DNA of 64,000 bases from Mytilus trossulus (Eukaryota). The stretch covers positions 54,374,001 through 54,438,000 of the forward strand of contig NC_086378.1 of assembly GCF_036588685.1 (NCBI RefSeq), read 5' to 3'. The position numbers were made by a program, and so were the translations under genes. Below the pieces are notes generated by a model. That model did no database searches, was not told where the DNA came from, and worked only from the letters and a program-made list of their open reading frames with translations. Of this stretch, positions 1-64,000 are shown piece by piece (position 1 is the stretch's first letter; each line of letters begins with the position of its first letter).

Positions 1-1444
1 TAAAATTCAAAAATGACAAGGTAAATTATACAATCTTATAATGACATTGTGACCTGTCAATCACCTGTCGAAAAGTATTGAGCATACTTTCACGTTCAGT
101 AATTGATCATTATTATATGGACATCTTTATCTATTTATGTAGATTTTTAAAAATATATATTATGCGAGATGCACGACGAATCATCTCCATGCTGAGAGGT
201 ATACACGAGCTATGTTCGTGGTTATGCGACTGCTACATACACTGATGATAACATATGTCATTTCGGGGCCTTTTATAATAGCTGACTGTGCGGTATGGGC
301 TTTGCTCATTGTTAAAGGCCGTATAATGACATATAGTTGTTGATGTACAAATGTATGTGTCATTTGGTCTCTTGTGAAGAGTTGTCTCTTTGACAATCGC
401 ACCACATCTTTTTTATATTAACACAAGCCATGCGTATTCAAGCACACGTATAAGGACTGTTGAATGCTTACATTTAACCAGCCATGAGTAGTTTATATAT
501 ATATAGTATTGATGCTGATCTTAAAAAATGGCAAGACAAAACTTAAATGTAAAAAGATGTGACATTGTTAATCGCATTCATATTTTAATTGTATACAAAA
601 ACTTTCACTCTGTTCCAGAAAATGTGTTTGTTGCTACTTGTCTGAACAGAAGACATCTCATATTCAGTGTATTTTTATTACCCCAAAAAATGTTATCATA
701 TGTAAATTTTGATATTTGTTGTTATGGAGTATCAAAAAAAGCATATCTTCTTTTTTACATCCTTTTACAAGTTTTTCAAACACAAACGATTAATTTGTTT
801 TGGAATAAATCATCGTTAAGCCGGCAATGTCTTTAAAAAAAAACTAATAACTATCCAATACAAAGGATTTTAGGAAAGCTACTATTTGTCATATTGCAAG
901 CTTTTTTGAAAAGCTACTTGTTTTCCAATTCCAAGCTTTATAGAAAATTGCAACTCACGACAGCCTACTAAAGTCTATACATAATCGAAACAAAAGTCGA
1001 CTACTATAATCTAAACTGATATTTGACGCCATGTCGTGTGACAAAAACTGATGAATCGTCAACTTTATAGTTTTAGACTCGCGTATTAAAGAATCTGGAT
1101 GCTACGAGAATCGGTGTTTAAACATCTTTAAACAAAATAAAATTTATCTTATAATTTTGTTTACATTTCCTTCGTCCGAACAAGAAATATAACGACAGGA
1201 TTAAGGTACATTTTCTCATTAAAAAGCTTATCAATCAAAATTGTGTTATGCAACTTAATGCTTTGATCACGTCTCTTGCAATTAGGGTTATAATGACAGT
1301 TTTTATGTAGTTACCCGTGTTAAGTTAAGAAAACTACGAAGAATTCAAAATTTAAGCATCAATCTGAAGTTACATTTGAACAAAAGAGATTGATGTAATT
1401 TTAACATTTTTTTTACGAATTGCAGGCCTGATAGATTGGCACTT

Positions 1445-1712
1445 TTTGTTTTTATGACCATAAAGCATTATGTTTCCTGGTCTTTGCGTCCGTCCGTTCG
1501 TCCGTTTGTCCTGGTTCAAATTGGAGTTTTTGGTCGAGGTATTATTTTGATGAAGTTGAAATCTAATCAACCTGAAACATAGTTCACGTGTTCCGTATGA
1601 TATAATGATTATAATGCCAAATTAGAGATTTCCCCCCATTCTCACGGTCCACTGAATAAAGAAAATGATAGTGCGGATGTGGCTTCCGTGTACTGGGGAC
1701 ACATTCTTGTTA
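1445..1712 (+). mobile_element. Helentron-associated (HINE-like) non-autonomous element; second copy at ~45985-46250
   Basis: T-rich flanks, (GTCC/GTTC)n microsatellite near the 5' end, shared 3' end ccgtgtac..ggg.acacattcttgtt. The class assignment is inferred from architecture. Confidence 0.55.
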
Positions 1713-4700
1713 TATTATACTATAGTGATTTGATATTCATGACGATCGTTTTGACATTCATGTTTCCTTGACCATAGCTATCTTCACGAAGGAATCGGTC
1801 AAAATGGTACGGTTTGTAACAATCTGCTTGCAAACAATAATAAAACACCATTCGCACCTCCTACAATCAATTTCCTTGGAAATCAGACGTGGTAAAAGTA
1901 CCAAAAATTCAGAATGGCTGTTTATAAAATCATGACGAAGAAAATTTTACAAGCTATCATGTTTTAACATTGTAATACGCTGCTACATTAAATTTATAAT
2001 TTATAGTCAAAAGTAATCATTGTGTACTCAGACCAAATACCGAAAAATAAATTAGGATAACAAATTTACATTTTATTTTAGTAATTTGTAACCATATGGT
2101 AGGTTGTCTTTTACATTGATTGAACTTTTCAACTTACAGTCTTTAATAGTATTTTTGCGGCAATATTATTTTGCGGTTTAAACATTTATAACTTCTAAAA
2201 TAGTATATCCCGACATCTGCGATTGTAATAACAAAAGCGACGCTAACCACAAAAGCATGTGACATACATGTAGAGAGGTTCACCTCTGTGGTAATCTGTG
2301 CTTTACAGCTTGTAATCACATTTTCTAGACAATGTACTTGAATATACTCCTAAAAGAATTTTTAGACTAAATTTGAAGTATGAACAATTTTAAAAATGAC
2401 TAAATAAAAAAAAAAATCTGTTTATGAAAAAAAAATGAAAAAGTTCTGGTATACACTGAATGTCCAACGTGCAGTTATTTAAAATTATTTTCTTCTCGAA
2501 TAGACATTTATTTCTTAAGATGCTATTCTAAATTCCTTTTTTAGGCGTAAATTATAAAAAAAAACACCTTTGATGACGTGCTCGCAGTCACAAAACTATC
2601 TAACAATAAAAAAAATGGAGACGTGTCAGATTCAAAACTAAATTATTGAAATATCAACAAATAATAAAAATTTCTTTGACATCATCTTCTTTCATCTATA
2701 TGTACATGTAGCTGGTGAGATCTTTTAAAATGTAACTCACAAAATTTCAAATATTGTATTATTTATGCACCAGGTGGCACTAATAGTATACTCAATACAA
2801 GGGCTCAAATTTGATTATAATTCTTTAAAGCGTGCAGATGATCATATATGGCGGCCATCTTCTTGAATATTCAATTTGGCACATGGATAATTTTATGACA
2901 CTAGTATCACTCGTTCTTTATAACTGTAGCAATCGGACTCTTTTTAATGGAAGCATTTGCTCTAATTATATAACTTGTAACCTATCATTTAGTTATAAAC
3001 ACACTTTATGCATTGCCCTTTTGGAACGGATGGGTAAAGAATGGGATATGTTTTCTCCATACATATCAACCGAAATGATCTTTCTCTCATAGAAGAAATT
3101 CCTTTTACAAATGGGCATATTTATACCTGCTGCATTTGTAGTCACCTTTTTTTTTTACTGAGTAGCCTATTTTTCATTTGCTTCCATTAGTTGGTGTTTT
3201 TCATAAGTGCTTTTTTGGTTTCTATATGGATTAGACTTGATTTTTTTGTATGAATTGTTTTTTACACTAGTCATTTGGGGGCACTTAACAACTTGCTGTT
3301 CGATGGGAGCCAAGGCTCCATGTTGAAGGCGTGCTCTGACCTATAACTGTTTACTTTAATATTGTACATTTTTAACTTGGATGGAGTGTTCTCATTAGCA
3401 CTCATACCACATCTTCTTATCAATATTCAGTGTGTACGGTTACATATTATTGCTTAAATCCACTTCTTTTCACCTTTGATGAATAGTTGTCTCATTGGCA
3501 AAAATACCACATCTCCCTGTTTTATTTCATGTGCGAAGGTTTGACATTATAACATTTTGAGAATTGGTTGCATCAGTAGCAATCTAAGAATATATTTGCA
3601 CATAAGAGTTATCTTATCTTAGCTTAACAGAATTTTTATAGAATTGCAGAACTGATAAACTAAGATGTGCATACTATATTCTATTGTTCATTATCGTTTT
3701 GACAGTCAGATCTTCAAAGTGTTTTCTGTTTGACCTAACATGTCGTTCAATTATTACGTTATGACACATTTGATTTCTTTATTAGGAAAACCATAATTGT
3801 AAAAAAAAATAAGTGACCGTTAATTCATTCTAATTACATAATACATCATATCTACAAAATTTAAAAAGCGGGAAAACCAACATATGAACGTGTTTAAATT
3901 ATTATTTGACAAATGTACTCTTACAAAAGTACAAATATCAAAGAGATATGCATACAGAAGGAATTGATTGATTGATTGATTTGTCTATCTGAATTGTGAA
4001 ATAAAGTTAATTTACCTATCGACTCGTGTGAATTAAGGTCAAGAAAAGAAAGAAAAATCGAATATTTATTTTAAAAGAATTTGAACAAGATGAACCAACA
4101 CCTGAAGTGGTTATCGTGTGGTTGTGTAATATTAGGTAGATACCGAAATGTTATTATTTAAAAAGGAAAGGAAGACTATTGTTTACTGGAAAATACTGCC
4201 TCATTATTATTTTTTCGTGTTTGAATTTATTTTATTTTACATTTGATACTTAATATCTTATTTTTCGAAACACAAAGAAAAAATTATTCAACGAGATTGA
4301 TAATGCTGTTTCTCCAATGTCAGAAAAGGCAAAGTTCATTTGCGTCTAGTGCTGTTTGTCACATCTTGCAAATTTTAATTTGCAACTTTGAAGATAATTT
4401 GTGCTGATGATGGATCTTTGGTATGCTATTTTATACCCTTAGTCTACTCAAAATTGTCAATATAGTTGGTATAAAAATAAGGAGATGTGGTATGTACGCG
4501 ATTGAATCAAATATCCACCAAAGTTCGAATAAAATAAATGAAAGCAATTACAGACCTTCAATAATTAGGAAACCCCATACCGTATAGTCGGCTATAAAAG
4601 GCCCCGACATGAAATTTATGAACAATTCAAATCAGAAAACTGGTTCATTTCTCTCAATATTTTTGTTCTTGATAATTGTTATTCTAAATATCTGTATGAT

Positions 4701-7700
4701 TTGGGCTAAGACACCATAAATCTAGAATATTTTGACATTAAAAAATATATCATATTCTGAATATCAAAAGATAAATGCATAATGTGTCACTAAGGGACAC
4801 AGATTATTACCCCGCTTGCATATAAAGTTAAAATTGGATATAACTCAAAAATGGTGAAAGTTACGCCACCCAAATTGAACTGGTCCTGGTTTTGCGGTAA
4901 TATGTATTGTGTATAATTTGCATAACATTTAATTGAGGAAAACTTAAGCTAGAGAAGGGATTCCAAAACGAAAATTTCAGCAATATTTTCAATTTTAAAA
5001 AGGCATACATGTACATTATTTAACTCAAAGACGATAAAAGTGACGCCATCCAAACAATATCAGTGTTAAGTGCATAAAACAATGTTTATCAGTGTTATAA
5101 CATTTAATAAAGTGCCATTACCGTTAGAGAACGGAAAACAATTCCGTGAAAGACGAACGGACGGACACACAGACGAATAAGGCTAAAACTTAATGTAACC
5201 CAAGCTGCGGTGGGACACAAAAAGGAATGCATTCTACTAGTTGGAAACAATTTGATAACGACCATTTAACTTCAAGAAGATTTGCACAATATCATTTTCA
5301 AAAGAAATTAGAATTGTATTTCAAATAATAATTTTAACAAAAAATGGTGGTGAAGTCATATCATTTTAGGCTTTTAGTTTGTCGATTTTTTCCATAGATA
5401 ATGGAAAATAAGTGCAATATACGCAAAAACAATATTTATGAGCAATTCAATACAATGCAATTTTAATTGCAGACACCCCCGTATTGTGCGTCACATCGAA
5501 CTACAAAGTATTAAATCAAAAACGAAAAAAAAAATGTATATATGAGTTTTAATGAATTCAGTTCATTTGCCGTCAATTGGATTATTTAAAAAAATTATAT
5601 AAAAATCGAAGAATTCATGAATATTTGATAATTTCAGTACAATTGTTAGATATGCGAATAATTACTTAAGAATCTACCATAAATTATAATTAATGTCAGC
5701 ATTTAGTCTATTTGTGCATTGATATATATAAATATATCAAATGCCCGATAAAATGGCGACCAAAGAATATAAATATACATGTATGAATGCATTGTATCAT
5801 AATCATATGTAATATTGAGATTTGCATTTGTCGGACTTGTTTTTGTGAAAATTAGGTGCGTAATAAGTTTATTTATTATTTATTATGTATGATTTCTCGG
5901 AAAATGATTTACATTATAGATCGATTGTCTTAGTATTTGATACATCAAGGGGAGAATGAATATATTTGCATAAACTTAATCACTCCAAATAAGTAATTCT
6001 ATAAGTATTGATATATTAACAAAATATATGTACTGCCATTGTTTTGTTTTGTTCCCCTAATAATAACCCAAATGTTACGATAATACAATGAACAATGATG
6101 ATAAACTTCCGCGGTTAAAATATCCTTGGTGGCATTTCCTTAAAATATTTTTGTTAGAATTTTTCAACGAGTTAAATAACTTGGTACATAAAACACCTTG
6201 TTTTATTGCACTTCCCTCCTATGTTAGTGTTTGTCATTTATTTTTTATTTATTATAAGTGTATTTATACAATCGCAAGAAATCATTTGACAGCATTCATA
6301 CAACAGGTAGGAATCAAACTTACTTTTATCTAGTTTATTTTCAACATCTTACATTTACACACGTAAGGTATAACCCTCACGAAGAGAACTACCATTTGAT
6401 TTAAAGGAGGGACTAGGATGAACAATTTTGTCCTGCATTTATTATTTTGTTATAATCTCTGTCCTGCCTTTTTTCAATACTCAATCCTACATCCCCCCAT
6501 TTCAAATTCAAATGATAGCTTCCTGCGATATTTAATTCCTTATGATTTAGGGTCCTCGGTTCTCTTCAACGTCGTTCTTTATTTAGCATTGAACTTTTTT
6601 TATTCGAGCGTCAGTGATGAGTCTTTTGTAGACAAAACGCACAGCTGGTGTACGAATTTATTAGTCTGATAACTTTTGATGAGTTTTTTAATGGCAATTT
6701 AATATAATTTCTCCTTTAACGACCCTGACATGTTGTGATGATTATGATGATGGGATTAAAGGCATTAATATTCTATCTCTCTTTTAAACGACCTTGACTT
6801 GAAGAATAATGATGAAGTGCTCAACAGCAATTTAGTATTAATTTTTCTATTCTATATAGTTACCATTTCCAGCTTTGTATCAAGTATGTACATTCCAATA
6901 TAGGTTCCATCACGGAGAGGTTTTAATTAGTAGCATTATACAATGCAATTTCTTATATGGCTCAAAGGATGATGATGATGTACCTAAACAAATCAATATT
7001 CAGTTTCTAGATCTCATTACCATACGTCTCATGTGTTTCCTAGCATTTGAAAATTCTAGAACATTGTTTATTTTTCTACAATAAAAGGATCTATTATAAA
7101 GTCGATGCCTTCAGCAATGCTTGACTATTTGTTCTCTTTCGGAATAAGGTTAAATATATTCATACATCTAAATTTATCTACATACATTTGTACTATGATT
7201 TTTTATCCATGACTTCTAAGAACGCATTTGAATTTATTTCAATCTCAGAAAAGCAACTTCAACCATGATGCATTACTGTACTGTAACTTGTTCAATTAGC
7301 ATACCTTGACACGCAAGACATAATTTCACGTTTAAAAATATAATGATATTATCTATAAAAGTAATGAACAATACGCCTAATAGAAGCTTTTTCATGGTTT
7401 AATTTCATTGCTGTTGTTCTTTTATTTCATGCTCTACTTTTTTGCTTTGTTGTTATCCTTTTGCCGTAATAGAATCATATTTTACGTGGCCAAGGCAAAG
7501 CAACGGCTACCGACCGGATGCCGAACGTTTTACCAATCTCTAAGACTTGCGCAAGAGTTTAGCAACGGTTCTAGTTGGACTCATATTGCTTTTTAGTTTT
7601 TTGTGAGGTGTTTTATGGACTGGTTTTTTTTTTCGATCTTTTTGTGTTGTCATGTTTTTGATAGACACCCAGGTATTTCTTTCTCTCTTTTTGAATTTAA

Positions 7701-9500
7701 AAGAGAACAAAAACGATTTACTTAAAAAGAAAATTTTAAGTAAGAAAAGATGGCACTTAAAGGCTCACATAAATTCATGAAAAGTTTCTGTATTTCCACA
7801 ACTTCTGTATCGAGCTTGAATAATCTACTCTCTCACATTACACACCAGCATGGCGCAAGATTACTTGGGACATGTCTAAAATTGTGTCCCTGGAAAGATG
7901 AAAACCGTCGGCTAAAAACAAGAACTTCAATTGTTAAAATAAAAACTACGCACAATGAAATCATTGTCAGCACTTTTTGAAATCATATTTCAAAAGAAGT
8001 TTAAAATCTTATAATTTAAATAAAGTTCATGCGTATATATTATTGATTATTTATATAAAAATTATATAAAAAAAAGACATGACTCAAATTTAGATGTTAA
8101 TTTAAAACTCATAGAGAATAACTTATCGACTTTGTATTTAATGCTTTGATTTAAATTGATCAAATTACATGTATATTCTTTTACCTATTGTATCAAAGTG
8201 ATCTGAGATCAAAATTTATTGTGTGAGATCACTTCTCAGTCACAGTTTCGGGATTGGTGAAAATAATTCCATTGTTTCGGAAGGTTATAATTTACACTGG
8301 ACTTAACCCAGGGCCACTTAGAAAGAAACACCAACAGGAGATCAACCTTGTAGAAATTTAATTTGAAATAGAGACTTCAAATACGTAATCTGTATTTTTT
8401 CAATTCGGACGAAGAAAAGACAGTCTTTTGTAAGTTTGAAAAATGTTTTTCTTATTCTTTTTTGTCTATTTTGGAAGAAGAAAAGATAGTCTTTTGTAAG
8501 TTTAGAATTTTTTTTTCTTATTCTTGTTCAATTTGACATCTTGTTTGACAATTTTCATCTTATGGATGTATCATTTGTCAAATCCTGTCGTTTAACATTT
8601 TATCTTGACGAAACGGTTACAGTACTCTTATTTGCATCTTAGTCTAAGTTCCGTATCTATCGGTCACACAACTTACTGTCAGGTTTTAAGATAATTTATA
8701 CTATTTGGCTAAATTACTTAATTTTCATTACTTCTTTCAAAATTTGTGATATACTTGTGAGACATTTAACTGATTGTTTCACAAGAAGAACCCCCTTACA
8801 AGAACTACGATTTTTGTCAAGATGTAGGACATAGTGAAAGTCGGTAGCCTCTCTAAAAGGTAAATAACCTAAGCAATGTATACTTTGATCAGATGGTGAA
8901 TTTTTATTGCAATGTCACGAGAAAATAATTTATCAAGAAAAAAACAACTGATGTTATAAAGGGTTAACTATGATAAACTACTATACAAATACCACTTCAT
9001 GTTTTCTTAATCATTCAAACACACCCGTATCTAAACCAAGGCATTGCCCGGACTATCAGAGCAGAAAGTCGACTATTTACCAATCTGTAAATGATCATGG
9101 TATACAAGTTGATTTCCAAATAAAAAGAGAAAAAATATCCGTGTGTATAAATGTTTGTATTCTTTTGTTATTAAAAACACATTAGTCTTTTCTATACAAT
9201 GAATCTTTTGTTAAGCTTATAACTTTTGATAATTATGATTAGTTATTTGTCAATAAAAAAATTTGGTTGAACGCCAATAAATCACTTTCATCTGTAATAT
9301 AAGGACCAAATCGGTAAATGGCAAAGGTGTCCGACCACTATTTCACCCACTCCAACATATATACGTATCAACAGCCATTTCCTAATAAACAAAGACATCT
9401 TTTGATGTCATTGTTTACTGACAATATAACCAGCAAATTTGCAGAAATGAAACTTTTTGTGAAAGACCTAATAATTTTGGCTCAAATTTTACTTATTAAT

Positions 9501-9715
9501 TACTGTGAAATCCTTATTTTTAGTGGGATACCAATTTTCGTGGATTTCGTTTGTTTAAGTGAAACACGAAATTAAAAGTTCAACGAATGACAAAGTTCCT
9601 ATATGCTCTAATGCAGTCTTCGGCAAAACTACGAAATTATAAATGTTAACGAACATGATAGTTTTCCTTAATTCACGAAAATTGGTGCCCACCAAAAAAA
9701 CATGAACCTACATTA
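9501..9715. mobile_element. Tc1/mariner-type MITE (TACTGTG...TTTTCGTGG ends); partial copy at ~60902-60970
   Basis: Left end tactgtgaaatcc..accaattttcgtgg versus right end cacgaaaattggtg..; TA flank. Confidence 0.55.
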
Positions 9716-10331
9716 GTTTTTATTAAAAATGAGGATAAATGCACTTCAAATAGATATAGGAAGATGTGGTGTGAGTGCCAATGAGACAACTCTCCATCCA
9801 AATAACAATTTAAAAATTAAACCATTATAGGTTAAAGTACGGCCTTCAACACGGAGCCTTGGCTACTTGTTATATTTTCTATTTTGCAAATTCAGATGTT
9901 ATAGATATATTTTGAAATTTCGAATTTGCAAAATAGGAAATATAACATACTTATCAATTATTGCCGCAAAAAAAGAGTTTTTTTCTAATAGTAGTTGCCT
10001 TATGGACGATTGAATTTCATCCCAAAACTTCAAACATTGGGGGGGGGGGGGGGGGAAATTGGCATGTAGAAAGATGATGCATGTACAGTTCAGGATATGC
10101 ATGTTTTCTATGAAGAATTTTTAAAGCTGTTTAACTTGAAGTTGTTTAAAAGATAGGGATATTGAATAAGTAAGTGGTCTGACATCCCAATACTTGTAGA
10201 CTATTGTAGAAATGCACCAACGATTTACATTCAGGTTTTAATGTTCCGTATGACATTGAGTAGTTTTATGTCACATATACCTGGATTTTTTTGCGCATTG
10301 CCGGGTTATCAAATTATAGATTTAAGATTTG

Positions 10332-10529
10332 TATCATAAGACCTTAGAATGGCCATCATCAGACTTAAAATGGCTATCATCAAACTTAAAATGGCTATCA
10401 TAACTTATGATAGCCATTTTTAGTCTGACGATAGCTATTCTAAGTCTAACTTATGGTAGCCATTTTAAGTCTGATGGTAGCCATTTTAAGTCTGATGGTA
10501 GCCATTCTAAGTCTTGTAATCTTATGATA
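10332..10529. repeat. Foldback of tandem 21-bp units (AGACTTAAAATGGCTATCATC) in opposite orientations
   Basis: About 3 forward and 5 reverse-complement units around a TATCATAA-C-TTATGATA centre at 10404. Confidence 0.85.
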
Positions 10530-13500
10530 AGACTTAATATTCATATTATATACCATAAAATAGCTTGAAATTATTGACTATGCTAATGGATAATCAACGA
10601 AATAAAATTAAACACGATATAAATTTTTTAAGCGGTTGGCTGAACGTTTACCCTTTCCGTCTCTCAAAGTCAACTCGGATACTATTATTAACTAACTTTG
10701 GTAAGCATAAAAGTCATATATGAGAATTAGACAGCAAGCCAGCTTCGCTAATGATAAAAAAAAACGCCTTCTAGAAATTATCATTTGGTCGTTATCAAAA
10801 CACTCTCAAATACTGATACTATATACGAAAAATCTGATTTCAAATGAAATTCTACATATAACGTAAATAAGCTTATGATTTAAAAAAAAAAGATAAAATC
10901 ACCAGGAACATAAATTGAAAGTTGTCATTATAACTTAGTCCATATATCTAATTCACCTGACTTAGCATGTTACGTAACAATTAGGACACAATGTCCATAA
11001 ATAGAAATAATTAGTAATACTGAACATAATTTATAAGCTTCAGACGTTTCCTCATTCCTTTCCTCTTACCATCGTTCCAGATAACATCTATACTGGAGAG
11101 AAAGAAAAAAACAAATACAAACATTATTCAATGTTTACATATTATACAATTCTATGTTTTTATTCCGGGACTGTATCATTGAGTTTGTAAACAACATTTT
11201 TGGACGTTTAACGAGTCTGACTTGTCATGTTTTGTTTTATTTTAAGAAAATAAATCCAAGATATTATTAACTGTTTATGTACAAGATATATTGCCAATTT
11301 CACCGTTTATGAACTTTGGACACATAACAAGAGAAAAGTACAACGGTGACGGATCGTTTCTTGTATATTATGGTATTTTTTAACATGACAAATTGAAACT
11401 ATCTGTTGTACCGGACGTAGCTAACAAGCAGGAAAAAATCATCTATCGCACACTTGATAATGGACAAGGCTTTAGTGTTTTAAAGTTGAAACCGTTTAAT
11501 TCTTGCAGTTTCTTTAACGAATAGTCATGAAATTTGGTCACAAACGAAAATAAGACCAAGTCAAGTAAGTACATTAATTACATTTTTACTTACTACTACG
11601 GGGAAACTTTGTTTACTGATTACAATTTTTAACTATATAAGTGTGTTCATTTCGTAAAATTGTTTTCGATCTAAAATATGCATCCTTCAAAAGAATTTCA
11701 TTTTAATATTGCATTTAATTATCAATAGTACTTAATAAGAATTCTATTTTACATCCTATGTCAGCCATCATGTCAACAGTAATATTTATAAACATGGTAA
11801 ATTCTGAAATGCATAAAGGAATCATTTTTGTTTTAGAAATATTGTTACGTGTAACTACATGACCCTTTAATCTTTTATGACGCAACATTTGTAGACAATC
11901 ACGCGATATGTATATTTCATTGTATCTGTATATATATATCCGCGAGAGATCATTCCACGAAAAAGTAAGTATAGGCTGTTTCGTATTCTTTAATTTGCGT
12001 AGCATGCTTTTATAGCTGTCTACACGGTATGTTTTTTTCATCGTTGAAGGCTGTTTGGTTGCCTATAAATTCTTACTTAATACTTTGGTTGACAGTTGTT
12101 TCATTGGCAATCATGTCACATCTGCGTATTTTTATATTGTTGAATTTTGTTTCGGCATTTATATCCTCCAGATGCACCTGGTACCTTTCTTTGGTCGCTT
12201 AAATGCACCTTTTTTACTGCAACACATTTCCAATGATGCTCTCGTTACACGGCAAGCTGTGAGCTAGTAAAAAGAAAATACATGAAATCTAATACACGCA
12301 AAAAATAAGTTACAATGTAATTTGTAGTAAAGCAATAAAACGATTATGGGAAACCGTATATTGTGTCTTTGATCATGTACATTATTTCATAAAAAAGGTA
12401 TCATAAAAAATAATACATTTCACATATTTATTTCCATAAATGCCATCGTTTTCTCATAATCATCTACTCAAGCTTTTTTTCTTCTTCATTTCTTTATTAA
12501 TTTGATCTATTCCCACTGTAAATACCACACAGAAATGTAGATACAAATTTTTGAATATATTCAATAATGAACATACGTTTTTATTTTTTTCATTCATTCG
12601 GAACTTATGTTGCAGTCAAAATTAAACTAAGAGGAATTGAATATACACATAGCTGTTTTGACTAACTGAACAGATTATTGTCACTCAACGAGGGGCGCAG
12701 CGAGGATTTGGAAATGTTGATGTCCGTCCGTTCGACATATCGAGTTCCAAAATCAGTATTGATCACTTTTTGGTGAGTTATTCCGATTTTGAAAATTAAT
12801 GTACATTATATGGGTAATGTAAAAAGCATTGTATCTACTAGATTAAAATGAATTTGCACTAAAGGTTAACATCAGCAAATGAGTTTGAAAAAATGCCGAC
12901 TGATTTTGTTTTACCAAACTGATGACCCTTATAAATTTGAAATTGTAACGAAACAAATATAATGCCTCTTTCGCCTACATTTTCAGCATCAGAGTGCAAT
13001 TTGATTCGTATCAATGTAGATATGAAAATATCTTGCATGAGTTCGAAAATCAACCGAATATTGCAAAAGTTATGCCTTTTAGACATGAAAATAATATTCA
13101 TACGCGGCAACGGCAGTACCGTGGCTGTCACGCACTCATTTTTCATCAGTTTTCTGTGAAAGTGTTTATTAAAGATAAGTCCCAGCAATAGTACAATCAT
13201 CGTCGTTTGAGTTTGTTTGGGGAGTTATTCCATTTGAAATGCGAATAACATACAATCCTACATTCAATGGAAAGGTTTAAGCGCCTACATCATCGAAGTT
13301 TTAAGAAATGCATGTCAAAGGTTTATATAAGTAAAATCTAAAACAAATTTGAACATTGAATATTATCGAAATTCCAGTATATCTGCTGGTGGTCTTATTA
13401 ATTATTTGCAGCATTCTTTTGTAATGCGTTTAATTTAAAGAGTTATGAAAACCGACGCATAGAAGGTTGTTTTGTGAGGATGAGTCATTGATATTTATGT

Positions 13501-13694
13501 TCTAAAGTTTACCATTGTTTAGAAAGTTTCATTATTTAAACAAAAATTAAGTCATAACTTTGTTGTACTGTTACATACAGGTTACAAGCAGTTTTTTGCA
13601 TCTAATGTGGCTATATATATTATGCATAAAATTATAGATAGTGGACGGGGCCGTATCACAACTTTTCCTTTTATAAATGATGCCATCTGTTTAG

Positions 13695-13763
13695 TAACCT
13701 AGTCATCTGCGAAACAGGAGATATTGCACAATAATATCTCCTGTTTCGCAGATGACTAGGTTA
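13695..13763. repeat. Perfect 31-bp-stem, 7-nt-loop hairpin
   Basis: TAACCTAGTCATCTGCGAAACAGGAGATATT-gcacaat-AATATCTCCTGTTTCGCAGATGACTAGGTTA. Confidence 0.95.
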
Positions 13764-16700
13764 TAACATTGTGATACTGTGAAATTAACATAAGACTGAT
13801 AGACTTTTCCAATTTGGTCCTATATTTTAATTCTTTAATTTTTTAGGAATACATCTCGTTTCGCATTTTAATCCCTTATATTATTCTTAGTATGTGTCTG
13901 ATTGCTTGTTGAACTATAATGACAGAAAGCATCTGGAACAGTAAGGCTCAGTTTCCGTTTTCTTTGTTTTATACAAAGACAAATTCAGAAAAGTCTATCA
14001 AATTTATCTTATTTTCATAGTATCACAGCTTCATCAGATTCTGCCAATAAAAATATGAAGACGATTTTTTTTAAATTGTCAATTAAATGGTTGAGAACTT
14101 GAAATTATGATATTTTTTTAGTCTGAAAATTTCATCGTAACAAAAAGTAGTTTTAAGGTTTTGGTTTTGAATATTTGAGTGATAGTGAGGAAAATTGACC
14201 CTAACTCTTAGTTAATTCAATTTGGGACTACATGTACATGAAATAATTCAAATTATAGCTGACTATTCGGTATAGGTGTTGCTCATTGTTGAAGACCGTA
14301 CGGTGACCTACAGTTGTAAACTTCTATGTCATCGTCATCTAATCTCTTGTCTAGTTGACGACCATACCACATCATTTAATTTTTCATAGACACAGTATAT
14401 CTATAGACAATAACAGATGTAAAAATAAAATGCAATACTTCATATAATTTTCATACAGATATAGTTGTCAAAATTTACGCTTTACCTATATAAATAATGC
14501 GTTATCATGTGAATATATACTATGTATGTAATACTTATAATTAATGAGAACAGGAAAGAATTTATCATATTAGTTCATACGGTCATACATATTACACAAA
14601 AAGTGAAGTAATGAATTACCAAAAGACTTGAAAGATGCTTTATGTTTCAGGAATAAGATGACTAGTGGATTTTTTTCAATTAATGAGTAGCTGCCAATGT
14701 GAAATTTTCTTATAGTTTTCGGTCATTCATTTTCTCTGCAAGTTATAATGATATATCTTAACCCAAAATCCAAAGATTCTAAATTAGCAAAGTTTTATAA
14801 TATGAACTTGTCTTAAATTTAATTAAATATAGTTTTATAAATCTTAAATAATGGATATAGAAAGATGTGGTGTGAGTGCCAATGAGACAACGCTACATCC
14901 AAATAACAATTTAAAAAAAAAAGTAAGCCTGGTTCATTCTTATAGATTTCCACTTTTATACTACGTACGAGTTTGACGATGTACAATGTTTTCATTTGTA
15001 AAATATATTTCACCTTCACAGTATATTTTGACCACTCGATATGTAAATGTAACTCATAGTTAGTCTGACTTCTGCGAAGAAAAATCCCAACAAACCAAAA
15101 AAGTGTAAAAAAGATGAACATTTTCAAAAATATTCAAATAGATGAAGCACTACCGCAGCAATTGTTAAAATCAGGGGGATCCATTCGGTTTTCCTGTGGT
15201 CAGAGCGGTAAATTTTATAAAAAATAATTCGTGAATTATGTTTGCTCAGGTTAGTCAGAATTGTTTGTTGCAACATTTTTTATTGGGGTTAAAGCCTTAT
15301 AGTTGAATTGTATGGTGAAATATGTACCAGCCTCCATTACTATACGCGGTGCCCCTTTATCCTGTCTCTGGTCCTGTTAGAATTTTCAGTCTAATTCAAC
15401 AAGTAAAAGGTGTTTATAAATGAAAATGTATTATTTGTCTACTTCGAAATCATATATTTTTTTCTTAGTCATTCTTTTATTTTCACGATTCAAATTGGCT
15501 TTAAGTGTATATTCTGCAAAGGGTAAACTTGATAACGGAATTCTTTTGATGTACAGAATATGCAAATTGATGGTTTACACTTTCCCTTAATAATAAACAT
15601 CAGTTTGTCAGATGACCATCGGACGATCTTTTGCACTAATGAACATATGTTTTCACCATGTGAACATATATACATGTTGTAATAATGACCTATATGTGTG
15701 TGTTCCAAATACAATTATTTAAACAAAGATGTAATATCACAAATACTCTGTGCATCTCTATAAATCAAAAGTAAGTTTTTTTAAGACGTAAAAAATAAAT
15801 GATTGCGGTTGATTAATAATAAGGTTAGAGTTAAAAATTAGATTAAGAAATACATTTATCAAATATTTTATGTATCACAAAAGAAACATATTTGTTTAAA
15901 TTAGCATAAACCTTAAATCGAACAATATGACCTAATCATAAATAGTACATGAACATAAAGGTACATACGTTAAAAAAGAGGTTGTGAAGCAGTGCAGATT
16001 GCTTACATTTTGAGTTACACTTACAAGTTCACGTTTTCTTTTGCCGAATAAAAAGTAAAACAAAACAAAAAGTGTGTACTCGGCTGCCAACTAAGCTCCA
16101 TACAGGCAAATAATTTAACATTTAACATAAAGAAGGGAAAAAAAGCATTTTTGTACAACTATCTGCATACAAATAATTTAACATAAAGAAATCGATAGTA
16201 CAAGGTTACCCACTAAGCTCTGTTATATATGAGGTAAATTATTGTCTGCATCCACGATGCTAAATCATAATAAATAATTTAATGACAAAAACGATTTGTT
16301 CGAATGTAAATTGTAAACAATGATTGATAAATTATGACAAGCTAGCTTTATTTTTTGCATCGAAAATGAATTACTTCTACACGTGATAAATGTATCAATT
16401 TTGATGAAATCAGTGTATTGCAAGTCATTTAAAAAAAAACTGTTCCATCACAAACCAGGCTAATTGTATGTATATTTTTTTCTTGCGTGTTGAAGCAGTG
16501 AGTTCATTATATTTGGGTTATGAAAAAACGCAGAAATCAAATATAAAAACGAAATCAAATTTAAAAAAGATCATAGTATACATTTTTTTAGTAAGTATCG
16601 TTTTGTTATATTAGCTTGACATCGTTGAACTATAATTTGCATACTACTTGCCTGTTTATCGAAAATTGGCAGTGAATTCTGATACTTTTTGCGAACGATG

Positions 16701-16885
16701 AACTCATGGTATATTGTTAAAAGCATACAAACGAAAAAACAATTTAAAAATTAAGTTATCTAATTTTACTCTCAGAAAATAATAATTATAGTGTGTTGAT
16801 GGATAACGAACAAAAACGAATTTAAATATTCTAGTGCACTCTCACACTCAGAGTATGTAAGTTTTTAGATTTTAATTTACGTATC

Positions 16886-17014
16886 TCGCAGTTCGCTCAT
16901 TCAGTGTTATAATAGATTTGTTTTCGTAATATTGTATAATGTCTATGTTCTTCGCAGTTCGCTCAGTGTTATAATAGATTTGTTTTCGTAATATTGTATA
17001 ATGTCTATGTTCTT
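16886..17014. repeat. Two-copy tandem duplication, ~62-66 bp unit
   Basis: tcgcagttcgctca..gtgttataatagatttgttttcgtaatattgtataatgtctatgttctt x2. Confidence 0.9.
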
Positions 17015-17969
17015 ATGTGTAGGAATGTATCAGTGTAAATTATATATATAGAGAAATCATTTTCAATAAAAAAAAACATTAAACAAAATTCAGAGAGATT
17101 GTGAGAATGTTATATTGAGAGTTGTACCTAAAATAGCGAAAATATATTAAAAAGTTATCAAAATTTAGACAATAATTGGCTTTTCTGGCATGATACAATG
17201 TTTGTGATCCGTGTTAATTTATTTCTCCCTATTTTAAAATCACCATTGTAGAATTAAGACTTAAGCTAGTTGTTTAGAAATTTCATTAAATGAAATGAAT
17301 TAAATTAAAGCTGTTTAATAAATATACATATATATATATAAACAAGTCTAGTAAATTGAAAACTACGTTCAAACCTATGATTGCGTTGGATAAAAACCGC
17401 AATTTTTATACGTGTGCATGTAAAACAAATTTCGTTGCAGAAGGGTCTAAATACAGCACAAACAAAATTTTCCAAAAGACCAAAAAAGTGAAAAAGTAAA
17501 TTTAGCAAAACGCATTTGACTAACAGGTCAAACAACTGATGTTCTTTAACCACCCTACTGACATTGGATATACCGTATTTACTTTTTAAATGTCGTATAT
17601 TTAAGAAATTATTATATGTGTTATTGTATTTACTTTTGAGGTCATAAGCTAAAATGCCCTATGGTAAGACCTCGATCGGTCACACGGCAGCCCTTTTGTG
17701 TAACAATGTACTTGTTTTTGGTCAATTTGTTTCTTTCCTTAAAATATATGTCAATGATAAAAAAAACAATTGAATAGTATTACATTAGCCTTTCTATCTG
17801 ACAATGTGGACACATTCAATTTCTGTTGTATAAAGTTCCCACGGTAAACAATAATTATATCTCGTGTACAAGTTCTGATTTAGAAATTCTACTTTTTTCG
17901 TTAGACAAACATGTTTGCAGAAAGACTACCCTTCGATCATTTTCATTGACGAAATAAGCTTAAACACAT

Positions 17970-18230
17970 ACTATTTGTCGTTTGTTTATGTTATTTATAC
18001 GTGTTTCTCGTTTCATGTTTTTTTTATATAAATTAGGTCGTTGATTTTCCCGTTTAAATGGTTTTAACCTTAGGCTAGTAATTTTGGGGCCCTTTATAGC
18101 TTGTTGGTCGGTGTGAGGCAAGGCTCCGTGTTGAAGGCCGTACATTGACCTATAATGGTTTACTTTTTTTAATTGTTATTTGAATGCAGAGTTGTCTCAT
18201 TGGCACTCACATCACATCTTCATATATCTA
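17970..18230 (+). repeat. High-copy interspersed repeat family A (ends GTTGTCTCATTGGCA..CATACCACATCTT); related copies at ~260-415, 3225-3420, 4472-4640(-), 9750-9863(-), 14255-14375, 28240-28562, 30057-30450, 61625-61830(-)
   Basis: Recurring motifs gggccctttatagct, gttgaaggccgta, tgacctata, gttgtctcattggca seen by eye on both strands. Confidence 0.85.
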
Positions 18231-18403
18231 TCTATAATAGAGAAAGTAGAGGGAATCGTATCAAGTTGATTTGGATAAAAAAAAAAAGAGTAGTGTCCGT
18301 ATCCATAAAACAACTTAGGTTAAGAAATTCAATCGTTACGGTAGAACTTATTTATCGTTGGACAACATGTAGAAAAAACCGTCCTATCGGAACAAAACAA
18401 ATC

Positions 18404-18517
18404 GTAACCTAGGTATTTGTATGCATACGGGCCATCCATGTAACCTAGGTATTTGTATGCATACGGGACCATCCATGTAACCTAGGTATTTGTATGCATA
18501 CGGGCCATCCATGTAAC
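18404..18517. repeat. Minisatellite, 3 x 36-37 bp
   Basis: gtaacctaggtatttgtatgcatacgggccatccat x3. Confidence 0.92.
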
Positions 18518-19637
18518 ATATCTCTTGTTACATTCTAAACTATTTGACTCAGGTGAACTTAGCAATCACTGACACGATAAATTAGAACGCCACAATTGTC
18601 TTATTGTTTCAAACTCAAAATGTCAGTTTTAAAATTGATTTGTGCTGCATAAAGAGGTTACATTTATCAATATCAAATATATGTATTGACACATATTTAT
18701 GCAAATTGCATCTGTTTTATAGATAAATATAGAACTTTATGTGCGGTTTGTCTACATATTTGATTTACGATGTTTTCATGGCTTCATTAATATATACTGA
18801 CATAGTTTGACAACATAATTTGTAACCGTCAATTCCTATGATCGAAAGTTGATCTGTTCATTATGCATGACCGTCATATCATCTGTTGTCACGTGATTAA
18901 AGTACTGTAATGGTCGACTTCGGATTAGAATAACTTTATCAAAAGTCCAAACTCCCTCAAGCATAGTTGACCTTAGCTGAAAATATTTATCATTTTAAGG
19001 TCACTTTCCATCATTTAGCTCCCAAGATATCTACATATTTCTACATACATGTATCAAGGCCAATATGCATAAGCTACTCAAATGAAGATAAAAAAAATTG
19101 TTCCGAACGGACGAATTTTTCTTCCTATCCAACGATAAGTTATTTAGTTTAAACAATATTTATAAATAAACAATTTCAAGACAAATATTACAATGTTACA
19201 TAAAGTACAAAAATGGGATTTGGAAACAAGTTTGGAAAAACTTTTATAAATCCGTCTCCCTGTTATTTCTCGATTGTATTTTTTTTTAACCTTAGTGGTT
19301 TTATGCATACGGGTCCTTTTGGGCGTCATTGATGAAGGCAATATAAAGAAAAGCGATTCAGGTTTTAGCGTTATTTTCGATTTTAAAATTTAGTCGTGTT
19401 GAAAAAAGGAGTCTTTCATCTAGATATAACACTCTTATGGTGTACGCGTTTTATAATCCAATCTGATTTTGTTTGCATGCGTTAATTAAAGTCATAAGAA
19501 ACGAGTGACCGGTGAAAAATAATGTTCTTCCAATTCTTAAACCAATGCATACAAACATCATAAACTTAGGCCGTGTTCACACCAAACGCTGTGTACAGTG
19601 AACATGTTTACATTTGGTTTAATGTAATGCACACTAA

Positions 19638-21099
19638 GGCCGTGTTCACATTGACCTAAATTCGGTGTTGTGTTAGTGTAACTCACACGTAAACTAAACA
19701 CAATTGCGTTCCCATTGATAAAACTGAATGTTTACATGTAGTTTAAATCATGTTTTACCTACACACAGTCGATAGTCAATGTAGGCCTTGTGTAGGTTAA
19801 GTGTACACAAAACTAGGCAGTTAGGACATTAGTTTTATCGTGTATATATTTAAGGAGGAAAATTCTTTTGAGTAAAGTTGATATTTTGGATAATTATTAG
19901 TTAATTGTCTGAATTTTACAGATTTTTTTTGTTGAAAAAAAAAATTAACGTACTTTATTAACCCCTAATAAAGACTCAAAGCAGCATCATTGCCGAACCC
20001 ATAAGGCAGCAACCAATTGATTTTCGGGGGGGGGGGGGGGGGGGGGGGGGTGGTGAGCTATGGATTTTGTTTTGGAAACAAAAAATGTTTCCAGTTTTTG
20101 GCCCTGAAAAAAAATTGCTAAAATTGATTTCGACTTGTCACTAAAATTTGTCCTGAGAAAAATCAATAGCACACGCCCCTCTCCCCCTCCACAAAAAATG
20201 AAGTAAATAGTTGCTGCCTAATTCATTTGAAAAGGTCTTCCCGAATCGACTTGACGTACACAGAAATATTCGCCACTGGTCTTTACTCAAAAAACGATTC
20301 ACGCACAAATGCATGACCTAAAAAAGTGTGAGGTAAACGATACGTTTGTCTAGTATCTCAGATCCGTTAAATAACACGTAAAATAAATTAAAAAAAACGT
20401 TACCCTATCCCTTTACCAAATACTCCTTCAGGGTTGGAGAAGAAATACCATTTGAAACTAACAGAAAAGATAAAAATGTAGTGATCCCTAATATCTCAAT
20501 CCTTTTTTTTCCGGCGGTAAGCACGCTGTTACAGCTAACGTTTTCTAATGCGTTATCGAGACATCTCTAGTAAATTAAAACTACTGCAAATGATAAAAAT
20601 AGCTTTCATAAAGTAGCAACCACTTAAATTAAAAAAGGGGGAGGGTTATTTTTTTTTATCTGATTCAGATTTTTTTTCGCGCGTACGTTTTTATTCCTTT
20701 TTTTCGATGCTGGTGATCAAATACTTTTTTTTCAATATTTAACACTATAATGTATGGGGAAACTCTTGATTCAGAATATTTTTTTTATCATCTGTATGAC
20801 CATTTTTTTTTTTTTTTATCAAATTGGGGATAGGAATATTTCCATTCCCATCCCCCATCCCCCTTTTGAAGTCAAATGGTTGTTCCCTTACCGCTAGAAA
20901 AATTTTCCAAAAATTTGAATTCAGTTCTACGTAATGAACATTTAAATGACATATAGTTTACAAGTGGGAACAAATCTTATGTACAGGTAGCTAAACAAGG
21001 TGTATAGATGTGAACAAATGTAATGTGAAACCAGTGTACACTACACTAAACTAATTGTAAACATGTTTACTCTACACGGCGTTTGGTGTGAACACGGCC
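19638..21099. mobile_element. Inner, oppositely oriented copy of the same Harbinger-like element
   Basis: GGCCGTGTTCACA TIRs with perfect TAA TSD (19635-37, 21100-02). Removing it rejoins the outer element's end sequence. Confidence 0.8.
20003..20221. mobile_element. Small MITE (TIR ~GGCAGCAACCA.TT, poly-G tract) nested in the Harbinger-like element
   Basis: taaggcagcaacc ... agttgctgcctaa inverted ends; inverted counterpart at ~21565-21830. Confidence 0.6.
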
Positions 21100-23420
21100 T
21101 AATTTCACATTAAATTTGTTCACATCTATACACCTTGGTTAGATACCTGTACATAAGATTTGTTCACACTTGTAAAGTATATGTCATTTAAATGTTCATT
21201 ACGTAGAACAGAATTCAAATTTTCCAACAACTTTTCTAGCAGTTAGGGAACGACCATTTGACTTTAAAAAAAGGGGGGTTGATTTTACTGCAATTTGATT
21301 TAAAAACATGGGGCCATACAGAAGATTAGAATGAACAAATGATCTGAACCCATACATTATAGTGCCAAATTTTGAATCGGTACCATAGAAAGAAAAAAAA
21401 AATATAAACTTTCGCCCGAGAAAAAAATCTGACTCAGATGTCTCGATTACGCATTGAAAACGTAGGCTGCATCAGTTTGCTTACTAGAATTGCGATGTTA
21501 AGGATCACTACATTTTTCTCTTTTCTGTTTGTTTCAAATGGTATTTTTTTCTCCAAGAAGTATTTGGGCAGCAACCATTTGATTTTCTGGAGGTGGGAGG
21601 GGGGAAGGGGGGGGGGGGGGGGGGGGGGGCTATGGATTTTTTTTCTGGACAATATTTTTTTTTGTCGACAATTCAAAACATTTTTTGTTCTTTCAATTTT
21701 AGCATAAAATATAGTGGCAGCTCAGGGTGAAACAAACAATTTTCTTTTTCATTTTTCAGGGTCAAAAACAAATTATATTTTTCTCCAAAAATTAGAAACA
21801 AACTTTTTTTCCAAAACAAATCCATAGCCCATAGTGTTATTAGTATCAATTTTATATAAAAATCGCTTCTTTTTTTAAATATACATGAGAAAATTAAAGT
21901 TCTGAATGCCTAGTTTAGTGTACACTTAACCTACACAAGGCCTACATCGACTATCGACTGCATGTAGACAAAACATGATTTACACTACATGTAAACATTG
22001 AGTTTTATCAATGAGAACGTGATTATGTTTAGTTTATGTGTGAGTTACACTAACACAACACCGAGTTTAGGTCAATGTGAACACGGCCTAAGTCATCTGT
22101 GCTCGAATTTATCATTTTTTTCGTGTAAATTTCGTATAATCGTCATTTTTTTTCAATCGGTCAGTGTTGTTGTGAAAATATGGCAGGTAATTAAAGTTCG
22201 TGTTTTGAAGCCGAAGTTTAACGATTGTCACCTGTTTGTCAACAATTGACGAAAAATAAACAAAAAAGCATGGAAATTGAGCACGTGTTTAACATGGAAA
22301 TTCAGATAATAGTTTATTTTAAGGACATCCATGCGTATTGTGGTCACCGGATTTTTACGAGATGGGTCACACTGAGGTCACCTTGCATACGGAAAATATA
22401 TCGGGGGAATTGCTTGCTGGAAGGAAGCAATTCAAATAAAGTAAACTTCTTCTAAATATGAATAATTAAAGAATTTTCGTCAGAAAAAAATATATGTACA
22501 TAAGTTTTACAATAAAATCTATCCATTGAGTTATAAAAAACATATGCATTATTTTTTTTGGATTTGAGGTTTCTTATGACTTTAAATACACATCGTTTAG
22601 ACAAAGGGTTTGTCATTGTATTACGTATGTCTTTGTTATTATAATTCGTTTCAAAAAATATTAAATAAATGATGCCACACAAAAGCTCGTTTGTCTTACA
22701 GCCTAGTTTATCATTAAGGAAAGTCAAAGTTCAGTTTCATATTTATATTCCTCCATAAATTGTGGAGCACCACTACCCTAGAGGGTATCGTTTTTAAAAT
22801 CTAAATGTACACCTGCTTAACATGAAAATAAAAAAAATACCCACATCTTTCCAAAATGAGATATGTTATATGTAAAACTTGAGTTGCTTTTAAGAGTTAT
22901 TATACCTAAAAGTTAAGAACGATACATTGTGTTACAAAGTTGTGCACGTCACATAAATAGGACATGGGCATTATTTATAGGTGCTAAACTTTAAGAAAAC
23001 AAATTTTGTATATTTTGTGAAATTAATGTATTTCTAAATTATTTTTTTTTTTTTATCTGGTGCAGTTTTTAGTCATAGACAGCTGATACAAATTTTTAAA
23101 CATAAAATCATGGTATGTGCAACCTTGAATGAATGATAACCATCTCTAAACACTATCTAAATTTTTTTTTATAAATATTACGAAAGCCATTGATGTACAT
23201 TTAGAGTAAGTTAAAAGAAAGTCAGAACCAGAGAGAAACTACATGATAATTTATTGTCATCGGAAAACATAAATATAATTTACAAATCCATTACTTTTCT
23301 AAATATGGACTTTTATCAGACGAACATAATTTGTTATTTTCTAAATATAGTAACAATGAAAAATCATATGCTAAGTATAAACCACATAATGTGACATGTT
23401 TTATTTGTTTTATTTCAGTG

Positions 23421-23496
23421 ATGACGATCTCCCCGGTGATTTTGACCCTTGTCTCCATCCTGATACACTCAACTTTACAGTCCCAAAATGAAGATG
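23421..23496 (+). CDS. Laccase first coding exon: signal peptide [25 protein letters not shown]
   Basis: Pyrimidine tract + tttcAG (23417-18), ATG 2 nt later, hydrophobic core, donor G|GTGAGT at 23497. Its phase 1 matches the acceptor at 32762 (G+AT=Asp). Linkage across the 9.3-kb intron is inferred. Confidence 0.72.
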
Positions 23497-26400
23497 GTGA
23501 GTTGACAAAAGTAAAATCACAAAACAAGTTAGATCCGGGGAAAATTGAATACGGAAGTCTGTAATAAAATGTCAAAATCAAAAGCTCAATTACATCAAAC
23601 GATTGAATAGATAACACCGGTCATATTCCTGACTTGGTACAGACATTTTCCTTTGTAGAAAATGGTGGATTACACTTGGTTTTATAGCTAGATAAACCTC
23701 TTACTTTTATGATAGTTGCATCACATGTTGCTTGTTTAATACATTTTTGTACAGTTTGGCCCTGAATTGCTTAATATCAAAACGTATTTCCATTATCCTA
23801 TACTAGTTCTCAATAGACCGAGACAATATATGAAGAATACCCTTTAAATATATTTGTCAAACGCTACTTGCTAGTAAAATCCCAATTATGTTCGGGTAAA
23901 CCTTTACCTAATATCTTAATTCCGCAACATTTTATGACAATAGTTTTCGCGCTTGTTTCCAAGTCAGGAGCCTGTACTCAAATGAATGCCGTTAGATGCA
24001 GGCTATCATATTTGTATTTCGTTCATTGTCACATTATTCAGGTCTTCGTTTCTGGTTTAAATTGTTAACATTTTTTCATGAGGATGCGATTTTTTTTAGT
24101 TTAAAGTGTTTAATCTGGTGTCGGTTTTGCTCAATGTTGACGTCCACGAGTCGTACGGGGAAATTTAGTTGTTCACACCTACGTTGGTTTTTAGTGTATA
24201 TTTGTCTAATTGGCAATCATACCACATCTTAAAATATTAGAAGTTGGTAGAAATTGGCCTGCATACACAACCGAAGTGTTGCAAATAAAAAAATAAAAAA
24301 AAATAAAAACCCTACCATCTGCCTTACAAGGAAGCATACTATGGCTATGTTATTTTTTGTTGTAATTAGATTATAATGATGATACAAAGAATTAACTCTT
24401 CCATTTTTTCTAAATTGTTATGCTCACTATATACCTTCAATCAACCCCTATCTAAAAATAGAATCAAATCACTTTGTGCGCGTTAAAACGGAATTAGTGG
24501 CCGACATCTTTAATGTTCCTATTTATCAAGTGTCAGTCAAATTTGTTAACAATTTGCATCCTAGCATTATAATTAAGCTATATTGTATCAAGGTACATAT
24601 AGTTCGATTTGTTTTGGCATCTGCTGAATATGCATGGCTAATTTGCATATCAGGAATTAAGCAACCAAGAATCAATCAATTCACAGTTAGAAGCCGACTC
24701 CAAAAAAGATTCAAACAGAACGTTATGAGGTAATCGTCACCAAGACAGATACCGCTATTAACCAAAAATATAACACCAAAGCCCAGCAGGCGAGTATGCT
24801 ATAAACGAAAGCCTTGATCACATGGTCTGATACAAGTGTGGAGGTCAGCAGCTTATTCAGGTCCTACACGGACAAATATAATGCCTAGTTGTAAATCAAT
24901 TGTCAGCACCTGACAGGCCAATAATCGAATGTCAACTTTGATAGTCACACAGAGAAAGTTAGGCTGACAATAATAAATGATAAACTGACTTCCCGGTTTT
25001 CATTATCGTGTTAATATTTTGTTACTACAACCGCATTTGTTATTTAAATCTTTTATAGACATGTATAATATTACTCACCAAAAGTCATTCAACTTTTAAT
25101 TCAGTAAGACATAAATGTTCACACTTATACATTTTTATTATTATTTTTTAAGACCAAAGCTATTTTTAATCTTTTCTTTTTGTTTTACTGTTTCATCTGT
25201 CATTTGCTTGTTTAAAATGTGTGTTTTATTTGCTGGTTATGGTCAGTTAATGCTTCTTTTGGTTGTTTGTTTGTTTTATTTATTCTTTATTTACAAGATT
25301 GATCGTTTATATAAATATACAGCGTTAATTTCCATTGTTTAACGAGAGCGTACATTTTAAATGAATAAAATGAATGAAAACTACGGTTCCTAGTTTGTGC
25401 ATTGTGATAAAAAGTTCGTATGTATAATTACTTTCATTTGTTACTTACTCTGTCTTGTATTGTTCTCGTCGTAGTATTGCAAATATTCAATTTCATGACT
25501 GCATCAAGTGTTTCTATCAGTTTACCATAGTGATATCACATGGTAAGGTTAGAAATTAATGGTAAACCCTAGTTTTAAGATCCGATTTTCGATTAACAGT
25601 GGTAAGGTAATCGTTGCAAAAAATCCTAATCAAACTTTTGTGAAAGACGTTTTAACTTTGAATTGTTGCGAGAGTTTATGTTCTATGTTGAAGGCACTTG
25701 CATATAGTGACCTGAAATACAAGTACTGTTCTATTGAGTTTAGATACATGTCTTCTGTTTCTGTCCCTGACCTATGTTTGCTGTATTCGGCACGTGTAGT
25801 GCATCATGCCATGAGACATTGATACGTTATGAAATTTCGTGCAGGACTGCTTTGTGGTTTTTTTTTTTGGCATGGAACTCCTGACCAGACTATGACTTTT
25901 TGACTCTTGACCTATGCAGTGTGGGTGTATCATCATGACACAGTGTGTTCCTTTGTATATTTACCTGACCTAGAAGTATAATTCTAAATTGACCTTACTT
26001 CTGAATATGTAGCATGAAGATGTGTTGTCATAAGATGGCGAGTCTTGTGGCACGAGAAACTTTATATGATCTTGACCTTTGCCCTCATTGTACAACTTGT
26101 ATATTCTGTTTGAAGTATATGGAGAATCGTCTGATTGCACTCATATCTAATATTTTTATATCTATTTAGATATATTTGTATATTTTTAATTGTAAGATCC
26201 GTTTTATGTATTGGAGTTTGAACTAGTACACATTTTGTTAAGGGGCCATCTGAAGTCCGCCGCCGGGCGAGGGATTTTCTCACTTTATTAAAAACCCATT
26301 GGTGACCTTTGACTGCTTTTTGCTTTTTTGTCATATTACTGTCTCTTAAACACATTTCACATTTCCATTCTCAATTTTTGATATGAAGAATGTTTTGATC

Positions 26401-29400
26401 AAATGAAAACTAAATCTTTTTATTGCTGTGAAAATTAGAAAGAATATTTACTGCTCTAGTAGCACCATGTACTGCAAGTTGTGATAGATTGATAATTCAA
26501 AATGGTTCAATCATTTTACCTTGGATTTCATTTGATGGACATGTTGATATGGATAGTCTGTTTAAGCATCTTAAAAATCACATGAAGGTATTCGCATATC
26601 AATAAACTGAACTCAGTGCGAAGAACCTTTAAAGTACACTTAGGTAAAGAGCGCACTACGTTTGCGCGCATTTGGGGATTAACATATTTTACGTTTGCGC
26701 ACAGCTTTTGATTACATTTGCGCGCATTCATTTTACAGGTAAACTCAGGTAAAAATATAAATAAGAATTAAATTTAATCATAATTTACTATAATTTCGTT
26801 TATCTTTAAATAAACATGACTATCAATTATTAATTTTGAAAAATCATTAATATACGTATTGATAGAACACTGAAGTATGGGGATATATCTTGTAGATGCA
26901 CTGTTAAGGATTGCAAAGGCAGAATAAAATTTGATGAACATTCAACAGTCATTCTTAATGCCAGATCCGTTGCTCGAAATCCCACTTCCATCTCCCCGTT
27001 GATAAGCAGGGGACTTAGACTAACAGAAGGGGTTCTTATATATACTTAAAAATTGAACGAATTAATAAATAGATAAGTGTTATTGTCTGTATTTTACCTG
27101 AGTTTACCTGAGTTTACCTGTACAAAAAATGCGCGCAAATGTAATCAAAAGCTGCGCGCAATCGTAATGATTTGTGCGCGCAAATGTAATGGTAATGCGC
27201 GCAAACGTAATGCACCGAGACAAAGAGCTCAAGCTAGTGAAACACTTTTTTTATGCTGGTCACTGTCTGTTATCAAACTGCACCGCAATCCTAAAAAAAA
27301 TATGCAAGTTAATTCTAATAGAAGTAGAAGCCAAAGGAAGTAAATAAACCGTTTACTGAAATAAATGTACAATATGTCTATGGGACACAGATGCCCCTGC
27401 TTGTGAAAAAAAGGGACAAGTAAACTCCACATATAGAACATCTGTATAACTTGTATTTCTTTTAATATGCAATGCCAACCTAATTTTTGTTTGTGTTCTT
27501 TTTTCAATTGTTCATGAACATTAATAATGTGTTAACTGTTGATATTTATAGCCTTTTTTCTTCTTTGCTGTGAATACAATTACTCTAATATATTGTAATC
27601 AATTTAACTATTGTAAGTTTATTGTCTTAATTTTGTATGCCATAACCATTTAAGGTAAATGTGTTTGTGCGAATAAAATATTGTCTATTGTATTGTCTAT
27701 AGAAACAGGATTCACGTAATTTTGACTGTTAAGTGACCATACGCATTGTGTATAAGTTTCAAAACATTTGGTTGAGGCAAACTAAAGTTAAAGAACAGAA
27801 ACAACAGATTAAGCATGATCTTTCCTATCTTTAGTCTACGTGTTGATATCTGTATCATTAGTACTAGTATCAACTTCTTATATCTAATAACTCTTGAACA
27901 GTAACACCACCCAATATCGAACTTGATAGAGCTGTGTTATGGGGTAATACGCATTACGTATAAGGTTTATAAAATTTGATTGAGTCAAACTTATTTAAAA
28001 GAACGAAAACGCAAATTCAGCATTTTCTATGTTTTTAAAGGAACATGATAACTCTTGAACGGTAAAAGTGACGCTACCAAATTTCAAATTATTTTTTTTG
28101 TATGTGGAAATAACCATTGTCCCAGGTTAGGGAGATGGTGAAGACCCCGCTAACATGTTCAACCCCGCCCTATTTAGTATGCATGTGCCATCGTTTGAAT
28201 TTCGTTTTATCGTGTTTTTTTCTATGTTGTGATGTTATAATAATGTTTCATCCGGCTGCAAATGTTTGCACCTGTCCTAAGTCAGGAATCTGATGTACTG
28301 TAGTTATCGTTTGTTTGTGAAATTTATACGTTTTTCTCGTTTCTCGTTTTTTTATTTAGATTAGACCGTTGGTTTTCTCCATTGAATTGTTTTACACTAG
28401 TAGTTTTTGGGCCCTTTATAGTTTGTGGTTCGGTGAGAGCCAAGGCTCCGTATGAAGGCCGTACATTGACCTATAATGGTTTACTTTTATAAATTGTTAT
28501 TTGGATATAGAGATTTGTCTCATTGGCACTCATACAACATCTTCTATACCTATTTGCTCATTGTTGAAAGGGCTTATTCTCATTTCGCCTTAGCTGTCAA
28601 AATTTATATATAAAATTAATCCCAGTTTGCCTTAGCACAAATTTCCAGGTACACAAGAATTAACTAAGGCGAAATGAGAGCTTCTGTAAACTATGAAATT
28701 AAGTTATGTTTTGTTTGTATTGCAATTAGTTGATATTTGTTATTTTGATGTCAAATTCTACCAATAAATACTTTTTAAAGGAATGATATATTTTTTTTTC
28801 ATGTTTGGTGTCCCACTTTTTATAGTTGCTCTTTTTTTTTCTTCCTGAGAGTGTTTTTCTTTTACTAAATGTGTTATATTTTGTAAATAAAGAAATAAAG
28901 TCTTATTAGAGATGACAAATTAGATATGAACATTTCATATTTTAATGAATAAATAAAGACAAATATCATACTAGTACAAGGCACTGATATACATAATTGA
29001 AAATTATCACAAACTCAAAAGAAAATTTAAGAACATTGGTTCTGAAGAAAATCGTCAAATTATGAAATCTTTGGGGAAACAATACAAAAAAACTTTAGAT
29101 AAAGCAATTATTGCTCATAGAAAGAAAATGACAAACAAAATAAACACATTGAGATCCATTAACTCAAAAGAGTATTGGAAATTACTTAACAGTAGAAAAA
29201 AGAGAGACCAACCTGTCATCCCTATCAACAAATTATTCGATTTTTTAAAAAATCTGAACGCCGCCCCAGAAATTGAATAAAATAAAAATATTCCAACTCT
29301 AAACCCGACTGATGTCAATAGGCTTAATGAAGATCTAAACAGAAGAATTTCTAAAGACGAAATTCTTAAGGGCATCAAAAACCTGAAAAAATAAAGCATT

Positions 29401-32400
29401 TGGGGATGATCGTATAATAAATGAATATATCAAGTCTACAGCTAGTTTATTCATTGAATTTTACGAAAAATTATTTAACGTTTTATTTCGCACTGGTATT
29501 ATACCTGACAGTTGGCTAGTTAGTTACATAAAGCCTGTTTATACAAAAAAGTACATTGTAGCAAGTTGGACCCCAAAAATTTAGACCAATTACCATTTTG
29601 AATTGTATGGGGAAACTTTTTACCGCAATTTTATGCGAAAGACTACATCTTTCCTCTAAAGAATTCATGATTTTAAACGAAAACCAAATTGAATGTGGTT
29701 TTAGAAAGGGTTATTCGACAACCGATAATTTATTTGTGATATCTAATTAGCACAGTTTTGGAGATTTTTTAATATTTTTTTTTGATATTTTTTTTATTAA
29801 AGTTTCTGTTATGTAATTAAACAAGTCTGTGGAAAAATATGTTTTTTTTTTCCTTTCTATTAAAAAAATAATTAAAGATAACAAATCCCTAGTTACATGT
29901 TGTTCAAATTGCTATAAAAACACCAAGGTTTAATTTGTTTATTTAATATTTTTATCTAAATTCACATTTCGCCTTAGTTCAATTCCCATCTGGCCTTAGT
30001 GTATTTTGTACCTTTTTTACCTGGAATTCGCAGCTAAGGCGAAATGGGAACACACCGTTGAAAGCCGTATGGTGACATATAGTTGTTAATTTCTGTGTTA
30101 CCTGGTCTCTTGTGGAGAGTTCTTCTTTGGCGCTCATGCCACATGAGGTGAAGGGTGGGGATCTTGCTAGCATGTTTAATCCGCCGCATTCTGTTTGTAT
30201 GTACCTGTCCCAAGTCAGAAGACTCTAATTCATGAATTGTCGTTTGTTTATGTGTTACATATTTGTTTTTGTTCATTTTTTGTACATAATTTGTCCGTTT
30301 CTTTTCTCGGTGCTTTTTATAACTGACTATGCGGTACGGACTTTGCTCATTGTCGAAGGCCGTAGGGTGACTTATAGCTTTTAATTTCTGTATCATTTAG
30401 TATTTTGTGGAGTGTTCTTATTGGCACTCATGACACATCTTCTTTTTATTTTGTGTATAAGTTTTGTAGTATTTGGTTGAGGCCACTAAAGTTAAAACTA
30501 CGGAACCCTTTTATTTTGGACGTTCGGGACGAACGGACTAGAGTAACTCCGCAGTTTATGTTCCTTTTCTTTGGTACCAACACAGAAGTTCTGACTAGTG
30601 TGCTGGTGCTAGGCATTCCACCAGCACTGTCATTAACACACATACACACAATTTTATTATAAAAATATGCAATCTTCATTTTGATTTGATTCTTTTTGGC
30701 CTATAATGATTATATGCATGCCTTAATTTCACAAGTAGTATAAAATTTGACAAATTTATTGTGCATATACATTTTTGTTATATTTTATAACTTATTTTTC
30801 AATTAAACTTAAATTGATCATCACTTTCTTTTTATATGTCTTTTAAGATTCCGTTTTGAACAAAACGATTTGTTACATATTATATACTTCAAACGTATTT
30901 CTATCAAATCTGATATTATTACAAAGCAACTATTAAATAAAATGCATTCGAACTTTAAATGTGCATTTAAATATATATGCAAGTCGTCAACTGGTGAAGT
31001 GGTTAGATGCATATATCGTTGGCCAATTGAACGACAGGTCTCCAAATTTTGTTGTTGTAAAACGTCTAGAAATATTAAAGGAAATAAATAAAAACAGAAC
31101 GACTGAATTAAATAAAATAATGTTCGATATAATGAACCATTTCGATTTATTTTTAAAATCTAAACGATGCTTTATTTTTATCTAGTTTCTTAATCATGAG
31201 AATGAGAAAATAAATACCTTACAGCTTCTTTAACCGTCGATCCTGAAATGTTTAATGTTATAAAACAATTTTAGCGTCTTTGACCTACTTTGCCTTTTTA
31301 TTCGGATACTTGTTGTTATCTTCTTCAAGTTCAACGGGAACATTAGAATAATCTAGAAAAGAACCCAGATGGAACCATGAATTCGGGTTGCTATAACCAA
31401 ACAACCCGGATGTTGAACCAGTTACCATGGTTTCGAACCAAAGAACCATGGTTCAGAACCAAACAACTCAGATGGAACCAGGGTTTAGAACCAGAGTGCC
31501 CGGATAGAACCTTATTGCATTCGGAATTCTCATGACTTTTTATTCCTTCAACGTATTTTCCAAATCATTTATTTATTTAGTATATTTATATATAATTATC
31601 GCGTCTTATTGTGCATTTTGCTGATGTCAGGGTGGAAGAAAATTCCTTAAACTATCAAATATCTGTTTTTTTATGGCTAGTTTAAAGAGAAATCTGACGT
31701 TTTACTTACAAATGCACATACTTGATCAGCCATGGCAAGTGCCATGTTCTTTATATGCGTTTCTTTACTTTGTAGTTTTATCGTTGTTTTTATTGGCTTG
31801 AAATTTGTTTAAATGTTTAAGAGGTATGTAAGTTTGGTTGGGTTTTTTCGGTTGCTGTTTGACATTGATTTACTTTATTAAATTCATTTACGACTCGAAT
31901 TTGCTTCAAAGTTGTTTGCAAGTTCAAATCAATTTGTTTCATTTAACAAAAAACCAAAAGATTACTTGTCTAATTTTATTGACGAGTTAAGACGTTTGAG
32001 TCAGGCGAATCAGGCTCCTGGATGGCTCTAGATTTTTTGGTAATGGTGCTCATGATTTTAAATGTCCCTTGGTGTACCTATTTTTATTTATCAAGAAGTT
32101 TTATATGTTTATACACAATACCAGTTTACATACAGCTTTATTAATAGCCAGTATAGAAAACAACATGAAACATATAAGCTCGTTCGTGATAATTTGAAAA
32201 CATTGCAACATATACACCATGTATTTGTCATATACAATGTTTATTCCAAATATTTCAATAGGTTAATGTGGGATAATTTTTTTGTTCAATTTTAATTCTA
32301 ATCATCTAGTAAGTACCAATAGAAGCAACAGTTCGAGATGTTGAGTTGTTAATTGTTCATATCTTTGTTGTACAGAGTACCCACCAAAATATGTAAACAT

Positions 32401-35400
32401 ACAATATCACATAGAAATCTTTTAATAGTTTATGATCTGGCAACATAAAACATGAAACCTTCATTCATCAGGTTGTTGACACAAATTACAGCATTTTCGT
32501 ATAGGATATTAAACAACAAAGCAAAAAAATGTTGATTTGCAACATAATGAAATGACAATAACTAAAGCAGTGTTTCTTTAAACTCAATGTGGTCATCCCG
32601 GATATCTTTTAAAAGATGCTCTTATGTTTACAGTCCCACTGACCTTAAACCAGTAGAATTTGTTGTTCCAGTAATGTTCCAACTGTACTGCTATAAGCTC
32701 ATAATTTAATGACTAACAAAAACATGTTGCCGCGTTTTGATTTCTTTCTTTTGTATTATAGATTATCATACCCATCCATGTAACAGAGAATGTTTAGACG
32801 ATTCCGAACCAAAAGAATGTAAATATGATTTTACCATAGAGTATTACTACACCCTCACTCAGGCTTGTTATGATTGTCCATATAATATCACTGATTGTTT
32901 ACGTCCACATTGTGTGTCTGCAGATGGTGTGTCACGTGCAATTATGACCGTAAACAGGAAGTTGCCTGGACCATCCATACATGTAAGTCGAATAATTATT
33001 TGGTGTTCAAACAAGTTGGCACAACATGTGTTTGTCGAAAAAGTGTTAATTACATTTTTTGTATATATTAGAGCTAAATGTGTTTACAGGACACCAAATT
33101 TTAAAACAACCAGAGTGAAAACAAAGGAATCAAGTACACTACCTCAATACTAAACCAACGTTACAATTTGTATCGGAATACATTTAATCTATTCTAAAAG
33201 AGGGGGGCAATACCTTTTTATGTTAACCTGTTTTGGCCTTTTTCAAGGTTATCTGAGATAAATTAAAGCTGTTAACTGTTGTTAACCAACTTTGTTAACT
33301 GTTATCAGCATTTTTGCATATTTGTTAACTGTTTTTGCCAAATTCGAGGTGTTGTAAACATGTTAACGGACCCCCTATTGCCCCTCCTCCTAAAGCAGTT
33401 GCTATTGACGTGTAAATGTGTACCCTCATCAGAGAAATCAGCATTATAATTAATTACGCCAACATGTATTAAAATCATCATCAGCACCCTAGTCAAAACA
33501 AATGAAAGACCGAACAAATACCAATACATTTAAAGACCATTTCAGTGTAAACTCAACATACCAACACGTTCCTTAAAAAGGCTACAAGGAAATGTTTATC
33601 CTCACTGAACCAGTTCCATGTATTTTACTTAAATGAGGAAGACTTAAGTACAAGTATGTAACCTGACTTCAGGTTTCTTATTTCTTTTAAAGGTGTGTAA
33701 AGGGGACACAGTAGTAGTAAATGTGAAGAATATGTTAGAAGGAGGCGAAGGTGTGTCACTCCATTGGCATGGTGTTCTTCAAGAAGGTACCCCACATATG
33801 GATGGCGTCACTATGATAACACAATGCCCTATTCATACTCATACCACATTTCAATATAGGTAATTATAGAAATATGCTGCTCTTATGCTCAACAACTATT
33901 TCAAAATGATTATTTTTTTTTCAATCTTGTAAATTCCACAAAGAAATTAGCATCCGAATCTATTACATATTGTTTTATGATATTGTCAGAAAATCAAACG
34001 TTCGAACCATAATGACAAAATGGCAACCTCTTCAACCACAAGATGTATTTATGATCATGTTAAATTATTTTTTTGTCATATTTTAGATAGGAACAACTAC
34101 TTATGTGGATGTAAGATAATAACAATCTGTTTTCATTATGAGCAAGAGTACAACTGTCAAAGTACAACCGCACTATACATATAGTTACCTACAGCGTTGA
34201 CATATATTTGATACTTATGAAATTGTATGGGTAAATCGTCTTTGTTTGAACATTGTAACTTATTTAAAACTTTAAATAAAATAATACAGTTTAACAACTT
34301 TCAAGATCAATATAACTCATACTTGTGCTTCATATAAATTGCAATAAAGATTTGAACCAAGGTATTCTGTAGATCACATGTTCAATTATTTAAAAAAATA
34401 AATTAGCAAAACAATATACAAATTTCTGAATTCAGATTTAAAGCAAACGATCCCGGAACACATTTCTGGCATGCCCATTCCGGACAGCAGAGAACAGACG
34501 GTATGTTTGGATCTTTTGTCATCAGACGACCAAGGTCACATGATGCAAGCTCAATGTTCTACGATGAAGATCTCCCTGAACACACTATTATGTTAAACGA
34601 TTGGTTGGATCAGATGGGAGCAGAAGCTTTTGCTGCGGGACATCATGCTATGAAAGACCATTTTCCTAGTTCAATTCTCATTAATGGTAAATTATACTTT
34701 AAACTTATTACTCCATTAATGTGATATAACCGGATGTGACGTAACTACACATCGTTGGCTCATATTTACTAAAGGTTCAAAAAAGGGTGTAACAAATAAA
34801 ATGATCTTACTTAAAATAACCTTGTACAGAAAACCACGAGCTTGGATTGAAGTTTATCTTTTTTTCATTAATAAACAGAAAAAGAAACCGTCAAAAATAA
34901 GAAAAAAATATCAAGATGCGTGTCTTGGTGAGCTTTCTACAGGTTCTAATAAATATGTTGCACACTAGATATTTCTATAATAAATGACGGCATACTACAC
35001 TAAATAAATGATAATACAATATTTTGATGTTTTACACAGGACGAGGAACAGTCAAAGAATTTAATGAAATCACAGACCACAGTTCTCACGGTTCCCACCA
35101 TAAAGATACAACTTTACCAGAAGATATGATTATGGACACTTTGACAACTACTCGTACAATGGAAATGACGCACGCTGATCATATGTTTGACCACATGATG
35201 CACAAAAGAAGTTCAGAACATGCAGAAATGCAATCAGTTCATAATATGCATAATATGGATACTGGCGCTCACAGTATGTCTGATCTAGATGCACGTCATA
35301 CGCCGCATGCACTTTTCAAAGTTAAACAAGGAAAGAGATATCGATTCCGAATAATTAGTAATGGCATCGCCAACTGTCCCATACAGTTCTCTATCGATCA

Positions 35401-38400
35401 TCATAGTTTAACTATAATATCAACAGACGGATCACCATTCAATCCCATCTTAGTTGAATCATTCACTATTTTTGCAGGCGAAAGATACGATTTTGTTCTG
35501 ACTGCTAATCAGCATAAGCGAAACTACTGGATTAGAGCACGAGGATTAGCCGAGTGTGGACCTGAATACAAATCTGTAAGTCAGACGGCTTTCCTTTCAT
35601 ACGAAGATGCTGCTATTGTGTTACCCCCAGAATCTCCTGATTATCAAAGTGGAAATAGACAAGGACTGGTATGTAATCAAGCAAATATGAGTTTTCAATA
35701 AATCACCTAAAAACATTACAGGGAATTTGCATACTTGTACTGTATATCACTTCACTATAATAATTTTATATTTAAGTACTTTGTTACTGCAAAAATACAA
35801 CAGATCAAAACATACTACTGATTTTCTGATTTTTTTGAAAGAAATAAATAGCTATGGAAAACGAAAAACTATAGAACGACTGGTTAATTAAAGTTGAATT
35901 CAATATGAATATCAGAGGGTTTTTTTTATCAAAAGTTTCAATGAAAGTTATTTTTATAAATATAACTATACGAGCAAAGCAAGTCCTGGTTACCTCAAGC
36001 TTCTAAAAGTTAATTATATCTACTTCTAACTTGATTTGTTTTAAGCATGACATATATTAAACAGAGATTGTGGCCTAGTGGTATTAGGAAACGATATCGA
36101 AAAAACATATGTGTTTCTAAAAAAAATTTGAAAACTTATGTTTTATACCATAAAATTAAACGTCTAAATTTAAAAACATTTTGAAAAAAAAAGGTTGCTA
36201 AATAGAACAATCAAAACTGTTTTCAATTGGATGAACTGATATTGAATTTCATAAAACACAACCGCCAAGTAACGTCTATTATTTGTTCTTGTAGATGCTT
36301 AATCCTTTAAATATCGGGCCATCAAGAGGATTTATCACTGTAGATCAACTGGATTCTTTAGTTCCAGATGATGACGTGTTAAAACCAGTACCAGATAAGA
36401 AATTTTACATAGCAATGGATTTTAATATGGTAGAAAACCCATATTTTCAGAACAGCAAATACTATTCACTAAATACTATGATGAACCGACATGGACATGG
36501 GAAACACAGCATGCATATGTTGTCACCACAACTTAATCATATATCGTTTATGGTGCCTCCATCACCCCCACTTTCTCAACATTCGAAGACTATTGATGTA
36601 AGTTTCGAAAAACTCTTTTATTCAACTTACTATCGATGTTTTGTATATTTGTTAAGTTTAAGGTTGGCAGATAACATTGTTGACAGTAATCTGCACACAT
36701 ATTGCTGAACCTTATACTCAGCTTCTTTTGTTAAAATATTAAGCTTCTCAATGAGGGATTTTTTTATTTATTTTGTGAAAGGGTCAAAGTAAATATTTTG
36801 TCAAAATTTTATTAAAGTTTAACAAGCAAAATTAAGTTTAGTCAATGTGTTTGTTAGCACCTTAAAGTTTAGTTCTAGATACCTTTTAAACTCATTTTTT
36901 TTCACTTTTCGTATTTGAAGGAGCTCCACGTTTCTTCATAAGTAAAAACAAAGACCTTTAATACGAGAACAGTCATATAATTGATAGTTTAAAGAAATTG
37001 CATTTGATGGATACGTTTTATCATATGTAGCTTTCAAAGAGTTACATAAATGAAATAGCCTATATTTGTGATGAAAACAAGTGCTTTGTAGCTTATATTA
37101 ATAAAAACTGATTCAGACTGAGTGTTAATTTATTTCTTGATTGAAATCTACCTTTTATATCGTTAGTATCTATAACCGTTTTATAAATATATTGATCTCA
37201 TTGGTATATTAAGTAACACTCAATTATATGGTCATATTATAAATTTCTGTTTATAAAACTTTGAATTTTTTGAAAAACTAAGGATTTTCTTACCCCAGGA
37301 GTAGATTACCTTATCCGTATTTGGCACAACTTTTTGTAATTTTGGGTCCTCAATGCTCTTCAACTTTGTATTTGTTTGGCTTTTTAACTTTTTTGGATCT
37401 GAGCGTCACTGATGAGTCTTATGTAGACGAAACGCGCATCTGGCGTATAAAATTATAATCCTGGTAATTTTGATAACTATACTAAAGTTACTAGAATTCA
37501 CAATATGTTTTTTAGATTTATTTTCATACGACATCTGATAATTAACATATATTTACAGGACTTTTTTTGCAATGAAGAAACTATGAGTGATAAGGATTGC
37601 ACCACAGAATTCTGTCAATGTACTCATCGTATCAAAGTACAGCTTGGAGAAGTTATTGAACTTGTATTAGTGGATGAAGGGAAATCACAGAATAATAACC
37701 ATCCAATGCATTTGCATGGCCATAGTTTCAGAGTAGTAGCGATGGAAAAGGTAAGAGTATCTAATAATCCTATTTGAATGTAACAGGATACACAGGAATG
37801 GTTTCTTCTTTTTATATGTCAAGACAGTCCCCATTCGCCCTACTTTAAAATACTTACATAAATCTTGAACATTGAAAGGTCAATGATGTAGAGTTTTCAT
37901 TAAAGTAAATTCACACTCAGCGAAACTATCGCATGTCGAGACAACAACAGTTTACCTATGTTCATTTAAAGATAAAGAATACATGTTAAGTTACAAACAA
38001 AATCGAGAGAATCAATTAAACCCCACCAGGAAAACGATCGGGCAAGGTCATTTAGGTAAGCGTTACTTGTTATACCACACATCAATACGGAATAAGACGC
38101 ACTAGGTAGACTTACAGGTCAGACGAATATTCTTTCAACAATACCAGGACCCAAGATTCGTATTATTATTATTTAGGAAGGCATTATAAGAAATGAGAAT
38201 GAACTTGAGAAGAATGCAGCTGAGCATAAGATTTCTTGTAAATAGCTTCAACATATTTCAACAGATCATCTTCTGTTTGTAATTTATGTATTGATATAGA
38301 TTATTTCTAGAGAACATGATACTTTAGTATCCTTCGATTTACATATCTTTTATTTCTATAAAATTATTCTGCTAGTTTTTTTTGTTTAAACTGAGAATCT

Positions 38401-41400
38401 CTTTAATTTTTTTTTTGCCTGAGCTGTATTCGACAAATTTTTTGAAGTTAAGGTCATCAGTGCTTTTTAACTTCGTATCTTTATGTGGCCTATTTTTCTT
38501 TTTTTATTTGAGGGACAATGTTGGAACTTTTGTAGATGAAATTCGTATCTAGCTTAAGCCTTGTATCTATAATGCGTTTATGGCTAACTATCTATCTTAT
38601 TGCTATTACAATGCATGTTAATTGTCATAAATGATTAACCCATTGGACTCATTGATTATTTTACGTTAAAAAAACTTTATTTTTAATGAAATATGGCTAT
38701 GTTGTACATGTTGGTATCCCTTTACTATAACCTCAAATGTTATAGGGCAATCAAGACAAAGCTTGTACAAAAAAAAAAAGAAAATAGACACTTGGTTTGG
38801 TACAAGACATATCCTTAACCATAAAACAAAATCTCTAGTCATTTACTGTGTAATAAATTACAGAAGTATGTCTGTAATGATCGCGTAACAATGATTTGCA
38901 TCAAATAAAGAATAATATCACATCGTTATTAGATATACAAATCAGCTTACACGACAAAAAGTCAAAACTACAAAACTTTAATTGCATATCTTTACAGTAA
39001 ATTTGTTTTTCATAATAGATAACTCTATATGATTATATTTAAGATTTATCACATACGATATTATAATATGACCTTCCAATATTAGAATTTGAAATAAAAA
39101 CTTGAAGAAATTTCTTATTTAAGCATAGTCTGATATTGCGTTTTTTTCACGACAAAATCACAACATTCTTTGGTATATATGTTAAGAGAATATATCAAGA
39201 AACTGATATAGGTTTCATTATGCCTTTATTTAATATGAAAACTATCTAATATTTACTAGTTGCTTCTTTGAAAATAATTTAATGATCAAGGGGACACAAT
39301 CCAAAATACTGTTTGTAACACTGTGAACTAATTACTTATATTTTGAAGAGAAATCAAACTTTTAAAAATCTACTATTTCAAGAGTCCAAAATAGTTTACT
39401 TTTCTATTCAACACAAATTAAGATAGTTTGTGGGTAATAAAACAATTCTGTGTATTTTCCTTAAGACTTTAACTATATTATATATATTGAGAGTCTGTTT
39501 ATTTAGTATAATATACTTAACTCGTACCTTCCAAAATTACCATAATGTTTTGACTGTTTCATGGAGTCTTATTGTGCTGTGATGCCCATAAATAAAATTG
39601 ACACTTTTTACATGAATCTAAATGAACCGGTTTATACATCTAAGTAAACTCCGAAACCATGTTTTTTTAAATAATGTATTCATTCATTACGGGTAGTTTT
39701 AGAAAGTAGGATATACATCATGACAGTACAGATGCATTAACTACTGACCTGATGATCGATATCATCGCAGACCCTAAAGTTTCATTTAACTTGCTTCCTA
39801 AACACTTGATATCGAGACAACCCATTGACAGATAATCTTAAACCTAATTCGTGGTAAATTCTAAATTGAAATCGCATTTCTACCACATTTGACATAAATA
39901 ATGTTCATTTATTACTTGTTTGGCTTTATAACGATTTTGATCTGAGAGCGTCACTGATGTCTTCTGTGGACAAAACGCCCGGCTTGCGTATTAGATTATA
40001 ATCCTGGTACCTTTGATAACTATAACTAAAATACAACAAATAATATCATGGGTGTGATTTTACTTAACTGAAATATCATGTTTTGTAGTAGGTAATGAAG
40101 GAAGTAGTTGCAGTTTGGTATTTAAAACAGCAGCATGGTATTTAAAAAGGTGCCATAAAGTAATTCATTAAAAGCAAAATTAATTTATTTCGAGTGTTGC
40201 AAGCTAGCAAGGTATATTGTTCAAAATGTAGTTAATGTTTCTTCGATAATGCATGGAGCCTTCTGTAAAAAACATTCGATGCCTTCAAAATGATAAAAAA
40301 AGGGAATGTGATCGATTTTAAAAATTCTCAGGAAGTCTTATTCACTGCTTCAGTTAACTTTTTTCAAACAGCTGTTCGGAAGAGTGTCGTTTACATAGAA
40401 GACGTGTTTAAGCAAGCCAACCGATGCATATACATTTTCTGAAACAATTAAAAAAAAAAAAAAATATTTACAACTCTCTTAATTGATTTTTTTTTCATTT
40501 CATAGCTAAATACATCAACGACAGTCGAGTTTGTTAAGGTATTGGATGCAATGGGACAAATCAAACGGAAGTTAACGAGAGCAGTGTTGAAGGATACAGT
40601 CACTGTTCCTGATGGGGGATACACAATCATACGATTCAAGGCAACTAATCCAGGTTAAAGTCATTTCAATTTTCTTATTACCACGCTTGACAGAAGCGTG
40701 GAAATACATTTGATTTTATATAGCACATAAGATCTGATTAAGGATCTCAATAGTTTTGTGTTTGGAAGGTATGAACATCGCTTCATGATAACTTTAATTT
40801 TGATTGGTTAATTTTGCATGGATAAAACCATTCAAACAACAACTCAACAGCAAATTGCAAAAGATAACTAGAGATGCTCTATTGACGGCAAACAACAGGA
40901 CACAAACAAGATGTTAAAACGACAAGACTGAAAGTACTAAAGGGTAAAAATAAACTGACACCGTCATGGCTATAAAAGTAAATCAACAAACAGACAAACA
41001 ATAGTGAACAAAAAACAAAAGAGACAAATAAGATCTGATTAAGGATCTCAATAGTTTTGTGTTTGGAAGGTATGAACATCGCTTCATGATAACTTTAATT
41101 TTGATTGGTTAATTTTGCATGGATAAAACCATTCAAACAACAACTCAACAGCAAATTGCAAAAGATAACTAGAGATGCTCTATTGACGGCAAACAACAGG
41201 ACACAAACAAGATGTTAAAACGACAAGACTGAAAGTACTAAAGGGTAAAAATAAACTGACACCGTCATGGCTATAAAAGTAAATCAACAAACAGACAAAC
41301 AATAGTGAACAAAAAACAAAAGAGACAAATAAAGATAGAACAATTCGAACTCATCCAAAAACGTAAGAAATTTGCTACGATGTGGCGGTTTTGGACTAGT

Positions 41401-41894
41401 GTTTGATTACATTACCTTACCTCAGTTTTTTCACATAGACCAAAGAAATACGAACAAATAAAAAGTGTTCAGAAAATGACTTTCACATCGATATTCATGA
41501 TGTTCGTTTATCTGATATCAATCTAATCTGATATTATTCAAAATAGCTATGTACTGACAATGAAATATGTTAAAAGGTCTTAGACTATCATTATAATTCA
41601 ATTTCATTGGTTTCAGGTTTTTGGTTGTTTCACTGTCATATAGCTTTTCACATGGCAATGGGTATGACGTTAGTCATTCAAGTTGGCGAAACACACCAAA
41701 TGCCAAAACCTCCAAAACGTTTTCCAAAATGTGGCGATTGGACTCCAGAATCATTGGACGATGAAGTCACTGAAGAATTTAAATCATGTCCACAATTACC
41801 AACGTCTGTAGCGACATCTACAACAACTGTTGCCACGACAACGAAAGCACTTACAACAGTAATTGTCTTGCTAGTTCGCTGCCTGCTTAGCTAG
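23421..41894 (+). CDS. Multicopper oxidase / laccase-like gene (3 cupredoxin domains), 9 coding exons, ~754 aa: join(23421..23496,32762..32982,33693..33859,34436..34686,35040..35668,36295..36597,37559..37750,40506..40653,41617..41894)
   Basis: Manual splice reconstruction: all introns GT..AG, phases match (1,0,2,1,0,0,0,1), total 2265 nt is divisible by 3. The four canonical Cu motifs occur in order: [27 protein letters not shown]. Confidence 0.93.
26651..27217 (+). mobile_element. Non-autonomous Mutator-like (MULE) derivative with ~110-130-bp TIRs and a FLYWCH-like transposase remnant
   Basis: Inverted arms rich in GCGCGCA and AGGTAAACTC; imperfect 9-bp TSD aggtaaaga/agacaaaga; internal frame [27 protein letters not shown]. 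Confidence 0.65.
28571..30056. mobile_element. Non-autonomous DNA transposon with ~26-bp imperfect TIRs (…CATTTCGCCTTAGCTG) and perfect 8-bp TSD GTTGAAAG
   Basis: TSD at 28563-70 and 30057-64; subterminal GCCTTAG motifs; splits an interspersed repeat that resumes after 30064. Confidence 0.75.
28995..29742 (+). mobile_element. Decayed non-LTR retrotransposon (LINE) ORF2 fragment, region leading into the RT domain
   Basis: Frameshifted translation: KEYWKLLN...[29 protein letters not shown]...[15 protein letters not shown]...IKPVY...[17 protein letters not shown]...[18 protein letters not shown]. Confidence 0.88.
31360..31512. repeat. Degenerate GAACC-rich tandem repeat
   Basis: Recurrent gaacca / aacccagatggaacc units. 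Confidence 0.6.
32762..32982 (+). CDS. Laccase exon 2: Cys-rich N-terminal region (HPCNREC...CYDCP...CVSADG) and start of domain 1 ([11 protein letters not shown])
   Basis: Acceptor tatAG 32760-61, donor GTAAGT 32983. The C-x-R-x-C Cys-rich motif is typical of invertebrate laccases. Confidence 0.92.
33693..33859 (+). CDS. Laccase exon 3: [13 protein letters not shown]...[26 protein letters not shown] (L1 Cu motif); not in the ORF track
   Basis: Translated by hand. Acceptor aaAG 33691-92, donor GTAATT 33860; HWHG and MDG motifs present. Confidence 0.95.
34436..34686 (+). CDS. Laccase exon 4: [25 protein letters not shown] (L2 motif)...SILING
   Basis: Acceptor ttcAG 34434-35, donor GTAAAT 34687; GTHFWHAH motif. 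Confidence 0.95.
35040..35668 (+). CDS. Laccase exon 5: domain 2 ([12 protein letters not shown]...DG...GERYDFVL...NYWIRA) preceded by a His/Met-rich insert
   Basis: Acceptor cacAG 35038-39, donor GTATGT 35669; lies within ORF 35024..35701. Confidence 0.95.
36295..36597 (+). CDS. Laccase exon 6 (domain 2/3 linker and start of domain 3; second His/Met patch)
   Basis: Acceptor gtAG 36293-94, donor GTAAGT 36598, 101 codons; QLNHISF..PPSPPL motif. Confidence 0.92.
37245..37480 (+). repeat. Interspersed repeat family B (GAGCGTCACTGATGAGTCTT..GTAGACGAAACGCGC); copies at ~6530-6680, 38430-38540, 39910-40025, 46555-46630, 48660-48850(-)
   Basis: Shared core motif in several locations. Confidence 0.8.
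37559..37750 (+). CDS. Laccase exon 7 (C..C..CQCTH; [11 protein letters not shown]3 motif)
   Basis: Acceptor tacAG 37557-58, donor GTAAGA 37751. Confidence 0.95.
40506..40653 (+). CDS. Laccase exon 8 (LNTSTT...[22 protein letters not shown]); not in the ORF track on this strand
   Basis: Translated by hand. Acceptor catAG 40504-05, donor GTTAAA 40654; KDTV..P.GGY...RF.A.NPG motif. Confidence 0.93.
40727..41331. repeat. Apparently exact 301-bp tandem duplication in the last laccase intron
   Basis: ataagatctgattaaggatctc...gagacaa starts at 40727 and again at 41028. Confidence 0.93.
41617..41894 (+). CDS. Laccase last coding exon ([18 protein letters not shown]4 motif with Met axial ligand; Thr-rich then hydrophobic tail; TAG)
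   Basis: Acceptor ttcAG 41615-16; stop at 41892-94. Confidence 0.95.
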
Positions 41895-44800
41895 CGCTTT
41901 TTAAACACTAACTTACTAAAGAACTGTCCATTGAAATCCTAATGCTACTAAAATCCATGTCTGTGCAATGTGTCTTTAAAAGAGTATTTTTGATTAATTT
42001 ACTTATACATGATTATAGTTTATGTCTGTTTGAATGTGAAATCCTTTATATGTTTATACTAAATCTATGTTTATACATTAACATGCTTATTAAAATGTCT
42101 TGTTGCTATATGTGTGTGATGTCTTTGTCTAAGTCTTTAGAAAACATTTCATATAAATCATATCGATCACTCTAAATATCATTTATGTTACAAAAGTATT
42201 TCATGTTGCCCCTTGATTAATATACGTATATCGGGAACCTTAAAGAAAAACAAGCAAAGCTGTCAAACATACGTACTCTGTTATAACCTTTTACCACAGA
42301 AGATCTTAAGTACTTTTATTGTTGGTGTTTTTCGAACAAGATGCACTATAATGAGTTAATCCTTTCCTTTCGGGGATATTAATCCTATACTTTAAGGGTG
42401 TTAACATGTTGCATTCAAGGCAAATAACTATTTGTAATTCAATCAAACATGTAACAAATATTTTATCAGAGGAGAATAATGTTATAGAAGTAGGCGACAT
42501 CTGAAGTCATTACGAATGATAAGAGAATATTAACACAACTACTTTGCATCAACACCACGAAGAAAACCGAACATTACACAATTTGAATTAGTAAAAATAA
42601 CGGGAATGGCAGCAGTAATCTAACGAATTAATATTAGGAACCTCATGGAATTCTTCCCCATAAACAGCAACAAATTAAAAGTGATAATGATATTGATAAC
42701 CCATTCTATTGAATATCATGAAACTGATTTAATTCTTACAATTCTTTTGAATTTAAAACAGTTACAAGCAATACATGGTACAAGAATATGAATTTACGGT
42801 TGAGTATGCGTAATTCTTTCTAGAAAACAAAATAAATAGAAGGAGCTTATTTTGGGCTATACTATATTTATATTTTCTATATCAAAACTTTTGATATCAA
42901 GGTTGCATTCATACATTATACATAATCAGTTTAATCTATGTGTCTTTAACTAACGTCAGTGCATATGATAAAATCATTTAACAAAAACGATACATCTTTA
43001 TTAACTAATATTGCTGTAAGGCATCCCTTTATATATCTCTATAATTAGTCGTATGAATAACATTGAAATGTATATGGTAATGACTGATAGACATTAGAAT
43101 ATTTGAACATTAAGGTATTAAAATTCGGAATATATGTGCATACATGTATATGCGAACAATATAATAAATATACATTCATGTTTAATCCATTGAATTAATA
43201 TCTAGGTTTGGGAATAGCATACTGCTAGTACTAAGTTTTTAAGATGTTTCACTACAAAACTATATATACCTGGTATCTATGATAAGTCCGGAGGAGCGAC
43301 ATAGCTTTTGCATTAATTTTATCTGCCGTATACTGCATTTTTTAAATGGATGATGGACCATGTTCATGTTGGCTATCTAACGAGTACCAGATATTAATAT
43401 CTCACTTGAAATTTGCTAAATGTTATTCAAAATGTATCTTAATATCTTAATGTATATTAGATAGACCAGATACACACATTACATATAAGTTGTATGGCTT
43501 CTCTGTTCGTTTCTTCTAACTGTTACTTGACTGTATTGAGTATCGATATTCTTGTTTAACAGCATAATTTCAATGGCGCAACTAACATTTATGTACATGA
43601 ATTGAATGATATATATTGTGTCGTGCTGTTTGTCTTGTTCTTATCTAAATAGCTGTTAAAAAGATAATATATAATATTTCCCCCTTGCAAACTGAATACA
43701 ATGAATAGATAAAAGTTCAAATTCACGTTAATATTGAATTGCACGTGTTCATTCTTAAACTAGTATTATAATCATTTCTATGAATTATTGGATGTACGTT
43801 TATCCGGAAAAGAGGTTAAGTATCAAGGACTATATGTTTTAAAGTATTTTTTTATTTTTCCTTTACTGTTTTGTTTCTTATAGTACTCCGTTTTTATTTC
43901 TTTCATATAGTTCTCTTTTATTTCATCAAGTACTTTTTTTTGTTTATTTCTTACTGTATACTATATGTCTCATTCTATTCTGCTTTTTCTATATTTCTAA
44001 GTTTTTCTTTACCTTCTTTACAGCTACCATCGGATAATCAACAATACTTGGGTGGTCTTTCACAGACACGTGACGTTGAAGGCAGCTCCGTTACACTTCA
44101 TTATGTTCTTCTTTTATGGATGACTGGTAAAAAATCGAACAACACAACTCCAACTTTAAATACGCCAAAACCCAATCGTTTAAACAATTATGGCCATTTC
44201 CCAATTCAAGTCAGCAATGGCGCCAAAAAGTTTCTTCCAAAACCTGCATATAATATACATGCTTTACGTAATATTCCTGACATTCCAATTCATCTCGCTG
44301 GACGTGCTCGGACTACTCTTCAGGAACTATTACAATATGCTAAACCACTTGACATGCGCAAACCTTTAAGAACGAGAGGAAGATCGTTAAAACGATTGAG
44401 ACATAAGACAATTCTTGGAAAAAAGTTATCAAATATTTTGAAGAAGCAACAGCTAAGAAGACTACATAGGTGATTTTAACATCACAAATACGATACACTG
44501 TTGAAATCCACCAATTCCTTGGTCTCCGCTTTCATCCCAGATATTAAACATGGGTGATTTTTTTACAGCGAAAAAAGATCTTTACACATTGGATATTTGT
44601 GTAGTTAGTTTTACTGACAATAGCCAGATATGGTTGTTAACGCTGGTTCACTTCGTGCTTTAGCATTGTTTATAGCTGGGAAACAGTCAATGATATTGAT
44701 TAACTGAAACGCAGACACATACCACACTTTTGGGTGTGAAGAACGAGTATTACCTGTACTCCTTGGAATAATAGATACATTTTGTCGAACCTGTTTGCAT

Positions 44801-47800
44801 TTATAGATATTTCAACCGATAGGAAAACGAAACTAATGCATAGTTTTCATGTCAATTTTAATTCTTGCACTTTATTGTTTTCATTAATGTCCATAGTTTT
44901 CCCATGGTATCACATATGTATTAAAGCAATACGTTTTGGATTCTTTAATAAAAAATAATAATAAAACTATCATTCACAATTGAAACGATAAAAACATAGT
45001 TTATAGTCACATAAAGAAATATATGTATTGTTGTATGAAACTCATCTTTTTAAATTTGAGAAACTTCCGACTTTCACAATGGCAATCAAAAGCTATTTCA
45101 TGAGGACAAAATAATGACTATTTTTTTTTATTTTTTCTATCAATCTATCTCTTACATTTGATTTCAAAGTATTTCTTTTTTAATTAGCTTATTTGATTGG
45201 TTAATTTATTTCTGTCCCTTTTTTTTAAGAATGATTTTTTTTTCTGACGGCGATTAAGAGAAGAATTTCTGAAGTAAACACCAAACTGTGGTTTCTGCAT
45301 ATCATTTATTCTTGTAAATTAAGTAACCAAAAAACCGGTACAAATTTTAAGAAAGCATTATTTAAGATAAAAACAATCAGTGTATTGCCACAGTTATTGA
45401 ATAGTTATATATTTTTAAAAATAATTATGTATGTATGTTAACCATTTTGTCATTTGTAACAAAGTTCATTGTTGTTTTCATGTTTTGTTGTTTAGCTTTC
45501 ATTTGATATGGACATACACAGAAAATTAAAAAATACACAAATAAAAATTTGACAATGAAACCTAAATAGAGATCTGTACTGAATATTACAAATACAAGAT
45601 TTGACATTATCTTACTTTGGGCTACAATTTGTAAAATCACTGCATGCGTTCAGATTCTTTCTCTTCCTTTGTATTTGAATTTGGTCGGAAATATATATAA
45701 AAAAAAATATTGCAACACCCAATGCATCGAAATATCGAAATAAATCAAATATCTGTATTTAAAGTATAAACGAAAAGTCCAATATACATCTGAGGATAAT
45801 TTGATCAGTTTGTGTTATATGGTGTAAAAATGGTTCATAAATTGACAATAATTTTATGTCAAGTATATGTTGATTATTATTGATTCACCTTGACAATTTT
45901 GTTATGTGAAGACAAATAAAGATTTTTGAATAACTGTTGTTTTACAATGACAATGACGCAGCATTATCTGGTGGTTTCTTTGGCATTATTTTTATACCCA
46001 ACTTACGATAGTAGAGGGCATTATGTTTTCTGGCCTGTGAATCCGTTCACTCGTTCGTTCGTTCGTTCTTCTGTCCGTCTGTACCGCTTTAGATTTAAGT
46101 TTTTGGTCAAGTTAGTTAATGATGAAGTTGATTTTTTTCTTCTAACTTTTATGCCAAATTAGAGTTTTCACCCCAATGTCACGGTCCATTGAACATTGAA
46201 AATGATAGTGCGAGTTGGGCATCCGTGTACCATGGGCACATTCTTGTTTCGTTTATTTTTGTCTGTATTTGTTTGGCTAGTAAACAAGCTTTTGATTTAA
46301 AGCGGTCAAGTTAATTTCAAACAGTTTTAAAAAGTTCTTCCAAGACTGAAAAATATATGTTTAGTCATGTTAAATATCTATTCACTTTGGTCAATTTAGT
46401 ACTGTTCAGAAAAATAGTTTGCAGTCATTTAAGATACGTTCAGCCTATGTTCAATTACTAAGTCACCTGTGCACAAACATAATGTCAAATTGTCTGAAAA
46501 GCTAATGAACAGTACTAAATTGAATGCAAGCGAATTGCCTGAATATAACTAGCATTTCATGAGCATCACTGACGAGACATGTGTTTTCGAAATGCGCATC
46601 TACTGCAGGAAAATTGGTACCGTTAATGGTATTGTATATGACTGAATGTTTTTGTTGTTTAGATCTGTATATGCTGTTCAGATCTATTATGATGTTTCTA
46701 TCAAAATAACCGTTTTATATCCAAATTAGTTAACTAGTGATACTTTATTTGATAACAAGCCAAATACTTCAAATATTGAAAAATTCGGAATGCCAAATAT
46801 TTATATATATTTTTTTTTATGTTAAGGTATAAGTAATCAACTTTATTATATATTCATGAATGCTGCATACGAGCATTGCATAAAAGGATCATAATCATTC
46901 TTCTGCACTTAATTATCGAAAACTGAATTTTTTGAATGAATCTTGAATAATCGGATGTCTACACTGCACTTGCTTACTCACTGCAACTGATAATCTAAAA
47001 GAGATAATGCAAGTTTTTTATTCATCTGTTATTTTATGTCCAGAATTCAACACAATGCAAAAGAAATACTGTTCCGAATGCGATTTTCAATTATTGTTGA
47101 AACGTAAAATTATTTATTATGTACTTACTCTTTTTTAAAAATATAGATTGTACCACAGCTTTTTGTGCGATTAAACAATTTCTACAGACAACAGTTTTAG
47201 GTTATTTATATGCGCGTTTTATACTATGACGTTGGTTTTGGCTTAGGAAAATAAGCAACCATTGGCTTAGTGCTGCGAAAACACATAAGGTAGAAAACAA
47301 CAGTATATATTCGACCCGGAGTCAATACATGCTCCATCACATGATCGCATGTGCCCCTTTTGGTTGATTCCTATGTTACATTTTTACTTTGGAGTCTTTT
47401 TTTACTTTATAAGGATGTACTTCGGTGATCTTAGGTAAAATTAAATAAATCAAGAATTTAAATGATACTTTAAGTTGGTAGCGTATTAGTTATGAATTAA
47501 CATAAGTTTAAAATATTGAAAGGTCATCGAGATCCTTTTCGAGATATTTGATTTATTAAAAATGGCGGGAAAAGGCTGACTCGCACTTACCTTATATTTG
47601 CATTGGTATTATTTGGCTCTAAAAGTAAAATAAAGAAAATCAAGAATCTGTTTAAATTTTGTCAAATGACCTTTAATGAGCTACTCAGTCTTATATTCAA
47701 AGATAAATAAGTGTTACACATACTATACTTGGAACCTATTTTATTTCGATATCCCATCCTGTTTTTTAAAAACTTCCAGTTATTAACTATTGTTGGCACT

Positions 47801-50800
47801 GAGTTGAAAAGTATAGATTTGTAGCAGGAACAGACTTTTTATTTTTGTGAATCCATTCAGTGATTTTTATTCAGTACAGGTAATTAACTTACTTATGTGG
47901 TGCTTTCGACGTATTTTTAATTCTAAATATTTCAATTACATGTTTTACATTTCTAATACTAAGTACTGGAAAAACCTATTCAATGTTATACATTGATGTG
48001 TACTCATACACAAATACTTTAATTCGGTAATAGTTTAACAAATATCCAAACTTTTATTTGATTTCAAATCAAAGGTTGCCGAACCAATAAATATACGTCT
48101 TTGTTATTACCTTGTGCCTCATTGAAATACGACAATTACATTACCAGAACCAGTTTTACTTCACTTGATTTGCATGTGTACAATAAATGTCTTTTCAGTG
48201 ATGTTCGAGGCCCAAATATTGAAACATTCTAAACTAATGGCAACAGTAGTATGTCACTGTTCAAAAGTCTTAAATCGATTGAGAGAAAAAAATCCGGGTT
48301 ACAAATTAAAACTGAGGTAAACACATCAACAGTAAGGGGCGAAACACCGAAGTGCAACAAAAAAACAAACCGACAATGCAACACACACAGAAACGAACAA
48401 TAAGATAACAAATGCCATTTTCCATTGATTTGGCACAGAAAATTATAATAATAAATGGTAGGTTTGACCTGGGTTTGCGGCAACCCAAACGTCTCGCTTT
48501 TATGACCTTGTTAAATATAACACTAAAAACAAACATTACATGACAGGACTACAGTAAATGCAAGAACATTACGGACAAAAAATAAACAAATAAACATTAC
48601 AAACGGACATTCTGACATGCTAATTGTTGCCAAATTTACCAGACCTACAATCTAATACACCATATACGCGCTTCGTCTACATAAAACCCACCAGCAACTT
48701 CCAGATCATAACAGCAAATGAAGCCAAAAACGTCCAAACTTAACGAGCACTGACGACCCAAAATTTCAAACAGTTGTGTCAAACACGACTCGTATTATTC
48801 ATACCTAGGACAAGAACATCCATAGCATTTAGAAAAATTCGTACCCAGAAAACCTACAAACATAACTATACCATTGATGTTCATGTCAACACTAAAGTGG
48901 TGACTAAAAGAGAACACGAAAAAAAAACTTAGGACAGCACAAAAAACCTGCATTGTTACACGATGATAACGCTACAAAGGTACGTAAAAGGTAAAAGTGA
49001 TGTCGCTGGTAATTTCAAAAATATTTTGATATTGTTCCAAATCAGGTTCGTAATTAAGGTATTTGATGTAAAATATAACCATAATAATTTTATTAATATA
49101 GAATTGTGTTAGTTATTAGATAATTAATTGTTTAATAAGTTATTTCGGTATTTTTCAAGTTGTCCCAATTAAAATCTTATAAATGAACTGGGTGATTAAT
49201 CATCTTAACTTTTACATACGAAAAATATTAAAACATAATAATTACAACTTTAAACGACAACACATTTATTATATCCGATCAGAATTACAAATACAACATC
49301 ATAACTAAATACATTAATATTGGATAGCAAAGTACCCTGACACGTCTTATTGTAATGCGAAATTACACTCAACAAAAGTTAAGGTTAAGGGCGTATAAAC
49401 GAAAAAAGACTGAATGTTTAACCAAAGCCAGGCAAGGAATCATAGTTTCGCGTGCAGGATATCATTTTTACATCATAGTGTTGTCAAATCGTACACTTTT
49501 GCCTAACCGGTTACTCATGCAATCGTTCGACCGATTAATCGATTAACCGGTAGTAAAAGTTGATGTTTGAAGGTCTTATCTAGAGTACCCTACATATAGA
49601 TACAAGACGATGTGCTATAAGTGTCAGTAGGACAACCATCCATCCAAGTAATAAAGTTACGTTTTTTTTATAATACGATGAATTGCAGTTTGTCCATTTT
49701 TGGGGGGCATTATGTGGCTTGTCTGTGAGGATTAATGGCGAAGTTTGACTTTAATAGTCAAATACACCGTACCAACTATTGCGTTTGTACTAACTCAGAT
49801 CTAAAATTTAAAAAAAACGTCTTGATCTCGTAGAATTGAATATATCTGAAACGTTTGTCTGACTCTTTTATTGGCTCTTGCTGTCTCCGAAAATAATGGG
49901 GAGGTTTCAATTTGAAATGATTGGGCATGTTACTCGTACTATCAAGTATACATTATTACATTCAAACTGGTTTGCATTTCACAATTTTTAAGTTAGCATT
50001 TCGTTTAAAATATGACAAAGCCTTGCACGACGGAGGTTGCACGTTAAATGTAGGTCTACACAATAGTTTATCAAAAATGAAATAATAAAGTAAAACGTAA
50101 AATGTTATTGTGTTACTGATTTAAAGTTACTGTTAAAAAACAATTTAACAGAACACAAACACATCTATTTACAACCACATTCATTGATTTGTGTGTCTGA
50201 CGTCAGAAAATTTTATACGTCTCATAATTCATTAAGTTTAAATTTAGGTTCTGTTTTTTGTGGATTGCTAAACCGGAGTATCTTTGACTATTAAGCTAAC
50301 CTGACAAAATATCTTATTAAGACTTTACCGTCTTTGGCGTTCGTCATGAAGGTTGTCTGAAAATATTAACGATTTCATTCTTTTCTTTAAACCTGTTTGC
50401 CGATTTTGAAAATATTTGGCAGGAATGTGTAGACAAAGTCCTCTACAAACCTTCCTTATTTTTTTTATTTTTTTTAGATCGAACAGCAAATATGTTCTTA
50501 TCAAACCTTGGTCTTATGATACTTTATCAATTAAAAGAACTTCTTATTGATACTAAAGACACATTTACTTCATGAAATTGAAATGTCTAAGATAAAAACA
50601 TTACATATCAGTAAATTACCGTCATAAAGGTTATTCCAGGATGTGTGTATAACATACATTTACGTTCAGAGTCTTTCGATGACTTCGTTACAGACTTAAT
50701 TCAGTATGGCTTTCCTGCAGCTACTTCCATTAAATAAAGCTCAAGTTCTACAGAAGACAATAACAATCAAAACCAAGGAGTAAACAAAGACTCACAAAAC

Positions 50801-51557
50801 CAAAGGACATTTACATCAACAGGTATAAATAATAAATAAGACACAACACGAAATACACAAATTTAAATAAAGTTCCTTACACTGTTGATCCAACCCGGGC
50901 TTATCAATATGATTACTTTGAGTAGGTTAAATATTTAAAACCTCCAGGGTAATAGGAATTTGTATAATAAGTAAACGATGAAGATTATGTATCAAACGAT
51001 GCATTTAAGATAACCATTTCGCTTTGAATAAATAAGAACAACAGTATTATACCGATGTTCAAACTAAACGGAATGGATTGGATCATAATAAAATGATTAC
51101 AGTAAAGTGGATTCATATGGCATCATTGGTGAGATTTAACAAATTAGCATATTTAAAAATCTGCCAGAATGCAAATAGTAATAGAATGTTTATCTAGATG
51201 ACGTCAAAATAATATTTTAAGTTTAAATATTCAGATTTTTTTTGGTTTTTTTTATGGATTTCATCGCATTAAAAATTAAATGAACAATCTTTGTTTCAGT
51301 TTAATCAGCTGGTACAGACATAAATCAATACGAGACAGGGAATTTAAATTTTCATTGTACAAAAACATTTAATAATGTGATCGCAGCTATTCAATGACTA
51401 TTACTCCTTTTTTTTAAAACAACAAATACTCAGCTATATAAATTACAAGAAGGTACTAATACCATCACTATTTTAATGTGTTTTATTAGCTACACATGCA
51501 TTACAGACTCTTCATATGCACGTAATTAAATTGGGATTATCTGTCAAAGGCAATAAA

Positions 51558-52738
51558 ATGAACTATTCAAAAGAAGACAGACTGACAAATTGGAATTTGG
51601 TAGAAGCTAGAAAGTACATTCTACACGATGTATTTCTTGTTTTATATTTCATACTGGGATTGATAGGAAATCTAATAGTGTTAATTGTTTATAAATTAAG
51701 ACTAAAACAAACCGAAAGCAAGTACTTTATACCAATACTAGCATGTGTCGATATGTTTGCTTGCATTTTGAGAGCTTCATTTGACCTATGGAAGAACTTA
51801 CTGCCAGTAAAATTTACACCTGTCAGATTATTTGGTTCTTATTCAACATGTTCGGGTTTTCATCAATACTTCTTCTGGCAGTCATAACTCTACAGCGGTA
51901 TCTGAAGGTATGCCGACCCTTTGGACCTCAACTGACTCTTAAATGGAGACGTATATCGCTGGTATTTATATTTGTTTTGTCAGTTTCAGTGTCTTTTCCG
52001 TTTATAATTTGGAATAAACAATTACACATTCCAAACATTTCATTGAACGTGACAGGATATATCTGTGGCGCAAGTATTATGAAAGTTGATACCAGTAACG
52101 CTTATCTAACATTTATATTCTACCCAACTTTTATCATCGTTGGTGTGATGCTGGTGCTAATTATTTTAAATTTGTTGATTGGAAGACAAATGATAATTGC
52201 AAGCAGGTCGTTCATCATAGTTAATAATGTCATGAGGATGAAAACCACAAAAACAAAAATGTCGGCATCCAAAAATAACTTGGACACAGGCTTTTCTAAC
52301 ATTAGATCTGTAAGTACTTCATTAGCTGAAACTGACCTGAAAAAAACTCCCACGGACACTAATCAGAAAAATACGTCCAATTGCACTGACAAGACAAATA
52401 CGTTTACTAACTGTTGTGTACCTGAACAACCGAAGAATAAGTCAAAAACTGACGAACGGATTTATGCAGCCAAACGATTTTCTTTGATGATCATAATTAT
52501 AAACGTAGTATTCATTCTTTGTTATATTCCTCAGTTAGTTTCACTGTTCTCGCTTATTTATGATCGTCATTTTCTTATCAAAAGAACGGAGTATGAGGTC
52601 AGTATTTTCACATTTATTGACCAGATGGTCATAATAAAAAACATTGTCAACCCGTTTGTGTATGGAATGTTCGACAAAACATTTAAGGTAGAAGCAAACA
52701 ATTTGATGAACACGTATTGTAAATTGAGAAAAAATTGA
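51558..52738 (+). pseudogene. Intronless class A (rhodopsin-like) orphan GPCR, peptide-receptor-like, split by one frameshift near 51813-51820 (pseudogene, null allele or assembly error)
   Basis: ORF 51516..51887 supplies TM1 (LGLIGNLIV) and TM2 (LACVD). Overlapping ORF 51788..52738 supplies TM3-TM7 with QRY (DRY-like), FILCYIP (CWxP-like) and NPFVY (NPxxY). Confidence 0.88.
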
Positions 52739-55700
52739 CATCACAATAGATTCCGTCTACTGGAGAAACAAAATTGTGAAGGAGCTTTCACTAAATAAAT
52801 AAACTGCAGATTTGATTTGTTTCAATGCGATACAGAAATATTTCTTTGAAACCGATAAGCTCAAGATATTAGGCATAAACCAACGCACATCTTTCACTTA
52901 CTATATCTAAATGTTCGCAGTTTACGAAGGAAATGTATGACATTTTCACATATAGAAACTATTTTGTATCGTAACCAAATCTTTATGTACTAGTTCAGTA
53001 GTTCTTATACATATTTTTACCTATCTTACACCACATCTGCAATTGAACACATGTTTAATATAAAAGACAGTCACGTTATAAATATTGAATATGCCTATTT
53101 ATTTAGTTCGATGTACTGATAAGTTATGATATATAACAACATTTATAAATACAAAACAAGTTGTTGTTGGTCTCGAATATTACCTAAGAGACATCAATTG
53201 CAGAAATGCGCATCGAAAGCATAAACAATGGTATCATGATTTATTATAAAGATCAATACATTATTGATTATAAGTTGCAGAAATAAATCTAATGAAACAC
53301 TGCCTTATTTGTATATAATATGACCGACAATTTGAATGCAAAATATAAAATTTATACAAAGAATTGAACAATACTTGGGACATGTCAATAGTTGATAACT
53401 TGGCAGCAAACAATTCATAGTTAAATGGTAAGCATTTTATTATTTATCAACATTTTAGTAACCGTTGGTAACCAAATAATAACACGTTTGTAAATATCTG
53501 TTTCCTGTGACAAATGTAAACATGTTATTTCATGTATTCCAATAATAAAACATTTTTCGTCTCTATTGTGTAGGAATATAATTTTGACATGTTTAGGAAG
53601 TGCATTTATCGCACAATTCTCTTCCAAATCAAATATTTACTCACTTTATATGACATTTCAGTTTCAATGCTAGCAGTGCATATTTTCAACATTGGTATTT
53701 AGATATTTAAAAATTATGTCAAACAGTATTTTTTAAATAACTGTTTAATGTAAATACGTAGTTAATTCAAAAACGCTAAACACAATGCAATATATACAAA
53801 AACAAACATGGAACATATTCATTGAAACCAATCTTGGTGGTAAACGATACAAGTTCATTATGGGTTGAATAAGAAATAACTTGTTCAGTTGCATTATTGT
53901 TGTTATATATTTCCGTACTAACAGAAAATGTGTATGGAAGATGTTGTTAAAATAAAGATAAAAATTCATTGTCTTATTATTGCAAATATTGTCCAAAAGA
54001 AAGAAGTTGATTTTACTTCTTCGATGTCTTTCTTCACTTCCGTTTTTGGTAGGGTTCGTGAAGCTCTCCCTTTACTTTCCTGTAATGTATTTTTTGTACT
54101 GTATTTTTGTCCTTTTTTTTCTACCATTGCATTGTCAGTTTGTTCTACCTAAGACTTTGAAAATTTCACTGTCATCTTTAGTCATTCTCTCATTAATGCA
54201 TATATTTGGTCGAATTACATATTTGCCATTTCGATAGAAACTTTATGCAAAAGAATATAACAAAAATACCGAACTTCAAAGTAAATAAACAATGCTATGT
54301 TAAAACAGTAACCATGATAACAAAATAAACAATACAATACAATACAATATTTACAATACAATAATACTCCTGTAAACAATTTGGGACATGGAAACATCTT
54401 AGAAACAGCCAAAAATGGTGTTTTTGTTTTTTAGAAGAAAACTATTGAAATTGCAATTGTTCCGTTAAACGATTAACATGGTTCGGTTAAGTTTCGAGAA
54501 ATTCCTGATAGTTTTTTTATCAAATTTGTCATGATTTAGATTCAAATTAATATATTTTTTTTTTTATCTCAATCATATTGATAGCTTGGTCGAAAACGCT
54601 TGTAATAATAAAACTAAATTACACAATTTACTAACTGACTTGAAATGTAAAGAAAACACTTTTCAATCAAATTTGGAGGATGTAATAACTGGCAAAGCGA
54701 ACATCAAACAATTTAACTTTTTGATACATGTCTTCGTATGAAAATCGTTCTACTACGAATGTCTTTAAAAGAATACGAAATAAAAGAGCAGTAATGTATC
54801 CCTACATACAAAAACATCATTCAACATGTTTAACAATGATGACATTTTGGAGAATTATAATTTCTTCGTGGTCTCAATGAATATTATATAAAGTAACTAA
54901 TCGGAGAACTTGCCTTGTTTGTATTGGAAACCTAAACTTTACCAAATACCAAACAAGCAACCGTACATTACCAGCTCATCTGCATGTTCGACGAACGAAT
55001 GGTCAATTTCATTGACAAATATTCTTTTTTTCACAGTGAAAGATGATCTTCTGAAATACGGTGAAACTGTTTACTCGCGTAGTGGTATTCAGACAAAACT
55101 ATCTTGAAATAATATTTATTTTATCAGTATGAAGAAACCTATGATTGGATGCCGATAGTAACCACGATTAAATCGGGAGTAGAGGCGTATCAATTATGTA
55201 AATGTAGTAATATGGGAAGACTATTGTTTGTTTTGTTTGTTTTTTTTGGGGGGGAGGGGTCGCCTCTTTTATTTTTGGCGAGCAGATTTTGTGTTGAAAG
55301 ATTTGGCTCGGATAATTGGTATATGATGTCGAACCGCGTAAAGGATTTTACCAATTTAACATAACTCTTTTTCTTGTAAGAATCCACAAACACTATAATT
55401 GTACTTGTTATTTCTACTACATCGCAACCATAAAAGAAAGCGAATTTTTTTTTTCTCCAAATTTATCATATTATTCGCAGGACTTTTTAAAATCATGATC
55501 GAAGCGGTATATGTAATCCATGTGAGAGTCACTTCCCTTTATGTTTTTGATATAAGTGATATGTACTTGTTACTGGTAAACCATGAGTAGTATATACCTA
55601 GATAGGGTCTTTGGATTATAGGCGAAGGTTTCACAAAAAATGAAAATGATATCAAGTTCATAAAATGTGATTTTGGCTTATAATAACTCCTTCTAAAAAA

Positions 55701-57580
55701 AGGTATAAAATTGAATTTGTTCGTTGCGACATGTCGTAATACATTAATTTTGGTAGAAAAAGGTACGTTGACATTTAATTGGAGCTGTATCCCCTCTTAA
55801 AAAAAATAGATGTATGTTTACATTACTTAGTTAACCATATATAGTATAGCCGTTTAGCCTTTGATTTGCGGTCCCTGCTCAATGAGCATGACAGCTAGGT
55901 TAAGATAAAAGGTAAGACAATAACAATCAAAACCAAGGAGTAAACAAAGACACACAAATCCAAAAGTGTGGACGTAGCGCGCGTCTGGTTTATAAAGATA
56001 TTTTTTAACCTGTTACCTTTGAATGTTTATTATTCGTTTGTTTCTCTGTCCTATATTTTCTCCCATTAATCTGTTTATTTATTGTAACCCTGTCGTGTTC
56101 TGTTGTAATTTTAATGTTGTAACCCACAATTTTTCATATTTTTTGCCCTGTACCAAGTCAGGAAAATGGCCATTGTTACATTACAGTTCGTTTCTCTGTG
56201 TGTTACGTTTCCGTCTTGTGTCTCTGGTATGTCGTAGTTCTCTTATACATGTTATATTTGATACGTTTTCCTCAGTTTTAGTTTGTAATCCGGATTTGTT
56301 TTTTTCTCTATCAATTTATGATTTTTAAACAGCGGTATACTACTGTTATTTACATCAACAGTTATAAATAATAAATAAGAAACAACACAAACTCCATTCA
56401 AAACCGGAAGTGAAATAATGTGCTCCGGAAGGGTAAGACTTTCCTGCATCTTATACGGCACCCGTCGTGTTATTTCTTTGTTCAATTCGGTAAAGAAAGA
56501 AGGATGTTATGACTAAGGAAGAATATCAGATATGATTACTGACACACGTTTGTCATAATGTCCAATCAGCTCATGATGTCGACCGTAAAATTTCTTGAGT
56601 GATGACCTTAATTTGATTAAAATTGACGTTCAGGATTTGGATGTTTGGTATACATTCATATTTATCGATGATAATGCCATGGGGTGGTTGGCATTAGGTT
56701 GATAGATATATGACCTTGACAAATCCAACCCTCTATCACTTTCGTTAAACCTCAAGTAGCATCTTTAACAGGAAATGGCTAAATATCTCATTCAATTTAA
56801 GAAAAAATGCCTTAAACATTGTATGATTAGAATTAGCGTGTGATAAACTGTCTTTTACGATCATAGATACTGTTTTTTGCCACATTTTCTTATATTGGGT
56901 GAATGCGGATGGAAAGACCTTCAGGTATTCTCTAACCAATTTATTTTTGATTGTATTATTAAAGTTCTTTAGTATAACGTTTAAATGCTGTAAGAGACTT
57001 TTGTTACGAAAAATATTATTTCTACACAGATAGATAGCACAAACGAGCTCCGTGCATGACCATCCGAGACCAAAGATGAATATTGGACAATATAGATGAC
57101 ACACATTATATACTATTAACTTAAATAATAAAAGACATAATTCTTATTCCTGCAGAAACCAATTTCTGGATGCTAGTAACGAACCATCTTAGAGGAGAAA
57201 AAGGATAACAGAGGGACATTAAAACTAATAGATCGAAAATAAACTGAAAACATTGACAACGCCATGGCTAAAAATAAAGAAAAACAATATTACAGTACAC
57301 ATAACACAACATAGAAACTAAGCATCACGAATCCCATCAAAAACTGAGGCAATCGCAGGTGCTCCTGAATGGTAAGCTAAACCATCTTCTTATGTGGTAC
57401 TCAAAAGTTGCTTATGTTATTACAAACCCGGTAAATATTCTATTTCGATAGGTGTCATTCGTTAAAAGCGAACTGGATAGTGGTGACGAAATTTGAACGT
57501 ATACAATTTTATTAATTAAAATAACAATTTTACAACTAATGTGCATTTATTATATATAACATGAGTATTGAAGAGTTTTA

Positions 57581-60500
57581 TCAACGTTCAATGGTGGAAA
57601 TCAGGTATCCAGTAAAGCTACTGTATGCATTCTGTATCGTTTCTGTCCCGGCAGCCGAGAAATGTTGTATAGACACTTTATCTCCTTTCTCAAGCTCCAG
57701 GGTACCAGTTATCGAACCTGCATCTTGCGAATTTCGGTTGTGTCCATAGGTCAGTTTGTTGTTGTCTTTCACTAATATAAGGTTTAATGAGGTTCCAACG
57801 GACATATAAGTACAGTGAAAGTAGTAAAGTCCTTTGACGGGTGCTCGTAAGATACCAGTTTTTGGGATCATATGCATTTCCTGTATTTGTAAAAACCGTA
57901 TCAAATACCAAGGTCGACGATCCAGATATTTTCACTGTTTTCGACAACCCCACATTAAATGCTATCGGTTTGTGGTGATTGTTTCTACACCCAGTGCCTT
58001 AAAAAATAAGAAATTTAAATACATTAACAGCTTAAAATTTCATGTAGAGCAAAAACCTGAATAAATATCCCACAGAGAAATTTGTATTATTTTCACTATT
58101 TCGTCTTCGATTTTTGTATATAGTCATAGTGACCGTGGAAATAAGTCTCGAAGTTTATATTACCAGACAGGATTAAAAAAAAAGGGGATTTCCAACCATA
58201 AATCTCCACTTAAACGTATTGATCGTCAACGACAAAGAGGGTTCTAAACACCGGGACGTCTTCATTGACCCGCCACTTTTGATGAATGTTTTATTATATA
58301 TTAATAAAAAGGTGTTTTAAAATTAATATTTGAACTTTCTTTTGAACGAAACTATTATTTTATACTACTTGTATTACCTGTATTTACCTGTATTATTGGT
58401 GCCAATGAAATGCTTATTTTTGGCGCAAATGGGTTTTATTAGTGCAAATGAAATGTCTATTGGCGTAAAAGCAATGCACCGAGGACAAATATATTAATTT
58501 TGATTTGAGGGTTGTTATATCCTGCAAATATTATTATTTACTGAGGTGTGACCTAATACGATATGTACGGGGTCAGTCAATTGGAATTTACTGACCACGT
58601 TTATATCGTATTATATAACTATGTAACGAATTATCTTACCGACTAACTTTATTTGTTGAATTTTGACTATAGTTGTCTCGTTTGCAATTGCAATCAACAT
58701 ATTCTAATTTCTATATATTAAAGTTCTCAAGTGTTAAATTTTCAGACCCTTCTTTCATTGGGCTGCACAAAAAATTAATGTCAACAATAACAATTTAATA
58801 TCAACAAAATTAAACCGAACTTTCAATACATATTAATAATCAAATAGTGTCAAAGTCGAAACGTCACTACTAATCGTGTATTGAAATAAGCTCCGCCTCC
58901 CTAATGACCTAATATAGAAATACACGGTCACGACGCGGATGCTTTCAACCAATCATATTTCTAGAAATGTGTTGGAGGTTAGATAATAACTGATACATCT
59001 GAACTAGTATATATGTGTTTAGGGGTCAGCTGAAGGACGCCTCCGGGTGCGGGAATTTCTCGCTACATTTAAGACCTGTTGGTGACCTTCTGCTGTTGTT
59101 TTTTTATTTGGTTGGGTTGTTGTCTCTTTGACACATTCCCCATTTCCATTCTCAATTTTATGCCACATTACTGTAATAAAATGAATACTTGAAATCCGAC
59201 GGCTATAGTTAGTATATAACCGTAAATATAGACGGTCTTTCTTATTCAGTAAACATATTGGACTTAAATTATAATAGTTACCTGAACTTATTTGTTTGAT
59301 TTCTTTTACAAAATTTAAAAGCTTTTCCATGACAGTTTCTGTTCGATCTGCAAAGATAAATTTATATAGAAACCATAATTTGATAGTCACCTTTAAGTCA
59401 AAAAAATCAACTAATATTGATTTCTAAACGAGTAATATATATCTTTTTTTCTTAACATCAGCAATGACGAACAAGGCAAATATCAAGGAACATATTTTGG
59501 TACAAAAACCCTCATTAAATTGCTGAACAAGACAAATATCAAAGGACCATATTAATATGTCACAAAACCCCGCTTCAGTGAAAACAAAACAAAAAGTAAC
59601 GGCAGAACGATTGAAGGTTTAAAAATATGCTTCTATCTGTTGTAAAAGATTGTATTGCAACATCAAACTGAATATAAACTGTGATGTAAAAGGGATTGGT
59701 TCTACGGTAAGTACTCGCTATCATAGTGCCTCTATGTCTCTTATCGCAGATTTGTACCGTAACTTTAAACCACATTTAGTGGTTAAATGTAATAAAGTAT
59801 AACGGATCACCATAATGATAGATATATTCCACACATCTGTAAATACTTATCAATAAACGGAAATTGTATCGTTTTCAATACATCTTCACACCGACACAAA
59901 CGGAAAAAATACATTGTAAAGGGATTGTAAAACGCTCTTCAACAATACAAATGTGTCTTTCATGTCTAAATAATACAGTGTATGTAATTTTCTTTATGAC
60001 CAATATTTTAGAAAAGTTAAAAAAAAAAATTTAAATATAGCACAAGAACAAAACGGGCCAGACTGGAAGATTACTTAGAATGATTATAGTGATCTTCGTG
60101 TTTCTCTTGCTGTTAATATGCAGTGATGCATTATGTTGTAAGTTATAATTCTTTTGTATGCGTTTCAATGTCCAATTAATAATTTAAGATGTCGGTGTTA
60201 CAAAATTAATGTGCTCCTAAAACAGAGAAAATAACTCAGAGAAGAAGAGGACAACCAAGAAAGCTGATGATTAAACATATCTCAGGGGTGCTAATTTGTA
60301 GTGTTTTTCTTTGTTTTACAAAAAGAGCGTGTCAAGTTATGTCTCTGTGTGATATTTTTTACAACATTTCTTAAGATGTCGATCGTATTTTAATTAAGTG
60401 GTGCGATTTCTCTATGTGTGTGACACTGGTGCTCCGAAAGAGGATGGATTTACTTAGAGAAAAACTAAGAATTAAACACGTTTCTTCAAGTCTATCATAT

Positions 60501-61180
60501 TCATTTTTTTGCGAGTTTGCTAAAGTAATACAAGTTGTAATAACTAGTTAGAGTGTTTCAGTGGTGCAAGTCGGCCGTTGATGGGTAGTGTGTGAACTGA
60601 ACATGCGCAAAAGCGTATAAGATACAAATCGATAATGGTCTCCGAATCAAAATATTTTCTCTAAATTTTGCGTTCTCTGTAAAAAAAAATTGATCCTTTC
60701 AAAGACAAATTTAGGAAGTGCAAAACGCGATATTTAAACTCCATATCACAAATATTTTCGACTTCAGGCTTTGTATGATTTAATGGGAGTTGCAGGTCAA
60801 AGAAACTAATCTCATCCTTAAGTAGTAAATTTATACATTCAGTTTACCGTCCTATGTATATCTTGTAATTCATTTAAAATAATTCAACATATACTAGCTA
60901 TTACTGTGAATTCATTTATTTTTTGGGGTATCAATTTTCGTGGATTGCTGAAAACTTGAATTTTCGTTTTTTTTACGGGTTATGCCAAGTATTGAGTGTT
61001 GTCTATGGATGTTCAACTATAACCGTTTACATTTTCGTTATTTGGTCTCTGGTAGACAGTTATCTCATTTGCAATTTATCAATACATACCATTTGAACAG
61101 TTTCCTTTGGCGTCTGACTTTACAGCATGATTCATAGCAGCGATAAGCACAATTAAGATGACTTTTCCAGTGGAAAACAT
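57581..61180 (-). pseudogene. Secreted globular C1q-domain-containing (C1qDC) gene, 3 exons: complement(join(57581..57997,59282..59347,61090..61180)); 1-nt frameshift in exon 3
   Basis: Exon 1 signal peptide MFSTGKVILIVLIAAMNHAVKS (donor GTATGT). Exon 2 short amphipathic helix DRTETVMEKLLNFVKEIKQISS. Exon 3 gC1q motifs (IAF, VFD.V.TN.G.AY, GI..APVKGLYYF, GDKV, SFTGYLI). All junctions phase 1. One extra A in the run at 57859-57863 relative to the paralogue. Confidence 0.85.
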
Positions 61181-62334
61181 TTCAGAACTTAATTTACACA
61201 AACCGTAATACAAAATACAGTCTACGAAAAAAACTTTAAATTTGTATTTAATATTGATCGTTGATGATTGTATCGCGTGATAAACACCAATCGACCAGAT
61301 TACATAACGGTGGCTAATGTCGAATTGCATTCTGTTCATTTGTACATGAACATTTAGTCTATAGTTATTCATAGTGTTACATGCTGTTGTTTTGTTACAG
61401 CTATCAAGGTTTGAAAAATAAGGTTTTATTCCGCAATGGAACTTTTGCTATATATTTTATAGAGAATGTTTTCCCTTTGGCTGCTATTGCCTCTTTCTGA
61501 ATATTTCCTTCTTTTCTGTTTATGTCATGTATGTCACTAAAATCCTTTTTTATCAACTTAAGACTCATTTAAAATAAACTCAGGATATAGTCATACGGTT
61601 GTCATGATCGAATCGTTGACTATCAGAAGATTTAGTATGTGTGCGAATGAGACAACTCTCCATCTAAGTCATAAACAAAAGTGTAAAGCCAATCAAGCAG
61701 GAAAACGAACGGTCTAATCTATAAAAAAAAAAGAACAATACTTATGAACCTCATCAACAAACAAAAACCATTGAATGACAAGTTCCTGACTATGGAAATT
61801 GCAAACAAATGCAGCGGGTTTAAACGTTTAAAACATAGACACAGCACAAATATTCAAACTCCTCAAATGATGAAATGATGAACATTAAAATGACATTTAA
61901 GAAAACTATATTCAAAGAAACACATACATGTACTAATCGCTCTAAAAGCATACATTTCTATTGTTACATGACTTTCGGAGAACTGAATCAAAATACAACT
62001 TTAGTATTTCGTATTTGTGTTCGTGTTTGAGCTTTGTTTAAACACTATAATGCTGAAAAGACAAACAACTTAAACAGATATGTGGGAATTTTAATGCTTT
62101 GTCAGTTTTCATGTTATCATGTCTGACATATAACGACAGGACTCTTTTTTGTAAGAGATACCTTATGCGTCTCGTTAATGAATTAGCATTACATACTAAG
62201 GATAAATGAAGGAAATTAAAGATAAGGTCAACAAATAGATCACTTAACGTTTATCCCCGCAGAAAACAATTGCGGTAAACCATTAAGTTAGATAATATAT
62301 TGGTTAATTTGTAAAATTTCATAGTTTAATAGAA

Positions 62335-63250
62335 TTGAGAATGGAAATTGGGAATGTGTCAAAGAGACTACAACCCGACCATAGAACAGACAACAGCAGA
62401 AGGTCACAATAGGTCTTCAATACAGGGAGAAACTCCCGCACACGGAGGCGTCCTTCAGCTTGCCCCTATACAAATATTTATACTAGTTCAGTGATAATGG
62501 ACGTCATTCTAAACTCCGAACTATACACAAGAAACTAAAATCAAAAATCATACAAGACTAACAAAGGTCAGAGGCTCCTGACTTGGGACAGGCGCAAAAA
62601 TGCGGCGAGGTTTAAAATGTTTTTAGATCTCAATCCTCTCCCTATACTTCTATCCAATTTTTAAAAGTAAACGCATAATAATACGCACAGGAATATTCAA
62701 TTCAAGAGAAGTCCTAGTCCTATGTCAGAAGAGGTAACAAAAAAAAATTAAAATAAAATGACAATAATACTTAAATAACAATAGACTACTAGCAGTTACT
62801 GACATGCCAGCTCCAGGCCTCAATTAAACTGATTAAAAGAACATGTCTTCATCATATGAATATCAGGTCCAATCCCTCCCGTTAGGATTTAGTATTATAC
62901 CATCATAAAATTTATGAGAAGATCATAACCCGGGTCATGCCAAAAACTGTTTTTTAAATAAATTTGTTTAATTCTGATGCAAAGACCCTATAAGTAAATC
63001 AATATTAAAGGCAAGATATGCAATATGTAATGACCTGACAACAGTATCGTAAATATATCCCTTCTAAATAAGTTTGTTAAGAAATTTTGTTAGCTTCTTA
63101 GGTGAATACTGACGTTTTTGTGCTTTGTAAAGAATATTACCATAAAAGATTGGATGTGAAAATACCTGAACTTATAAGATGTCTGCATGTTTAGTTATAT
63201 TTTTGAATGATGTCCTTGTACCGATGATAAAATTTAGTAAATGTTTTGAC
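62335..63250 (+). repeat. Interspersed repeat family C (TTGAGAATGGAAAT..GGAATGTGTCAAAGAGAC...GGAGGCGTCCTTCAGCT); partial inverted copies at ~58995-59160 and ~26190-26380
   Basis: Direct visual alignment of the first ~170 bp among three loci; the right boundary is approximate. Confidence 0.7.
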
Positions 63251-63351
63251 TAGTTTATTAAAACCAATTTTACTAAAAACAATAACAACTTATTTGAAAT
63301 GTAAATATACAGTTTTCAATAGTAATTTCATTTTCCAAAGTTTTGAAATCG

Positions 63352-63761
63352 TCAAGAGATTGAAATCAAGTACCCAGTAAAACTAGCGTATTCACCATGG
63401 ATAGCTTCTGATCTTGCAGCCGAGTAATGTTGTATAGACACTTTATCGCCAATCTCAAGCTCTATGGTTCCAGATATCGAACCAAAATCACGATTACTAA
63501 AGCTGTGTCCTCTGGTCAGCATACTTTTATTTTTCATTAATATAAGGTGTAATGGGGTTCCAATCGACATTAATGTACAATCAAAGTAGTATAGTCCTTT
63601 GACAGGTGCCCGAAAAATACCAGTTTTGGAATCGTATGCATCCCCTGTATTTGTGAATACCTTATCAAATACCACAGTATCCGATCCAGAGACTGTCACT
63701 TGTTTTGTTAACTGAGCATAAAATGCTATCGGTTTTTGGTGATTGTTTCTACAGTCAGTGC
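63352..63761 (-). CDS. Last exon of a second C1qDC paralogue (intact gC1q domain); upstream exons lie beyond the window end
   Basis: Acceptor ttttttaAG at 63762-63, open frame GTDCRNNHQKPIAF...SFTGYLISIS-stop; about 67% aa identity to the neighbour by manual alignment. Confidence 0.92.
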
Positions 63762-64000
63762 CTTAAAAAAAGTAAAAAATTCAATACAGCTTATTAATTT
63801 AACTAATGTTTAAAAAAAAATCGAATCAAATATCCACCTTAGAAGTTTCTACTTGTCGACAATAGTACTGCTTCTCAGCGTAATGAAGAAAACCATGATT
63901 TTGTCAAATATTAATGTATTTATATCTTATGCAGCTATCTTGCGATATCGACCTCGGAGACACAATAGGAGTATAAAAGCTTTCAGTTCAATGTCACACA

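What the first reader, a model, noticed from the sequence alone, without database searches (positions are those of the whole stretch)
35078..35308. 77-residue His/Met-rich insert in an animal laccase: a possible CueO-like cuprous oxidase or metal-sponge module
Seen: directly after the conserved ING-RG of domain 2 sits [10 protein letters not shown]...[40 protein letters not shown]...HTPH, with 14 His and 11 Met in 77 aa, in frame in an otherwise intact exon. Known: typical insect and fungal laccases have only a short loop here, whereas Met/His-rich inserts characterise bacterial copper-detoxifying MCOs (E. coli CueO, periplasmic CopA/PcoA), where they bind Cu(I). Inference: this invertebrate enzyme may have convergently acquired a Cu(I)/soft-metal capture arm, or use His-metal coordination to dock into a sclerotised matrix such as byssus or periostracum.
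Basis: partly seen in the sequence, partly recalled or inferred. Interest (0 to 1): 0.8.

Follow-up and report, generated by a model that had tools for sequence, protein, structure and literature searches.

The report
His/Met-rich loop in mussel copper oxidase
A mussel multicopper oxidase gene carries an expressed, disordered stretch rich in histidine and methionine that all major bivalve groups share, which suggests a metal-catching arm like those of bacterial copper-detoxifying oxidases, although nobody has tested this.

Summary
Window 35078-35308 encodes 77 in-frame residues with 14 His and 11 Met, inside exon 35040-35668 of an intact multi-exon multicopper oxidase (MCO). Five window exon pieces match Mytilus trossulus LOC134721540 exactly.

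- **Expression:** spliced transcript contigs from 4 of 4 runs keep the segment, with no joint or gap inside the exon.
- **Lineage:** paralogues, the nearest solved structure (termite laccase 8r7i) and E. coli CueO have a short loop here. Thirteen bivalve orthologues form one clade (SH-aLRT 99). All carry a 94-233 aa loop here with 20-28% His+Met, against about 9% elsewhere.
- **Linked changes:** the clade also has Met at +1 and +3 after the second T1 His (12 of 13 against 0 of 35). It has a His-rich patch in the loop that appears to correspond to CueO's Met-rich domain.
- **Structure:** AlphaFold gives pLDDT below 50 for the insert.

Best reading (0.45): a flexible Cu-recruiting arm on a surface-anchored metallo-oxidase. 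It is analogous to CueO's domain but sits in a different loop. The byssus-docking idea is weak. I found no paper describing it.

The parts
35078..35308 (+). His/Met-rich insert: 77 codons, 14 His and 11 Met, predicted disordered
   Evidence: Translation and residue counts. Kept in transcript contigs of 4 of 4 runs. pLDDT below 50 for the matching residues 250-321 of P0212. No Pfam family.
35204..35209 (+). Lys-Arg pair (HKR|SS) inside the insert. In my reading of the printed sequences it sits at the place where oyster, pearl-oyster and scallop orthologues have R-x-[KR]-R.
   Evidence: Read from the sequence. Motif table: (8 of 14 long-insert proteins have R-x-[KR]-R). The positional match comes from reading by eye, not from a computed alignment.
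35240..35261 (+). 9-bp tandem unit CATAATATG, 2.4 copies, encoding HNMHNM. This is a trace of growth by replication slippage.
   Evidence: Tandem Repeats Finder.
35040..35668 (+). Exon 5. The insert is followed by the cupredoxin domain 2 core.
   Evidence: Splice joints. Pfam PF00394 matches exon residues 79-189 only, E 1.5e-28.
34436..34686 (+). Exon 4: end of domain 1 (HFWHAHSG copper motif), the loop HHAMKDHFP, and the ILING strand before the insert
   Evidence: Clade-specific loop HHAM(T/K)(E/D)H.P against HHH..GDNKP.
36295..36597 (+). Exon 6: linker to domain 3 and the start of domain 3
   Evidence: Joints. tblastn of P0212.
36478..36519 (+). Second His/Met patch ([13 protein letters not shown]) just before the SPQLNHISF strand. 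This loop appears to correspond to the one holding CueO's Met-rich domain.
Evidence: Conserved in the clade, His median 4 against 1. Global hhalign against CueO, low column confidence. Modelled as two short helices.
23421..23495 (+). Exon 1: signal-peptide-like N-terminus
   Evidence: tblastn of P0212 residues 1-25, 100% identity.
32762..32982 (+). Exon 2: Cys-rich N-terminal module and the start of domain 1
   Evidence: Joints. Invariant Cys columns.
33693..33859 (+). Exon 3: domain 1 with the HWHG copper motif
   Evidence: Pfam PF07732. Joints.
37559..37754 (+). Exon 7: domain 3 with the HPMHLHGH copper motif
   Evidence: Pfam PF07731. Joints.
40506..40655 (+). Exon 8 (approximate ends): domain 3
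   Evidence: tblastn of P0212 residues 614-663, 100% identity. Ends not checked with reads.
41617..41894 (+). Exon 9: T1 site [12 protein letters not shown] (41631-41666) with Met at +1 and +3 after the second T1 His, a Ser/Thr-rich stalk, and the hydrophobic tail [11 protein letters not shown] with its stop. An internal GT at 41859 is the donor for the long isoform.
   Evidence: The 755-aa isoform X3 of M. trossulus ends with this tail. Met signature 12 of 13 against 0 of 35.
44024..44473 (+). Alternative last exon (approximate start): a long basic C-terminal tail used in the 892-aa isoforms
   Evidence: tblastn. P0312 and P0212 sequences. A similar tail occurs in the oyster isoforms.

Best explanation
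The segment is a disordered internal loop in the first loop of cupredoxin domain 2 of a secreted three-domain multicopper oxidase (M. trossulus LOC134721540). One annotated isoform of this enzyme is tethered by a C-terminal hydrophobic tail. The gene belongs to a paralogue found across bivalves.

Three linked features define this paralogue:
- this long His/Met-rich loop;
- a His-rich patch in the loop that appears to correspond to CueO's Met-rich domain;
- two extra Met residues directly after the second T1 histidine.

The most likely function is a flexible, low-affinity, multi-site metal-recruiting arm. Its thioethers and imidazoles would bind Cu(I)/Cu(II) transiently, and possibly other soft or borderline ions. 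This would raise the local metal concentration and pass ions to a substrate site at the T1 copper. The enzyme would then act mainly as a metallo-oxidase (cuprous, perhaps also ferrous) in extracellular copper handling, not as a phenol-oxidising laccase. This works like CueO's Met-rich domain and the Met/His-rich tail of lactic-acid-bacterial laccases, but was acquired independently in a different loop.

Shown here: presence, expression, conserved composition, the linked changes near T1, and predicted disorder.
Inferred: metal binding, hand-off to T1, and substrate preference.
For: 1. **Composition:** 14 His + 11 Met in 77 aa, P about 5e-9 against the rest of the protein.
2. **Expression:** retained in spliced transcript contigs of 4 of 4 runs from two species labels, with no gaps.
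3. **Conserved composition:** 13 bivalve orthologues from Protobranchia, Palaeoheterodonta/Heterodonta and Pteriomorphia form one clade (SH-aLRT 99). All have a 94-233 aa loop here with 20-28% His+Met, against about 9% elsewhere. A 14th long-insert protein, P0227, has 19%. Six short-loop relatives have 24-25 aa.
4. **Sequence drifts, composition stays:** insert identity falls to 31-47% with many gaps between orders.
5. **Within Mytilus:** all 11 Met are unchanged in M. californianus and M. coruscus. The 3 insert variants listed in the transcript contigs are all synonymous.
6. **Linked changes:** Met at T1-His +1 and +3 in 12 of 13 clade members against 0 of 35 other MCO1-like proteins. Patch-2 His median is 4 against 1. 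The loop before ILING is remodelled to HHAM(T/K)(E/D)H.P.
7. **Loop correspondence:** CueO's Met-rich stretch (13 Met, 7 His in 53 aa) falls opposite the patch-2 loop in a global profile alignment.
8. **Disorder:** AlphaFold gives the core pLDDT above 90 and the insert below 50 with no secondary structure.
9. **Spacing:** HxM/MxH spacing exceeds shuffles (at most 5% of shuffles reach it) in 7 of 14 inserts.
10. **Published analogues:** CueO's Met-rich domain acts as a transient copper-binding domain that helps recruit Cu+ (PMC11494321, abstract read). Lactic-acid-bacterial laccases combine two Met at the T1 entrance with a flexible Met/His-rich C-terminus and have cuprous oxidase activity (PMC12723717, abstract read).
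Against: - No biochemical, metal-binding or tissue-expression data exist for this protein or any orthologue that I could find.
- The insert is not in CueO's loop.
- I could not measure the distance from its anchor points to T1, because model coordinates are not exposed.
- In Mytilus itself the HxM/MxH spacing is not significantly above shuffles (6 against 3.5, fraction 0.11). It is also not enriched in the four scallop proteins.
- The insert evolves faster than the core: 9.5-10.8% against 4.2-4.4% differences within Mytilus, and 69-79% against 88-94% identity in three close genus pairs.
- M. californianus and M. coruscus have lost 3 of the 14 His, two by H to N changes and one in a 3-aa deletion.
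- His:Met ratios differ widely between groups. Scallops and unionids are His-dominant and oysters are Met-dominant. One common ligand chemistry is therefore not assured.
- In the published lactic-acid-bacterial laccase the Met/His tail had only a minor effect on activity. [quoted passage not shown]
- Low pLDDT is not proof of disorder.
Confidence: 0.45

Rival explanations
1. The insert is a processing linker or pro-region. It is a disordered loop that holds a proprotein-convertase site. Cleavage in the secretory pathway turns the single chain into a two-chain enzyme and may activate it. The His/Met content would be secondary. This reading does not exclude the metal-arm reading.
For: R-x-[KR]-R lies near the C-terminal end of the insert in 8 of 14 long-insert proteins: Pinctada RMRR, two oysters RRRR, four scallops RS[RK]R, and P0227 RSKR. 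It also occurs in both dipteran homologues with an unrelated T/P/E-rich insert in the same loop (RTKR, RKRR). By eye, the flanking motif M(D/E)xL(P/T)T...(D/M)(M/L)E(M/N) lines up between Mytilus, Pinctada and oysters, which places the Mytilus HKR|SS at the same site.
Against: Mytilus has only K-R without the P4 Arg. Tegillarca and Mactra have no such motif. Solemya and the unionids have only a dibasic pair elsewhere in the loop. This reading does not explain why 19-28% His+Met is kept in all 14 long-insert proteins, nor the Met gains at T1. There is no protein-level evidence of cleavage.
Confidence: 0.2
2. The insert is a His-rich buffer, store or sensor for another metal (Zn(II), Ni(II), Cd(II)). 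Alternatively it is a copper reservoir that loads the enzyme's own four copper sites, or a pH- or metal-dependent autoinhibitory lid. In none of these does it deliver substrate.
For: Scallop and unionid inserts are His-dominant (26-29 His against 8-12 Met) with many Asp/Glu. That suits borderline ions better than Cu(I). The loop is long and predicted flexible.
Against: Met is kept throughout: 11 of 11 within Mytilus and 22-36 Met in the Pinctada and oyster inserts. Two Met are gained next to the T1 His. Both point to Cu(I)/Ag(I)-type chemistry at the catalytic site.
Confidence: 0.15
3. The insert is a tolerated low-complexity expansion in a permissive surface loop. It grows and shrinks by slippage and has no specific function.
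For: Length varies from 94 to 233 aa. A 9-bp tandem duplication encodes HNMHNM. The insert evolves faster than the core and has a 3-aa indel within Mytilus. The same loop took up an unrelated insert in Diptera.
Against: The same unusual two-residue bias is kept in 13 of 13 members of a clade that spans all major bivalve groups. Genus-level identity is 69-79%. All Met are conserved within Mytilus. The insert co-varies with His/Met gains at two other sites near T1. The dipteran insert shows that this loop does not acquire His/Met by default.
Confidence: 0.12
4. The insert is a docking module. His-metal coordination anchors the oxidase in byssus, periostracum or shell matrix, where it cross-links catechol-rich proteins.
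For: From recall, not tested here: His-rich, metal-coordinating domains are known in mussel byssal proteins. The enzyme is secreted (signal-peptide-like exon 1).
Against: Orthologues with the insert occur in cemented oysters, freshwater unionids, Mactra and Solemya. One isoform carries a hydrophobic C-terminal anchor-like tail, which does not suit a matrix-embedded protein. Six paper searches found no report of such a laccase in byssus or shell proteomes. Supplementary proteome tables could not be read.
Confidence: 0.05

Closest known systems
E. coli CueO (cuprous oxidase) Met-rich domain
   Same: Both are three-domain MCOs with a flexible Met/His-rich segment. In CueO, 53 residues between the LSMD and INGQAF strands hold 13 Met and 7 His. 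The published role of that domain is transient copper binding that helps recruit Cu+ (PMC11494321, abstract). The mussel protein's second patch appears to lie in the same loop.
   Different: CueO has no insert at the site of the finding (TNGA|IYPQH). The mussel insert is richer in His, Asp, Ser and Thr and is up to 233 aa long in orthologues. The protein is eukaryotic and secreted, and belongs to a different MCO clade. Equivalents of CueO's substrate-copper ligands were not tested.
Laccases of lactic acid bacteria (Pediococcus Pp4816)
   Same: The published combination is two Met at the T1 entrance plus a flexible Met/His-rich extension, with cuprous oxidase activity and Cu(II)/Ag(I) capture (PMC12723717, abstract). 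The bivalve clade pairs two clade-specific Met next to the T1 His (12 of 13) with Met/His-rich flexible segments.
   Different: There the extension is a C-terminal tail, whereas here it is an internal loop of domain 2. I did not test whether the bivalve Met residues lie at the T1 entrance. The proteins are not closely related.
MCO1-type multicopper oxidases of arthropods and lophotrochozoans
   Same: They share the domain order, the N-terminal Cys-rich module and the C-terminal hydrophobic tail, and reach 39-56% identity. Hit-list names include 'Mco1p [Mactra antiquata]' and 'Mco1 [Drosophila virilis]'. Two dipteran homologues also have a long insert in exactly this loop.
   Different: The sister paralogue in bivalves and most other members have a 24-25 aa loop. 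The dipteran insert is T/P/E-rich with 4-7% His+Met. None of the 35 others has the two Met after the T1 His. From recall only: insect MCO1 has been reported as a ferroxidase or an ascorbate oxidase.
Termite blue laccase BP76 (PDB 8r7i), the nearest solved structure
   Same: Best sequence match (E 8e-136) and best fold match (Foldseek E 4.8e-68, TM 0.86 on the target). It has the same three-domain core and Cys-rich N-terminus.
   Different: It has 12 residues where the mussel orthologue has 83 (query 242 to 326 against chain 235 to 248). It has no His/Met-rich loops.
Ctr1 copper-transporter ectodomain (recalled, not tested here)
   Same: From recall, this is an extracellular, disordered, His- and Met-rich segment that captures Cu before hand-off. 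Motifs such as MDHS.. in the Mactra, unionid and Lingula inserts resemble it.
   Different: It is an unrelated protein in a different setting, a transporter N-terminus and not an oxidase loop. I ran no sequence comparison, and the atlas search with the insert gave no usable hit.

Membership tests
Three-domain multicopper oxidase (laccase-like; Pfam PF07732 / PF00394 / PF07731) | Three cupredoxin domains in the order Cu-oxidase_3, Cu-oxidase, Cu-oxidase_2 | tested here: met
   Exon-by-exon Pfam hits: PF07732 (3.7e-17, 4.7e-06), PF00394 (1.5e-28), PF07731 (1.6e-12, 8.9e-06). The fold of orthologue P0212 matches laccase and ascorbate oxidase structures.
Three-domain multicopper oxidase (laccase-like; Pfam PF07732 / PF00394 / PF07731) | Complete copper ligand set: HWHG, WHAH, HPMHLHG, and HCH...H....M (T1 Cys, two His, axial Met) | tested here: met
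   Read in the window's exons. Invariant or nearly invariant columns H123, H125, H167, H169, H597, H600, H602, H668, C669, H670 and H674 in the 50-sequence alignment.
Three-domain multicopper oxidase (laccase-like; Pfam PF07732 / PF00394 / PF07731) | Oxidase activity coupled to O2 reduction | not testable with these tools
   Needs an enzyme assay.
MCO1-type clade of arthropods and lophotrochozoans | N-terminal Cys-rich module before domain 1 (HPC.R.C...C.Y...C..CP.N..DC.RP.C) | tested here: met
   Invariant C32, C36, C45, C61, C64, C71 and C76 in alignment A1. Present in window exon 2.
MCO1-type clade of arthropods and lophotrochozoans | C-terminal hydrophobic (membrane or GPI-type) tail | tested here: met
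   The window reads ...[19 protein letters not shown], identical to the end of M. trossulus isoform X3. Most relatives end in a hydrophobic stretch. Actual anchoring was not tested, and a long-tail isoform also exists.
MCO1-type clade of arthropods and lophotrochozoans | Groups with named Mco1 proteins in a tree | tested here: inconclusive
   In the quick ML tree the bivalve insert clade nests among mollusc MCO1-like proteins. These include the clade holding 'Mco1p [Mactra antiquata]'. The arthropod group (Manduca Lac1, An. gambiae) lies outside. Deep forks are open, and rooting rests on one long-branched tunicate row.
CueO-type cuprous oxidase | Met-rich insert in domain 3, directly before the ING.AF strand and next to T1 | tested here: not met
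   For the insert of the finding, CueO aligns across this site with no insert. The separate patch 2 (window 36478-36519) falls opposite CueO's Met-rich stretch in a global hhalign, but per-column confidence is low. That part is inconclusive.
CueO-type cuprous oxidase | [quoted passage not shown] | not tested
   The domain 3 alignment was too uncertain to map single residues.
CueO-type cuprous oxidase | Cu(I) oxidase activity and a role in copper tolerance | not testable with these tools
   Needs assays and genetics.
Lactic-acid-bacterial laccase type (Pp4816) | Two Met at the entrance of the T1 copper centre | tested here: inconclusive
   Met at +1 and +3 after the second T1 His in 12 of 13 clade members against 0 of 35 others. 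Whether their side chains line the entrance could not be checked without coordinates.
Lactic-acid-bacterial laccase type (Pp4816) | Flexible Met/His-rich extension | tested here: met
   The His/Met-rich segment has pLDDT below 50. Here it is an internal loop, not a C-terminal tail.
Fet3p / ceruloplasmin-type ferroxidase | Acidic residues equivalent to Fet3p E185, D283 and D409 facing T1 (role taken from PMC9880977 passages) | not tested
   No Fet3p sequence was available from a tool for alignment. The clade-specific Glu/Asp in HHAM(T/K)(E/D)H.P is a candidate for the E185 position only by my recall of the fungal laccase and Fet3p alignment.
His-rich byssal or matrix proteins | Distribution limited to byssus-forming species, with a soluble matrix-bound product | tested here: not met
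   Insert-bearing orthologues occur in oysters, unionids, Mactra and Solemya. One isoform has a hydrophobic anchor-like tail. Caveat: many bivalves make a larval byssus, and no proteome data were examined.

The most novel reading that the evidence does not exclude
Bivalves have a dedicated, cell-surface animal cuprous oxidase. Three independent His/Met gains rebuild, by convergence, the design of bacterial copper-detoxifying oxidases such as CueO and the lactic-acid-bacterial laccases. The gains are the long domain 2 loop, the patch in the CueO-equivalent loop, and two Met beside the T1 histidine. This enzyme would contribute to the high copper tolerance and accumulation of mussels and oysters. 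A convertase cut inside the loop might tune it.
Probability: 0.3. Interest if true: 0.8.

Novelty: new variant of a known kind. Interest (0 to 1): 0.6.

Why it matters
Met-rich capture domains on multicopper oxidases are an established theme in bacterial copper detoxification. In eight searches of the open literature I found no description of an animal counterpart.

This is an old, bivalve-wide enzyme clade. It keeps a His/Met-rich flexible loop and has gained Met and His around its T1 copper. If it is a metal-recruiting cuprous or ferrous oxidase, three things follow:
- It would be a clear case of convergent design between bacteria and animals.
- It would supply a concrete gene for copper handling in animals widely used as metal biomonitors and known as metal accumulators.
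- It would offer a natural series of capture loops, from 94 to 233 aa and from His-dominant to Met-dominant, for studying how disordered ligand-rich segments feed a redox site.

It also corrects the annotation. These genes are currently labelled 'uncharacterized' or 'laccase-like'.

Tried and rejected
- **Spliced out or exitron:** rejected for the main transcript. No joint lies inside 35040-35668 in 4 of 4 runs. Contigs drop rare variants, so a minor isoform cannot be excluded.
- **Annotation or frame artefact:** rejected. Five framed exon pieces of the window occur exactly in RefSeq M. trossulus proteins.
- **Shared by paralogues:** rejected. The 13 other loci in the genome align only from exon residue 75 onward. 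Ten printed paralogues have short loops. L002, L003 and L014 did not pass my print filter and were not examined further.
- **Known domain:** Pfam at E up to 10 gave only a chance-level PET122 hit for the insert and nothing for exon 6. The ESM Atlas gave no usable hit.
- **Long DNA repeat:** only two short arrays were found, 9 bp x 2.4 copies and 8 bp x 2.2 copies.
- **Same position as CueO's insert:** rejected.
- **Intermediate mytilid orthologues:** a word-based search on residues 225-345 found only the Mytilus cluster and Pinctada. Five Mytilus species from the cluster were compared instead.
- **Distance from the insert to T1:** not measurable. Structure prediction returns no coordinates and /data holds none.
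- **Mapping to Fet3p E185 and fungal pocket residues:** only recalled. The paper passages read give the residues' role but not their alignment to this protein.
- **Earlier notes:** one note on the second patch. A word search gave nothing.
- **Literature:** searches found no paper on His/Met-rich animal MCOs. One search was run to map Fet3p residues and showed none either.
- **Failed comparison:** the window-versus-P0212 residue comparison failed silently and was redone.


Full report
**What is in the sequence.** Read in the frame of the exon that holds it, window 35078-35308 (+) gives 77 residues with no stop. They include 14 His, 11 Met, 10 Thr, 8 Ser and 8 Asp, no Cys and a single aromatic residue. 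Acidic residues outnumber basic ones, 12 to 5. The rest of the near-identical orthologue P0212 has 5.2% His and 3.7% Met. Against that background the chance of 25 or more His+Met in 77 residues is about 5e-9. This is also the richest 77-residue window in the whole protein (25, against a mean of 8.6). The stretch starts 12 codons after the splice acceptor (...ILING | [17 protein letters not shown]...) and ends at HTPH, just before the conserved strand [14 protein letters not shown].

**The gene.** Exon pieces of the window match Pfam Cu-oxidase_3, Cu-oxidase and Cu-oxidase_2, in that order. All copper-ligand motifs are present: [16 protein letters not shown] and [12 protein letters not shown]. 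Mapping P0212 on the window by tblastn gives ten exon blocks from 23421 to 44470. Five framed exon pieces of the window occur exactly in the RefSeq proteins of Mytilus trossulus LOC134721540, P0312 and P0319. The window is therefore from that species or an identical haplotype, and the gene is annotated only as 'uncharacterized protein'. The window was searched exon by exon, and full-length analyses used database proteins.

**Expression.** The run search found 19 holders, four of them with 82-89% of the exon's words. All were labelled 'RNA?' as a guess. I laid contigs of four runs (X1, X2, X4 of organism A and X5 of organism B) on window 32700-37800.
- The contigs skip every intron at GT..AG borders, so they come from spliced RNA.
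- The joints 34686/35040 (4 of 4 runs), 35668/36295 (3 of 4) and three others confirm the exon borders.
- The exon with the insert is covered without gaps in all four runs: fully in X1 and X2, to 35577 in X4, and to 35625 in X5.
- No joint is listed inside it.

The condition 'spliced out in RNA-seq' is therefore not met for the main transcript. Contigs cannot show rare isoforms, tissue or expression level.

**Is the loop normally short?** In the same genome, 13 other loci match the exon, and all alignments begin at exon residue 75 or later, after the His/Met part. Most of the printed paralogues are single open frames of 670-730 aa. They have about 25 residues between ING.G and the YRFR strand (L002, L003 and L014 were not printed by my filter). 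The nearest solved structure, termite laccase BP76 (8r7i, E 8e-136), has 12 residues where P0212 has 83. CueO has none (TNGA|IYPQH). Six other MCO1-like proteins have 24-25 residues. Two dipteran homologues are exceptions, with 112-123 residues here that are T/P/E-rich and only 4-7% His+Met.

**Orthologues.** An exhaustive HMMER search with the exon found proteins whose alignment runs through the insert. Word-based searches with full-length hits then gave named orthologues in four scallops, ark shell, two oysters, pearl oyster, Solemya, Mactra and two unionids, plus one unnamed 839-aa protein.
- All 14 have a loop of 94-233 aa at this site with 19-28% His+Met, against about 9% in the rest of each protein. 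Mytilus has the shortest loop (22 proteins processed before the script stopped).
- In a 50-row quick ML tree the 13 bivalve proteins form one clade with SH-aLRT 99. Solemya, Mactra with the unionids, and Pteriomorphia all fall inside it.
- That clade is separate from the short-loop bivalve paralogue that includes 'Mco1p [Mactra antiquata]'.
- The 839-aa protein groups with brachiopod sequences.
- A Lingula protein has the short loop here but a roughly 190-residue His/Met-rich expansion at the second patch.

The trait is therefore old and bivalve-wide. It is not a single species' acquisition, and similar expansions recur in lophotrochozoan MCOs.

**How it evolves.**

| Comparison | Insert | Core |
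|---|---|---|
| Ostrea-Saccostrea, identity | 79% | 91-93% |
| Two scallops, identity | 73% | 88-94% |
| Two unionids, identity | 69% | 89-93% |
| Between orders, identity | 31-47%, many gaps | 49-74% |
| M. trossulus vs galloprovincialis or edulis, differences | 1 of 77 | 2.1-2.4% |
| M. trossulus vs californianus or coruscus, differences | 9.5-10.8%, plus a 3-aa deletion | 4.2-4.4% |

All 11 Met are unchanged within Mytilus, while 3 of the 14 His are lost in M. californianus and M. coruscus. The three insert variants listed in the transcript contigs are synonymous; 33 further variants were not shown by the tool. A 9-bp unit repeated 2.4 times encodes HNMHNM, which suggests slippage as the growth mechanism. 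Overall, the sequence is under relaxed constraint while the composition is retained.

**Linked changes elsewhere in the protein.** The clade has three further signatures:
- Met at +1 and +3 after the second T1 histidine (HCH..FHM.MGM) in 12 of 13 members, against 0 of 35 other MCO1-like proteins.
- A His-rich patch before the PQ(I/L)N strand of domain 3, with His median 4 against 1. This is window 36478-36519, also noted earlier as s1-830429.
- A remodelled loop before ILING: HHAM(T/K)(E/D)H.P in place of HHH..GDNKP.

I fetched E. coli cueO for comparison. Profile alignment shows no CueO insert at the site of the finding. A global alignment of domain 3 puts CueO's Met-rich stretch (53 residues, 13 Met, 7 His) opposite the patch-2 loop. 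Its anchors are on the flanking strand and the HP.H.HG motif, but per-column confidence is low.

**Structure.** AlphaFold2 on P0212 with the 50-row alignment gives pLDDT above 90 for most of the core and below 50 for residues 250-321, with no secondary structure there. Patch 2 is modelled as two short helices at intermediate confidence. The long C-terminal tail is also low-confidence. Foldseek confirms the laccase and ascorbate-oxidase fold. Coordinates are not exposed, so I could not measure the distance to T1. By inference, a 77-233-residue flexible loop on an enzyme of this size could reach any face, so reach does not discriminate between readings.

**Dibasic motif.** R-x-[KR]-R lies near the C-terminal end of the insert in 8 of 14 long-insert proteins and in both dipteran inserts. 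Mytilus has only HKR|SS at what I read by eye as the same place. Tegillarca and Mactra have none. Convertase cleavage is therefore a serious non-exclusive rival reading, but it is weakest in the window's own species.

**Interpretation.** The unusual His+Met bias is conserved across the clade. It is absent from the unrelated dipteran insert in the same loop. It comes together with Met and His gains next to the T1 ligands and in the CueO-equivalent loop. Taken together, these make a metal-related role the best reading. I judge a flexible Cu-recruiting arm on a secreted, possibly membrane-tethered metallo-oxidase as most likely (0.45).

Two published analogues support the concept, and I read the abstracts of both. 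[quoted passage not shown] Lactic-acid-bacterial laccases pair two Met at the T1 entrance with a flexible Met/His-rich tail that has only a minor effect on activity (PMC12723717).

Rivals:
- processing linker (0.2);
- a store or sensor for another metal, or a copper reservoir for self-loading (0.15);
- tolerated low-complexity expansion (0.12);
- matrix docking (0.05).

The byssus idea fits poorly with orthologues in oysters, unionids, Mactra and Solemya, and with the hydrophobic tail isoform.

**Literature.** Eight full-text searches returned nothing on His/Met-rich inserts in bivalve or other animal MCOs. One search was aimed at mapping Fet3p residues. I saw search listings and abstract starts only, plus passages of PMC9880977 on Fet3p residues. 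Subscription papers and supplementary tables were not visible. The following statements are recalled and untested: insect MCO1 activities, the Ctr1 ectodomain, fungal laccase pocket residues, and the position of Fet3p E185 relative to the ING strand.

**Verdict.** The feature is real, expressed and ancient. It is a new variant of a known kind: an MCO with a ligand-rich capture segment. Its metal-handling role is plausible but untested. Interest 0.6.

Noticed in passing
window 36478-36519: A second His/Met patch ([13 protein letters not shown]) sits before the SPQLNHISF strand. It is conserved in the insert clade (His median 4 against 1). It is expanded to about 190 residues in a Lingula protein. 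It falls opposite CueO's Met-rich stretch in a low-confidence global alignment.
   Followed up: yes
window 41859 (internal GT donor), 41859-41894 and 44024-44473: There are two alternative C-termini. Read-through gives a short hydrophobic tail ([11 protein letters not shown]), as in the 755-aa RefSeq isoform. Splicing to a distal exon gives a roughly 150-aa basic tail, as in the 892-aa isoforms. Oyster and scallop models show the same pair of endings, so the choice looks conserved. Not checked with reads.
   Followed up: partly
window 41652-41660 (T1 loop): Met at +1 and +3 after the second T1 histidine is a sharp clade marker: 12 of 13 against 0 of 35. The two unionids also replace the axial Met by Leu.
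   Followed up: partly
window 36633-36974 and 37146-37487 (intron 6); also 33213-33383 (intron 2): These intronic stretches are covered by very many contigs at 90-95% likeness, with summed depths in the hundreds to tens of thousands in all four runs. They look like high-copy transcribed repeats or transposon fragments.
   Followed up: no
window 29062-29750 (intron 1): Short open frames, for example one containing ...[12 protein letters not shown]..., look by recall like fragments of a non-LTR retrotransposon reverse transcriptase. Observed only.
   Followed up: no
L005-L012 (G000 contigs C3, C1, C13, C8, C14): The mussel genome holds at least eight MCO paralogues that are single uninterrupted open frames of 670-730 aa, some in tandem pairs. 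The gene in the window, by contrast, has ten exon blocks.
   Followed up: no
proteins P0284 (Anopheles gambiae) and P0172 (Drosophila-like): These dipteran homologues have an unrelated T/P/E-rich insert of 112-123 aa in exactly the same loop. It ends in a furin-type motif (RTKR, RKRR). The loop therefore looks like a recurrent insertion site, and long inserts there tend to carry a convertase site.
   Followed up: partly
window 35240-35261: A 9-bp tandem unit CATAATATG, 2.4 copies, encodes HNMHNM. This is a visible slippage event inside the insert.
   Followed up: yes
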